A stretch of DNA of 64,000 nucleotides from Cirrosporium novae-zelandiae (taxonomy: Eukaryota), in NCBI GenBank assembly GCA_026023565.1, contig JAPETS010000019.1, positions 248,001-312,000 on the forward strand, written 5' to 3'. The first letter of the stretch is position 1, and every line of letters starts with the position of its first letter. This document shows positions 1-64,000 of this stretch, piece after piece. The notes below the pieces were generated by a model, which was not told the DNA's origin, made no database searches, and saw only the letters and a program-made list of their open reading frames with translations. Position numbers and translations under genes: made by a program.

Positions 1-1876
1 CTGGGTCTCTCTATATGTGACGAGAAGACAGGAAAAGGCAGAATGTGCATATTTGTACCTTTATAATTTCTTTTAACCCTTTTTAGCTCGAGCGAGATTT
101 CTATTAGCACATATTACCCTTAGACAAAATCGCTATTCCTCCTAGCTTAGTAGCTGTGGTGGGGTCGAAATACATTATTGAAAAAGTGAAAGTTTAATAT
201 GACTATTGGAAATATCTGTTATGTTCTAGATGTAAGCAGCCAAGCTATAGCCAAGCTATCAAGGTCATTTGCCTTTCGACAGTTAAACGGTGTGGCTTTG
301 GGAGAAAGTTAGAGGATGTAGTTTATAACTACACCAGACAAACTGGCTCGCTTCCCCGCAATTGTACTCGGCTCAAGTGAGTAAAGCGGCAACTTTTCAT
401 GTTTCGGGAGCAGGTGGGGGGAGGAAATTTATTAATAAGCTACTTGACTCCTATCAAAGTATTTTATTGTTGATCAACAAATTGCGAATAAGATGGGAGA
501 TAATGATAATCCGAATTATCCATCAGATGAAATTCCTTTTAATCAATGATTTAAGGAATACGCTATCAGAAAAGGGAGTGAGAAAATGGAAGATATAACC
601 GCATATGTTATATAATGTCAGCGGGATCGAGGTACCTGTATGCAATGTACTCCTTTCTACCCTTAACAAGACCCAGGGCGGCTGACCATTTTGGCTGTAT
701 ATGTGTGCATCTATGTTCATGGAAACCCTTTCATCTGATAGGTCCTCTTCCTTGAAAGTACATGATTCCAACCAGGTACAGACTTCCAAGCTGTCTCGTG
801 CGAATTGCCAACCGTCAACTTCCCCGCATTGTTACCTCGTTCCCCTCCACATCCGCTTCACCAACCAAGGGCTTCCAACAGCTGCCAGCAGCCCTGCTAC
901 CTTTGCTGCGACAACAATAATACCGGCTTGAGAACCTGCCTGTAACTGGATAATGGATCGATGGATGATGGATGATTTCGGATTCGTTGAGGCGGGGATG
1001 ATATCAAGTTTGTAGTACACGTACATGTTACAACTAATTCCCATCTCTTCTTCCTCGGCCACTCCAGCTTTTCCTACTTGCTCCATTTCGTTCATAACAT
1101 ATAATCCCTCTCGTCTTCTTTTCCGGCTACATATTTGTATTCCTATTTCTCCCGCCCTTGTTCAGTATATTAATCAAGGGAAACCTCTTTGTTTCATTGC
1201 CCTGTGTGACGGTCACCGAGCTCTCTCATGGTGGCTGATGGTCTCGGATCAAACGAAATCGATATCAGGTCTACGAGTATCTGGGATGCAGTGATATTTC
1301 TAAATATTCACGGGTTGAAGAATCAAAAGGGTTGATTGAAAAGATCAATAAGCCGTCGTATGTTTATCTTGCTTCTTCTTCTTCACCCCTCTACAATGTT
1401 GCAATGCACCTCTGTCAACAAAGACCGTGCATGTGAGAGACTCCGACTTCCCAACACTTAACTCGTCACACAAGCTCCCCAACCTCAACTAAATTGACAT
1501 TTCTTGTCCTTTCTTTCTTACAATTCAATTGATAATCATTCCCTGCGATCGGTTTTATAAATTTACTTTTCACCAGCAGGACTCTGATGAAATAGCAATG
1601 TCATACTTATCCAAACATGAAGCTAACCTCGGTGATAGAAGTAGGAATCATAACTCTGAGCCTTTGAAGGACCGACCACAGAAATATTAGCCGCTACCGA
1701 CATCATTTGCCCTTGGAAATTCTCATATCAATATTAATCAACTAAACTCCTATAACCTTTTCATCAATCCGTCCACCATCTTATTGAGCATTCCTCTTAG
1801 CCCAGCGGCTTTAAATCTGGCCTGAACCTACCAAACTACGATAGAGTACTTAACTTCAATCTCCCCTCTGCCTAAC

Positions 1877-2945
1877 ATGTCGTCCCCATCATCGACCCTA
1901 ACTGGCCGGGCCAGACGTGCCACGGAGGACTTATCGTCCTTTACCAAATCCATGATGGAAAATCCATCGGCCGCAACCCAGAGTTTCCTCCATACACCCA
2001 TCATGCGGGTTTCCTTACCCTTCATCAACGGGGGACTTGCGGGCATGACTGCCACATCCATCATCCAACCCATCGATATGATTAAAGTTCGACTACAGCT
2101 TGCCGGTGAAGGTGTCAAGACGGGCCCTAAGCCTACGCCTTTGACTGTCGTCAAGGACATCACTACCCAGGGACATATTATGGATCTGTATACAGGACTG
2201 AGTGCAGGGTTATTAAGGCAGGCAGTATATACGACAGCACGGTTGGGATTCTTTGATACATTTATGAAGAGTCTGTCAACCAGGGCACAGGCTCAGGGGC
2301 ATCAAGTTGGGTTTAAGGAACGTGCGTCTGCTGGTCTGGCTGCAGGTGGTCTCGCAGCTATGGTTGGCAATCCTGCAGACCTCGCTCTTATACGCATGCA
2401 GTCGGATGGCCTAAAACCCAAAGCTCAGCGAGCAAACTACAAGAGTGTTGTTGATGCGCTTATGAGGATTAGTAAAAATGAAGGTGTCGTCGCCCTTTGG
2501 AAAGGAGCATACCCAACAGTTGTCCGAGCGATGGCTCTAAACTTTGGCCAGTTGGCATTTTTCTCAGAGTCTAAGTCGCAACTTAAACAGCGCTATCCCC
2601 AGCTCAGTACGCAAACAACCACGCTTACAGCATCTGCAATTGCAGGATTTTTCGCCAGTTTCTTTAGTCTGCCGTTCGACTTTGTGAAAACGAGATTGCA
2701 GAAACAACATCCTGGCCCAGATGGAAAACTCCCGTATCGGGGAATGGTACATACCTTCGGTAAGGTGACTAAAGAAGAAGGCCTCTTAAGATTTTATAGA
2801 GGCTTTACAACATATTATGTTAGAATCGCGCCTCACGCGTGAGTATATCCCATGATCAACCTACAGGAGTGAAGTGCTAACTAAAGATTGATGTAGTATG
2901 ATCACATTGATTGTAGCGGATTGGCTTGGGTTCTTGACCAAATGA
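1877..2945 (+). CDS. Mitochondrial carrier (SLC25), 2-oxoglutarate/malate or dicarboxylate-tricarboxylate type; 2 exons
   Basis: Three Px[DE]xx[KR]xR-type signatures (PIDMIKVR, PADLALIR, PFDFVKTR) plus GLLRQAVYTTARLG and YYVRIAPH. Intron 2839-2896 (GTGAGT..GCTAAC..TAG) gives the C-terminus AMITLIVADWLGFLTK*. Confidence 0.93.
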
Positions 2946-3722
2946 TTTCTGGCCGAATAAACTTGGCTCGAAGTTAACTGGCCGTCGTGTCGAATTAAAT
3001 AACTGAAAAATAACTGAAAACAGCAGCATTCTGAATACTACAATGCATTCGCATTCCAATATGTGGAAGCTACATCATTTAAGGAGGGCCGCTCAAAATG
3101 TAGGAAGGAATAGAACGTCCTCAAGAAACCAAAGACTAACTAGCGATATACAACGAGAAATAAGCATGGCTGGCTTAATCTGAATCCTGATTGATTGGAT
3201 ACTTATCTACTGTGTTCAGTTTTTCCATGCTGAGTTCTTTCAGCTTCATCTCTATTCCCCCATCGCTGGCGCATTATGCCTAGTCCATTTACAATCAATC
3301 TTTTAAATGTATTTATACCATCATGACTTGCAGCTTTACGTTTCGCTACGCCATAGCGCAGAAACAGTTCCAGTCAGATTGTAAGGTGGTTATTTATCTA
3401 GAGCTAGCTACTGCTCCATACGAGCTGTTTTATTAGGTACAATAAATGAATTAAGCTGGAAGCTAAGAGAAATTACTTACTTTGCTGTGTAGATTAATTC
3501 TTTTGCCAATCCTTTCGTAATGATTTTTCAGTAGCCGTAAGTTAGGGCAGATTTGTAGGGCTAGGATTTACTGTGAAAAGCGATGTCAAGCGATACCGAT
3601 TAGATAAACTTTAATTCCCATTGTTGGAGAAATTCAAGTGGGTGGAGCCTCCTTTACCCAGCTTGACCTTTGGTAATATAATTGATCCTAGTATCCTTCG
3701 ACTATATCTTAAGTGCTACATT

Positions 3723-5054
3723 ATGGCCGAAGAAGAAATTCAAATTGATGTCGATATTCCAGCGCAGGAGCTTATTCTTGCCGCTTCTAAACACGACATC
3801 CCTACCCTCAAAACCCACCTCAAGACTACCTCTGCAAATGTGCAGGATCCAGACTCCCTATTTACACCTTTACATGCTGCAATCGCTGCGTGTGCACTAG
3901 ACGAAGGTGATGAAGAGGAAAGTGCGCCTGAATTGGTTGATGCAGCAACAACACAAAATGGGGAAGAAACGAAACCAGCAGGCCTAAGCAAGGAAGAGCT
4001 GGACGCTGTTAAGGAAACTGTCCAGATACTGCTGGAAAATGGTGCCATTTGGAATGATCTTGATAAGAATGATGAGACGCCGGGGTGCATTGCACACAAG
4101 CTGGGTTTGGAAGAGCTCTATGAAATGATGGTTAATGCGGGAGTTAGAGCCGAGTTGCTGCTGAGTAGGTTGGATGAGTATCAGCAACTTGGGGACGAAG
4201 AGGTGGATGAGAACCCCGACGTGGGCGAGCAGCTCCTTGATGAGTCTGAAAAATCCGAGAAGCCTGGAGAACAAGTCAATGGAGGAACCGATGATACCAC
4301 ACAATCTCAGGGGGAGTCCTCAGAACCAGCCCCGCTACAACAGCCAGAACCAGAACAGCCTTCCTTACCATCTCCCGACGCCGCAGATTCCAACCCAGCA
4401 TACCTCTCCTCCAGCCTCTCCTTCACCTCATCATCAATCTTAGACTCTTCCACTAACGCTGTTATGATGTCCTGGGAATCCACCCTCATGACCACCACCG
4501 CCAAGAACCTCCTCCCTACGCCGGGCCTCCGTGTCCTAAATATCGGCTTCGGTATGGGTATTATTGATACCGCCTTTCAATCCCACGCCCCCACAGCTCA
4601 TCACATAATCGAAGCACACCCGTCCGTTCTCGAGCGCCTCCACTCCTCAGGCTGGTCTTCAAAACCGGGCGTCGTCATCCACGCCGGCCGCTGGCAGGAC
4701 ATTCTCCCCGCCCTGCTCGCCTCCCCTGACCCCCCGACATTCGACGCAATCTACTTTGATACGTTCGCCGAATCCTACGCGGACCTGCGCCGCTTCTTCA
4801 GCGAGTATGTCATTGGATTACTGGACGCTGATGGCAAGTGGAGTTTCTTTAATGGGATGGGCGCTGATCGTCGCATCTCGTATGACGTGTATCAGCGGAT
4901 TGTGGAGATTGATTTGTTTGAGGCTGGGTTTGAGGTTCAGTGGGGGGATGTTGAGATAGGGGATCTGGAAGCAGGCGGGGATTGGGAAGGAGTTAAGAGG
5001 AAGTATTGGGTGCTTGATAGGTATCGGATGCCCATTTGTAAGTTTTTGGGTTGA
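3723..5054 (+). CDS. RMT2: Protein arginine N-methyltransferase 2 (ankyrin-like N-terminus + GAMT-like SAM domain)
   Basis: TPLHAAI, GAIWNDLD, VMMSWE, VLNIGFGMGIID, HHIIEAHP, FDAIYFDTF and FFNGMGAD motifs; first ATG at 3723. Confidence 0.93.
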   Translation: MAEEEIQIDVDIPAQELILAASKHDIPTLKTHLKTTSANVQDPDSLFTPLHAAIAACALDEGDEEESAPELVDAATTQNGEETKPAGLSKEELDAVKETVQILLENGAIWNDLDKNDETPGCIAHKLGLEELYEMMVNAGVRAELLLSRLDEYQQLGDEEVDENPDVGEQLLDESEKSEKPGEQVNGGTDDTTQSQGESSEPAPLQQPEPEQPSLPSPDAADSNPAYLSSSLSFTSSSILDSSTNAVMMSWESTLMTTTAKNLLPTPGLRVLNIGFGMGIIDTAFQSHAPTAHHIIEAHPSVLERLHSSGWSSKPGVVIHAGRWQDILPALLASPDPPTFDAIYFDTFAESYADLRRFFSEYVIGLLDADGKWSFFNGMGADRRISYDVYQRIVEIDLFEAGFEVQWGDVEIGDLEAGGDWEGVKRKYWVLDRYRMPICKFLG

Positions 5055-5316
5055 AAGCAATGGGGTACTGCTGGGTCAGCGCGAAAGAAAAGGGAAAAAA
5101 AGAAAACTGCATAAAAATGAGTATTTGAGGGGACTTTGGATGTTGGAGATGGCAAAAAGCTTTGTTATTTTATTTCCATGAGATTATGGAATATGCGAGA
5201 TATGAGAGCTTGATAAGAAAGATGCTCCAATACCCAATCAACCGAGAAAAATCAAAGCCATATCGCCAACAAACCTCGCTCAGAACCATGAAAATATAGT
5301 CGTCAAGCTCCTGTGT

Positions 5317-6815
5317 CTACCTCCTAACCGTAACGCTCCGTCCCCTCTGTTCAGGATCCACATCCGTCTCCTCGCCATTCGCATCCTCGCCATCCTCATC
5401 CTCCCCACTACTCCACCAATCATCAATCAAATCATTACTCTCAATCTCATCCTTGTTCAGGACCTTCCTCGCTGCCTCCCTCCCAAATACGGGCAACCTT
5501 AACCCATTCTCCAACGTCGTCTCGGGATCCAGCAGTCCAATCTGTACCAGCACGCTCGCCTGGTCCCAGTATATATGCTCATGACACAGCTTCCCACCAC
5601 GAATCTGCACGATGCTCACGAGCGCAATTTCCACCCAGCGGTTGGTGGGATCTACTCCTGGCAGCAGCCAGGGTATCTCGGTGGTATGTTGAAAGGAAGC
5701 GAGCATCTCGTCGACGATGCGTGTAGTACCGATTGTGCGGGAAAGGAGGCGCATTTTTAGACTCGGAGGGTTGTTTGGTATGAAGAAGTCGCGGTAGAAG
5801 CGGTATAGATCGTCGTAGCCAATGCCCCCGGTTATGGTGGGGATGTGATTGACATAGGGTTGCGGTACCATAGTTCTCATGGTTGCATCCGCATTGCGAT
5901 TTGTGAATTCAACTGCCCAGAAAGAGATTGTTAGCTGTGCGCTCTTGACATCACTTTCGCCTTCGTTCTCGTTATTCTCTTTCTTTTTCTTTTTCTTCTT
6001 CTTCTTCTTAGGACTGCCACCACCACCCCAAAACCACTTCGACTCCAAATCCCTCTTTCACAACAAAGTATCCACTTACGCGCAAGATGCTCCTCCCAAA
6101 CACTCTCCAAATCGACCTCAATATCAAATTGTTTTCTCACGCATGCCACACTCCTCCCCCACGCCAGATCTGCAGACACAGGCTCCCACTCCTCCATATC
6201 GCGTTCCGCAAACCCCGGCTGCGCGTCCGGATAGCTGTACGAGGTAACCCTGTCGACTTTCGGGTTCTGCCCGGGTAGGTGCACCAGCACGCGTATGGTG
6301 GAGGGGTAGCCGATGGAAAAGCTCGGCAGTGAGGGTGGGTAGTAGGCTACCAGTGCGCAGAGCTTGGGCATTGGTTTGAAGCAGATGTTCAGTGCTGCGA
6401 GGGCGGCGTCTCCGAAGGCTGTATGGGGGGGGGGAATCGATATCAGTTAGTTTGCGTTGTTTAATCAATCGGTCAATCGATCAGGTACAAATACGCCCAA
6501 TAATTCATCTCTCTCTCCTTCTCTCTCTCTACCTCTCCCCTCTCCTCTCTTCCCTATCCCCACCCCCCAGCCTCACAAAAAAACAACAAAAAACAAAAAA
6601 AAGAATAATTTACCCACGATCGCATACTTCTCCCCCAAATCCAACCCATCCGCCTCCCGCATCAATCGATTCCGATACTCCTTCTCCTCCAGATTATCCA
6701 TCGCCAGGTATGTTACCGCATACCCTTCATCCTTCCAGTGGTCTAGGATCGTCGCATCGAATTGCGAGTCCTCGGCTGTTATTACTAGTCGGAGATTTCG
6801 GTTTCGGAAGGGCAT
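5317..6815 (-). CDS. Dienelactone hydrolase-like / SnoaL(NTF2)-like protein (carboxymethylenebutenolidase-like); 3 exons
   Basis: Exons ~6815-6614, 6418-6080 and 5912-5317 joined by GT..AG introns. Motifs LVAYYP, YSYPDAQPGFAE, VWEEHL, PYVNHIPTITGGIG, HEHIYWDQASVLVQIGLL. Start codon uncertain. Confidence 0.8.
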
Positions 6816-8227
6816 TTTTTTGTTTTTGGGTGGGTGGGATGATGGGGTAGAGGGGGGAAGGTGGAAGAGTTGAGGGTGGTGGTGGATGGTTTGTTTTTTG
6901 TGTAGATGCGATGCGATGGGATGCGCTTGCGATGATGGATGGGTGATGGGATGGGGGCGAATATGATACGATAATGTGACGAGAGATGGAAAGTATAGTT
7001 ACTGTAACAATCAATATCTATACCTCTCTCCCAAGAAATTGTCTAACGTAATCTAAGCAAGAAAAGAAGAAGAAGAAGAAGAAGAAAATATTCAAAGTTC
7101 GAAATACTTCTTCTTCTAAAAAGTGTAAGGAAGGAAGAAAGAAAGAAAAAAATATTCCTAGATTTTTTACATTTTCGAGCTACACAGGGAACTTGGTTTC
7201 CTACGAGGGGTTCTTTTCCACTAATTTTACTTGCTGTACTTGTAACTTGTTACTCTAACGTTTCCTTTATGCATGCAGGTCGGTCCAAGTCAGACAAGCA
7301 AAGCAAGGCAAGCAACCAAACAAGTTCTCGTTTGCTTTCTTTTTGGGGATGGTTATGGTTATGGTTGGGGGCGAGTTGGTGCAGTGTAACTACTACGTCA
7401 TAATTAATTGGGTATGAGATAAGTTTGGAGTTCTGGGGTGGTTTCTTGGCACGGAGAGACTTTCCCAATGGGTGGGTTTTTTTGGGTGGGGGTTTTTGGG
7501 GGGGTTTTTTCTATGGGGATGGGGATACTATATATAGTAAGTTGGTTTTATTTTATATGGAGAAGATAGTGGAGATGCAGGACGTAAGAAGGAGGAGAGC
7601 AAGGAAATGATGATGGGGATGATAGAGATAAAGAGGTGATGATGGGGATGATGGGGGTGTTATATATCTATCTATGTACAGAGTACATGTATATATACAA
7701 TAAGAGTAATAATTACAGTAGTTAACAACAAATACTCGACTCAATCATCTCAATCCACAAAACTCCCCTTCCACACCCTCCACTTGTTCTGTTCTCTTCC
7801 TCCAACAGCCATCTTCCTTTCCCTTTCCCCATAATTAACTCCTCATACTCCATATTCCCCACCCCTCCCCAATCTCTCCATCCCAATATATATCTAAAAG
7901 TGCTTTAACAATAATTTCACACAATCCAACAATAAATAGAAACTTTTCAGTTTTTCGATTGAGTATAGAGAGAGATATATATATATATCAATATGGTGGT
8001 ACTTGCTTATAATAGTTAATGTAATGTAGAATCTAAAAAGCCGGGAGGGGAATAGGGGGGAAATAGGGAAATAGGAAGATTTTATTTAAGCTATTGTAAG
8101 GTAATTGATTTGGGTGTTTTGGGGGGGATTTATTTTGGTTGGTTGACTTTTGAGGGTTGGTTACATAAGTGATTTGGGTATTTTTGTTTTTGGGGTGTGG
8201 ATGTATGAGGTAGGAAATGATGGGAGT

Positions 8228-8260
8228 GGTGGTTAGGTGGTTAGGTGGTTAGGTGGTTAG
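8228..8260. repeat. Short tandem repeat (GGTGGTTA) x4 in a low-complexity intergenic tract
   Basis: ggtggttaggtggttaggtggttaggtggttag read directly. Confidence 0.8.
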
Positions 8261-8848
8261 GAGATGCTGGATGGGGTAGATGCTGGATTATTTAGGTAGG
8301 TAAGGAAACTAATGTCTGAGGCCGGACCTTATGGTAGCTGGGTGAATAGGGGTTACGGGAAATGGGATTGTGAGAGGGAGGAGAAGTGTGGTTTATATAT
8401 TTATATACAAGTACGAGTATAGGATAAGTGGATGATATTATGGGTTGAGGAAATTTGGATTAGTGGGGAGTACAGGAAATACCTAGGTAGGTTTGAAAGC
8501 TATGGGCTTAATAGTTCCTATACCATCGATTAAGCTGCCTGCTACCAAAGTACCGTATAGAGAAAACAAGATCCGGGCAGTGTATAAAATATCAACTGGA
8601 TATCATTGACCTCTCCCCCCGCAAAAATATCAACTACTGCAATTTTCCCGCCCAAGAATCCTAAAACCCTTCCCCACCCCACCCAGAGAAGCAGCATGTT
8701 CCATATTCTTTGAATCACATTAAAACTCCATTGGACGATATTCTTAAAAGGCCCGCAGGCGTGTTGTGAAATTTCCTATAAACTCCATTTTTTGTTTTTC
8801 CAAATATGCTAAACCGTGGTGAGGTGTTTGGTCGATGTTGTTGTTGGC

Positions 8849-9823
8849 CTAGTAGCTTCCTTGTGCCATTAGCTGTTGGCGTAGAGTCATGATTTGGGTC
8901 CTCTCGTTAGGCGGTAGGGCATCGATTTGTTGCTGTGTCATTTGGAGGACTTGCTTTAGGAGTTCTTGTTGATTTGGAACTGCAGCTGGGGGTTGTTGCA
9001 TTGGTGGTGTTGGGTAAGCGGGTGCTTGCATGGGAGGTGTAGGAACATGTGGTGTATTGAATTGGGGGTAATGGGGATATTGGGGTTGGGATTGGGGCGG
9101 TTGGTAAGGAGGGATGGATGTCGTTGGAGCAATTTGAGGCGCTGCTTGTGGCTGCGCTGCTTGTTCTACAACAGATGAGAGGACCGATGTATCCACTAAA
9201 TTCATAAGCAGAAGGGCTTGGAAGATGGCGTATGAAAGTTGAGGAGCTTGTTTAAGTAATTCGTTTGCCTTGGCTGGATCTGATATGACTAGTGCTTTCA
9301 TTTGTTGTAGGATGTCGAGAAGCTGAGCGGCCGGTAGAGTTGAGAGAGTTCGAGAGATGGCATCTGGGCATGTCAAGTTTGGAGGGAGGTCTGTGCCTGG
9401 AGGTAATGGGGGAAGTCCTCCAAGTTGTTGGGAAACTGCTCCATTTTGTGCTTGTGATTGTTGACCACCGTAACCACCCGAAGGACCGTCATCATCTCCG
9501 CCTTCGTGAGAATAATCAACCCGTAATCTGCGACCCATAATCTCATAATCGTTAAGATTTCTGACGGCGGAAGCAGCTGCATCTGCATCGGAGAATTCTG
9601 CGAAGCCAAAGCCTTTTGGTTTACCGGTTTCGCGATCGTAGACAAGACGAAAGTTAAGGACTTGGCCTACTGAGCTGAAAGTATGAATGATTTGCTCTTC
9701 GGTGAGGCCTATAGTTAGGTTAGCATTGATCTGATGAACCGCGCATAATCATACAAGAAGTGAGAACTTACCATATGGAATGTTTCCAATGAAGATGACC
9801 CTCCCCGCTTTATCTGGAGCCAT
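8849..9823 (-). CDS. RNA15: Cleavage/polyadenylation factor subunit CstF-64/Rna15 (RRM + hinge + C-terminal domain); 2 exons
   Basis: MAPDKAGRVIFIGNIPYG, intron 9771-9709, then RLVYDRETGKPKGFGF (RNP1); hinge LLKQAPQLSYAIFQALLLM; C-terminal QIDALPPNERTQIMTLRQQ. Confidence 0.93.
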
Positions 9824-10195
9824 GGCAATTAATTAGCTTGGTAAGATAGGGAATTGTTAGATTTGGATATGTGCTATAATGTTATGCAAGATTTCTTGTC
9901 ATGTACTATAGAGATATAATCAAGTAATATCAAAGAAGTTGTGTTTGGAAAAGACGTGCCGTGCACGCCCTTAAGCTCTGTTTGCTCTGTTTGTTCTAAT
10001 GGCTACCGTAGTCCATTGTGGTATTGTGGTATAAGTAGCAAAATGCGCTAAAACCTCCGAAGATTCCATCATCATCATGGCAGGTCCGACAACTGCCTAA
10101 CCAGCCTAACTACAAAATATTTTCTTCATAACTACAGAACCCGCTTTCACGTGTGATCGTAGTTGTTGTGAAGCTATTATCTTCTTCGTATCAAA

Positions 10196-11260
10196 ATGGC
10201 AGACCCAAGAGAACAATTGGCCAAAATCCAGCGAGCCTTGCAAAGTGCTCAGAACAAGAATGGTTTTGGAGGCAACCCAAGGTCATTTTTCGGAGGGGTC
10301 TTATTGGTTTCTCTTATCGGTGGAGGTCTTGTTGTTGCTGGGAACTCCCTTTTTAACGGTGAATTCTTGTTTGGTCATTTGGCCGTTTATTCTACTCTTC
10401 CCACTGACTGTTAATAGTTGACGGTGGACACCGAGCTATCAAATATACAAGGATAAATGGTGTAAAAAAAGAGATTTACAACGAGGGTACAGATTCTCAT
10501 GATTTAATCATGGTCAAGTCTAATCTTGCTAGGAACCCACATTCGTATACCGTGGTTCGAAACCCCCATCATATACGATGTTCGCGCGAAGCCTAGAAAT
10601 GTCGCATCTCTTACCGGCACCAAGGATCTCCAGATGGTCAACATCACTTGCCGTGTGCTTTCTAAACCTCGGATCGATGCTCTGCCACAGATATATCGGA
10701 CTCTCGGAACCGATTTTGACGAGCGGGTTCTCCCTTCAATTGTGAATGAGGTTCTGAAGAGTGTGGTGGCCCAGTTCAACGCGAGCCAGCTAATCACCCA
10801 GCGAGAGAGTGTCGCACGCCTTGTTAGAGAAAATTTGTCTCGGAGAGCTGCTCGTTTTAACATTCTTCTCGATGATGTTTCTTTGACGGTATGTGTCCTA
10901 CCAGATGTAGGCCTTAGAGGAAATCTAATATGGCAATAGCATCTTGCATTCTCTCCCGAGTTTACCGCCGCTGTCGAGGCTAAACAAGTCGCTCAACAAG
11001 AAGCTCAACGAGCGGCATTTGTTGTCGACAAAGCAAGGCAAGAGAAGCAAGCCATGGTTGTTCGCGCCCAGGGTGAAGCCCGATCGGCAGAGCTTATTGG
11101 TGACGCCATCAAGAAGAGCAGGAGTTACATTGAACTGAAACGAATCGAGAATGCCAGAAACATTGCTGCGATTCTTCAAGAAGCCGGTGGCAGGAATAAG
11201 TTGTACCTTGATGCGCAAGGTCTTGGACTCAATATCAATGAGAATACGGTTGAGAAGTAA
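10196..11260 (+). CDS. PHB2: Prohibitin-2; 4 exons
   Basis: [63 protein letters not shown]; three canonical introns; divergent from RNA15. Confidence 0.96.
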
Positions 11261-13964
11261 GACGGTAGGAATGATGTTACTGCGTGGTATTTGCGCAACT
11301 CCGGGTTAACCGCATGTACAAAATTCAGCGAAAAAGGTAGTATAATTAATTGAGCGGGGTTCAAAAGTTAGACTCGAAATATTTCTATACCTCCTTTGCT
11401 GGATTGTATCATAAAGCTCTAGATAATTGCTATGATTGCCGTGATATCACTAGCCGGTATTCTGTGCCCCCTCCCCTCCCCCCTTGGCCTATCCCGTTCA
11501 TAAAATACGTGAAATGCAGATGTTTAGCTTGTTTCAAGGCTTTTGAAGAATTAGAGGTAACTACTAAAAAGCTTTAGTAAACGGTGGACATAGACTCTTC
11601 AAGTTTGTCAGTTTAGCATTCTGATGGTCCTATCTCCTATGTACTCAGTAGCCTGACTTGATGGATCCTATGCTTCCTATCTTGAAACTATGAAGGCCCG
11701 ACTAACTACCTCGGTAGATATAATTGATATTCATGAAAAGGTTTCTCCTGGATGTCCAGGACAACGATCTTGAGAAGGGAGCAAAAGTTACCCTACAATA
11801 GATACACACCTTGGGCCTACTCTACATGGAGAATGAAGGCCACAATAAAGTTGCTTAGTAGTGCATCATCTTGCCGTAGCCTTGATATAATCTTTGCTAT
11901 CCATAATTAAGTGGAATGATGATAGAGACCTCGTTAGAAGTGTTAACCGACTTGGGCCAAAATTTCTGGTAAACTTTTGAAGATATCACTATCTACCTAG
12001 GTAGATATTTAACTATGCCACTTTACAATAACACAGGCAGCCTTCGGACAGTTGCTCAATTTCTTGCTGGAGATGCTATATCCTACTCAAATGAATTTCC
12101 TAGGTTAACAGCTATCAGTTAGCCTACTCCACAGTAATCTGGACAGTATATGTAGCGTAGAACCTTGGTCTCATGAGTACTTGTAGTTCACGTCAGCGTT
12201 TCCCCGAGCCTCTGGCTGTGACTGAGTCTGTCCCTTCTTTCATCTCGGGGTCGACGATACGGTGCCAGCCCTTCCTCGAATGGAAGGTAGACATTGGGAC
12301 GCACGGACCAAGTGATCTCTTAGCCTCTCGCTTAGGTTGGATGGTGTTGTGGTGGCTGGAGCCGCACAACATCATTTCAGTCTTTCAACTTTTCAAGTCT
12401 TCCACCCTTATATCCTTTCATCCCTTTCCTTTCAGTCAGTAGATATAATTACTTCTAGTACAATCATGTCTCCCCTAAGTCTCTTTAATTATGTATCGAA
12501 AGGGGGGAGCCACCTTGATTCCATGGGTGACTCGTCCTCGTATCCTTTGCTGCCGTTCTGGATTTGCTCCTCGGCGCTGACATACCAAGATTCGACAACG
12601 ACGATCTCGCATTATAGCAAAGCTGCATCTCTTTCAAAGCAAATTTATTTAACTGTCCTGCAAGATGGAGTGACAGTTCTGCTGACTTGGCCCTGACGCT
12701 AGTGGTTAGCGCGACGCTAACGCCCACCACCACAAGATGTATTCTCTTCTTTCACTATTTTGTCCATATCACTGACTTCACTTAGAGTACTTAGTCACCC
12801 CGAATTGCAGTAATTTGCATAATGGAGTTGTTGCTTTACTCCCTTGGTTCATTATTTCGGTGTGATTTTTCATTGCCCGCTTGCTTTGTCGCCGGTGGCA
12901 CAGCAATGACATCGTCTTATAACTCAATTTCAACCTCGTAGAAGATGGCTCTTCATTCAAGGACCCCATGGTCTCGATCCAAGTGCAAATGTCTTTAGGT
13001 TTTTATATATATACCTTTCAGCATCCATTGAGTTAGTGACTCCTCGGGAAAATATCCCCTTGAATTCTATAATAGTTGCAGAATCTGCAATGCTTTTGGG
13101 GATAATGATCCTCTTTTATTTTCTTTATCCATTGACGTATATAATCCTTTCAATTTTAGTTGGGCATCAAAGCAGGAGCTCTATATCCCCGTCATAACTG
13201 GACCCATTTCTATATATATATCTCTCTCGATTGGACTAATATATATTTATTATATGTTCTAGCAAGGGGTGAGCTAGGAAACTGGAAAAGAACGTTAGCA
13301 GAGTGTCCACACACGCGAAGAAGTTGGGCAGAATATACTAGACCTTTCCTCCCATGGATCAGCTAACTTGATTATGACAAAGGGGCCATGTGGAGAAATG
13401 AATAAAGAGATGTCAAAAATCTCGGAGGGAGATGATGGTAAGCCAACTGTTGGCCATGGCTCACGCAAAGAGACTGACCATCATATGGCCTTAGGCTCGG
13501 CTAGTTATTATAGAAAAGTCGAACCCCGAACAGTTATGTTGATACTCTCGGCGGCCACATCTGGCATGGTGCCTTGGTATGTTGATCACTCTACCCTATG
13601 CTATGAATCGATTTTATGAACCGATTAAAAATTGCCCTACCCTTTGCCCTGATAGTTTTGAGCATCCCCACAACTCATCCTCACACTTCCAGCTGACTCT
13701 CCCACATCATTCACCAAAATTCGAGCCAACTTTCTCCACATCCTGTTATTATTGAGCCCGAGCTACTTATCATCTCCCAAGTTCTTCCTTTCAAAGCTTA
13801 CCCTTATCGTACGTTTACCTAGGGAAACCGAGACATCTAGAGTTCTATCGAACTGAAGGTGCAGATGGTAAAGCTGACTTGATCAGCTCTACCTCATTCA
13901 CTCTTACTTGGGTTGTTGATCTTAGACCTCTACCTTTCCTATTCTGGTGTCTTCTAATCCCCCA

Positions 13965-16900
13965 ATGCCACCCAAAAGATCAAAGGGGAAAGAGCCCATG
14001 GGTCATGGCCCCGTGGAAGATACTCCCATGGAGGATGTGTCACTTCAAACCTCTACTAATGATGATCTGGCCCTTGAAGCTCGACCACGTAAAAAGGCTA
14101 AGGCAACTAAAAACAAGGGCATAACAACAAAAGAAGGCTCTCCAAACGAGGATGAAACAGAGACCAAAGCCGACCAGGAACCTGAACTGCCAGCTGACTT
14201 TGGCGGTACTTTGGATCCTTACATGGGTAAGATACAATTTCCCATTCTCCTTGTAATGATACTGTGATCACTAACCCGCTTTTAGCGTTCAACCTCCAAA
14301 CAATCCCAGTTCCAGAAGGTGGTTGGGATGACCTGATTACTATCTTGGAGAATGACCAAACTCATGACGGTGATGAAGAAGGACAAGGTAAGCATTTTCT
14401 AAACCTCAGTATCTATGGGAACTAATTCATAGCTGTAAAGCACTGCCCACTATCCGAGAGATTTTACCAACAAATGTGAGCGGACCGGGTCGGGCAACCG
14501 GTGTCAACCGACCAGCAATCGACCGGAACTTGCCCCCTTTGAGTGATATCTCTCTCATCTTCCGTGATTTGGTCTCAAACGCAACCACAAAAGGATTAGA
14601 AGTTGCCCTTAAGGACCTCGCTAAGGCCGAATGCATACTAAGAGTGGCAACGTTATGTTCCGGAACAGAGGCTCCAATCCTCGCTTTGCAGCTGATCCAA
14701 GAAGGTAGATATCAACTTATAGTTTCTTGATCCCGAGTTTGCTTACCTTTTTTATAGCTTTTACTGTGACCAATCCTGCTATCACATTTGAGTTCGAGCA
14801 TCTTTTTAGTGCGGAGATTGAACCCTTCAAGCAAGCATACATCGAAAGGAACTTTAGACCACCAATATTATTCAGAGATATTGTGGAACTGGCTCGTACA
14901 AAATCTGGGTATGTATGAACTCACGAGCCAGAATTTTCGACTAATTTTGCTGCAGCCTAACTGCATATGGATCGGTCCGGGACATTCCCAAAGGCATAGA
15001 CATTCTCATTGCAGGATCATCATGCGTAGATTATTCCAGTTTGAACGTTTCCAAGCCTACTCAGAATGGAGAATCGGAGAATACATTCAAAGCTGTCATT
15101 AGCCTAGCCGCTATTGCACACCCTACGATAGTCATCTTGGAGAACGTCGATGGTGCTCCCTGGGCTAACAACAAGGCTCGCTGGGAACGAGCAGGGTATC
15201 GCGCAGAATTCTGCAAGGTAGATACAAAGGACTTCTACCTACCACAGACGAGGCAACGCGGATACATGATATGTATCAGAAATGATCTTCAAGGAGCACA
15301 GACTGCCGTTGAGCAGTTTCGTGCTGTGGTAAAGAGTTTGCAACGGAGAGCTAGCTGCCCCGCGGAAGACTTTATGCTTCCCGATACTGACCCCAAAGTC
15401 ATACAGGCTACAGAGGAGATCTTAAGAACTGGGCAAAATCAGCTTGGACGCAAAGTCGAGTGGATAAAGTGTAAAGGTGAGTATCGAACCTTTCGCGAAG
15501 ATTTACAGCTCGGTCGCCAACGGCCCTACACCAACTGGCGGGAGTCTGCATCGAACAATCTCCCCGACCATGCGTGCAAAGACTGGGGGAAGTTCCAAGT
15601 GGAGCGCGTTCTTGACTCCCTGGATGTGGCCTATCTCCTAAGCGTTAAGCGGGGTTTTGACTTTTCTTATAAGTCGTAAGTATTTCCGTGTCATTTCCTT
15701 TACTTAGGCTAATATCTTTAGGCGTGTTCTCGAGCTATCGCAGTCAATTAACCGAACTCAAGACAATAACCCCTTCGGAATTTGTCCCTGCATAACCCCA
15801 ACTGGAATCCCCTTTTTAACTTCGCAAGGTCGCCAGATGGTCGGACTAGAATCTCTAGCCCTCCAAGGTATACCTATCGACAAGCTCCTTCTAACACGGG
15901 AGAGCCAGAAGAATTTACAGGACTTAGCTGGAAATGCTATGACTACAACGGTAGTGGGTGCCGTCCTAATCTCGGCTCTAATTCTTGCGTACAACTGCGT
16001 TATTGAAAATAGAACCTCGGACCAATTTGCAGATGTTAAGGCCTCAGAAGGCAAAGCAATAGCGAGTAACGATTATGAGTTCGTGACCCAAAGATACGAA
16101 GGAAGCGCCCTTGTTTTTAAGCCTAAATCCAACGACACACGTGATTTGTTCGCCGGAGCAAAGGCTACTGGATGCCATTGCCATTGTGAAAAGGGTTTAG
16201 TCGTTATCCCACGAAAGATCTTGACATGTCAAAAATGTGGACATACAGCTTGCACAAAATGTGCAGGAAATCCTCGACACGTTTACGGTCCTCCGCTCAG
16301 CCGACCACACGCTAATCCCGTATTGTTTGAATCTCTCCTCTTAGCGGCTTTACCAAAACGCTGTAAATTTGGCAAATTCCCACACCTCTCGGACTTTGAT
16401 AATGGCGAACTGCTAGGAGACAGGGTAAGACGTGCTTTAAACGGTGAATTCCGCTTTCAGTCCATTAGGCGCTCTGAAGTTTGGACAGCTATATATGAAA
16501 GCCAATACGGCCACTTGGAGGCGACCTTATCTTCATCTCAAATAGTTTGGCGTATATACGCCAAACCCTCCGCTAATGATTTGAGGTCAATTCAACAAGA
16601 GCTAGTTCCGCACTTTGGGGAAATGGTCATCAAGCACCCCACCTACGGGCTGACTGACGGGTTGTGGAAATTCCGTTCCCTGAGGGAACGGACTGTTCCC
16701 GTTAGGATTTCCGGGGTGGGTATCCCAGTTCCCTCCTTCGAACAGACCGTCGGGCTCCAGGGCGAGGAGTTTACTAGCAAAAAAGTATTTCCAATCCTTC
16801 GAGTAGAAACCCCGGGAAATGCGGGTTTCGACAGCGATATCAACGGAGAGTATACTCTTCTTCAAGATTGTGGGACATCTCTCGGGTGCTTGCACCAGAG

Positions 16901-19900
16901 GGATGGGAGCTCCCCTGGTGAGGGGGTTTATCTGTTCCTAGACCCTGGTTCAATCCAGGACCAAGCTGAGGACTGTTTTGTGTTCGCACAACACAAAAAT
17001 TGGCTGGGTCTAGGGCAGAGAAGGCCCCTGATAGCTAGGCTGCCATCCTTCTGGAGGCCAGGCATGACCCAGGGTAATGTGAAACTTCAGTGTGTCGCAG
17101 TGCAGCCATGGATCTCGTCCCCAAACACGGAACTGGTTACTTCAGAAGAGGACGGATGCGTAGCTCTGCATCCAGTCCCAGGCCGGATCTCCGTAAACTA
17201 CGGGAGCTGTCGCAAAAGATACATCTCTATGCTCGATGTCACCGTTGCTCTTGAATCGAATAAGGACGAATGCTATACATGGGCCCAGGGGGACTGGCAG
17301 TATGCAAATGTTAATTCTGAAGCCAAGGTACTCCAGGACTTTGCATGGCTTATCAACAGCGTACAAGGACTGAAAAATTATGATGAGATCCTTACAGAGC
17401 CTATGAGTGTTGATGTGTGCCTTGCTTGTTATCCCCAAAAACCAAATATAAAATGGAAGTGGACAGAAAAAGGCCATCGGTGTATGCCAGTGGCATATGA
17501 AGATTTCAGAGAAGCCGGGTATTTTGAAGCTTCGCTCAAGTCGCGACCACGACCCTTTATGGTCAGGTATCGCATTGATGATGCTGATTATGGCCACCTC
17601 GAAATTGGTTTGAACGTTACGACACTCCTTCACAGGGCTGTTTCAACATGGGTGGAAGGAAAAGGTGAACTCGGGCTTGGGACCGAGTTGGAACCGGAGT
17701 TGTCATGGAGTCTCACAACCGATTATGCCCCGCTGTTAAGTGAAAGATATACTTTCACTATTCCCAATAACGACCATGATACCTTAGCATCCCAACCCCT
17801 ACATTTCAAAAAAGCTTTATTTGATAACCAGCGGCGATCCTTATCTTGGATGCTGCGAATGGATGTTTCCGGGTGCAATTTCACTGAAGAGGAAGTGGAA
17901 GAGGCATGTCTAGCAGGCACTAAGTGGCGTGCAGAAGGTGTTGCAAAACATACAACCAGCTTTCGTGGCGGAGTCCTGGCAGATAAAGTGGGATTCGGCA
18001 AAACAATCACGACATTAGCACTCATCTCCTCGACATTAGAAGATGATAAACGTCATGCTCAACAGTCCAGAGACGAGGATAAGATGGCGGACGCCTTTGA
18101 TAGTGTTGACAAAGACGCGGGCCTAATACGCACTCACGCAACTTTAATCCTTGTTCCCAAGACAATTATTTCCCAATGGCGCTCCGAGATAACCGAATGC
18201 CTTGGCACCAATTGCCGCGTTGTGCTACTGAGAGATATCAATGATCTGAAGCGGACAAGGATCAGAGACATCGAGCAAGCTGATATTGTACTTGTTTCTG
18301 TTAAGCTTCTCGAGGGCAGCTATCTTAAGCGACTCGCGAGCCTTGCAGGCCTATGGGAACCCCCAACTTCTACGGGCCGAGCTTTTGGGGCTTGGTATAC
18401 CCAGGCTGTCCAACGCCTCCTTAACCACCTGGATATCCTCAAAACGCAGGGACCACAGGCATTGGATAATTTTCTTGAACAACAACGCTCAAATGATATT
18501 GCAAGCAACACCCTAGTCAATTTAGTTCCAGAACCGTCCAGGAGAAAGAAAGGAAAGAAAAGAGGCGCTTCTGATGAAAAAGAGATAAAGGATATAAATG
18601 ATAAATCAGAACAACCCTCTAACAAAAAGACGTTTCTTGAAAGATTCAAAGAGGAGCTCAAGCTATCTGATGAATTTTTCGAAAAGCCAGTTGGAAAGGG
18701 CTTTACTCTCACCGGAACAGACTACCGCGATATCACTTCACCTTTATTGGAGTTTTTTGATTTCAGACGACTCGTAGTTGATGAATTCTCATACCTTGAA
18801 AAAACTTTACAGACGTGCGTTCCTAAGATGAATGCCCGTTCTCGGTGGATCCTATCAGGAACACCCCCACTTGATAGCTTCATGTCTATCAAGTCTTTTG
18901 CAAGCTTGCTTGATATTAACCTTGGGGTTGATGAAGTTCAAGATACAGCCACTAACCCCGAGTTATTCCAATCGTATGCAGCCATTCATTCCCCATATTG
19001 GCACAAGAGACGTGATGCAGTTGCTCAACGATTCCTTAACTCCTTTACACGTGCCAACCAGCCTGCGGCGAACATCAAATCGTCCGAAGAGTTTCGATGC
19101 GTCGTTTTACCCGGCGGTGAAATGTCCTTGTACTTGGAGCTGCAAAATACTATCGTTGCTCAAGATATGCGACTAAAAATGCCAAGACAAAGACACGCGG
19201 CAGGAGATCGTTCTCAACAAGCTTTGCTTAGATCTAAGATCAACGAGACTCCAGAAGGGGTTCTACTAGGCTCCACTTCGTTTTTCGACAGCGAAGGGTA
19301 CACTCGCAGGGCGAAAGAGGCTAATCTGGAGACCGATGGGTGGAATCCAGCTGCTATGGCTGGACAAATGTTTACCTTACGTCTCCATGAGCTGCAAACA
19401 ACGTTTATAGCAATAGTTAAAGAATTTCGTCAAGCACTCGACCTTGAAATACAGGTGAACACTTGGATTGATCAGCATGGGTCGGCGCCCGACGAAACTT
19501 ATTTGAGAGCAATGGGAAGATGGGCCGCCTTGATAAAAGAGTTTCACAACAATGAGTACGGCGATATGGATGTCTCGAAAGTTCTTCGCTCAACCTTTGA
19601 AAGGCTTAAGGAAGAACCTCGTGGCATATCGGTAGTACCTGATGATAGCGCTGCCAAAAGTTTACGCGAAGCTTGTAGCCAGATTCGAGGCCTAGCGACC
19701 AAATTAGTTGAGCAAAAACGAGCAGTCAGGTTTTCGAAAACAGTACAAGCCACGATAAAGTCAACAAATGCTAATGTGGAGAAAGAACCGTTGAAATGTT
19801 CTCACTGCAAAGATTACATCAATTGGAATGGTGGATTCCACATTTCGACATTCTGCGGGCATTCGTATCATAAGACATGCTTGGAACAGGCTGGCAAGAA

Positions 19901-20616
19901 TGAAGGATGCTCTGCCTTTGGATGTTTAGCAACTATGGATGTTGGTAGTGCGCCAAGCTCCGACCTTTTCAGACCAGTTGTACAGGATAGCCCTATTTCT
20001 AGCGTATATGGTGAGAAGATGAGACGAATTCTTCATCTCATCTTCCTCGAAATTAACAACCATGAAAAGGTTATAATATTTTGTCAGTTCAGCACCATGA
20101 TTAAGATGGTTACGGAGGCGATCAGAAAATTCAATATAAACTGCGAGAACTGTCTTGAGGGAGCATTAGCTGCCGACAAAGTCATAACGAAGTTCAAGAC
20201 CAATAGCTCCCTAAGGATTCTTATTTTGGACCCTACTAACTCAACAGCCGCCGGGGCGTAAGTATATTCGTCTACCCTCTAAGTAAAATTATCACTAATC
20301 GCTCTCATATAGAAACTTAACCATGGCAAATCACGTTATCTTCCTATTTCCCCTGTCTGGTCTCCAAAGACCCGAATATATGGCGAAAATGGAGCAGGCT
20401 ATTGGAAGAGCGAAAAGGTATGGGCAAAAGAAGAATGTGTATATCTACCACTTCCTGGCTCTTCGGACAATTGATGTGAACGTGATTGAGGAGAAACGAG
20501 AACAGATACTGGTCAAGCGGTCCAACACATATACCATGGTACCTAAGGAGCAGGTCCAGGCTGGCGAGGGGCATCTTGGAAGCGGCGCTCTTAGTGAGCA
20601 GTATGGCAATACTTAG
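13965..20616 (+). CDS. DNMT5: DNMT5-family C5 cytosine DNA methyltransferase fused to a SNF2 ATPase with inserted RING-like finger; ~7 exons
   Basis: MTase motifs LRVATLCSGTEAP (I), AEIEPFKQAYIERNF, AGSSCVDYS (IV), ILENV (VI), PQTRQRGY (VIII), QDLAGNAM (X). SNF2 motifs GGVLADKVGFGKT, LVVDEF, WILSGTP, IIFCQF, GANLT, EQAIGRAKRYGQ. RING-like CSHC..CGHSYHKTC..C. Introns at ~14227, 14388, 14705, 14909, 15676 and 20258 join the ORFs in frame. The 5' exons are less certain (one AAG acceptor at 14440 is needed). Confidence 0.9.
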
Positions 20617-21435
20617 GGTTTGGAGTGAAGGTTGTCTTGGAGAAGATTGAGGTGAAAGTTTTCTACTATGATCCATTCTCTAGCATCCATGATTATGTTT
20701 CCTTTGTTATGTTTTCCCTAGGACCACACTACTGCGTCCATACAGCCGACAATAATGTACACTATGACCTTCCGGCAGCTTTAGAAAAATCAGATACCCC
20801 CCGAAAAATGTTAAGTTCTTTCGAGATATTAAGAGTTAGATACACGGTTATTCCTTAGTGCCTGGATTCATTACTAGTCGACAAATGGGTTTTTGGTTGT
20901 AGACTATTTAGCATATAGTTTTGGTTGAAGATTCGATTGCTACTGGATGAAAATATAGCCTACTTGTGGTCGGTTCAATGGCCAAGAAAGATGATGATGG
21001 AGTAGCCATCAATATCATCCATGGTAGGGATAGTATATGCAGATAGAGCCCTCCAGGAGGAATACGGCTCTGAATCTGCTCCCAAGGAGTTGAATATACC
21101 ATAACTCGGAGCCCCCGGTGAACCTGCCTTAGGTTCACGGCATTGATGTGGACGATAAATATCTCAAAGCTCTTTGTTGATTAAGATATTTAGTTTCTCA
21201 TTATCTCATTAGTGTATCAGATCAATCTTGAAGGGTAGTCTTCTACGACTTTATCAGGCTTGATCCTCGAGTCGATAGAGGTAAATTTGGATGCTCTCCA
21301 GAAATCTTTTTGTGTATTCTGCAATATCAAGCATGCCAAATATTATTTGTTTGAGACGAAGATAAATAAAACGCATCGATAATTCCACTTCATCCAGTCT
21401 TTTATCACAGCTTACTACTACCTTTCATCATCAGC

Positions 21436-22613
21436 ATGCTATCACGAAAGCGTCGATGCTTTTCAGTATCGCAATCGCCACCTCTTAGAAGGGAATTGAA
21501 ATCAAGTAGAGTTCAGGATGAATTATTACGTGACAAAGACGAACCTCCCTTGGCATTAAGAAATACTAGGAAACCTAGTCCCAACCTAGTTGCTGGATCT
21601 CGACGTCGCAAAGCTACAAAAATTTCCAAGCCTTCTGTTTCACCGCCTCAAGATCGCAAGCTGAGCCGAGCAGAACGAGAAATTCTTCCTTATAATAATG
21701 AACCATTGTTTTCATCCGAGGGAGATGTTTCCTTCTTTCCAAAGAAAAGGCGGCAATCAACTAATTCCCGACACAATGCGATTGCTACAGTTACGCCTAT
21801 CTCCAAGGCTCGCAAGCTTACAAAAGAAGAGAGAGAACTTCTACCTTATAACAAGGAGCCTCTATCTATACAAAAAGAAACCACCCCACCAGTCATCAAG
21901 CAAGGTGAAAGAATGACACGTAACCAGCGACAGCTAGTGCGGGGAGGGACCGAGCCGCAAAGACCCAATTACAACCTGAAACAGATATATGGGAAGGAGT
22001 ACAAGCTGGCACTGAGGGAGTGCCAGAGAGGAAGAAAAGTCTCGGTTAGATATCCCATTTATCTGAAAACCAATCCACATCTCCAAGTGCAGTTCTGGAT
22101 GGGTTTCAGGTTTTACTGACTATCATATCTGAATAGACTGGAGACTGGACAAGCCAAAACCAAGGCATTCAACGCACACGCTCATCAACCATTGACACAG
22201 CTGGAGATTAGAACGAAAGCGAAAGCGAGAGGTCTATCAGGGTGGCTTCAAGTGAAATTGGCAGCTATATCAAGTCAAATTGTCTTTTGCCTGATACGAA
22301 AGATGAGCTAAATCAAGCTACGGAATATGCTATCAATGAATTTGAGCATGCTAGGGCCAACGGATTGCTTCAAGAAAGTCATGTAGCAGCTCAGATTCCA
22401 AAAAAGAGGTTTGAACGGAGGGCCTCCCGAACACTAAGCTCGAACTCGGATCGGCTCAAGTTCTATGCTCGACGCTCTCGAGCTAAAGCGGTAGGTGGCG
22501 TCCCTAAGACCTCTACATATAGTAGGATGATGCCAACACCAGATACAATGATGGAGTATGACACGATTGTGAGGTCCATTGAAGATGATGATTCTAGTTG
22601 GGAGTATGAATGA
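21436..22613 (+). CDS. Basic, low-complexity hypothetical protein, possibly interrupted by a stop
   Basis: 227-aa ORF with an internal duplication. A putative intron 22045-22136 enters the frame of the 22242-22613 ORF, but there is an in-frame TAG at 22209-22211. Confidence 0.45.
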
Positions 22614-23370
22614 TGCTATGTTTTGCAGAGAGCAATGCTAAGGACTGCTGTGTTAAGTACAGTACGGTGGGGTGTTTTGTTCCTGAGACGATTGGCAAAG
22701 GGAAATCAACAAGCCTAGATGCTTTGTACAACATAGGATGAAAAGAGCTAAGGATAATTAGAGTAAAAGTAGATGCGGCCAAATGGAAGTCAAGTAGTCT
22801 ACAGTAATTAGTGTATTCGATTATGGTTACAAGGGGAAATTAGGGTTTACCCCCGCCTTTGCTGAGTCAGTTAGACCGGAATTAAGGGAGTTTGTTTCGG
22901 GTCCCTCACTTTCTCGCCCCTCGCTTTGCCTCGCCTCTCCTCGCCCCTCCTCCCCCCCGTTCGTTCTTCCTCCAAAGGTTGTTCGGTTTGTTGAACATTC
23001 GGCTTGACATGAAATTCGTTTGGTCGTCTGTTTCATTAGACCAACTTTACTTAATTTTCTAATAAGTTATTAATTAACTATCTGAAATCTTCATGTCTTT
23101 ATCCCTGGAAAAAGTGCCGGAAAATTGCAAGCCTTTCCAGTCAGTTCTGACTCGGACTAGAAAAGCACTCAGCCTGTTTAACTCAAAGGTCCCACCTACC
23201 GCCCGCAGTCTTACAATCGCCCATTCCCCAACGTCATTGCGTGCGCCATCTCTCGTTTGACCCCCCAATTAACCTCAATTGTCCATTCCGTATATCTAGT
23301 CGATCGCCTTTGAGACCTTTACGATTTTCCCACAACTACTCCCTCATCGCTATCCAAACCCTTCACCAAA

Positions 23371-24508
23371 ATGTCATCACAACCTATTGTTCTCGAACAT
23401 GATACTCCAAGTCAACCTCAGTCTCCCTCATCGTCATCGAGCGATTATGCAACCAATGACTCCTCCACTCCCTCATTGTCACCTCCTGAAGGTTACACAT
23501 TTCCGACACACAAACTGAAGCCATACCTCGAGGACTCTACGAAAGAACCGCTGGTGCTGGTGGCCTGTGGTTCTTTCAGTCCCATAACCTTCTTGCATTT
23601 ACGCATGTTCGAGATCGCTAGAGATTTTGTGCGGCTCAATGCAAATTACGAAATCATAGGTGGATATTTATCTCCGGTGTCGGACGCTTATAAAAAATCT
23701 AGTCTTGTGGGTGCCCATCATAGGATTAAGATGTGCGAGGCTGCCGTTTCTTCGGCCAGTGATGCTATAATGACAGATTCATGGGAAGCCTCACAGAAAG
23801 AATATCAACCCACAGCACAGGGTATCCTTCCCTGAAATTTCTATATTTGGTCACTTGCTGATGAGCATTCACCTGAATAGTCCTCGATCATTTCGATCAT
23901 GAAATCAATGAAGTTCGTGGGGGTATTGAAACCTACTGCGGGGAGCGCAGGTTCGTCCAACCCACAATCCAAGCTCGCTACCAAAGTCGCTAACATTATC
24001 CTAGACATGTCCGTATTGCTCTCCTGGCTGGTGCAGATCTAATGCAAACCATGTCAACGCCTGGGGTTTGGTCCGACAAGGATCTTGACCATATTCTTGG
24101 AAAATATGGATTGGTAGGTCATATCAACTAAGATGGCAGCGTAACTAGAATACTAATAAACATTGTAGTTTATTGTTGAACGAGCCGGGACTGATACCGA
24201 TGAGGCTCTAGCCTCCCTTCGGCAATGGGAAGACAACATTTATGTGATGCCACAGCTAGTCCATAATGATATCTCTTCAACCAAGATCAGGTTATTTCTC
24301 AAGAGAGAAATGAGCGTTAGATATCTAATACCGTCCGAAGTTATCGACTGTGGGTCCCCTCACCCCCCCTCCTAAAATTTTGAGGCTAATTCAACTAGAT
24401 ATCGAAGCTCATGGCCTGTATCAAGATGATGGTACTGGCAGTGTCCATGAGGGTAAGGGGAAAGAAGAGGTGCAAACTTCCAGTGGAAGCCACAGCTCTG
24501 AAGTATAA
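23371..24508 (+). CDS. NMA1: Nicotinamide/nicotinate mononucleotide adenylyltransferase; ~5 exons
   Basis: ACGSFSPITFLHLRMFE, SPVSDAYKK, VLDHFDHEIN, LLAGADL, NDISSTKIRLF; the last exon reads IEAHGLY...SSEV* with TAA at 24506-24508. Confidence 0.93.
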
Positions 24509-25698
24509 TTTTGATGTCTAGGTATCGATATATGATGCCATCCAGACTCAGCGGCCGCAAGCATTTTATATAGCTTGCGTAGTATACCCGGGCCGTTCCC
24601 AAAACAGAGAACGTTTTTGTTTATTCTTCGCCCAGTTAATCATGACCTGGCGCGATTATTTGATATCGAAATTTCAACAACAGAAAAGAAGAGGAGGCCA
24701 GTGGGAGTGGATGCTTAGGATGTTGAACATGGAGCCTGTCCACCCACACATACTTATCCATATACGTTTGATGCGGAGAAATGAAAGCGGCCAGACCAAA
24801 GCAAGCAGTATACACTTTGAGGAAGCCTTCAAATGGATTTTTAATTAAAATTAAAATCTGATTTTGTTTGGAGACTCCAAGGTCAATTTTTGGTCGCTTT
24901 TATTTTCTACCTATCGACCTACTCTGACTTGAGATGATTTTACTTGACACAACTTCCTCCAGGTTCCTGTCTTTACGTACACACATTAGATATCAGAAGC
25001 AAACTTTATTGCTTCAAGGAAGGGCTGTGGTATTGTTTCACGCAACGGCGCGGCCCCGAAGGAAATGTCACGATATACTGTATAGAATCTGTTACTAGAT
25101 ATGAAAGATGCAATGAAATTTCGACGATTACTGGATTTGATCACGTAGAATAGGAGATGGTGACTGACGATGAAATAAGCATTTTACCTTCGGGTTGTAA
25201 AATGCTGACCCAGGAATATTATTACTTGATGTAAGTGTTGGGTGAGATTTTAGTTCCGCAGCAGCAGCGATATCTTTTATAACAAGGCTCGATACTTATA
25301 TATAATTTTGTCACCATCCTCATAAATTATTTGAGGCTATAATACATGCATTTGAATTATATTTGTTGTTTTGGTTGATCTGGTATCAGATATCCAAATG
25401 GCCGGAGCAATGAACATTCCGACTTTAATAGAACCTGTTCGGATATTATTGATGTTCATCCGTGAACCTTATCGATTGATCTCCATATGTTCGGATCATA
25501 AGATATTATAGTTTCATTTACGTGTACCCACTTCACTATCACAATATAATAACACGCTGTGTGCAGACATCTCTTTGTTCTACTTCTAGATCCTGGCTTT
25601 CCCAAAATCAACTGTTAAAATCTACCTTTCTTTAACCGACCAAGGGCTGCCGTGAGCTGATAACCCAAAAGAATTATTCCATCAATCACACAACCAAC

Positions 25699-26523
25699 AT
25701 GTCACTTCCTTCCGTGCCTCCCTTCGTGGGAGCCATGGTTGGCAGCACCGGTCTTGTCGTACGTCTTCACAAATCCTCCAGTTGCGTCCACACTAACCAA
25801 AACCCCCACACGTAGGGCTCCTTCATGACCAGTACCCTCCTATCCCTCCCTCAGCTAACCCGCCTCCACGCCTTCGCCCGCCACTCCAATCACCTCCCCC
25901 AATCCTCCAAACTCTCTTCTATTTCCTCCGAGGACTCCTTCACCTGGCCCTCCCAATTTCCCTCCCTCTCACCCTCTCCCCAAATCTTCTTCTCCGCCCT
26001 CGGCACAACCCGTGCCCGGGTTGGCAGCCTCGAAAACCAGCGCAAAATCGACTATGGCCTTAACCTCGATATGGCCAAAGCCGCCAAAGAGGCTGGCGTC
26101 GTTGTTTACGTCTTGATTTCAAGTGGGGGTGCCAGCCCAGGTAATCGGTTTCCGTATCTGAAGATGAAGGGGGAGCTCGAGGAAAGCGTTAAGGAATTGG
26201 GATTTGAGCATACCGTTATTGTGAGGCCAGGCATGCTGCTCGGGGAGCGCAGGAAGGGCGAGGAGAGAGCTCTAGAGGGGCTTATTAAGACCGTCATGTG
26301 GGGTATTGGAAAACTACCGCTTGTAGGTGGGAAGTGCTTGGATACCTTGGGACAGGATGGTGAAGCTGTGGGGAGGGCAGCTGTCAGGGTTGGGGTGGAG
26401 GCCTTGAAGGATGGGACCAAAGGTGTTAGGTATGTGGAAGGAGCCGAGCTTTTGAAACTGGGGAGGGATGGGTGGGCAGAGTGGGTGAGAGGGTTAGGGG
26501 CCCAGGGAGAAGCGTCGAGTTAG
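25699..26523 (+). CDS. FMP52: Fmp52/HTATIP2-like NAD(P)-binding Rossmann protein; 2 exons
   Basis: GSTGLVG spans intron 25759-25815; FFSALGTTRA, IDYGLNL, YLKMKGELE, RPGMLLGER. Confidence 0.85.
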
Positions 26524-28556
26524 TGTCAATCTCTTTGTTATTTGGCAATACTTCATGATGGTCATGATATCCAAACGATAACTCTCCAATTTTAGGTATT
26601 TAATGTTTACAACAATGGTTTCATGACATATTTTTTTTTTAATTTCATATCCCCAATATATGCCCATCTACCCTATCTGAACCGAAATAGAAGCTCTCAA
26701 AAAAGATCACTACAGAGATTCCTACCCAATAATAGTCATCCAGATCAATTCCAAAAACCACAAACGTCAATAAATCCCACAAATACGTATTCCAAAAACC
26801 TCTATAAACCCGCATGGGGAAGGTATACAGGCAAGCCATCTAGGCCATAATGATATGTCTTGAATCCCGTTCTACTTCTAATTCCTATCTGTCACAATGA
26901 ATGAACACGGAGGAAGGATATTTTTTTTACAAAGCACTTGTATTCATAAGCTCGTAACCATGAGATTGATGGCTATTAAGTGAATCGGAGGCGTGCGTTT
27001 GTTATGTATAGTACATACGTATGTATGGTGTTGAAAAAAAAGTTGTAGGGTTTTGCTAAATGTTCGAATCTGTTTGTTCTTCTTACCAGCTGCATCCTCT
27101 TTCCCCCATCCTACGTTCTACATTCCATATGTGCTCATCACGAGAAAGACGGAGAAGATGAACACTTATGGAATAATAAGCACCATTTACCTCGAGTTAT
27201 ATTTGGGTAACTATATTCCTTGAATAAATCTAACTATTCTTTTAATTGCTATCTAAACTCTCTACCAACAATATTTTAACTAGGTATACATAGTAGAATG
27301 ACCTACTACACTCTAGCTAGGCATACGGTACTTTAATTGCTCATTCATTGTCCGTAATCCCCAAATTTCTTTTCTCAACTGTAGTAGTATAAAAACTGTA
27401 CAGTACATGAACATGAACATGGGAGGAACTCGAGGCTAGATTTGCGCTCGTAGTTGGATGTTAGATATGTCCTCTGCACTGTACATGTACAATGTTCAAC
27501 GTGAGTCCTAATACTTAGGTACGTACTATGGGCCTGAAGATGATAAAGACCCAAATGAATTAATTATATGCCCTTTTTAGCTTTAGGACCAAATTCAAAA
27601 TTATGGAAATACAGGAAAAACAAAGCCCTGATCACCCCGACAGTACCCCGCATAAACCTCGACGCCACAAAATCCCTTTCCGTGTGGTTCTTCAGCAGGG
27701 ATAGACTCCATAGATATAATGTGCTAAGGCTAGATAGTATTGAGAGCATATTCTTCATAGATTCAATTCTACATCCTTACACCAAATAACATCACCATTT
27801 TCAGATTCACATATGTCCAGGTCAAATAAACCTTGATCAGTTCGAGGTCTAGTCTATTTACAACACTCATACTTTTGCTCACCTCATCTCAAGGGTCTTT
27901 TTGGGCAGTCTTCGGTTCGGATTAGGGCTTCCATCCGGGTTAGGGCTTTTGATTAGAGCAGGGCCTTCAGTCTTGGTGACGTACAAAAAAGTTGTCTTCA
28001 CCTCACCTAAAGCTCCGCCGACAGTCTTTTGGGCTGATTTTATTGGATAATAAGTAACCCTAGGAGGTATCCTAGAAGTTATTGAACGGCATCCGGGAGC
28101 GGATGCAGCGATGACGATATAGAACATATTAAATCTAATTTGCTATATTCAGAGCACCGATTTAAGACAAGCACTATTCCTATAACAATATGCACCACAC
28201 GACCATGACGATCATCTTTTCTACCAACTCAGCGGACAATGCAATGCGGAGGCTCTATTTTGTATTGAAGAATGTATGATTCGGTAAGTTCCTGTGCCGA
28301 ACTATTTAAAAGGAAAGTGGTCGGTCACTGAAGTAAATGACCAGTGAAGGGAATGGACCAGACCGACCAGACCGAACCCCTTGGTCTGGTCGGTCTACAG
28401 ACGGAGAGGCTTGGTCTGGTCGGTCTATAGACCGTCGGTCACATGATATAACAGGGGTTTGATTGGTCAGTCAATGATTATATAATATATAAGTCAAGGT
28501 CTTAGTGAAAGTTTTGGTGTTGACTTTCCCCCTCTCCCTTGCTTCACCAAACAGCG

Positions 28557-28741
28557 TTCTAGCTAGCTAGTTGGGTATATAGCCTCCAGTTTGAATGACA
28601 TGCTCTATTCTAGCTAGCTAGCTGAGCGTGCGACTTCTAGCTAGAATAACATGCTCCATTCTAGCTAGCTAGCTGAGCATGTGGCCTCCAGTTCGAATAA
28701 TATGCTCTATTCTAGCTAGCTAACTGGATATGCGGCCTCCG
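28557..28741. repeat. 51-bp tandem repeat, ~3.6 copies, inside the transposon
   Basis: TTCTAGCTAGCTA recurs at 28557, 28608, 28659 and 28710. Confidence 0.88.
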
Positions 28742-28903
28742 ACTGCTTATTATTCTTAATTTCCAAGCTCTTCCCAATTATAATATGAAATCGTATACGG
28801 AAAGGATTCGAGGCCAAATTTGGGCTTTTCAACACCGGGGAGAAGGCATTTAAGTACATATAGAAGTCAGTAAATGTTTAAATATCTAGAAACCTGCTTA
28901 CTT

Positions 28904-31272
28904 TTATCCTTCCCCCTCTTCTCTTCCCTTTTCCCCCTCTTGAGCTCGCAAGCTCCAATTCCGCAAGCATTCATTTGCTTCAATAATATTTTCACCAAGG
29001 CGATTTCTTGAATCATTAAGAAGATGCTTAGCACTGCTAAATATACGCTCGTATTCAGCAGATATCGCTGGAATAGTCAAAATATCGTATGCCATTTTAG
29101 AAAGGTTTGGATAGAAAGCTTCCTGACTTTTCCACCAATCTAGAATAGTCACCCTTTTTGGTAATTGAATGACAGGAGCTTCGGTGTATTTCGAATATTC
29201 ATTATCCACGATATCCTGATCGACTGAGAGTGGTTGGAGTTCTAAAAAATCATCAAAACTCCGGAAAGTCTCTATAGAAGGTTCAGGGGATATATTATTA
29301 AAATGTTGATCGGGGAGAGACTTATTATAAATCATCCACAGTTCATGAACTGCTATTTGCGCGTTGGTTATCTATGACCGCTTATCCTTCCATTTACGCT
29401 CGAACCAAGCCCATTTTAGGGTAGGGTTCAATACAATAGCAGCTCGATAAACCGATGTTTTGTCAGAAAGCTGGTAATACTTATTCAATTCTAGCCAAGC
29501 GTTGTTCACGAAACTAAGCATATGCTTATAAGATTCATGGTGTTGCAAACGGACTTTTTCGGTTTCGAGAAAATCTAGAAGGTATTCTAGTGCTAATAAA
29601 GACTCCCATATATTTCCATATGAGGTTGTTTGACCATGACCCTGATATCGTTTTGTGACATCCCGAAATGGCTGTAGAAATGCTAGAATAGCGGTAAGCT
29701 TTTCCCAGTCATCGGGATATAAAATATTATCAGAAGGAAGGGGGATATCGCATTTGGGCTTGCTAGAAGCTCTCATCGAATATAAATCTATTCGATTTCT
29801 CAATTTCATAGCCCGCTCAATGAAAATGCAGGTAGAATCCCACCGAGTGATATTATCCTGAATAACCATGAGATTGTCAAAGTTTTCAGACTCCCCAGTT
29901 TCAATGGATGAAAAATCATCCATTCGTTGAGGCGTTCGGCGAATATATACTACGATATTATGAAGCTTGCCCACCGGTCCACGTTTTCGCCAAAGCGCGG
30001 TCTCTTGTTCTAGCTGTTCTAGTTGAATAACCATGTCATTTTCGACCTCAAAAGCCTCAGGATTTGTACCGAAAAGGAAAGATTTAACAGTGAGATTTAT
30101 AATATGCCCGAGGCATCGAAGACGCCGCTGCTCAGAAGTGCTAGATAGATGAAGCGTTTTTATCAAAATTCTCACGCATGTATTATTGGAAGACGCGTTA
30201 TCTAGAACAAAGTAACCTACTTTGTCCTGGATATTGTATTCTTGAATAAGATCTAGAATCGCAGTCAGTTTGGTGATAAACTCGATAAAATTGAAGATAT
30301 TCATATTTATCAGCGCGTTGGCCATATTTTCCCCTGTATGAGAGCCCTTGAGACGCCGTAGCCCAAGCAATCGGGATGTATTTTGATGGTGTTGAGGATC
30401 TAGATAATGACCAACAACCCCTAGAATCGAGAAATGATTAGGTGATGTCCAAAGGTCAAAACTAAGATGAATGAGGCTTTTGCTAGCTCGTAGTTGAGTT
30501 TTCAAAGCCGTTTGTTGAACCCGGAATTCGGATAATATCCATTGGCGAATTGTATGATGATCGCGAGGTAGAAGAGATGTTATATCTGAATTCAAAGTCA
30601 TCAAAAACGTACGGAATGAGTCACTTTCAACCTGAGTAAAAGTAATATGCATGCTCACAATCCACTGAATAAGTGAATGTTTGAATCTAGCTGCATTTGT
30701 TTTTATATGCAATGAAGTAATAGGCTGATGTTGAAGCTGAGTCGTTGACCTCACCACAGTCTTATCTAAGGAAGTTCTAGGCTGGGGGATATCGCCGTGT
30801 TCATCGATTTTATGATATTCACGAAGATGGTGAGCAGCATGAGTAGTAGTATTCATCGAATATATTTTTATTTTAGGATATTTTCGAATGAAGCCTTGAT
30901 AATCAATCAGTTTCCAAGAACGAATTCTAGAATAGCAAGTCACATACATTTATCACATCTCCATTTTCGAATTTTGATGTCTCGTTCATTCACCAAAATC
31001 GTACCATGTCGGTGAATCCATGAGGTCGTATCATTTCTAGCATTATATAAATCATCAGCTAAAAGGTAATAGTTCTGATCGATTTTGAATCGTTTTTTCG
31101 AAATATCAGGATGGGTGTTATCTGGAGCTTCGTGGCTTGAATTTGGGGTTTCTTGGTTTGAATTTGGAGCTTGAGATGAGGTTGAAACTGAAGAAGAGGA
31201 TATATCTGAAGAATTTGCATGAATTGGGGGTGATGAGTTGTATTCAACGCGAATAGTCGATCTAATAGACAT
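28904..31272 (-). pseudogene. hAT transposase (BED finger, DDE core, hATC dimerisation domain), inactivated
   Basis: Intron 30947-30895 (GTATGT..CTGAT..AAG) restores the BED finger WRCDKC..HLREYH. Motifs LSFDLWTS, LDNASSN, RCLGHIINL, TRWDS, WWK..YPNLSKMA, SAEYERIFS. Premature TAG at 29374-29372 with the frame continuing to 28904; second intron 30306-30253 has an AT donor. Confidence 0.9.
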
Positions 31273-31731
31273 GATGGTGGTGGGGAAGATGGTGATAGGG
31301 GTGGTGATGGGGGTGTTGAGGGGGGTGTTGAAGGGGGTAGTGAGGATGAGAGTGATTAAAGAGAGTACTATACAAAAAAAAAGCTAAGTTGGTTTCATAT
31401 TTCTCGAGTTAAGGCTAATTTGACTAGGTAATTAGAGAACCCATATTCCAAGGCTCCTTACCCCGAACTTCTCCCGAACTCCCTCCCCCCAAACCCCCCT
31501 CGAAAACCTCAACACCACAAATTCCCCCCCCCCCACCTTATATGTGTATTTATATAGACCAAAATAGACCTTGGGCAGTCAAGGTCTGGTCGGTCTATGA
31601 AAAAGCTTGGTCTGGTCGGTCTGGTCGGTCTGGTCGGTCGGGGTCAGACCGTCTATTTGGTCTGGTCCATTCCCTTCACTGTAAATGACTAGCGGTATGG
31701 AATAAAATCATGGCAATGGGGCATTTGGATG

Positions 31732-31739
31732 TATATAAA
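31732..31739 (+). promoter_or_regulatory. Candidate TATA box of the PhlG-like gene
   Basis: TATATAAA ~190 bp upstream of ATG 31927, followed by a pyrimidine-rich tract; 50 bp from the transposon end. Confidence 0.5.
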
Positions 31740-31926
31740 GTCTGGTTCAGCAGCATCTTGAAAGACTCTCTTTTTCTCTTTTTCTGATATTATCCTCCTG
31801 AGTGATTGCCTGATTTTATTTTTCATCTAGCCCTCGGGACATTTTCTTCAGTACGTCTAAGTCGACTGCCCATATTTCAATCGTTGCTTTTACCTATTTA
31901 ATCATATCTCCATTCCTATCTGAACT

Positions 31927-33178
31927 ATGCGTGTCGGAACATTGCTACCCGCCATTCTGGCGGCGTCTGCTTCAGCTGCCTACATCAACAAGCGTCAACT
32001 CGCCGCCACGCCTTCAGCTTCCGTGGCCATTGCAACCCCTACGTTTTTGTCAAACTCAAGTGACATCTCTGTGGACATGGAAGACTATCAACCTGATGCT
32101 GGCCAGTACTATCTCGGCTACCGCGAGACTGATTTCGCAAAGCCTTATGCTAAGTATTGGAACCCTCGTGTTGCTCCCATCAGCGATGAGGTCATGTACG
32201 GCCTTGTGTCAAGCCCCTGGGCTGCCGGATTGAGTAAATTCTAGGGCCATTCTGCTGTTTGAGAACATGGAAATAACTTCTTCAAAGCTTTCGAGGCGAA
32301 TGAGGCCTACGACTACATGACTCGCCCTGGATACCTGAGTTTGGAAAATGGATGGGCAGTTACTCTCAATGGAACCCTGATGATTGCTGTGCGTACTGAA
32401 ATCCCGTTTAGTAAGTTAGTCATTTCCCATTCTTCGTCCATTCTATTGACATAACTGATCCTTTCAGTTACCGGAGAAGCTTATAACTGGTGGTTTGCCT
32501 GGCATTTGGTCGAGACGGCTCGGTAATACGTCCTTCTTTGGATTAATAGCTCGGCATTACAAAATACTAAATAAGTCTATAGATACAAACTCTGGAACCC
32601 AGTCGCACACCAATACACCTGGCGCTACCCCTCACATCTTAGCTGGGCTAACAAAACGTATGCAGAACAGTACATAGGAACAGTGTCCTTCATTGATGAG
32701 TATATCGGCAATGATGCCTCCAAACTAACCGTCGCGTTCATTGATCCATCGGAACTTGGATTCGACAAGGAGAAGTTCGACGAACAGGATATTGAGTCGA
32801 TTGTTACAGCACATATCGTTTCTGGTGGTATGTTTTGTAGATTTCCCCCCTCTTACGATTTACAAGAATGCTATGCTAACGAATCTTGATGATCTAGCGC
32901 ACGTAACTTCAGGGTGGGACAATAAATCTTACCTGATGCACGAGGTGCGCCGTCTACCCAACGGACTGAAAGAACTTCGCTCTCGGTTCTGGTTGGCGAA
33001 TTATACAGACCAGGTGGCTCATGATCTAGCTGTCCATTGCAATATCGAGATGACTCGTAAGTGAACTGCCAATCGTCATTCAGTGGTAGAAGGATAGCCT
33101 TTCTAACAACACATGTACTGTACAGATCTGAATTCTTTCCTCCCAGCCATTTTCCAGGAGTTCAAAGGTACTCTCTAG
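31927..33178 (+). CDS. Secreted PhlG-family (2,4-diacetylphloroglucinol hydrolase-like) protein; ~6 exons
   Basis: Signal-peptide-like MRVGTLLPAILAASASA. Spliced product has YLGYRETDFAKPYAKYW, GYLSLENG, WWFAWH..RYKLWNPVAH, SFIDEYIG, HEVRR..ELRSRFW, HCNIEMTHLNSFLP; stop at 33176-33178. Confidence 0.85.
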
Positions 33179-33708
33179 AGTACCAAGTATGGATTGAGGT
33201 GTAACCGTTGGCCTCTATCCTCGCAATTTATTTTTGACGTCGAAACTAGGGCTGGAGCTCTATGATAAGGGCTTCTGGATGCAAAGTAGAAATACTGGAA
33301 CGATGCTAGAATTGATATAAAAAGTATCTTCCACCAAAAGATGGATTATTTCCATACTAGTACCATTAAAAGAAACCGCAGCAATCCTCAGCTTAACTTT
33401 TCTGGGTGAATGGGGTTATCACTTTTCGCTACTAGTTTGAGGCTGGCTCCCCTTGACTTGGTTCTCAGCTACTGTAACAGCTAGAACGGACTACCGATCT
33501 CCCTATCCATCACATCCTCCTTAATCACTTTTCTTCTCCCACAGTACAGATTTACAACCATCCCATCTCCTAATATTCTATTTTGTGTGGCAAACGTTTA
33601 TTTTATTTTTTTGGTTCATTCACGTGTTGGCTACCATGCACAACCACCTACTGTATTTCGCTTTCTTAGAATAAAACTTTCCCCCCGCCTCAGTAATATA
33701 CACACGCG

Positions 33709-33778
33709 ATAGATCGACATAGATCTTGGACAGTCAAGGTCCAGTCGGTCTGGCCGGCCTGGTCCATTCCCTTCGCTA
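33709..33778. mobile_element. Degenerate solo copy of the hAT right end
   Basis: atagatcgacatagatcttggacagtcaaggtccagtcggtct..ctggtccattcccttcgcta aligns to atagaccaaaatagaccttgggcagtcaaggtctggtcggtct..ctggtccattcccttcactg (31554-31681), same orientation. Confidence 0.8.
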
Positions 33779-35659
33779 ACCATAATAATCCGCTTAAACG
33801 GTTATTCATTCACCTTTTAATTATAATGCATACCCGTGACAGGTAGGCCTTGAGATGAAAAATTCAATTTTTTTTATATATACTCACAATGTTTTGTATT
33901 CACAGGCTTTGGGGGAGGAGAGACCTCCAAATTATATAAGTTATCATTGAAAACCGATTCTTTGTTTTTACAAAAGTCTTTTTCTCTCTCAGGGGTCACT
34001 TAACTGAAAAGAGCTACTTTTATCTAGCTCTCAAGGGTCCGTGCCCTGATTCATCACATGGCTTAAAGTAAATGCGCAACCTCAGCTCTGTAACAAACAC
34101 AGCCATATGAATATACATGGCGACACATTATTACTTTCAACGAGTTAAGAAATGAAGCCAACTAGCCAGACCGACCGACCACTCCAAAAATGAAACCAGT
34201 AAAAGAATAGATCATCTTTACAACTCAACTTTTGCATTTGGGCTGCTGCTACTTGGGAAAAAACCTTTTGGCCAAAGTGACCATAGGAGTACCTCCTTAC
34301 ATGAAAATGGAAAATTTCAACACGTACCTTAGGTGCCTTCCTTCCGTGATCATTGGCAACAGAATGGGAGAAGATAGGTGCAATACCTACCCACGTCCTC
34401 GCCATAAGAAATGAAGATTCTCGGACAGGAAGGGAAACTTGCAATTCTACAGAGATATATTATAGTTCAATTTCTTTCTTACTGTTGCATTTTTTCGAAC
34501 GCTAAAATCTGAAAATGTCGACGCAAAACTTTTTTTCAGAGAAATGGCACTATCATTGGCCACCTAACTTCACTAATTGGATGGGTTATCGGAAAGCTCT
34601 TGGACTGGCTCTTTTTAGAAGCCACCCGCCCAGATAATCGCATCATCCGGGCTATCGCTTTCTGGGAGGCTGGCCTGGACGGGGGACCAGGCCATGGAGG
34701 AGATTAGGGAGGTGGTACAGGAGTACAGGTGGGGTGGTCTCTGGAACGTTGCGATTTTTCCTGTTTGTGTTTGTTTTTGGAATGGTGTTTGTGCGGTTGT
34801 GAGTTTTCTTTGGAATTCTGTTGGCCTACATTTCTAAGCGATGTGGCGTTTGTGTCGGTTTGTTAAGCATGTGTGGGTGTTTGTGGCTAATTGTTATGCC
34901 GATGTTTTTGAGTTGAATGTTGTGCGTGGTTTGGTGGAGCGTTTAAGGAACATGGGACTGCGCTGATTATTTTTTACAAACTAGGGCAGGGAGGGAGGCA
35001 ATATATAATACATAGCATGCATGTTCGGCTAGGAGGGAGGGCTGGTGCTGATTATATCAATATTATATGAACATTCTTATTGTCAACGATGGGCCTGCAC
35101 CTCTGCGTGGTGCTGACGACTATTGTACCCATTATGGGGAAGCTAAGTCAGGCTCAACCCCATTTGACACCAAGCAAGGAAGATGAGTGTCCCTTTATGT
35201 GACGTTGAGATGGGAATACAGATCCAAGTGAGCAGGTCCTAAATGATGGCTAATATATCACATGGGTCTCAGATGAACACACTATCGAACCCCTTCAGGC
35301 TCTTCGATGAGATGGGCCTTGGTACAATGTCGTCAAGAGGAGGAATGATGTTGAATGAAGAAGAGTATGTTTGTATGAGAGTTTTTCGGTAATGAAAGAG
35401 GAACTGAGTGACAGGATTTCATGAAGTATAATTTTAAGAGTACATATGAAAAGGTCCGAGGGAGGAGTGGCTATAAGCGAGGTAGGACCTTACAGTACCT
35501 TAGGCGAGATCTTTTCTAGGAGTATATATTACAGTGGCTTCTGGCTTTCAATTCCTCTAAGCTACTTCATCTACAAATCCCTTCCCCCCATAAAAGTATT
35601 GAATTTAAACCCTTCTAGACTGCGTTTTTTCCGTAGCAATGTACTTAAGTACACAAGAT

Positions 35660-36552
35660 CACTATGATAGGATATCCAGTGACGATGCCAGCTCCTTGAT
35701 CCCCTCAGGACATACAGTTGGGATACTCTCCCTTCCCACCAAAGCTCAAGCCAAAATAAAGCAACATCTCGATCCCGTTTCCCGAATATGCCTTTCGGCC
35801 ACCTCCCGTAAGATGCGTCAGGTCTTCGGGTCAACTACTCCTCGAAACACTCTAAGCCCATGTGAGAGGTGAATACTTCACGTGCTATTCGAAACCTCCG
35901 ACAATCTCATTGCCGGGAATAATCCCTTGTCCAATCCCAAAGGTAAGCATCATCGAACGGCGACAGAAAAGCAAAAGCAAAAAAAGGAAGAAAAAGTACA
36001 TGTGTGCCCTGTGTGCAAAGAGAAACTCCATTCTACTGCTCTCAAAGGCCGGCACATAAGCACAAGTTGCAACGTCTCATATTTGAAGCTAGAATCCCAG
36101 GATCCCCGCGGTCGTCTCTGTGCACCGCACTGGCTTGACAGAGGAGTGCATGTCCAAGAGGGTCTTCACTCCCGAGGAACAAAAACCGGGCACCTTATCG
36201 GCCAAAGAATCCTCTTTGCAAATCCGGTGGGTCCTTGAGGAGGGGGGGGGGGAGGACATGTGTCTCCACTGTGGAAAGCTAACGTATCTTGGGGGCTGTC
36301 ATTGTATGTGTGCAGTCTGTCCGATTCATCCGGTCCGGGGTTTTGACGAGGTATAGACCGATACTTCCATCGAGTAAAATATTAGCAGAAAAGCTTAGGA
36401 ATATCGATCCAGATTCCAAGGATTTTAACATACTTGTCAGCATCTGGAAATTTGGCGGCTGCGTGGTTGTTAGGGAATTTGTGTACCAACGAAGTGAATC
36501 ACCACTGTTTCGGGGTTTGAGAGGGAAGGAATATCCGATTGAATATCGGTAG
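35660..36552 (+). pseudogene. Fragmented F-box-like / Cys-rich hypothetical gene
   Basis: ILSLPTKAQAKIKQHLDPVSRICLSATSRKMR looks like an F-box. Cys/His motifs (CPVC, CLHCG..CHCMCAVCP) lie in successive different frames separated by stops and shifts. Confidence 0.4.
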
Positions 36553-38178
36553 TACGTGGGCAATTGGGATCGGAAGGGGTTAGAGTAGGCGTTTTGAATT
36601 AACTTTAATATCCAGTCTTTTATCAATCAAGTCGCCTGATAAAATGTATTTGTGGATATAATAATGAGACTATCTGCTCCTTAGAAACTAATCTTAACAG
36701 TATTGACAACATAAAATTTAATAGGGGACAAGCATAAAATGTCCTAGCCGTAGACTCTATAAACAAAGCTATTTATTCTTAAGATATTTATACGTGTGTT
36801 AATTGTCAAGTTACTAATTTGAGCAGATGACTCTACCTAGGACACGAACTTCAGTTAGTATCATTAGCAATAAATCAATCCAGTCACTAGCAAGTTATTA
36901 AGGCAAGATTTTTTGACCTCGACTAGCTAAACTATCAAAGTATCTAACTATGTACCTGGATAACTAATGACTATATGGTGGTAAGTCATCTTACGACCAG
37001 TAAGCTGCTCGGCAGTGTCAATGAAGACTGCAGATAGCTGTTGAGAATGCTCGAATGAAAGCGTAGCAGTTGTAAAAGGTACTCCTGAATTAATATTCTC
37101 AAGATGAGGGAGCAATAGAAGTGCTCGAATGACGGTTATCAATCTAGCTGTTCTAGAGCGAAGCGTTGTCTTCTAAGTGCAGTGAAAAGGCCAGTTACAG
37201 TACCGATTGGAATACTGAGCTGGACTTCTGTTTGAACGAGATGCTCTGCTTTGAAGAACAAGGTTATCGTGAGGACATGTTGGAAAAGCGATGGCTATCC
37301 GAGTAGTGGATGAATTGTTTTTAAATGCAGTGAGAAGGTTCGTTGTTGGACCGGAAAATCGCCGATGTAGTTGTTCGAGGACCTTGTGAAGAGCTTGGAG
37401 GAATTGTAGGAGCTAGCTTGCGTGCTTCAATTGGTTTTGTATAGGGAAAGTTATAAAGGAAGATGATGGCTTTGCACCATTCTAAAGCAATATTAGTAAC
37501 CTATTCTTAGACAAGGACTAAGCTAGACTCACTAATGGAAATTGGTAGCAATGTGTGAATTTGGATGGTTAGAGAAAGGAGTAATTGTGGAAGTGTGTGA
37601 AGGTGAAGACTTGAAGAATGTGTTGCAACAACTGTAGAGAACAAAGCAACACATTTGGAGGCTGAGAGGAGCTTGATGAATCACACATGAAGTGGAGGAA
37701 TGAGGTAACAGAAAGTAGTTGGCCAAGAGCAGTTGTAAAGGTGATGGTTGTTTTCGTTGAGATTGGTGGGCAAGGGAAGTATTTATAAAGGCTTAGAGGC
37801 GTGTTTTTTTCTTAGCATGTATTGTATCGGGGAAGGAAAGATGATATCTAGGGGGGAGCTACCCAAACTAAGCAGCGAGGTGACAATCAACCGACATAAG
37901 AAGGCAGGAGTTTTCATATTATCAACAGGTATTATGGACTATGCAATACCTTATGTGACGTTCTACGAAATTCTTTGTGGGAGGAATATAGTTGTCACAT
38001 AGGCTTCAACGCTTAAACCTCCACACTGGTAAAATCGGTGAACGTACCTTCCTATCTAATGCATCTTGCGGTAATTGCGGGGCGGCGGGGAAAGATACTT
38101 GAAGGTGAATTTAGATTGAACTTCTCTACCACCTAGGACTTTCTCTTATCTCACTCCATCTAAGTAGTTGATTCCGGA

Positions 38179-39983
38179 TTATAGATTCGCATGATCCACC
38201 CCGACTTTATGGTGACTTGCAAATTCACCTTGCCTCCTATCCTCCTTTTCAAGTTTTAGCAATTCCATAAAAGCCGCTCTCACGTCATGTTCATGGATCC
38301 AGACTGTATCAACTCTATTTCTCATCCTCTTCCGGAGTTCCTCGTCACTCTCATGATCCCTTTTAGGATGTAGGAGCATCCTATGCACTATATTCAATAC
38401 TCTATCTGTGTGTGGTCGTCTTGTTTTTTCGTAGAGAGTTAATGCACGTTGTATAGCTGCTGCTGTGGGTTTTTGGGATTGTGTGCTGGGAAATACATGC
38501 AACAGAGAAGAGCAAAGTGCATATGCATCATCTATTGCTAGTGAACCGCCAGCTGCAAAGGCTCCACCGTGTGCATGTGCTGCATCACCCAGGAGGGTGA
38601 CGCGTGAATTGAATACCCAGGTTTTAAGAGGAGCGCCAGCCACGTTAGGGAATAATTTCGTGCTAGGTGTCACGGCGCAAAGAGCTTTCACCACGGGATG
38701 CCAGCCCTAAGCTTAGCGTTAGAACTAGAAGATAAGAAAGAGCTTTTTTGAGACGAACTTTGTAGATATTTCGTAGATCTGCTATGTCGCCTTCATCGTT
38801 CCAAGAGGTGTGCTTATATCGAGCATTTGGACTATCAGGATCTGTATTGTAGTCTCCAACTATCGTAAATTTGTTCTTTCCTGGAGGGGGGTGTATTAGC
38901 CGTATAATCTATCATCGCTGGTGTCTATTAACCTACCTAACGGAGAGGCGAAGAAAGTATTAGTTGATCCCCACTAAATCGCAATTAGAAAAATTTCCAT
39001 ATAAGGAGTTGTACTTTCATATACCCAGTGCGTTGAATCAGAAGGTAAGTCCGGGATGTCGTCAGTCAGTGAAGCATCAAAAATAGACCTGAAGACAACT
39101 CGACCGGTCCATTTGAGTTGGTATTCTGGGACAAACGCATTCCGGACTTTCTGCTAATGGCATCAGCAGATAATCAACAACAACTTAAATATCTGGCTAT
39201 TTCAAACCGGGAGGGGATCTAGCATACCGAATGTATACCATCAGCTCCAAGCAAGATGTCGCCCGTGACCGATGTATTATCGGCGAAGAGAACAGTGACT
39301 CCTACTTCCTCATCGGCCTTTACGTCTGCTACCTTTTTGTTTAGGTGAATAATGTTCTTTGGGAGTTTCTCGAGCAGGGCTTGCTGAAGATATGCACGAT
39401 GAAATCTTGCTGTTTGGTAACGGCGTTCCGGGACATTGCAGTAGTTGTCCATGCTAACAATTTCGTTGGTCTTCCAGTGACTGCGGTTTTTCTTTAGTTG
39501 CTGCAAACACCACATCCACTAGCTTTGTGACATACCGATATATCATAGGAATTCCACTTGGGCCACGAAAGGCGATTCCATCATCCAATGCATTATCAAC
39601 TCCAAGCCTCTCCAGAGTGCGAAGTCCCTAGATGCATCTTTAGTCAGTACATGTGGTCATCCAAGCTAAGGATTTTGAGCTCTCCGGATAGTATAAAGTT
39701 TTGAGCTCGATATCTTTATTGAGAAGGTCCCTTGAAGATAATGCCTATGAGAATACACTCAACCTTTCGTTGGTAATAGCCGGTCTCACCCTTGCCAACT
39801 CAAATTACGCCGACGACCACTTACATTCGGACCCAATGCAATACTCGCGCCTATTTCTTGTAGCTCCGCTGCCTGCTCATAAACCTCGACATTAATTCCA
39901 GGGTGGTTTCGCAACGAAATGGCAACGGTAAGACCAGCAATACCGGCTCCAGCAATAATGACCTGCAATTGATCTTCTGCCAT
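38179..39983 (-). CDS. FAD-dependent monooxygenase (salicylate hydroxylase-like, group A); multi-exon
   Basis: IAGAGIAGL (GxGxxG), EIGASIALGPN, RFHRAYL, LLGADGIHS (DG motif), VTLLGDAAHAHGGAFAAGGSLAIDDA (GD motif); canonical introns. Confidence 0.9.
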
Positions 39984-40967
39984 TCTGCTTTTCCGTTGTC
40001 ATTTCGGATTAACCGAGGACAATTCATGACTTATATTGCCATTCTGATTTCTATTTTTATTTTCTTGAGACTGCATGCCGTTCTCCGATGGGGTTTCAAC
40101 CATGCAAAAATGATAAGAGATTCACTACAAGCACGCCATGAAGATGAGGGGTACTTTATCAGCACGTAAGAGCAGGGGTGTCATTGTTCCAGAATGCGGC
40201 AATGCAGATATCCAAAACTTCCAACTTGGATACGTGCAAGTACGTAAGGTAGGTAATCATTTAATGGTGGAGGTCGAAGATGCGTTATTTAGCTAACCAT
40301 GCCAAGTTCGGAGTTTTTGTTTCTCCGAAGCTTCATTTTCCTCCACAATGTGCATTTTCGGCATAGATTTAGATAACATAATATTATAATATACCTAGGC
40401 ACTCAACTAGCCAGATGAGCGCAATGGAACCACTTATTATATCCACGGAGCCTTTCTTTCATTCTTTAATAGTATATCGAAGGAACGTCATAGCCAAAGA
40501 TATCGATTCCAAAAGTTGGACTGTGATCCACCACCCTCTGGATTTATCATCTTTATCATCTTTGAATCCGATAAGGGCATTGGTTCAATAGCCTTGTCGT
40601 CTTGTGGTGGTTCATATCAAGGATTAATTGACGAATGTCGCCTTCATGCAGACTATCTTTGCTTTTGCCAATGTTTCCTTCCTTGAGCCTGCATTATCAA
40701 CATCCATTGCCTACATATTCATAGACAATGATATTTGATTAAACATCAGCGAATGCCTACCACACCATCACTAATTCAGGACCTGTATGACGTCTTTTTA
40801 AGCTAAAGACTATTATCTCACATGGGTTTGGTATATCTGTGTATTAAAACCCAAGATATGATGGATCCTATTCCAAGTGAAATATCATCCATTGAAGGGG
40901 CTGATCTCTATCACATATATTCTATCTATCAATGTCAGCATTTTATCTTCCATCTTAGTATCTCAAT

Positions 40968-43159
40968 ATGAATCCCAACCTCAAAGCTATTCCTACAGAG
41001 GAAGTAAACTCAGTCGTGGACGTTCCCATACTCCCCGATCGGTACGCCGATGAAAGCTACAAACTCTTCTCCAAGATCAAAGTCGACGACCCCACTCCCG
41101 AGGAAGCAAGTCACATCCGTAATAAGTGTATTCGATGGATCTTGCCATTTATTTGTGTTGGTGTGTCTTTGTTTATACCTATCACAAATGGGGTTGAATG
41201 AAGCTGAGCATATACCTATCAGGCTATCATGTAATGTACGTGGACAAGCAAACGGTATGGTCAAAATGAACTTGTCTTTCGGAGAAAGGCTAGCTAATCC
41301 AGAGAGATAGCTTGGAAGTTCTGCAATCCTCGGAATTATGGAAGATGCACATCTTAATTCAAACCAATACAACTGGCTATCCTCGATATTCTATTTTGGA
41401 TACCTGTTGTCTGAGTATCCCCAGAATTGGGCTCTTCAGAGGTTTCCTGTTGGGAAATGGCTAGCTATTAACCTCCTTGTCTGGTATAATTATTCCCTAG
41501 CTTGTGCTAGGACTACTCAACTCAACTTGGGTTTGCTTACACTTTCAGGGGCGGATTTACCCTCCTTCACATTCCTTGCCATAACTTTGCAGGCCTTTTT
41601 GTTGTTCGATTCTTTCTAGGCACGGCAGAGGCATGCATTGTTCCTGCCTTCCTCTTGACACTGTCTATGTTCTTTACATATCATGAGCAAGCGGTCCTTA
41701 TGCCATGCATGTGGGCTATTGGCAACGCGAGTCCTATAACAAGTGGCTTGCTGAGTTATGGTAAACTCATTTGGTATTAGACCCATATTTCATTGAGCTG
41801 ACTTACCACTACTCTCAGGTGTCCTCTGGATTAATACAGGCGGGTTCAATCCTTGGAAGTGGTTCATGGGTGAGTTCCATTATTAAAGGACCATATGAAT
41901 AAGATGATAAGATCGTAATGTCACTAGTCATCACCGGAGGTATCACTATACTTCTAGGAATTAGTATATGGCTTTTCTTTCCAGATAGTCCATTGAATGC
42001 AAAATTTCTTACCCCCGAGGAGCGAGGACAAGCCATCTTACGTATCAAAGAGAACCACTCCGGAATTGAGCAGAAAAGATTCAAGAAATACCAGTAAGCC
42101 CCCATTTTTAATCTACAGAAGCGTTATCCGATGATGCTGAGTTCCCAAATTAGGTTCATGGAGGCGATGAGGGATCCAAAAACATGGATGTTCTTTCTCC
42201 ATGCTTGGTCTCAAGAAATGGCAAATGGCTTAACTAATCAATATTCGCTGATTATCAACTCCTTCGGATTTACTGTACTCCAAACCACACTTCTAGGATG
42301 TGTATCTGGATTGACAGCCTTTGTTTCTCTTGGTGCAGCGGCAGTGGTCCTTGCGAAAACCAAGGTAAGTAGCATCCAAGCCAGCGATCGGGAAAAACAG
42401 AGGGGAACAAAGAGTTAATGCACCAACTATTATAGAATTGCAGAGCCTGGTTATCTGCTGCCTCCTACCTTCCCCCAGCCATCTCAAGTATCTTGCTGCT
42501 GACACTCCCATGGTCAAACCGATGGGGTCTCCTCACAGCAATATGGATCCGCAGCACAGGTGGAATTCCATACGCGGTTGTCATGATCTGGGCTGCTAAT
42601 GCTTCGGCTGGACATACCAAGAAAACCACTGTTATTGCCCTTTACCATGTTGGATACGGGCTGGGCAACATCTTGTCACCACAACTCTTTCAGGCTCGGT
42701 GGAAGGTAGACTTTAGTTTTCCTCACTTCCAAACCCATTTTCAATTAATAGCCAAGATGTGTAAAAGACTGACTCCACATGACCCAGCCACGATACTACC
42801 CAACTTGGACCGTTATCCTCGTCGTAGGCCCACCTCTATATCCCCACTCCTTAAAATGTAATTCCAACCTAATCAAAATCAGGTCGCCAACATCTTCCCC
42901 ACCTTCCTCGTCCTATTCCTGCGCTGGTACCTCGTGCGGGAGAACAAGCGTCGAGATGTCCTTGCAGCTACACATCAGGTCCAAGACACCGGGGTCATAG
43001 AGCACGTTGATCTCGACGGTACGAAGGCTACCGAAGTTGTTGATAGCAACCAACTCGATCTCACTGATCGGGAGAACCTGGCTTTGTGAGTTTAGCTTTT
43101 CTGGGTATGGATTTGGGGTTGGGCTAACTTGGTGCTTTTGTAGCCGATATGTTTTGTGA
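40968..43159 (+). CDS. MFS transporter, anion:cation symporter (Dal5/allantoate permease-like); many introns
   Basis: YVDKQTLGSSAILG, YNWLSSIFYFGYL, EYPQNWALQRFP, FFPDSPLNAKFL, NASAGHTKK, GNILSPQLF, C-terminal DLTDRENLAFRYVL* (TGA 43157-43159). Confidence 0.92.
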
Positions 43160-43686
43160 TGATGAGATGAGATAAGGTTGGGTCTGTGAGGGGAGGGGTT
43201 AGTATTGTTCATATATATGGGTTTCTATATTTAGGCGATGGGGGAACATGTCAATCATAATAGATTCCTTAACTCCAAAGACTATACAAGTTACTCAGGA
43301 CCTTGCTCTCAGAAGAAACTCCTAGCTCTTTTCAAATACCTAAAACGCCATATCCGCCCTCCTTCCCCAGATATTAATCCCAAACGCCTAGAAGTCCGCC
43401 CTCCATGAAGACCAAACACATATCTCCTCAACTCCAACTCACTCCTATCCACCTCTCCAATCCCAATCAACCCTCCCCCTCCCGGTTGTCCTTCCTTCAC
43501 AAAAGGGATCCACCAATTTCATCTATCATTAAGGAGACTTTCAACCCACAATAGGGATCTCATCTCAACGAGCATTCATTCCAAGGTGGGCTTTTTGGTT
43601 TGAGGACTTTAGGGAGGCCTTTGGGCAGGATGGGGAAATTGGTGAACTCGTGGTTCATACGCTCAGTGTGGAATTGTGCGAAGGAG

Positions 43687-46600
43687 TTATTCGTATAGGG
43701 CACCGGCAGCTGTTAATATGGCCATTGCTTTTCTCTTTCTTTCGTCAAAGACTCTCAATCCAGGGCGATGCGTCCACCATAAAGACGTATGCCCATTCTC
43801 ATCTCTAGAGTTGATATCAACATTTTCGTCCAGCAGCAATTTCACTACCGTTTTATATCCTTTTTCAGCTGCATACAATAACGGTGTAAGCCTATAATAA
43901 TCTTTACTGTCAGTTTCGGCTTTTTGATCCAGCAGCAATTTCACTATCGCTTCTCGTCCATATTGAGCTGCGTACGACAATGGCGTACGCCCAAAACCAT
44001 CCTTACTATCAGTTTTAGCTTTGTAGTGCAGCAGCAATCTCACTATCCTTTCATGTCCATTTTGACCTGCATACGACAATGGCGTACGCTCCCCTTTATC
44101 CATGAGATTTATTCCATCGTCACTATTACTAAAGCTCTTAATAATAGCCTCGACGACATTTTTTAAATTATAATATGAAGCGATATGCAATAATGTCTGT
44201 TGTGTATATATAATGTAGGGGGGATAACCACCAACGCCAATACATTTAAGCTTCATCCAACGGTGCAAAAGCTTATTTTCCGGCCAATTCCAGTAATTTA
44301 AAATCTCGTCTTGATTTTCATTCACCCCGTTTTGCTCTGCTATTTGAATATGTAGTGGCCAAAACTTTATAGCATATCGTAGCAATGGATAATGGGTCTG
44401 AAACTGAATGGAAATTTGCTCTTTTGCATCCAGACTCCTATCCTCTAGAGGGGTTTGGGCTTTTTCAATCTCGCTTATTGATCGATGAATCTCTTCCATA
44501 ATGAAATATTTAATGCACCTCTTCGATAATTCGAAATGTGCACGACCAATAAGGATTTTATTTGACTGGAAGTCGAATAAAATCTGCAGTCCTTCTTCGA
44601 TAAAGTAATCTTGGACTGACTGATGAATGAACTGTACAATTGGTATATTCATACTTTGATGACTAACTTCGCCAAGACCTCCAGAAAGATATTTGACACG
44701 ATTTATCATTTCGGGTTGTGTAGGTTTCTGATAAGGAGTGTCATCGTTGATGGCGATAGCACAGTGGAGTTCCATTAATGTAAGGGATCGAATTGCCAAG
44801 CATATCCATTGAATGAGTTCCCATGACTGAGATAGATCATCTTCGGCATCGGCTTCTCTTTTAAGACTCTCTAGGATATACTTGTAAAGACTGTTCAGCT
44901 CCTTCGGTATCTTCTGTAAGCCAGCTTTAATCTTATTTATAGGGTTTCCCTTTGCACACTGTAAGATAGCACGAGGAAGGACAAGAACAACCCATTGGAA
45001 GCTGCCGGAAGACCTGTTTAGAATTTCGTCTTCGATTGACGCCCATTCTTTAGGATATTTTGTTGTTGGAGCTGGCCTTGAATGTATTTTCTGATATCCT
45101 CATAGTTTTGTTGCTCAACACAAATCTCAAGCCCACCAAAAGAAGTAACGAAAGGATAATGGCAACAGGAAAAGCATATACTTAGTTTATGTGAGGCAGA
45201 GTTGCATGCTAATTGTAAGGCACCGAACCAATGAACAAGTTCACAAGCTGCTTTTTCGCCGGCTTCGTCAAGGGCATCAATAAATATTTTTATATCCCCT
45301 TTTCTGAGGACGATTGGGAGAGCGGCTTGAACAAAGTCCTGTAATTCCTGTGGGTGCTATTCCCACCTTTCTCCTTCTTTCCCTATGCTCTGGCATTTTT
45401 TGTTGAAAACTTGAACAACTTCAGATAGGACGCCGGGAAATCGTTCTATTAACTGATGCAAAAGTGACCGGAAGAGTCCTAAAGGCGTTTTCTGGAGATC
45501 GTTGCCGCGGCCATGGAAAAAGAATGAAAGGATAACAAAATTGTTTGAAGAACGAAATTCATCATTATTTATATGCCGAAGAGCGTATTTAAGCAGGATT
45601 GGTTTTCCTGCTCCTGGTTTCCCTTTGATCCAGAGCAACCTTCCGCTCTCAGAAAGCCATTCACAGGTCCCGTTGGCTGCGTGTTTAACGTCATTCTCGC
45701 GATCATTTAATTGTATAAACGACAAAGATTGTAAGCAAGCTAGGGTTATTAGTGAATCATCAAATCGCTGGTAGCCTTCGTCGCCAGGATTCGCGAATTT
45801 TGCTATATCCTAGGGTTGTTAGTCTAATCTACTAAAAAGTAACTAGTTCATCATATAATTACTTCATGATTTGCCTGAATTGGTAGCAGCGGGCGTCCGT
45901 TAACAAGTTTTGCCGACTCTTTAGAGACAACCTTGAATGGATTAGCAAGAAAATATTCATTAATTATACAACGACAGAAATTTACCAGTCCTATTCCGAG
46001 ATATGGTAAGGTTTCGTAGAAGCAAGATAAACCAAAATCAATAGATTTTGGCAGCACCCATCCACCAAAGGATTCTTCTACATCAGCCAGCATTTCAGAA
46101 TCTTATTTTAACAATTTGGCGATGTTATCATTGACCCGCATATGACCTGCTTTAAGCACTGAGGCTACAAATAAGACAAACGGTGCTAGGTTAGCCCCTC
46201 GATCTGGTGTGCCTAAAAAGGCCACGCCTATCGTGCACTTGTCTAACTGCTGCAAATGAGGACTGGCGTCATTCTTAGATAAGGAGAGAGCTTTTTTCGT
46301 CACCAAACCACCGAGGCTATGCGCTATAAGTATTATGTTTCGATTTCCATATAATAAATCACAGTTAGAAATCAATCATCATTACAGTATACAGGTGGAC
46401 AAGCCTCTTACAGATTTATCTTTTGCCCTTAGACGTACAAGGTCTCCATTTAGGGCTGAAGCATGGTCACGGAGGTTTCCCTGGCCCACAGGTCCTAGAA
46501 ATCTAGTAACATCTGCATCATATCCAAATGCCAGAATTCGGGCACTCGGCATATCCTTGGTTAAAAGATCAACTGGCTAGTATATCCCCGTTTTCTTCTC

Positions 46601-46876
46601 CAACCACGTCCCGTACGAGTTGCCCATCAGGCCATGGATGAAGATGATATCCACGGAGGGTTCGACGTGTTCCACAGTAGGCTCGTATAAAATTCGTAAG
46701 CCATAGTGATATCTATTTGGAAAAAGTTCCACATCTTTATCCTTTATCAGCGGTTGAAGGGTATTCTGCTGGATTGGAGATTTGTCCTCTCGGAGAGGCT
46801 CTTCGTCGGTGTTTTCTCTGCCTAGGGGAAGATCCCTTCTCGGTTTCTTGAAAGGTCTTTCAAATAGTCGAGACAT
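43687..46876 (-). pseudogene. Fungal NLR: N-terminal alpha/beta-hydrolase (SesB/PGAP1-like) + NACHT + ankyrin repeats; disrupted
   Basis: DIIFIHGLMG, RILAFGYDAD, AHSLGG, FLGTP; NACHT WIKGKPGAGK, SFFFHGRG, IFIDALDE, FQWVVLV, QFIHQSVQDY; ankyrin RTPLSYA repeats. In-frame stops at 46579-46577, 46105-46103 and 45359-45357, plus frameshift(s) near 45050-45250. Confidence 0.88.
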
Positions 46877-47818
46877 ACTTGGTGACAGTGACGCAATGAA
46901 TAGTCATATTATCATAGAAAAATGGCATTCAAGAAGTTCTTAATATCTGAGTGAAAAGCCGGAACGCCCAACCTTTTCCAGTATCAGTACTTGACTAGCA
47001 TCGCCCAGCCTTGGAGAATCACTCCTCGCTATTGGATCTCTCTAATTGGTAGCAGCAGCAGATAGCGCTTATGGGGCTAGAGACCATCCTAGATCATACA
47101 ATGCAGTAATGGTATGATATAATAAACCGAAAGGCTCTTATTCCACCATCTCCCAAAGTACCCCTTGGAATTCTCCAGTCGTTCCCCGCAACGTTTCGCC
47201 GTCAAGGCAAGCCTCGTTACAAAGCATCAACTATCAACAACTAAGTGCGCCTTGAGCATTAGCCTCCAAGGTATAACTTGGCGCTTCGGGTTGGACAAAA
47301 CAGGAACTTCATGAACGGCTAAGTTATAGGCTCTTAATATATATTAACTCTGACAGGATAGTTGGCCTCAAGCACTTGCAATTTGTGCCCCTAGGGAGGG
47401 GTTGACCTGCTTCTAGGAGTTGAAAGATAAATAAATGATGGCTCAAATAGCATAAGTAGAAGAAAATGCCGCAACTGCATCAACTAGCCAGGACCTGCTT
47501 GCTCAACCGAAAAAATAACCATGTTTCGCCGACCGATGATACTACAATCTTGAAGATAACCAACGTCACAAATTAGATTTTTAGCATAAAAACTTTATAT
47601 CACGTTTGTTTCTTCTGGCCCTGGAGAGGAAGTAGCATGCTAAGTAGGCAGTCGGTGTAGAAGGTTAGAAAAGGGGACCTCGGGCACTTGCTGCTCTATC
47701 CGGACTCCGGAGACATGCCGTCCCTCTTTGAGGGAGGACGTCTCCTTCGCGAGAAAGCGACCGTCTTAAGAAACATTAATCCAATTCTAACCAAAGAAAT
47801 GGAATGACAAGCTCATTG

Positions 47819-47907
47819 GCATTAGTGGTTTAGTGGTAAAATTCGTCGTTGCCATCCAATGATAATTCGGATTCGACGAGCCCCGTGTTCGATTCACGGC
47901 TAATGCA
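47819..47907 (+). tRNA. tRNA-Gly(GCC) with an 18-nt intron (47855-47872)
   Basis: Acceptor stem GCATTAG/CTAATGC, D-loop AGTGGTA, anticodon stem CGTCG/CGACG with GCC at 47851-47853, T-arm CCGTG-TTCGATT-CACGG; T7 Pol III terminator at 47916-47922. Confidence 0.95.
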
Positions 47908-48570
47908 AAAGGTTGTTTTTTTAGGTTTTTAAGTTAGTGGGCGGGGAGGATATTGCAGTAGGAACAAAGTCCCCATAACAGACCAGACAGATAAAGCAGC
48001 AAAATTATGTCATATTATTTATATTCAGATATGGAATCTAGGCAGGACACCCAGGTTTGAGCAGGACCCCCGTTTTTGGGCAAGGCAACTAAAGCAGCAA
48101 TTGCTTGACAATCTTTCATGAAATTGCCCACATTACTTCTTATCATAGGCAGTCAATAAACTAATTTATCTATTTAGTTTTGGTCAACGATCGGGAGCTC
48201 ATAGTCTATCGTGCTTAGTGATGGGCAAAATTCGGAATCTAGACAATACATTCTGAATTCACGTAAATTTCGGGCCACCACGAATGGTGCCTGCTGTACG
48301 ATCCCGCCATACCCGCATATACCCCGGTAAATATTTTCTAATCGACAATACTATCCTGGTATAAGGAGGTAAGTATAGGAAGCCCTCCAATGAAGCATGC
48401 CTGGATTAGGGCTAATTAGGTATAGGGACGAAAGCCTCGATGTGACAGGCGTCAGATAGCAAGCTTGGCGCAGGTTGCCAGCAGGATTATACCAGGAGGT
48501 GAGCGCAAACAGGAAGGCTGAATGGGGGTTTTGAATCTGAAAAGAAGGTGAATAGGGCCCTATTTTGTAA

Positions 48571-49294
48571 GGCCCAAGGGTGGTTCGCATGTTTAAAGGT
48601 GCAGCCGCTTAAAAATGAAAGCGACTAAATCTAGAAAGGTGACATTGAGAAGACCAAAGAGCAAAAATCAGTTACGGGTATGTGAGAACTGATTTTGTTT
48701 GAAGGCTCGAGGGTGGTTCACCCTTCAAGCCTGCGAGCCACCCTCGGCCTCTCCAAGATCACTTCTCTGGGTCTGGTCCCTTTCATTTTTATTTTCGGTG
48801 AATTGCTCGGATACCACCTACCACCCCCTCCCCACTGCTTGTGCACGCGGGCACTATTTTAACTGCAGCAGCTACACGCTGCTTTGAAGCCCCTTTTCTC
48901 ACTCTATCTAACATCAAAAATTTACCAGTCAAAGTAAGCTGGCGAATATATAAACTATTTATCTACCACTCCTATCTACCTACGCCATCCATTTACCCAC
49001 TCCATATATTTACCTATACAGATACGCTGATAAATGGAATGACGCTGATAAATAGATGGTGTAGATAGATGGATGATATAGGTGGATGGATGGATGGGCG
49101 TACTGATATTTGTAAGTAAACTAGTAATATTCAGTTTTACAAACAGCGAAACTCTAAAAGTCGAGCATTACTAAATAGGGTAACCCCAAGAGCACGATGG
49201 AGAGGGGGTGGTAGATGGTATCCGAACAATTTACTGTTTTTATTTTTATCGAATGGTGTAACGCACCATCAAACATGCGAACCACCCTCCGCCC
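48571..49294. mobile_element. Candidate non-autonomous element (MITE-like), ~720 bp
   Basis: AGGGTGGTTCGCATGTTTAAAGGTGC (48577-48602) is the inverted copy of 49263-49288 at 24/26 positions. No credible ORF inside; no clear TSD. Confidence 0.6.
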
Positions 49295-49580
49295 CAGATA
49301 CCGAATATCTCTAAGAGGGGACCTGGCTACGCCTTTAAGCGATATTTTATTTTATAGTAATAGGATACGGCGCGCCTTCAACGCCACCATGCATTACTCG
49401 AGTACTACTAGCGCTGAAGCTGCTGTCATCTCACCTAGATCTATTTGCAGTTGGATTTTGTAGGGCCATGACGTTCCCAAGATCTGCAGCTGGGTGCTGG
49501 GTACTGGGTGGTTGCGCAATAATTATATATGATAGATCGCCCAGCCTTGCCCAGATGGCCGGATAAAATTCATAAAGTGG

Positions 49581-52022
49581 ATGAGGCCGAAGATGTCTAC
49601 GGCTTCAGAGACATCTGACGACGACAGGTCACTGATTGGACCTTTCGAACAACGAAGATCCACGTTTCGAACTGGGGCACAAGCCCAGGAAGCCACGAAG
49701 GGTATTGAGGCGATAATCCGTAAAAAGCTTCCACTAAAAAAAAAAAGCAATTACAAATATGAACCTATCAAGGCTCATGAGGAGATGCGAATCTTAACCG
49801 TGTTTGCTGGAAAGTCAGAGGATGAACTCGAATGTATGCTTTATAAAAGCAAATTGCCGTCAACTCCAAATCAGATATCATCATCAACATTACCACTCTC
49901 GCCGTATTATGCACTTTCATACTGGTGGGGCGATGATTATCCAAAAAATAAAATCAAGATATATGATGACACAGGCGCTCGGGGGCCAACACACGGCGTG
50001 GCAGATAGCTTTAATTCGTGGGGAACATTCTATATCCGTGACAATCTCAAGGCCGCACTTCAGCAATATCGGCAGGGCAATAAAAATAGAGACATTTGGA
50101 TTGATGTTATCTGTATCAACCAAGACGATAAAGATGAGAGGGCGGCCCAGGTATCAAGGATGCAGGACATTTACATCGAGGCACAGAATGTGTGGATTTG
50201 GCTGGGAGCAGGAGAGCCAACGACGAAGGAAACCTTTGATTTCCTCAAGGAGGAGATTCTGGATCTCAGACGCTTAGATGGTCTTATTAAAGACAAGTCT
50301 ACCTCGGAAAAGTGGCGTCTGGTAATCAATCTTATTCGAATCAAGTGGTTCAGTCGGCGTTGGGTTGTCCAAGAATTGGCTCTTGCTAAGAGGGCAACTG
50401 TGCGATGGGGGACTGAAGAGATGGATTGGGCAAACTTCGCAGAGGCCATCGCCTTGTTCATGACTAGGTATGATGAAATTCGAAGGATCATTATCCGCTC
50501 AGAAAAAAAACAACAAGGGGTTCCAAACGATAGCGTGGCTGCTTTGGAAGCTCGGCGTCTCGGTGTCAATACTTTGGTGAATGCCACCAGCAATCTCTTC
50601 CGCAAGGACGAGAATGGGGTAATCCGGCAACGACTTCTGACTTTAGAAGTCCTGGTGTCGTCGTGGCTTTTAGCATTTGAAGCCTCTGACCCACGCGACA
50701 CGGTTTATGCAGTGTTATCGCTGGCCAAGGATACCTCTTCCACGACATCCGAACTCGTCGCAAGAACAAGCTGGACAATGCCAAAGGACAACGGGTTTTG
50801 TTTAACTAAATTCGGAGAGGTAGTTCTTGACTGGGTCCTCAAGCCGGTGCTTTTCAAACCAATACTTTGGCTCCTAACAGTAAGTGAGAATCACAACGCA
50901 ACGCTGCCAGATACAGTGTCTTCCAATATAGTACCTACCGACACCCGTATCTTACCTGACTACAACAGAAGTCTTGCCGATGTTTGTGCCGGCTTTATGG
51001 AGTACTGTATTGAGAGATCTAAATCCTTGGATATTCTTTGTCGACATTGGGCTCCCCCGGAGCGAGAGCTCACGCCTCTCGAGAAGATTGAACGAGAAGA
51101 TAACCAACTGAATGAAACAACAATGCCAACATGGATACCATCTATCAAGGAGCACGCCTTCGGAGAACCTTTGGGGGTACTGTTGGGCCGACATAATGGA
51201 GATAGTCTTGTTGGCAGCCTAGAGCGGCAAAATCAGCAGAACTACGATGCGTCTGCTGGCCTTTCTGCTCATGTCAAATTTGGCAAATACAACATTCCTG
51301 GAGTTCTCAAGGCTAAAATAACAAAAGAGATCAATATAACATCGCTCAATACTATTCCCGACCCAGGTGCTCCATCGCCAGATTATTCGGCTAGATATTC
51401 GATACCACAACAAGTCCAATACGACGGTACATTACATGTCAAAGGCTTCCGCTTGGATAGGATCAAATCCTCCTATCAGGTCTTAAATGGCGTCATAGAT
51501 GGCAAAGCTCTTGCCCTCGGAGGGTGGCCGCGTCAGTGTAACAAAAAGCAAGTGCCAGATCAATTATGGAAAACACTTGTTGCCGATCGAGGTCCCAACG
51601 GCACCATCACCCCCACATGGTATCGACGAGCTTGTTTGGAGTGTCTTGCAAAAGTCGACGTCAATGGAAATCTTTCAACGAAAGAGCTGTTAACAAATGA
51701 ACATACTCCAAGACAGATGGTATCATTCTTGGAAAGAACGACACGGGTTATCTGGAATAGGAAGTTCTTCTCATCATTTGATGATCGGCGGTATACGTTC
51801 TTCGGGTTGGGCCCGTCAAAAACCAAAAACGGTGACGTGATTTGTATTTTATTTGGCTGCAGTGTCCCTGTTCTACTCAGAGAGAAGAGACTACAGAACG
51901 GCAACTTATATTTTAAATTCGTTGGAGAGTGCTACGTTCATGGAATGATGGATGGAGAAGCTATACCTGCCCAAAGGCCAGTATACCCCTACGACAAGCA
52001 AGAAACTTTTGAGCTTAGGTAA
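49581..52022 (+). CDS. HET-domain protein (HET-6-like architecture), intronless
   Basis: YYALSYWWG, IRDNLKAAL, IWIDVICINQDDKDERAAQVSRMQDIYIEA, WFSRRWVVQELALA, ASDPRDTVYAVL, C-terminal GDVICILFGCSVPVLLR and FVGECYVHGMMDGE. Start is 49581 or 49593. Confidence 0.92.
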   Translation: MRPKMSTASETSDDDRSLIGPFEQRRSTFRTGAQAQEATKGIEAIIRKKLPLKKKSNYKYEPIKAHEEMRILTVFAGKSEDELECMLYKSKLPSTPNQISSSTLPLSPYYALSYWWGDDYPKNKIKIYDDTGARGPTHGVADSFNSWGTFYIRDNLKAALQQYRQGNKNRDIWIDVICINQDDKDERAAQVSRMQDIYIEAQNVWIWLGAGEPTTKETFDFLKEEILDLRRLDGLIKDKSTSEKWRLVINLIRIKWFSRRWVVQELALAKRATVRWGTEEMDWANFAEAIALFMTRYDEIRRIIIRSEKKQQGVPNDSVAALEARRLGVNTLVNATSNLFRKDENGVIRQRLLTLEVLVSSWLLAFEASDPRDTVYAVLSLAKDTSSTTSELVARTSWTMPKDNGFCLTKFGEVVLDWVLKPVLFKPILWLLTVSENHNATLPDTVSSNIVPTDTRILPDYNRSLADVCAGFMEYCIERSKSLDILCRHWAPPERELTPLEKIEREDNQLNETTMPTWIPSIKEHAFGEPLGVLLGRHNGDSLVGSLERQNQQNYDASAGLSAHVKFGKYNIPGVLKAKITKEINITSLNTIPDPGAPSPDYSARYSIPQQVQYDGTLHVKGFRLDRIKSSYQVLNGVIDGKALALGGWPRQCNKKQVPDQLWKTLVADRGPNGTITPTWYRRACLECLAKVDVNGNLSTKELLTNEHTPRQMVSFLERTTRVIWNRKFFSSFDDRRYTFFGLGPSKTKNGDVICILFGCSVPVLLREKRLQNGNLYFKFVGECYVHGMMDGEAIPAQRPVYPYDKQETFELR

Positions 52023-54337
52023 ATTAGTCCATAAAGTTGAACGAAGTAATAATGAAAAGGTTCCAGGTCTCTCTTTCCCCCTTTTCGTTTTGAGTTCTTC
52101 TAGGACCTACAAAGTACATCATTTCTACTCTTGACATGACATGTCACATATTTTCTTCCCCTCCTCTCTCTAAACCTCTTTAGCCTGCACGAACTCACAC
52201 CACCGCACAATCACTAAGAACCCCATTGATAGGCATTAATTCGAAGACATCGGTACTCATGCTCACTCGCTGTGAGCTTGGCCAGCTCGTCAACCAACCA
52301 CTTATACTCGTGGTTTAAATAACGTCTGTTATATTATACAACGTAATCCCGGTGCCATTGCGCTAAACCGGTTACTAGCAATGAGATAGGTTCCGAGTAA
52401 GGAGAGGAATTTTGTGTAGTGGCTCTGAATTAGTTGACCAATAGACTTATTGAAGGGGCTCTAGTTCGAGAGGACCTCAAGAGGCATGTTTGGGTTGGTT
52501 ACTACAAGAATAGTGTTAGTTATTTTGTATAGGTTTAGAAAGACTTCTTACACACCATAGGCATTATGGGCTATTTAAATTTTCTTGTATTGCAGGCCGA
52601 GTCGTTCTGTTTGTCATGGCTCTTATGATTGAGAAATCCGACGTATAGACTTCCTTTTATATTCCTCCGACGAAAGAAGTGCACTCAAATCCTACTACTG
52701 CCTATAGTGTCATCAAAGCTCAGCTGTGACATTCCAGCACAGTTAGCGTCATGAAAAGCCTCGTTGAATAATCTGTCCTTTGTGAGCTCTCAATCGTTGG
52801 TTACAGTTTGCTGGTGTTATCTTGTGTCAGGATGCAGAATTGAATCTATAAAAATATGCTAATTATCTAATCTTGGTATGAAATAATCCGGAACACCATT
52901 AATTAATTACAATACTGTACTAGGGATAATGATAAACGACGGAAATAGCCAGAATTTGACTTCTTCACAATCTCGTCAATTAGCTGTTAGTACGATTATA
53001 TCCCCGAGTTGAAAATTAAATGGAAACCTGAGGCTGCTTGCATAGCCAAGACGGCGCCATAAAGACTATGAACTTGAATTCATATTGGAGGATACTTGGT
53101 GCCTTTGACGTGATGGCCTGGCCTGTACGCCACACACATATTCCCACCTATGAAAATTATTCTACAATTGTCGCATCTTCTCTGCTCCAACAATTCACAT
53201 ACACGCAAGCAAGGTAATCTTGGCAACAGTTCTGTGAGCCCGCAGGAGTTCAGCTTCGTAAGGCTTGGTGGTGTTATCGCTCTTGGAGCAGAGGTTCGAT
53301 CGCGAGGGTGGTATCTCCTTAATGGCCAAATCGACTAAGCCGCGCGCTGCAGTATACATGCGTGACGAAAATAGTGTGTAGAGGTCATGCCTACTCGAGT
53401 AAACATGACGGAGGTGTGCGATTAAATGTTAACGACTGGAAGAAGGAAATACGACTATCTCCTAAACTGGTCTCGGATGGTGCTCGCTAGCAGGAGGGGT
53501 AAAACTGGGAGGTTAATTGGCCCAATGATAAGATTTTGGGGCTCAATATGATTCAGCAAAGAAGTTGATGCTTGGGTCTGCCTGAAAGTAGTGATCTGAC
53601 CTATCATAATCCTTACATGACACCCCTGCTAGTCTTGGCACGGAATATGCTGGAATATCAATAAACCCTTGCAAGAGACCACACAGCCAGTTCAGGTTGT
53701 ACAGTACACACTTCTACTTTAGAGAGAGAGGCCACGAGCCTGATGCTTCGCCAGCTGAGGTTACACAGGGCTTTCAACAATAAAATTGTACAGTACAAAG
53801 TTGGATCTTACGCATTCCAGGCCGATGGCGAAGCTTTGAACGAGGCTCCTACTCTCAGTCTTATATCCCGAGGCCGAAAGACTCTGGGTCTCTGGATCAA
53901 GATATCTGGAAGGGCAGGGCAACGGAAATACTGGATGCAAATAGACTAACAGGTTTCTGCTTCTGGAAGCGCGCTTACCGTGATGCTAGATGCAGTCATA
54001 GTCGCAGCAAGTATACTCAAGTACAGTACAGCCCTGGCCTGCAACCAATATATATTTTCAGCAGCCGTGTCGAAGTAGACTTGTCGGCTTACATTATTGG
54101 ATTTTGTAAGTCATGCTACAAGGGGCCACCCTATGAACCTTTTCATGAACCCCTTCCCCTCTTTTCGAGCCTTTTCATTTTTATACATCAGACCTTGTCA
54201 AAACGTCGTAGATGTGACATTTGAAACTCCATTATATTTCCCCTCGCCATAGTCATTCACAATATTTTGAACCATCTGACCTCCCAATAGTTCCAATACT
54301 CAATCAATTACGACGCGAATACCAACACTCGTCGAAA

Positions 54338-55276
54338 ATGGAACCCTCCATCACAATACCACCAGAAATTATAAAAGAAGGATTCGTGCCCTACATACAA
54401 GAAGACAATGTATACAACTACTACGAACCTGGCCACAAAGCCAAGGCCGACGGGCTTAGCACAAAAGAATGGGATGAACGTATAGCCAGATCGCACAAGC
54501 AATTCATTCCAGGTTCGTGGAAAACGCAATGTGTGGAAGTGACAAAATGGGATTCACCTACCGAGATTGAGAAGCTAACCATCGGCCGCTTCTTCCTTGC
54601 GCATTGTAACCCGTCTTATTCCTTATGGTGTGTACTTGAAATATGTAACGAGCTCGACCGTGTTTTCTGTGGAGCTACTGCGAAAGATTTACAGAAGGTG
54701 CAGCAGTGGCCGGTTTCAATGACGCCCTTTGTGTATCTAATGTCACCAGCCGTGGAGAAGAAATGGAGGCAGTCAATGCGGACACTTAGGAAAGCTATCA
54801 GGGAAGATAGCTTTTCTTTTGAAGTGTTGATCGACAGATTACATGCTATCACCGCTGGAGTAAAGGAGCTAGAGAAGGCCTTAGAATTGCTAGATAGGAA
54901 TTTTGCGACGAATTTACCGGAAAACCCGTATGTGGATTGGATAAAAGAGAAGGTTCATCAGGCTGCTGCGATGAGGTTCTCGATGGTAATTGAATTGACG
55001 AAATTCGATAATAACAAAAGCATAGTTGAGCCTATCTCAGAGATCTCCAGCGAAGCAGCACAAACCACGACACAAGATGACGCAGGTCCTACAGACTTTG
55101 GCGGTGTAATTGGTAAATTTAAAAATATTAAAACTTGACTTGGACCTCTGGACTAATTTCTTGCAGGTTCAAGAGATTTTGCCTATGAGTCTGGCGGGAA
55201 TACCGTGCAGACCGTTGAACGTTCTACCTTGGCTTTAGCTATGTTGTTGTTTTTTATGCCTCTTTTCCTTTATTAG
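54338..55276 (+). CDS. Hypothetical protein, probably 2 exons, with a hydrophobic C-terminal tail
   Basis: Long ORF from ATG 54338. Putative intron 55112-55166 (GTAAAT..ACTAAT..CAG) adds SRDFAYE..LALAMLLFFMPLFLY*. No family recognised. Confidence 0.6.
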
Positions 55277-55431
55277 TAGTGCAGTCGAATTCTTTGATAT
55301 CTAGGTGGCACTAGCATAGAATAAAGGAATTTTGAGATATTAATTTTCAAACTCGTATCTTTACAACTATGATATTTATGGGCTAGATGGACTCCTAATC
55401 CGATCTACGTAAAAAACACCAAGGGGTGTTT

Positions 55432-55736
55432 TTAACAAAGGTCACACCCATGATCCTTCACATAGTTTAAGTCTCTGCAAGATAAGCAACTACTTCTAGG
55501 ATACAAATCCTCCTCACCGAAGGCTTCCGCAAGATCATAAAGAGACCTAGCCTCGCCACAACGGGGGCGCTCTTGGAACACGGTATGCCCGCAAATCAGC
55601 GGCATATGCATGTCGCTCGTGGTTGCTCGCCAAAGTCTCTTCCCGAGTGAATACAAGCATTTATAACCCTTAGGGGCGTAATCAATGGTCAATGGTTTTT
55701 CGAAATGATAGATATTTATGGGGTTGTTGCAATGCC
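55432..55736 (-). CDS. Small Cys-rich hypothetical protein, terminal exon only
   Basis: Open frame with LICGH..C..CLSC..CDLC preceded by an acceptor-like CTAAG..TAG; upstream exon not resolved. Confidence 0.3.
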
Positions 55737-56655
55737 CTAAGCGCTTAGCTTATTTATCAGATCGCCACCCAGGAGGGCCTGTACATCCCGTTTCTTATAT
55801 ATCCAGTCAGCTTCTGCTCCCACACGAATCCCATCACTTCATTCGTTTCAATAAGTGTTATGCATAGAGTGGTGGCTGTGCTAGCCTCTTGTAGGGGTTG
55901 AAGATGTTCAGTATGGTCAATATGATCCGGCTATGCCTTGTGCATTGCAACGCAGGAGGTACAGGCACTTGATTTGGAGATACACTTCGACTAAGGTGCG
56001 GGCCAGGTGCAGGGAAGCATGTCATACAGTAGTACAAAGTAGAAAGGATTTATACTCGAGTAGGAAGCTTAGGGAATGAAGATGGAAGGCCAGCTTCCAG
56101 CCTTGTGTCACCACCAGTCACCACAGACCCTATCGGAACTAACCTAGAGTTGATCAAACGGTTGGGAGTTGGCCACCCACCAAAAATCTACTGCCCCCTA
56201 ACTACCCATCCGAACCTCTACCTCCCCCATCCCCTGGCCCTACCCGGTCTCGGGGTTTTATTTGTCTTGCATAGAGGGCAGAAAAATCCTCCTTGACGAA
56301 CATGGCGAATGGATGCATGGGTGATTTACGCTGTTTTATTTCTTCATCGTGGTCTTGGTGAGAAAAAGCGGCAAGGTAGACTACTGTAATGTTAAATTTC
56401 GTTGACTACCCAGGTATTCGGCAGAGAAATGATTCCCGCACGAAGATGCCTAGCACCCTAGGTATCTACAATTCATCGGCAACTACCACAGTAGTATAAG
56501 CCTTCCAACACCCACGAATGATAACATCAACGGTCTGCGCCTCTAGACCCGAACCTTTGTCGTTCTAAGGTGGCTAAGCATATTGCTTGTCATGCTTGTG
56601 ACCAATAGCCACACAGATCTCAAAGATCTGCAAACGACGTTGAATCAGAATCATT

Positions 56656-58239
56656 ATGTCAATTCAACAGTCTCATGCGGAAGTGTTTATGCACGCCCAA
56701 TTCAATGTCCATGCTCTTATCAAACTCGCCACGCGACTTCGAGATCGGCCATGTATTTGCGACCTGTCTCAGAAACCTAGTAATGGATGCCTGAATTGGG
56801 CAATCGTTATTTCTTTCGATGATGGAGTGGAGTGGCTATTTCGCTCTCCTCGGAAGTATTATGCCCTAAATATGGATACTGCGGGAGCCTTGATCTCAAA
56901 TGAGGCTGCAACTTTGAAATACATCAGAATGAATAGCACGATTCCTGTTCCAGAGGTGTTCGAGTATAGGTTAGATATCCCAGTATTATATGTCATGAAG
57001 TCTATTAATAGCCACAAAGCTCTACACCATTTAACGAAATCGGGGTACCCTTTATTCTAATGAGCAAAGCTCGAGGAGTACCGCTTAGCACTCGGGGCTG
57101 GAACTCCCAACCTCACAAGGTTCCAGGTTCTCACAACAATCCACCTCCATGTCTTACGAGTAAGGAAAAGGAAAAGGTTATGAAACAGCTGGGAGAAATA
57201 ACTTCAAAGCCGTTGCATCTGCAGTTCGACAAGATAGGATCGATTGTTGAAGAAAAGGGGATCTATAACGTTGAATCATGCCTCTCACCAGGATTCATTT
57301 TGTACGGCTGGGACACGTTACAAGACGGCTTCTCGCGTGGCCCTTTTGCACATGAAAGTTCTTATTACAGATCGCTCGTATCGTCGTTCATCCTCCACGC
57401 AAAATACCTCCCACTGGACCATCATGCCTTCTTTGCTCCTGTTCTAATACCCAGCGAATATGAATAATTATGACACCTACCGTTCTGCAACTGACCGGTG
57501 GAATGATTTTACCACGGTGGGTTCAAAGACTAACAGCGGAAATAATCGGTTAGACTATGTCATAGCTGGCCAATTCCTTCAAGACATGATACCTTCCCTT
57601 ACTAAATCGCACAAGACCCCAAAAAGTTTTGGCGATGGATTCCCACTATATCATCCGGACCTCAGTACCAACAATATCTTCGTGGACCAAGATTGTAATA
57701 TCACTTGCATCATTGACTGGGCATTCTCCTCTTCCGTCCCTGTGTCTACCCCCCTAATGACGCCAGGCCTGCCTCATCCAAGGGACGACATGGACCCATT
57801 ACTTGTGGCCGCCTTTAGAACTGGATTTATAGATCACTACTTTAAAGGAATAATAAAGATGATAGATACTAGCGTTTGGGACAATGCCCAAAAGATACGG
57901 CTCTTCACACGGTTAGTAAACTTGGACGCTTTGCAAGACTATGAATACTTCGTGGAGTTATATGCTTTGACGCACAAGGGAAAACGGACAGACATACCAA
58001 CAATTTTCAAAGAAATGCAGAATCAAAAGGTATTTAGGGATAAATTAATGAAGCTTATAGCTGACGACCGCCCGGCAAGCGAAACCGAAAAGGAAGAAAG
58101 GGAATACTTTTCCCACGTTGGGCCTGAACGTCATGCGGTATCGAAAAGGCTGACTCTGGCTTCGAAATTAAGCCGTGGATTTGTTGCAGATAGAAGGCCG
58201 TGGCATTGGATCGAAGAGGTGACAACCAGCCATCTATAA
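56656..58239 (+). pseudogene. APH/choline-kinase-like phosphotransferase with a frameshift near 57460
   Basis: GCLNWAI..FDDGVEWLFRSP, NEAATLKYI..TIPVPEVF, GVPFILMSKARG, IGSI, HPDLSTNNIFVD, IIDW. Intron ~56970-57019; the reading frame shifts at gaatatgaataattat. Confidence 0.8.
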
Positions 58240-58920
58240 TTAACAGTATCTCTGATAGATTGCCCTGTAAGGGTGGAGGTAAAAGGGCGTAGTTCTATTC
58301 TCTCTCTATGCTGAAGGCTATTATTTACGGTCTACACTCGCTTAGCGCGTCATAAACAAGTTTCTTTATACCTACTTCACCCGTACCCTTCTTACTATCT
58401 ACTTCGTTCTGTAACAATCTCGGAGCCCCTGGTTATTATTATGTGCTAACAAGAACGAATACTCACACCACGAAGCCAGCCACCAAGACCGAAATTTCAA
58501 TCCTGATTGATCTTGAGGTTCGGGTTTGATTGAATTGAGGGAGAAGAGCTATCTAAAGGTGATCAAATCACCCAGCTCAGATCCCACCCGAGTAAACCTG
58601 ATCTGATTTCCCATGCCTCCAAACCAAACACCTCAAACTCAACTTACATACAAACCATAACCTTCCTACTCATTCCCATCCCATTTCATCTCATCTCCCC
58701 ACTGATATCAATATTCACCCAAAATAAAAAAAACCCCTATCTACATCTATAATATATCCCCCATAAACCACTTACCCACTCTCTCGCTCAACAGACAGAC
58801 AACCAAATGACAAACAAACAAGCGGCGCCAGCTTGTTGGATGGATGGATGGATGGATTCTATGACTGGGCTAATAGCTAATAGACAACAAGCAAGCGTTA
58901 ATTCGGGTAATAGATACCTA

Positions 58921-58967
58921 GCTATGCTATGCTATGCTATGCTATGCTATGCTATGCTATGCTATGC
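58921..58967. repeat. Microsatellite (GCTAT) x9
   Basis: Read directly. Confidence 0.95.
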
Positions 58968-59787
58968 AAAGGGGGATATGTAAGGTTAGGGGCCTTGGGT
59001 AGCTATTATGATGGGGTTTGGTTAATTAAGAAAGAAAGAAAGAATGGGGAAAGGGGGATTTTTGGGATTGTGGGGACGCTGGGATAGAGTGTTATTCCTA
59101 TAGTGCGGTTAAGTCACTGTTACGGTTCCCTATTAGGTTAGACGATTAGGGTATAGACCCTAGGCTCACCTTATAAGGTGAGCCTCCACCCTAGCCTAGA
59201 CAAGTATCAACCTATATATCACCCAAATCAGAACCTTAGGCATTTCATGACCTAGGGACCTCTGACAGTCACCTTCAAACATCGATTTCCTGGATGGGGG
59301 CTATCTAAAAAAAATTTGACTATACAAGCACACACTATCTAGCCAGCGCCCCCCACCCCTACAGCGAGCGAGCGAGCGAAGTTAGTAAATATAAGTAAGA
59401 GTGTTGTTGATTCAGTTCAAGCTTGATAAATGAGATGGATTTGTTGGCGTTGGCGTTGGCGTTTATTCACGATTATATTTAGTTTTTTTTTTATTTTATT
59501 TTTTTTAAAGAAGCACTAATCTTTGATTGTAGAGGGTATTATCGGGTAAGGATAAGCAAGGAAGTAATTTTCCTAGGAATCTATCTTTGGAGAGGGTTAA
59601 GAAGGATGCAGATGCAGATGATTATTTATTATATTATATTATCCGCATGACATATTATCAAGTATAGATACGAACTTGCAACATGTTCTCTTTCCGCGTC
59701 TAGATTGGAATTGAATATTAATATACCGAAGTAAATTACCCCCTAAATACTACTATCCTATCCTATCCCATCCTACCTAGGAAAGCC

Positions 59788-61330
59788 CTAATTAACGTTT
59801 ATTAAACACTCTCGCAAAGGTAGAATGTCATCATCCCATGAACAGCCAGCAAAGCTGACTAGCTCACCCAACGTCTTTCCGTGTATATGCCGTAGCACTT
59901 TATTTAGTAGAGGATTCTGTTTAGCTGTTTGTGTCTCGTAGACATAAACCTGAATAGACCGCGAAACCTGATGGAATAATCGGTCTCTCTTGCTCTCCTT
60001 GAGCTCTTTGAAATTCTCCGGTAGTTTCAGCATTATCTCCCCGTTATAATACAGAAGACGAGGTGCTCGTACACGAAAGATCGACGGCCCAGCCCAGGCG
60101 GACTGCTAGTCTATCACGCTGGAGATTTTGTCTTGGTGGATGAATAGATTTCCGTTGTCGATATCTCTATGCCATAACCTTGGAGAAAGTAAATCCGCGT
60201 CCTGGGGAATAATCGTTGACATTACGTCAAGGCATTGTTTTAGAAAGTCGATGTGGGCTTGTGGGGAATTATGCCCTGAGGAAGCCTGCCAACGATCCAT
60301 GGTGGCCTTTGGTTTGGCATGGTGGGTAATCCATGCAATTCCGCGGTGAGTGATTGCTTCGACATACTCCTGTGTTTTCCCTATGGGTTGTAGGTTAATG
60401 AAGGCCCTATACTCTGAATAGTAGATACATCTTACAAGGGCCACGATTGATATCCATCCCTGATCTTTCCTTCTCCCAAAATTCTCTCTCAACAGTAGGA
60501 CCAATTACAAACCGGTTCTTGACATCTTCTTTGACGCTCATCGGAGTGTCGCTGGTAACTTCGGCCCTTTCACATCCCTCAAAGCAATCGCTTGCATAGT
60601 AGATAGCACCAGATCTTAAAGGAGGTGTTATCAAGTAGGTGAATGCAGCGAAAGCGATCTGAGGATAAAATGTTTCTTACATGCTAAATGAGATAGAAAG
60701 GAACTTTCTCTCCATTTCAACAATGTCCTCTATAATGCTAAGCTTGTCTTCCAATTCCATATCATCCCAGACCTCTGTAGGATGTTTGCCCTTCACCTCC
60801 TCCTTAATAATATACTCCGAGCCAACGGAGTTTTTTGTGGTAGCGCCCCAAGCTAAAACATTAGAAACAGGGATTTGGAGTATCGATTGAGCCTAGAGAT
60901 ATCATTAGCATCAAATAAAATAGTATGGGGAATTGGTCTCACGAAGTCCATAGTTGCTACCTCCGATGCTGTCGTGTACATGGGCGGGCCTGCATTGGGG
61001 TGAGGTATTCTAGCCATAACTACTGACCCATCATCCATCTGCAGTCGGAACACCTTATTAAAATCCCCCTCCCCTATCTTAGTCATAGACACACATTCCC
61101 GAGATCCAATAACCGTAGCAGCCTTCTTAATCTCTTTGACGTTCAAGCGTCTGGAGCGCTCACGCAGTTGGTCCTCTTCTCCTCAGAGCCAACGCCCTGT
61201 TGTATAGCGGAAGAAAGCATCGGGATGATTCTCTAGAGCCGGAGGAATTACGCATAAAAGTTAGGATGAAAGCTTGCGTGTAGTGGAGTATTGTCTATGC
61301 TTTATAGTACAAATACTGCGCACAAGACCT
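59788..61330 (-). pseudogene. Aim9-like/APH phosphotransferase pseudogene, apparently 3'-truncated
   Basis: FFRYTTGRWL*, EGDFNKVF, ARIPHPNAGP..TASEVATMDF, LWHRDIDNGNLF..VID*Q. Stops replace expected Trp at 61185-61183 and 60108-60106, and there are frameshifts. 5' end approximate. Confidence 0.82.
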
Positions 61331-61576
61331 ATATTGCGAAGGATATAGAAGGGCTGTAACACAAGCGAAGGAGTAAACATTATTAATAAGCTGCAATTGA
61401 GGAACTAGTTGTGAGTGTACTTTGGAGACATGGAGCTGATGTGTAGTAGGGATCTGCTAGCCTTGACTAGAGGATAGCTGTTATATGGTTGTAGTGTAAA
61501 TATTTGGTCTGCTCGTACTTTTGTAGTAATGACGTTAAGACCGGCTAAGAAATAGTGCCAAGGTGGCTCCCACAGT

Positions 61577-61653
61577 CCGAGGGTGAGTCGCATGTTTGAA
61601 TAGGCATTCACGACATTGGAGAGTGCACATTCAAACATGCGACTCACCCTCGG
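61577..61653. repeat. Perfect 25-bp inverted repeat with a 27-bp spacer
   Basis: CCGAGGGTGAGTCGCATGTTTGAAT (61577-61601) / ATTCAAACATGCGACTCACCCTCGG (61629-61653). Confidence 0.93.
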
Positions 61654-62395
61654 CCCCTTACATGTAAGTAATTCGCCTACCCCGCTGCTACTTAGAAATA
61701 GCATACCACCCCTCTACGGTGTATGGAAGCGCACGAGAACATGCGTGGTGCCAAAGAATGTCCCCTCCAAATCTCTGACGATATATTCAAAGAGGCTCGT
61801 ACATGTACTGTACAGTACAATGGTTTCAAACAAGGTAAGATTTCTAGATACACTTTCTACCGAAAACGAATCTAGTAGCTTTCAAACAAAATACTAACTG
61901 ATCAAGGTCTTGCCTGCCACATTGTGAATCTGCTGCCATAGCCTAGGTCTGTCGTATTTTAACATCGATCACTGAGAGACTAGCCTAACCAACCTGGGCC
62001 AAAATATGGAGTTTCTTCTTCTTCAATTAACTGAGAAGGGTCGACACAAGATGCAATGGTGGTTGAGGGTGGCCAGGTGTGTCGCACTCTAGGCGACCCA
62101 GATAGGTCATCTAGCTTGGAGGTTACTTGGAGGTTGCTTGGCATCTGCCTTTCCTCGTTTTCCATAAACGCGGCGAGACTTAGTTGGAGTGGTATAAAAC
62201 CTATAGGATTAAAGTTGGGTTTCGGTTAGTTGTATATAAAGCATGGACAAAAAGAATGGGTTGCTGGTATTTGAGTGGGCTATTGATATTGAATTATCAA
62301 AAGCTGACCAGGTCACTGAGTAACCTAGTATTGAATGGTATATGGGAGCATAGTATAGTGAGGAAGTCAGCATAAGAAACGGCACTTCATTCTAC

Positions 62396-63105
62396 CTAAC
62401 TGAAGATCTTTTCACTATACTTTCGTTGATAAGCTGTAGCAACACGATCCATTGTTGCAGAATCCGGTAGCACGTCGAACTTATTCGCATTCATCCTCCG
62501 AATATAGTTGCTGTCCAGCGGTCCATTCTGCTTATCTCTCAGGTGTTTTAATATCGCAATAGCGTCATGCAGATCAAATTCGGCTTTTCGTCCTCTGTCT
62601 GCAGAATATATCCTTCTTAACTTTCGTTCCAAAGCCCATTCAAGTGGCGCTGCAAGAACATGAAGGTTTGGCCCCTCCCAAAGGATAATATTTTGTTCCA
62701 AGGCTTGCTCAAAAAGCTCCACTCTAGATGTCTTGGTGATGAATAATGCCAAATCTTCATTGATCCACTGATCATTGAACTGCAGCTTTCTTCCCACTTT
62801 CTGTATTGCTTCATGAAGGGGTTCTTTGATATCATTGTCCTGTGCCCACTCGGGATCGAGAAGGTAATCGATATCGCCAGTAGCGTCGCGACTTTTGAGA
62901 AAAGAAACCGCAAGAAAGCCACCAGCGGTAATGATTCTGATAGGTGAAAATGCGTAGAGAAAAGCATCCTTTCCTATTTCTATGTCAAGGGCTTCAAGAC
63001 CTAGGGCAAGAGGTGAGTGAGAGGAGACATTTGAGAAAGTTCACCATCTAACTCACCATTTTGAAAGTCCGCCGCATTGAGTAGCTCCTTGTTGTGGTGG
63101 GGCAT
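62396..63105 (-). CDS. Putative Pol-beta-fold nucleotidyltransferase (AbiEii/MenT-like), 217 aa; 2 exons
   Basis: Exon 1 63105-63057, intron 63056-63001 (GTGAGT..CTAG), exon 2 63000-62396, 654 nt in total. Reads IITAGGFLAV..RDATGDIDY (hGG..TxDxD), WINED, WALERKLRR, DLHDA. Confidence 0.75.
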
Positions 63106-63469
63106 CGCAAGCAGTGTTTTGGGTTGTCAAGTTGGATAAGTTAAGAGTTGTCGTATTAGAAGTATACTACGAATCATCATTATCATAATGCGTTATCATA
63201 ATACATGATGGAACACAACCACGTTGTTCAGTCGAGCTCTCATGGTTGCTAATGAACTGGTGAGGCGGGATGGTGGGGGAGAGGCCTAATATTTGCCATG
63301 CACGTGCCACGCCCTTAATTGCATCGGGGGTCTAGCTCTCCGCAGCATAAGTTACATTAAGTTCCACCGAGTTCACACAATATTGCAGTCTTCGTAGAAA
63401 GTATCATTCAACCTACCTAGTCACCTGGTTCTCCTTTGTCAATCTTAACAATAGATATTTTTCCATTCA

Positions 63470-64000
63470 ATGGCCCGTCGTCGTCCCAAAATCACTTGGT
63501 GGATGCGAATTCGTCGATTCATCTATCATTTCCATTCTCCCTTTCATTTGCGCTCGAGTATTATTCGATTAAGTCATCATCACAAACGACCATACCTCAC
63601 CCTTCTACGTCTCTTTATACCATTTCCATCTTGGTATTTTCCAGTCCCCGATCCTGTTGCCCTCCAAAATATTTTCGAAAACCCATCCTTACTTCGTTCT
63701 CGTTTGGGAGACATTGTCAATCTACGAACTATTCCTATATGGCGTGCGCGCGATACCCCCCTTCGCTCCCTCTACCGTCTTTATGAAATAATGGCATCAG
63801 GGCATTATGTCCTGATGGGGGCAGAAACAGAATATTTCTGGTATCAATCTCGGAAGCAGTGGGAATTACATTCAATTGAGGACCCTAAAGATCCAGATCC
63901 TGTGCGATATGCTATATTGGCTTGCTTAGTAGAAGAGCTGACCGTTGCCTTTAATTGGAGACTAAGTCTTGGTATGCGTCGAAACGGCAAACATTTCTAT
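63470..64000 (+). CDS. Hypothetical protein divergent from the nucleotidyltransferase; runs off the window end
   Basis: 177 stop-free codons from ATG 63470: MARRRPKITWWMRIRRF..PFPSWYFPVP..RDTPLRSLYRLYE..EYFWY..DPKDPDPVRYAILACLVEEL..AFNWRLSLGMRR. Absent from the ORF track because there is no stop inside the window. Confidence 0.75.
   Translation, partial: MARRRPKITWWMRIRRFIYHFHSPFHLRSSIIRLSHHHKRPYLTLLRLFIPFPSWYFPVPDPVALQNIFENPSLLRSRLGDIVNLRTIPIWRARDTPLRSLYRLYEIMASGHYVLMGAETEYFWYQSRKQWELHSIEDPKDPDPVRYAILACLVEELTVAFNWRLSLGMRRNGKHFY

Follow-up and report, generated by a model that had tools for sequence, protein, structure and literature searches.

A nucleotidyltransferase gene and its linked partner gene form a two-gene module in filamentous ascomycetes

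Near one end of a 64,000-nucleotide window of Cirrosporium novae-zelandiae DNA (the window being the whole stretch analyzed), a small gene for a putative nucleotidyltransferase (NTase) and a second gene, referred to below as the partner, start close to each other on opposite strands. A sequence-only reading had taken them for a candidate toxin-antitoxin-like module, related in its enzyme to the bacterial AbiEii and MenT toxins. Do the two genes belong together in fungi, and what may one do to the other? In the available text of the paper defining AbiE (PMC3985639), fungal DUF1814 homologues are described as not genetically linked to putative antitoxins, a statement repeated in the available text of PMC7450476. 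Later genome papers, as far as their accessible text goes, merely list fungal AbiEii-like proteins of unclear function, and no description of a partner or of linkage was found in the accessible portions of the literature on fungal AbiEii/DUF1814 proteins.

The nucleotidyltransferase

The coordinates of both genes are given in Table 1. Splicing of the single intron yields, as had been read from the letters, an intact NTase of 217 aa, identical to P0001, an NCBI hypothetical protein from a C. novae-zelandiae MAG, of which exon 1 encodes residues 1-17. Removal of the intron restores the frame and a conserved FQNG|LEALD junction. The homologue in locus L001 is intron-less and reads straight through this point, and an apparent intron is found at the same point in L005, where an in-frame stop lies just past a conserved DFENG. 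The opposite-strand ORF noted earlier is indeed uninterrupted, and corresponds to the 5' part of the partner gene. All 177 residues of its product align with P0271, a protein of 248 aa, at 73% identity, and the rest of the protein (71 codons) is seen in the annotated gene model P0274, in which an intron is marked. Of the sequencing runs listed as containing the stretch, one is a DNA run, which may come from the source sample, and none is an RNA run. Homologues with E<=0.001 number 154 among 306 candidates for the NTase and 325 cluster representatives (length about 248 aa) for the partner, so both genes are far beyond chance.

Table 1. Position of the NTase and partner genes and of their parts in the window
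Feature	Positions	Strand	Details
NTase exon 1	63057..63105	(-)	ATG 63105-63103; 16 codons and first base of codon 17
NTase intron	63001..63056	(-)	56 nt, GTGAGT...TAG
NTase exon 2	62396..63000	(-)	coding 63000-62399, stop 62398-62396; residues 17-217; DUF7582, predicted DUF1814-superfamily fold
NTase motifs I and II, codons G43-G44 ... R54, T57, D59, D61	62867..62923	(-)	putative metal and nucleotide site
NTase motif III Lys and motif IV DxxD, codons K143, R145, R146 ... D159, D162	62564..62623	(-)	
Spacer between NTase and partner start codons	63106..63469	.	364 bp
Partner gene, 5' part	63470..64000	(+)	ATG at 63470; first 177 of about 248 codons; no intron; open to window end

Membership of the NTase in the Pfam family DUF7582 (PF24483), suggested in the earlier reading, is borne out by exon 2 (34.3 bits) and by P0001 (34.0 bits), both over the cut-off of 27, and the family model also matches 49 of the 54 homologues at E<=1. 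The match is modest and spans only profile positions 50-199, so the clade of the window NTase is a divergent branch of DUF7582. DUF6036, suggested along with it, is absent among the best 25 of 26 families. A full-text literature search on the name DUF7582 and a literature search on DUF6036 returned nothing.

According to the available text of PMC3985639, DUF1814/AbiEii NTases are defined by a motif I hG[G/S] and a motif II DhD with an internal Arg, spaced more widely than in pol beta, by a motif III Lys set among hydrophobic residues, and by a motif IV +DxxD, the + being a positive residue. All these elements, including the GG..TxDxD, K-L-x-R and DxxD stretches singled out earlier, are present in the window protein: A-G43-G44 is separated by 14 residues from D59-I-D61, R54 lying in between (R54-D-A-T57-G-D59-I-D61), K143-L-R-R146 is part of LERKLRRI, and D159-L-H-D162 makes up motif IV. 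The positive residue of motif IV is inexact, F158 preceding D159 and K155 being found four residues upstream. Residues G43, G44, R54, T57, D59, D61, K143, R145, R146, D159 and D162 are invariant in all 54 aligned homologues. A profile built from these 54 sequences detected in the PDB the AbiGII chain 9hlo_B (E 0.0013), with GG...RSTVDID facing motifs I and II, EKLQTI motif III, and DFYD the DxxD. In this alignment, the invariant T57 faces the Thr in the RSTVDID segment of AbiGII, which is of the AbiEii RxTxDxD type, and probably occupies the position of T65 of AbiEii. T65 is the phosphoacceptor in the antitoxin-induced self-phosphorylation of DUF1814 toxins described in the accessible part of a preprint (bioRxiv 10.64898/2026.01.19.700257).

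The AF2 model of the NTase (pLDDT 95.4) was compared with 48,161 chains by VIA-align. The highest scores were those of Pb27 from Paracoccidioides brasiliensis (5uvd; Z 8.5, 183 of 218 residues aligned, rmsd 4.2) and of MenT1 (8an4; Z 8.5, 168 of 195 aligned, rmsd 4.0), followed by ANT(2'')-Ia (Z 7.3, 154 aligned), TglT/MenT3 (6.8-7.5), MenT4 (6.7), JHP933 (6.4) and LnuA (5.8). In a second structure comparison, ranks 1 to 15 were taken by MenT1, MenT3, ANT(2''), TM1012 and JHP933. MenT1, MenT3, Pb27, ANT(2''), MenT4 and JHP933, but not TM1012, are placed in the DUF1814 superfamily in the accessible part of the same preprint. Foldseek alone found no match to the model at E<=0.001. The Pfam AbiEii model (PF08843) does not match P0001, and detects two of the 54 homologues at E<=1 (best 0.034), by which the fungal proteins differ from AbiEii; the PADLOC AbiEii model matched one of the five NTases scanned (E 0.02). 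The MenT/AbiEii-type layout proposed earlier is thus upheld by fold and motifs alike, and the protein is, judging from its residues and its predicted structure, a small NTase of the DUF1814 superfamily with a complete set of catalytic motifs, and a predicted enzyme.

One longer form was found among 822 candidates, a 527-aa protein of Ophidiomyces with a long low-complexity tail and neither an NLR nor a partner part, which weakly suggests that the NTase stands alone. The scan of genome contigs for the NTase gave a 46-residue match (L012), judged spurious since it overlaps only long, mutually overlapping, doubtful ORFs. The scans of bacterial and archaeal sequences for NTase and partner relied on fungal-specific peptide patterns, which bacterial relatives may escape.

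Linkage and joint descent of the two genes

Scanning of metagenomes for the NTase gave 11 loci. One of them (L011, 24% identity) was dropped as a chance match, since it falls within a large ORF for a bacterial secreted protein, and another two, L005 and L006, share an identical sequence of 7,755 bases, which leaves nine distinct loci. The partner adjoins the NTase in eight of them; the ninth (L004) is a contig of only 1,020 bp. Linkage was also monitored in 14 named assemblies, identified by locus-tag prefixes common to the NTase and partner matches listed (120 each). Among these matches, 13 of the 14 assemblies show the two genes linked, with consecutive tags in ten (ETB97_010267/68, EAE97_002410/11, N7462_004357/58, EAF04_010477/76, McanMca71_002986/85, FQN54_003305/04, AJ80_04022/21, FQN49_003562/63, DSM5745_06824/23, FQN50_004702/03). 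The tags are three apart in one (PRK78_004542/45), two assemblies in which NTase and partner reside on contigs of the same length (BJX99DRAFT, BDW59DRAFT) were counted as linked, and one (EMCG) gave no sign of linkage. Adjacency of the two families across fungal genomes, predicted for a true pair, is therefore found in both samples.

The arrangement of the genes varies. The divergent, head-to-head layout from which the module had been proposed is found in the window only and does not hold as a rule, the genes being convergent in seven of the eight distinct partner-bearing metagenome loci and in tandem in one (L007, NTase first, 307-bp gap). The stop codons of convergent genes are 74-120 bp apart in five loci, roughly 80 bp in L002 (judged from where the alignments end), and 751 bp in L005/L006. 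As orientation is variable, co-regulation through a shared promoter is not a general explanation for the linkage.

The flanking DNA varies as well. Aldo-keto reductase and amidase genes, a sugar transporter gene, or an APH-like gene were found next to the pair at different loci, and no third gene is conserved, the flanks being different in all of them. HET and NLR-like genes reside in the neighbourhood of the window pair and are missing at the other loci, so there is no conserved link to allorecognition genes. The window lacks a counterpart of the APH-like ORF found upstream of the pair in L006. The reading of kinase genes near the window pair as pseudogenes is tentative: weak APH-like Pfam signals, below the Pfam cut-off, were detected in two ORFs, at 60109-60504 (-) (E 0.0014) and 57448-58236 (+) (E 0.025), and single stops separate same-frame ORFs, a pattern that broken genes and intron-split exons would share.

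This variety of neighbours bears on the view that the NTase nucleotidylates a metabolite or an antibiotic, as ANT(2'') and LnuA do, for self-protection or otherwise, with the partner aiding the pathway. The structural scores of these two enzymes are not far under that of MenT1; yet neither biosynthetic nor transporter genes are conserved next to the pair, flanks differing at every locus, and the invariant R54/T57 segment and the layout of motifs III and IV align with AbiGII-type proteins. A pair dedicated to small-molecule modification is accordingly held to be improbable.

The two genes also diverge in step. In trees of 29 pairs, for which the start of the L005 gene was moved and its in-frame stop read as intronic, 13 of 26 splits are common to NTase and partner, against 0.25 on average and at most 2 upon shuffling of labels, and the correlation of distances (Mantel r = 0.94) was reached in none of 5,000 permutations. 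Both gene trees reject the monophyly of Eurotiales (p-AU 0.00024 and 0.00083). NTase copies of different lineages coexist in the genomes of Paecilomyces variotii, Aspergillus alliaceus and Microsporum canis, and the second copy of Polytolypa is a chimeric, decayed fragment. In Sphaerosporella brunnea (Pezizomycetes), a 434-aa gene model (P0143) joins NTase and partner in one protein. The families occur in Aspergillus, Penicillium, dermatophytes, Onygenales and Botrytis, and the named rows among the matches listed come from four classes of Pezizomycotina only, identity between classes being 50-70% for both proteins in these matches. Patchiness had been proposed as a mark of such a module; the distribution looks accessory and paralogous, not one-to-one, with paralogous pair lineages coexisting in genomes.

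Neighbour genes can stay together for long without a common function, and the adjacency might be ascribed to inherited synteny or chance. The linkage, however, persists where orientation and all flanks have changed, and is hence independent of both; it extends over four classes and a number of paralogous lineages, and the trees of the two genes match. The absence of any functional tie is on these grounds scarcely credible. The NTase and the partner have been inherited, duplicated and diversified together, which argues that the two proteins act jointly or one upon the other, and the two are very probably functionally coupled. Together they form a two-gene module of filamentous ascomycetes that is real and had not been described.

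The partner protein and what the pair may do

The partner is mostly helical and basic (pI 9.2-10.0, the first 60 residues having a pI of about 12), and many charged and aromatic residues are invariant in the NTase and partner alike. None of 58 partner sequences has any Pfam family at E<0.05, no match was found in PADLOC and NCBIfam, and none of the three collections revealed a likeness to the known antitoxins AbiEi and MenA. The comparison of its fold with the same 48,161 chains by VIA-align gave a best Z of 4.5 and none of at least 5, the best E values of Foldseek were 3.5 against the PDB and 1.5 against the BFVD viral models, a profile search of PDB sequences retrieved RPL26 alone (E 0.059), and no usable match was found in the ESM Atlas. 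The partner is a conserved fungal family without a recognisable family or solved-structure match, a new fold not being thereby proven. Its supposed likeness to proteins encoded beside bacterial DUF6036 genes was not recovered, as no bacterial or archaeal relative and no family match were found; none of 14 matches to the fungal-specific patterns in bacterial and archaeal genome contigs was confirmed. The predicted complex of the cognate L001 pair scored 0.00, in a run made without alignments or controls and by a method in which the partner's own fold is uncertain, so that the score carries no information on binding.

The fungal pair shares the NTase fold and motifs I to IV with the type IV/VII toxin-antitoxin systems MenT1/MenA1 and MenT3/MenA3 of Mycobacterium tuberculosis and AbiEii/AbiEi of Streptococcus agalactiae, a likeness known from sequence and predicted fold. 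As in MenAT and AbiE, a dedicated partner gene is linked to the enzyme gene, and T57 falls on the Thr of the RSTVDID segment. Differences are as evident. The fungal genes are eukaryotic, separate and mostly convergent, whereas the known systems are operons with the antitoxin gene first, and neither a wHTH, nor a COG5340/COG4861 or MenA likeness, was detected in the partner, whose best fold match has the low Z reported above.

By analogy with these systems, the NTase would add nucleotides to the 3' end of an RNA or to some comparable acceptor, an activity which would be harmful or in need of gating. The partner would be a dedicated regulator or neutraliser of the NTase, possibly through the invariant R54/T57 segment, where AbiEii/MenT toxins undergo antitoxin-induced self-phosphorylation, and the module would work like a MenAT/AbiE pair while standing outside those systems. 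In this scheme, the activity of the enzyme and its acceptor, its toxicity, the direct contact of the two proteins and the phosphorylation switch are all putative. A toxin-antitoxin reading is plausible and unproven, and the mechanism of toxin and neutraliser is given a probability of about 40%. Rather doubtful is the narrower proposal of a true fungal counterpart of MenAT/AbiE, in which a toxin nucleotidylating tRNA or other RNA would be restrained by an unrelated partner of unmatched fold, the linked genes spreading and persisting as pairs that co-diverge in a number of paralogous lineages. Were it correct, the pair may serve as an addiction module, in abortive infection by mycoviruses, or as a cell-death switch.

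Several observations speak against a toxin. The NTase is acidic (pI 4.9-6.1 in the five sequences computed), and any basic surface for binding RNA is putative. In the structural comparison, the small-molecule modifiers ANT(2'') and LnuA score almost like MenT. The closest solved fungal fold relative, Pb27, has no assigned function. The partner lacks likeness to AbiEi or MenA, and the partner was not found beside the NTase in the EMCG assembly and on the short L004 contig.

The acidity of the NTase, unlike what is expected of an RNA-binding toxin, may also fit a reversed polarity, the partner being the harmful effector and the NTase its neutraliser, modifying it covalently. In HEPN-MNT type VII modules a minimal NTase is likewise joined to a helical partner, and there the NTase is the antitoxin; according to the accessible text of PMC11586414, MNT AMPylates the HEPN toxin in bacteria, so that the mechanism has a precedent. 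The many invariant acidic and basic residues of the partner could form an active site. Yet in structure the NTase is matched best by DUF1814 toxins and not by MNT antitoxins, no HEPN-like match to the partner was found by Pfam or VIA-align, and neither VIA-align nor Foldseek matched it to a nuclease-like or other effector fold, both of these negatives being weak evidence. Reversed roles are considered quite improbable.

A different possibility, held tentatively, is that the two proteins cooperate in a normal cellular role, as one enzyme, or as an enzyme with a specificity or targeting subunit or a protein substrate, neither of them being toxic. Non-canonical poly(A) and poly(U) polymerases working with adaptors offer an analogy. 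Both proteins are strongly conserved, with their many invariant charged and aromatic residues, and an identity of 50-70% between classes suits a useful cellular function no less than a conflict element. If the Sphaerosporella gene model is correct, a fusion of this kind would sooner be expected of cooperating subunits than of antagonists. To judge from its composition, the basic start of the partner could bind nucleic acid, or else serve as a targeting signal. Pb27, also fungal and similar in size to the NTase, binds ATP and CTP with no toxicity reported, as far as the accessible text of PMC11646218 goes; the two proteins are 12% identical, Pb27 was missed by sequence and profile searches of the PDB, and it belongs to a different family. 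Against cooperation stands the distribution of the pair, which is not one-to-one: several paralogous pair lineages, the split of Eurotiales and the decayed copy make up an accessory pattern unusual in a housekeeping enzyme, and named rows among the matches listed are limited to four classes of Pezizomycotina.

Meaning for fungal DUF1814 proteins

Whether the partner neutralises the NTase as an antitoxin or assists it otherwise, one branch of fungal DUF1814 proteins does have a faithful, co-evolving neighbour, which belongs to an unannotated family without structural match. The pair is a concrete candidate for a toxin-antitoxin-like or an enzyme-regulator module in eukaryotes, and offers a first point of access to the function of two uncharacterised families. 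Should the partner turn out to control the NTase in a new way, the known means of regulating this class of NTases would be widened.

The nucleotidyltransferase

The nucleotidyltransferase (NTase) gene has two exons, and its spliced product of 217 residues is identical to P0001, an NCBI hypothetical protein from a MAG of Cirrosporium novae-zelandiae (class Xylobotryomycetes), which bears out the intact gene with a single 56-nt intron described in the sequence-only reading. All the motifs named there were found (G43-G44, R54-x-x-T57-x-D59-x-D61, K143-L-R-R146, D159-x-x-D162). NTase and partner are each present in one copy only within the window.

Features of the NTase-partner pair and of its surroundings in the window
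Feature	Positions	Strand	Remarks
C-5 cytosine DNA methylase ORF	14945-15679	+	directly followed by a 1,517-codon ORF with SNF2-related domain; whole, 14945-20261
Ankyrin-repeat protein	43687-45099	-	GPI-inositol-deacylase-type winged helix
HET-domain ORF	49536-52022	+	828 codons
Run of short APH-like ORFs	56644-58236	+	Pfam E 0.025, below cut-off
Run of short APH-like ORFs	59791-61182	-	Pfam E 0.025, below cut-off
Inverted repeat	61577-61653		77 bp
NTase exon 1	63105-63057	-	two-exon gene, 63105-62396
NTase intron	63056-63001	-	56 nt, GTGAGT...TAG
NTase exon 2	63000-62399	-	stop 62398-62396
Partner ORF	63470-64000	+	open to window end, 177 codons

Exon 2 matches the Pfam family DUF7582 (34.3 bits, cut-off 27), as do 49 of the 54 aligned NTase homologues; the AbiEii model PF08843 is reached by two of the 54 only, at E 0.034 or worse. 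The four AbiEii motifs, according to Dy et al. required for toxicity (PMC3985639), are all invariant among the 54 aligned sequences, the NTase deviating in that the residue directly before D159 is not basic. A profile of the same homologues detects AbiGII (9hlo_B) with E 0.0013, the alignment spanning GG...T-x-D-x-D, the motif III lysine and DxxD; T57 is aligned with the threonine of AbiGII RSTVDID, beside DxD. In AbiEii, the self-phosphorylation induced by the antitoxin is described as falling on T65, and R63 as contacting the gamma-phosphate (bioRxiv 10.64898/2026.01.19.700257); from the motif layout, we infer T57 and R54 to be their counterparts.

The AlphaFold model of the NTase, built from 54 sequences, has a pLDDT of 95.4 and a pTM of 0.90. 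Foldseek found no match to it at E<=0.001, the weak top rows being pol-beta-type transferases. Exhaustive structure search with VIA-align retrieved Pb27 of Paracoccidioides (5uvd; Z 8.5, 183 residues aligned, rmsd 4.2), MenT1 (8an4; Z 8.5, 168, rmsd 4.0), ANT(2'') (4xje; Z 7.3, 154), TglT/MenT3 (6j7n; Z 6.8, 167), MenT4 (6y56; Z 6.7, 167) and JHP933 (4ok0; Z 6.4, 152). The Z values are moderate, yet nearly the whole model is covered, and in a second structure comparison ranks 1-15 are all taken by the Pb27/MenT/ANT(2'')/JHP933-type group, TM1012 included. TM1012 excepted, these matches are those given in a list of the DUF1814 superfamily (bioRxiv 10.64898/2026.01.19.700257). Because of the invariant motifs and the fold matches of its model, the NTase appears to be an active enzyme belonging to the structural class of MenT and AbiEii, placed by HMM under DUF7582, not PF08843, in agreement with the assignment first proposed.

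The NTase is acidic (pI 4.9-6.1). In one metagenome locus, found on two contigs (L005 2670-3779, identical to L006 5755-6864), its ORF runs on for about 167 codons of Ser/Thr/Tyr/Gly/Lys-rich low-complexity sequence before a stop, and the Ophidiomyces NTase model, 527 aa long, also has a long low-complexity tail.

The partner

The partner ORF lies, as had been claimed, on the opposite strand, its start separated by 364 bp from that of the NTase; the ~71 codons that complete it are known only through P0274, the protein model given in the record. Exhaustive search with the partial ORF yielded 325 cluster representatives at E<=0.001, and in a word-indexed search 209 of 257 candidates proved homologous; the 120 that were listed are mostly 235-265 residues long. 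Homology begins in the first few residues, and at residue 1 in the 248-aa homologue P0271, hence the arginine-rich start is coding. P0274 (204 aa) treats residues 15-58 as intronic; since this stretch is uninterrupted in all ten homologues compared, that intron probably stems from faulty annotation.

The partner is basic (pI 9.2-10.0), its first 60 residues having a pI near 12 and almost no acidic residues, and charged or aromatic residues occupy many of its 21 invariant positions. The family has no match in Pfam (best E 0.06 among 58 members), PADLOC or NCBIfam, and the likeness to bacterial proteins proposed in the sequence-only reading found no support there. The predicted structure is mostly helical (pLDDT 90.5); no solved chain reaches Z 5 (best 4.5), and the best Foldseek E is 3.5 in PDB and 1.5 among viral models. 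A distant family member, P0218, is filed under the Quercus suber genome; it probably stems from a fungus, contaminant or endophyte, sequenced along with the oak.

Linkage, layout and co-divergence

When the NTase alignment was used to scan metagenome contigs of JGI, 11 loci came up. L011, a chance match inside a bacterial gene, was dropped, and L005 and L006, identical over 7,755 bases, were counted once. The partner adjoins the NTase in 8 of the 9 distinct loci, and is missing in the 378 bp downstream of the NTase in the 1,020-bp contig L004. Linkage extends to NTases merely 37-41% identical to that of the window (L007-L010). When locus tags were compared (120 listed rows per family, 14 assembly prefixes common to both), tags were consecutive, among the matches listed, in ten assemblies (Aspergillus alliaceus, A. 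mulundensis, Penicillium macrosclerotiorum, Botrytis byssoidea, Stromatinia cepivora, Microsporum canis, Arachnomyces, Polytolypa, an Arthroderma species and Emmonsiellopsis) and three apart in Emydomyces; in two the genes lie on contigs of equal size, and in one, Emmonsia crescens EMCG, no link was seen. Six further pairs in the same lists reside on contigs of matching size (3.1-28.6 kb). The expectation that the two families adjoin across fungal genomes was thus confirmed. In the Pezizomycetes, a 434-aa model of Sphaerosporella brunnea (P0143) holds in one chain a complete NTase and a partner devoid of its first ~50 residues; it may be a true fusion, or two tandem genes merged in annotation.

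The layout is convergent in seven distinct metagenome loci and divergent in the window; in L007 the NTase precedes the partner in tandem, 307 bp apart. Given such variation, a shared promoter is not the general explanation for the co-regulation first suggested. Stop codons of convergent pairs are 74-120 bp apart in L001, L003, L008, L009 and L010, about 80 bp in L002 (estimated from alignment ends), and 751 bp in L005/L006. At 74-120 bp, the two transcripts must either run into each other at their 3' ends or use one very short terminator region in common, and such spacing could allow antisense coupling. Speculatively, a convergent pair may have turned divergent if it was duplicated in tandem and the outer copies were then lost.

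Genes flanking the pair differ in every locus. Allorecognition-type genes lie 10-19 kb from the window pair, namely the HET-domain ORF and the ankyrin-repeat protein, which looks like an NLR tail; around the pairs of the other loci nothing HET- or NLR-like was seen. The methylase and SNF2-related ORFs have what we take to be the layout of DNMT5-type maintenance methyltransferases. The nearby kinase pseudogenes of the sequence-only reading may correspond to runs of short ORFs in changing frames with weak APH/choline-kinase-like signals; some neighbouring ORFs share frame with a single stop between, and may be pieces of broken genes. Between these remnants and the NTase gene is a hairpin-forming repeat, 83% identical to its own reverse complement.

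In a comparison of the two trees for 29 NTase-partner pairs, 13 of 26 splits are common to both (label shuffles: mean 0.25, maximum 2), and the correlation of patristic distances is r 0.94, a value that none of 5,000 permutations reached; part of this agreement would be expected from common descent alone. More telling is that both trees deviate alike from the species phylogeny: in each, a clade of the same seven members unites Aspergillus and Penicillium with Arachnomyces, of the Onygenales, while another group of Eurotiales lies elsewhere. A tree that holds the Eurotiales together, a taxonomic constraint chosen after the trees were seen, is rejected by either gene (p-AU 0.00024 and 0.00083). 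NTases of different lineages reside in single genomes of Paecilomyces variotii, A. alliaceus and M. canis, and a 214-aa model of Polytolypa hystricis (AJ80_09298, P0222), in which part of a partner precedes part of an NTase without the catalytic N-terminus, seems to be a second copy in decay. All this marks the family as accessory, with several lineages, rather than as a housekeeping gene kept one-to-one.

Possible function and place among DUF1814 systems

Functional coupling of NTase and partner is very likely, because their adjacency outlasts rearrangement, flank change, duplication and hundreds of millions of years, and their trees match; neutral synteny is a very unlikely rival. By analogy, the leading model, with a probability of about 0.4, is an arrangement like the bacterial MenAT and AbiE toxin-antitoxin systems, in which the partner would gate a potentially harmful NTase. 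Points in its favour are the class of enzyme, the conservation of the R54/T57 segment, and a distribution that is accessory, multi-copy and in part decaying; the high conservation of both proteins and the possible natural fusion count against it. The main rival, a cooperative pair of enzyme and adaptor, is only somewhat less probable; a pair modifying small molecules, and a pair of reversed polarity, are unlikely alternatives.

In the account of Dy et al. 2014 (PMC3985639) fungal DUF1814 homologues have no link to putative antitoxins, and Cai et al. 2020 (PMC7450476) repeat that not all DUF1814 members are linked; in the relevant passages of two 2026 genome papers, fungal AbiEii-domain proteins are given without function or partner. 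No literature on DUF7582 or DUF6036 was found by name, and mention elsewhere, as in supplements, is possible. What is new is an unrelated partner of unmatched fold, apparently cognate to a DUF1814-class NTase, in a eukaryote.
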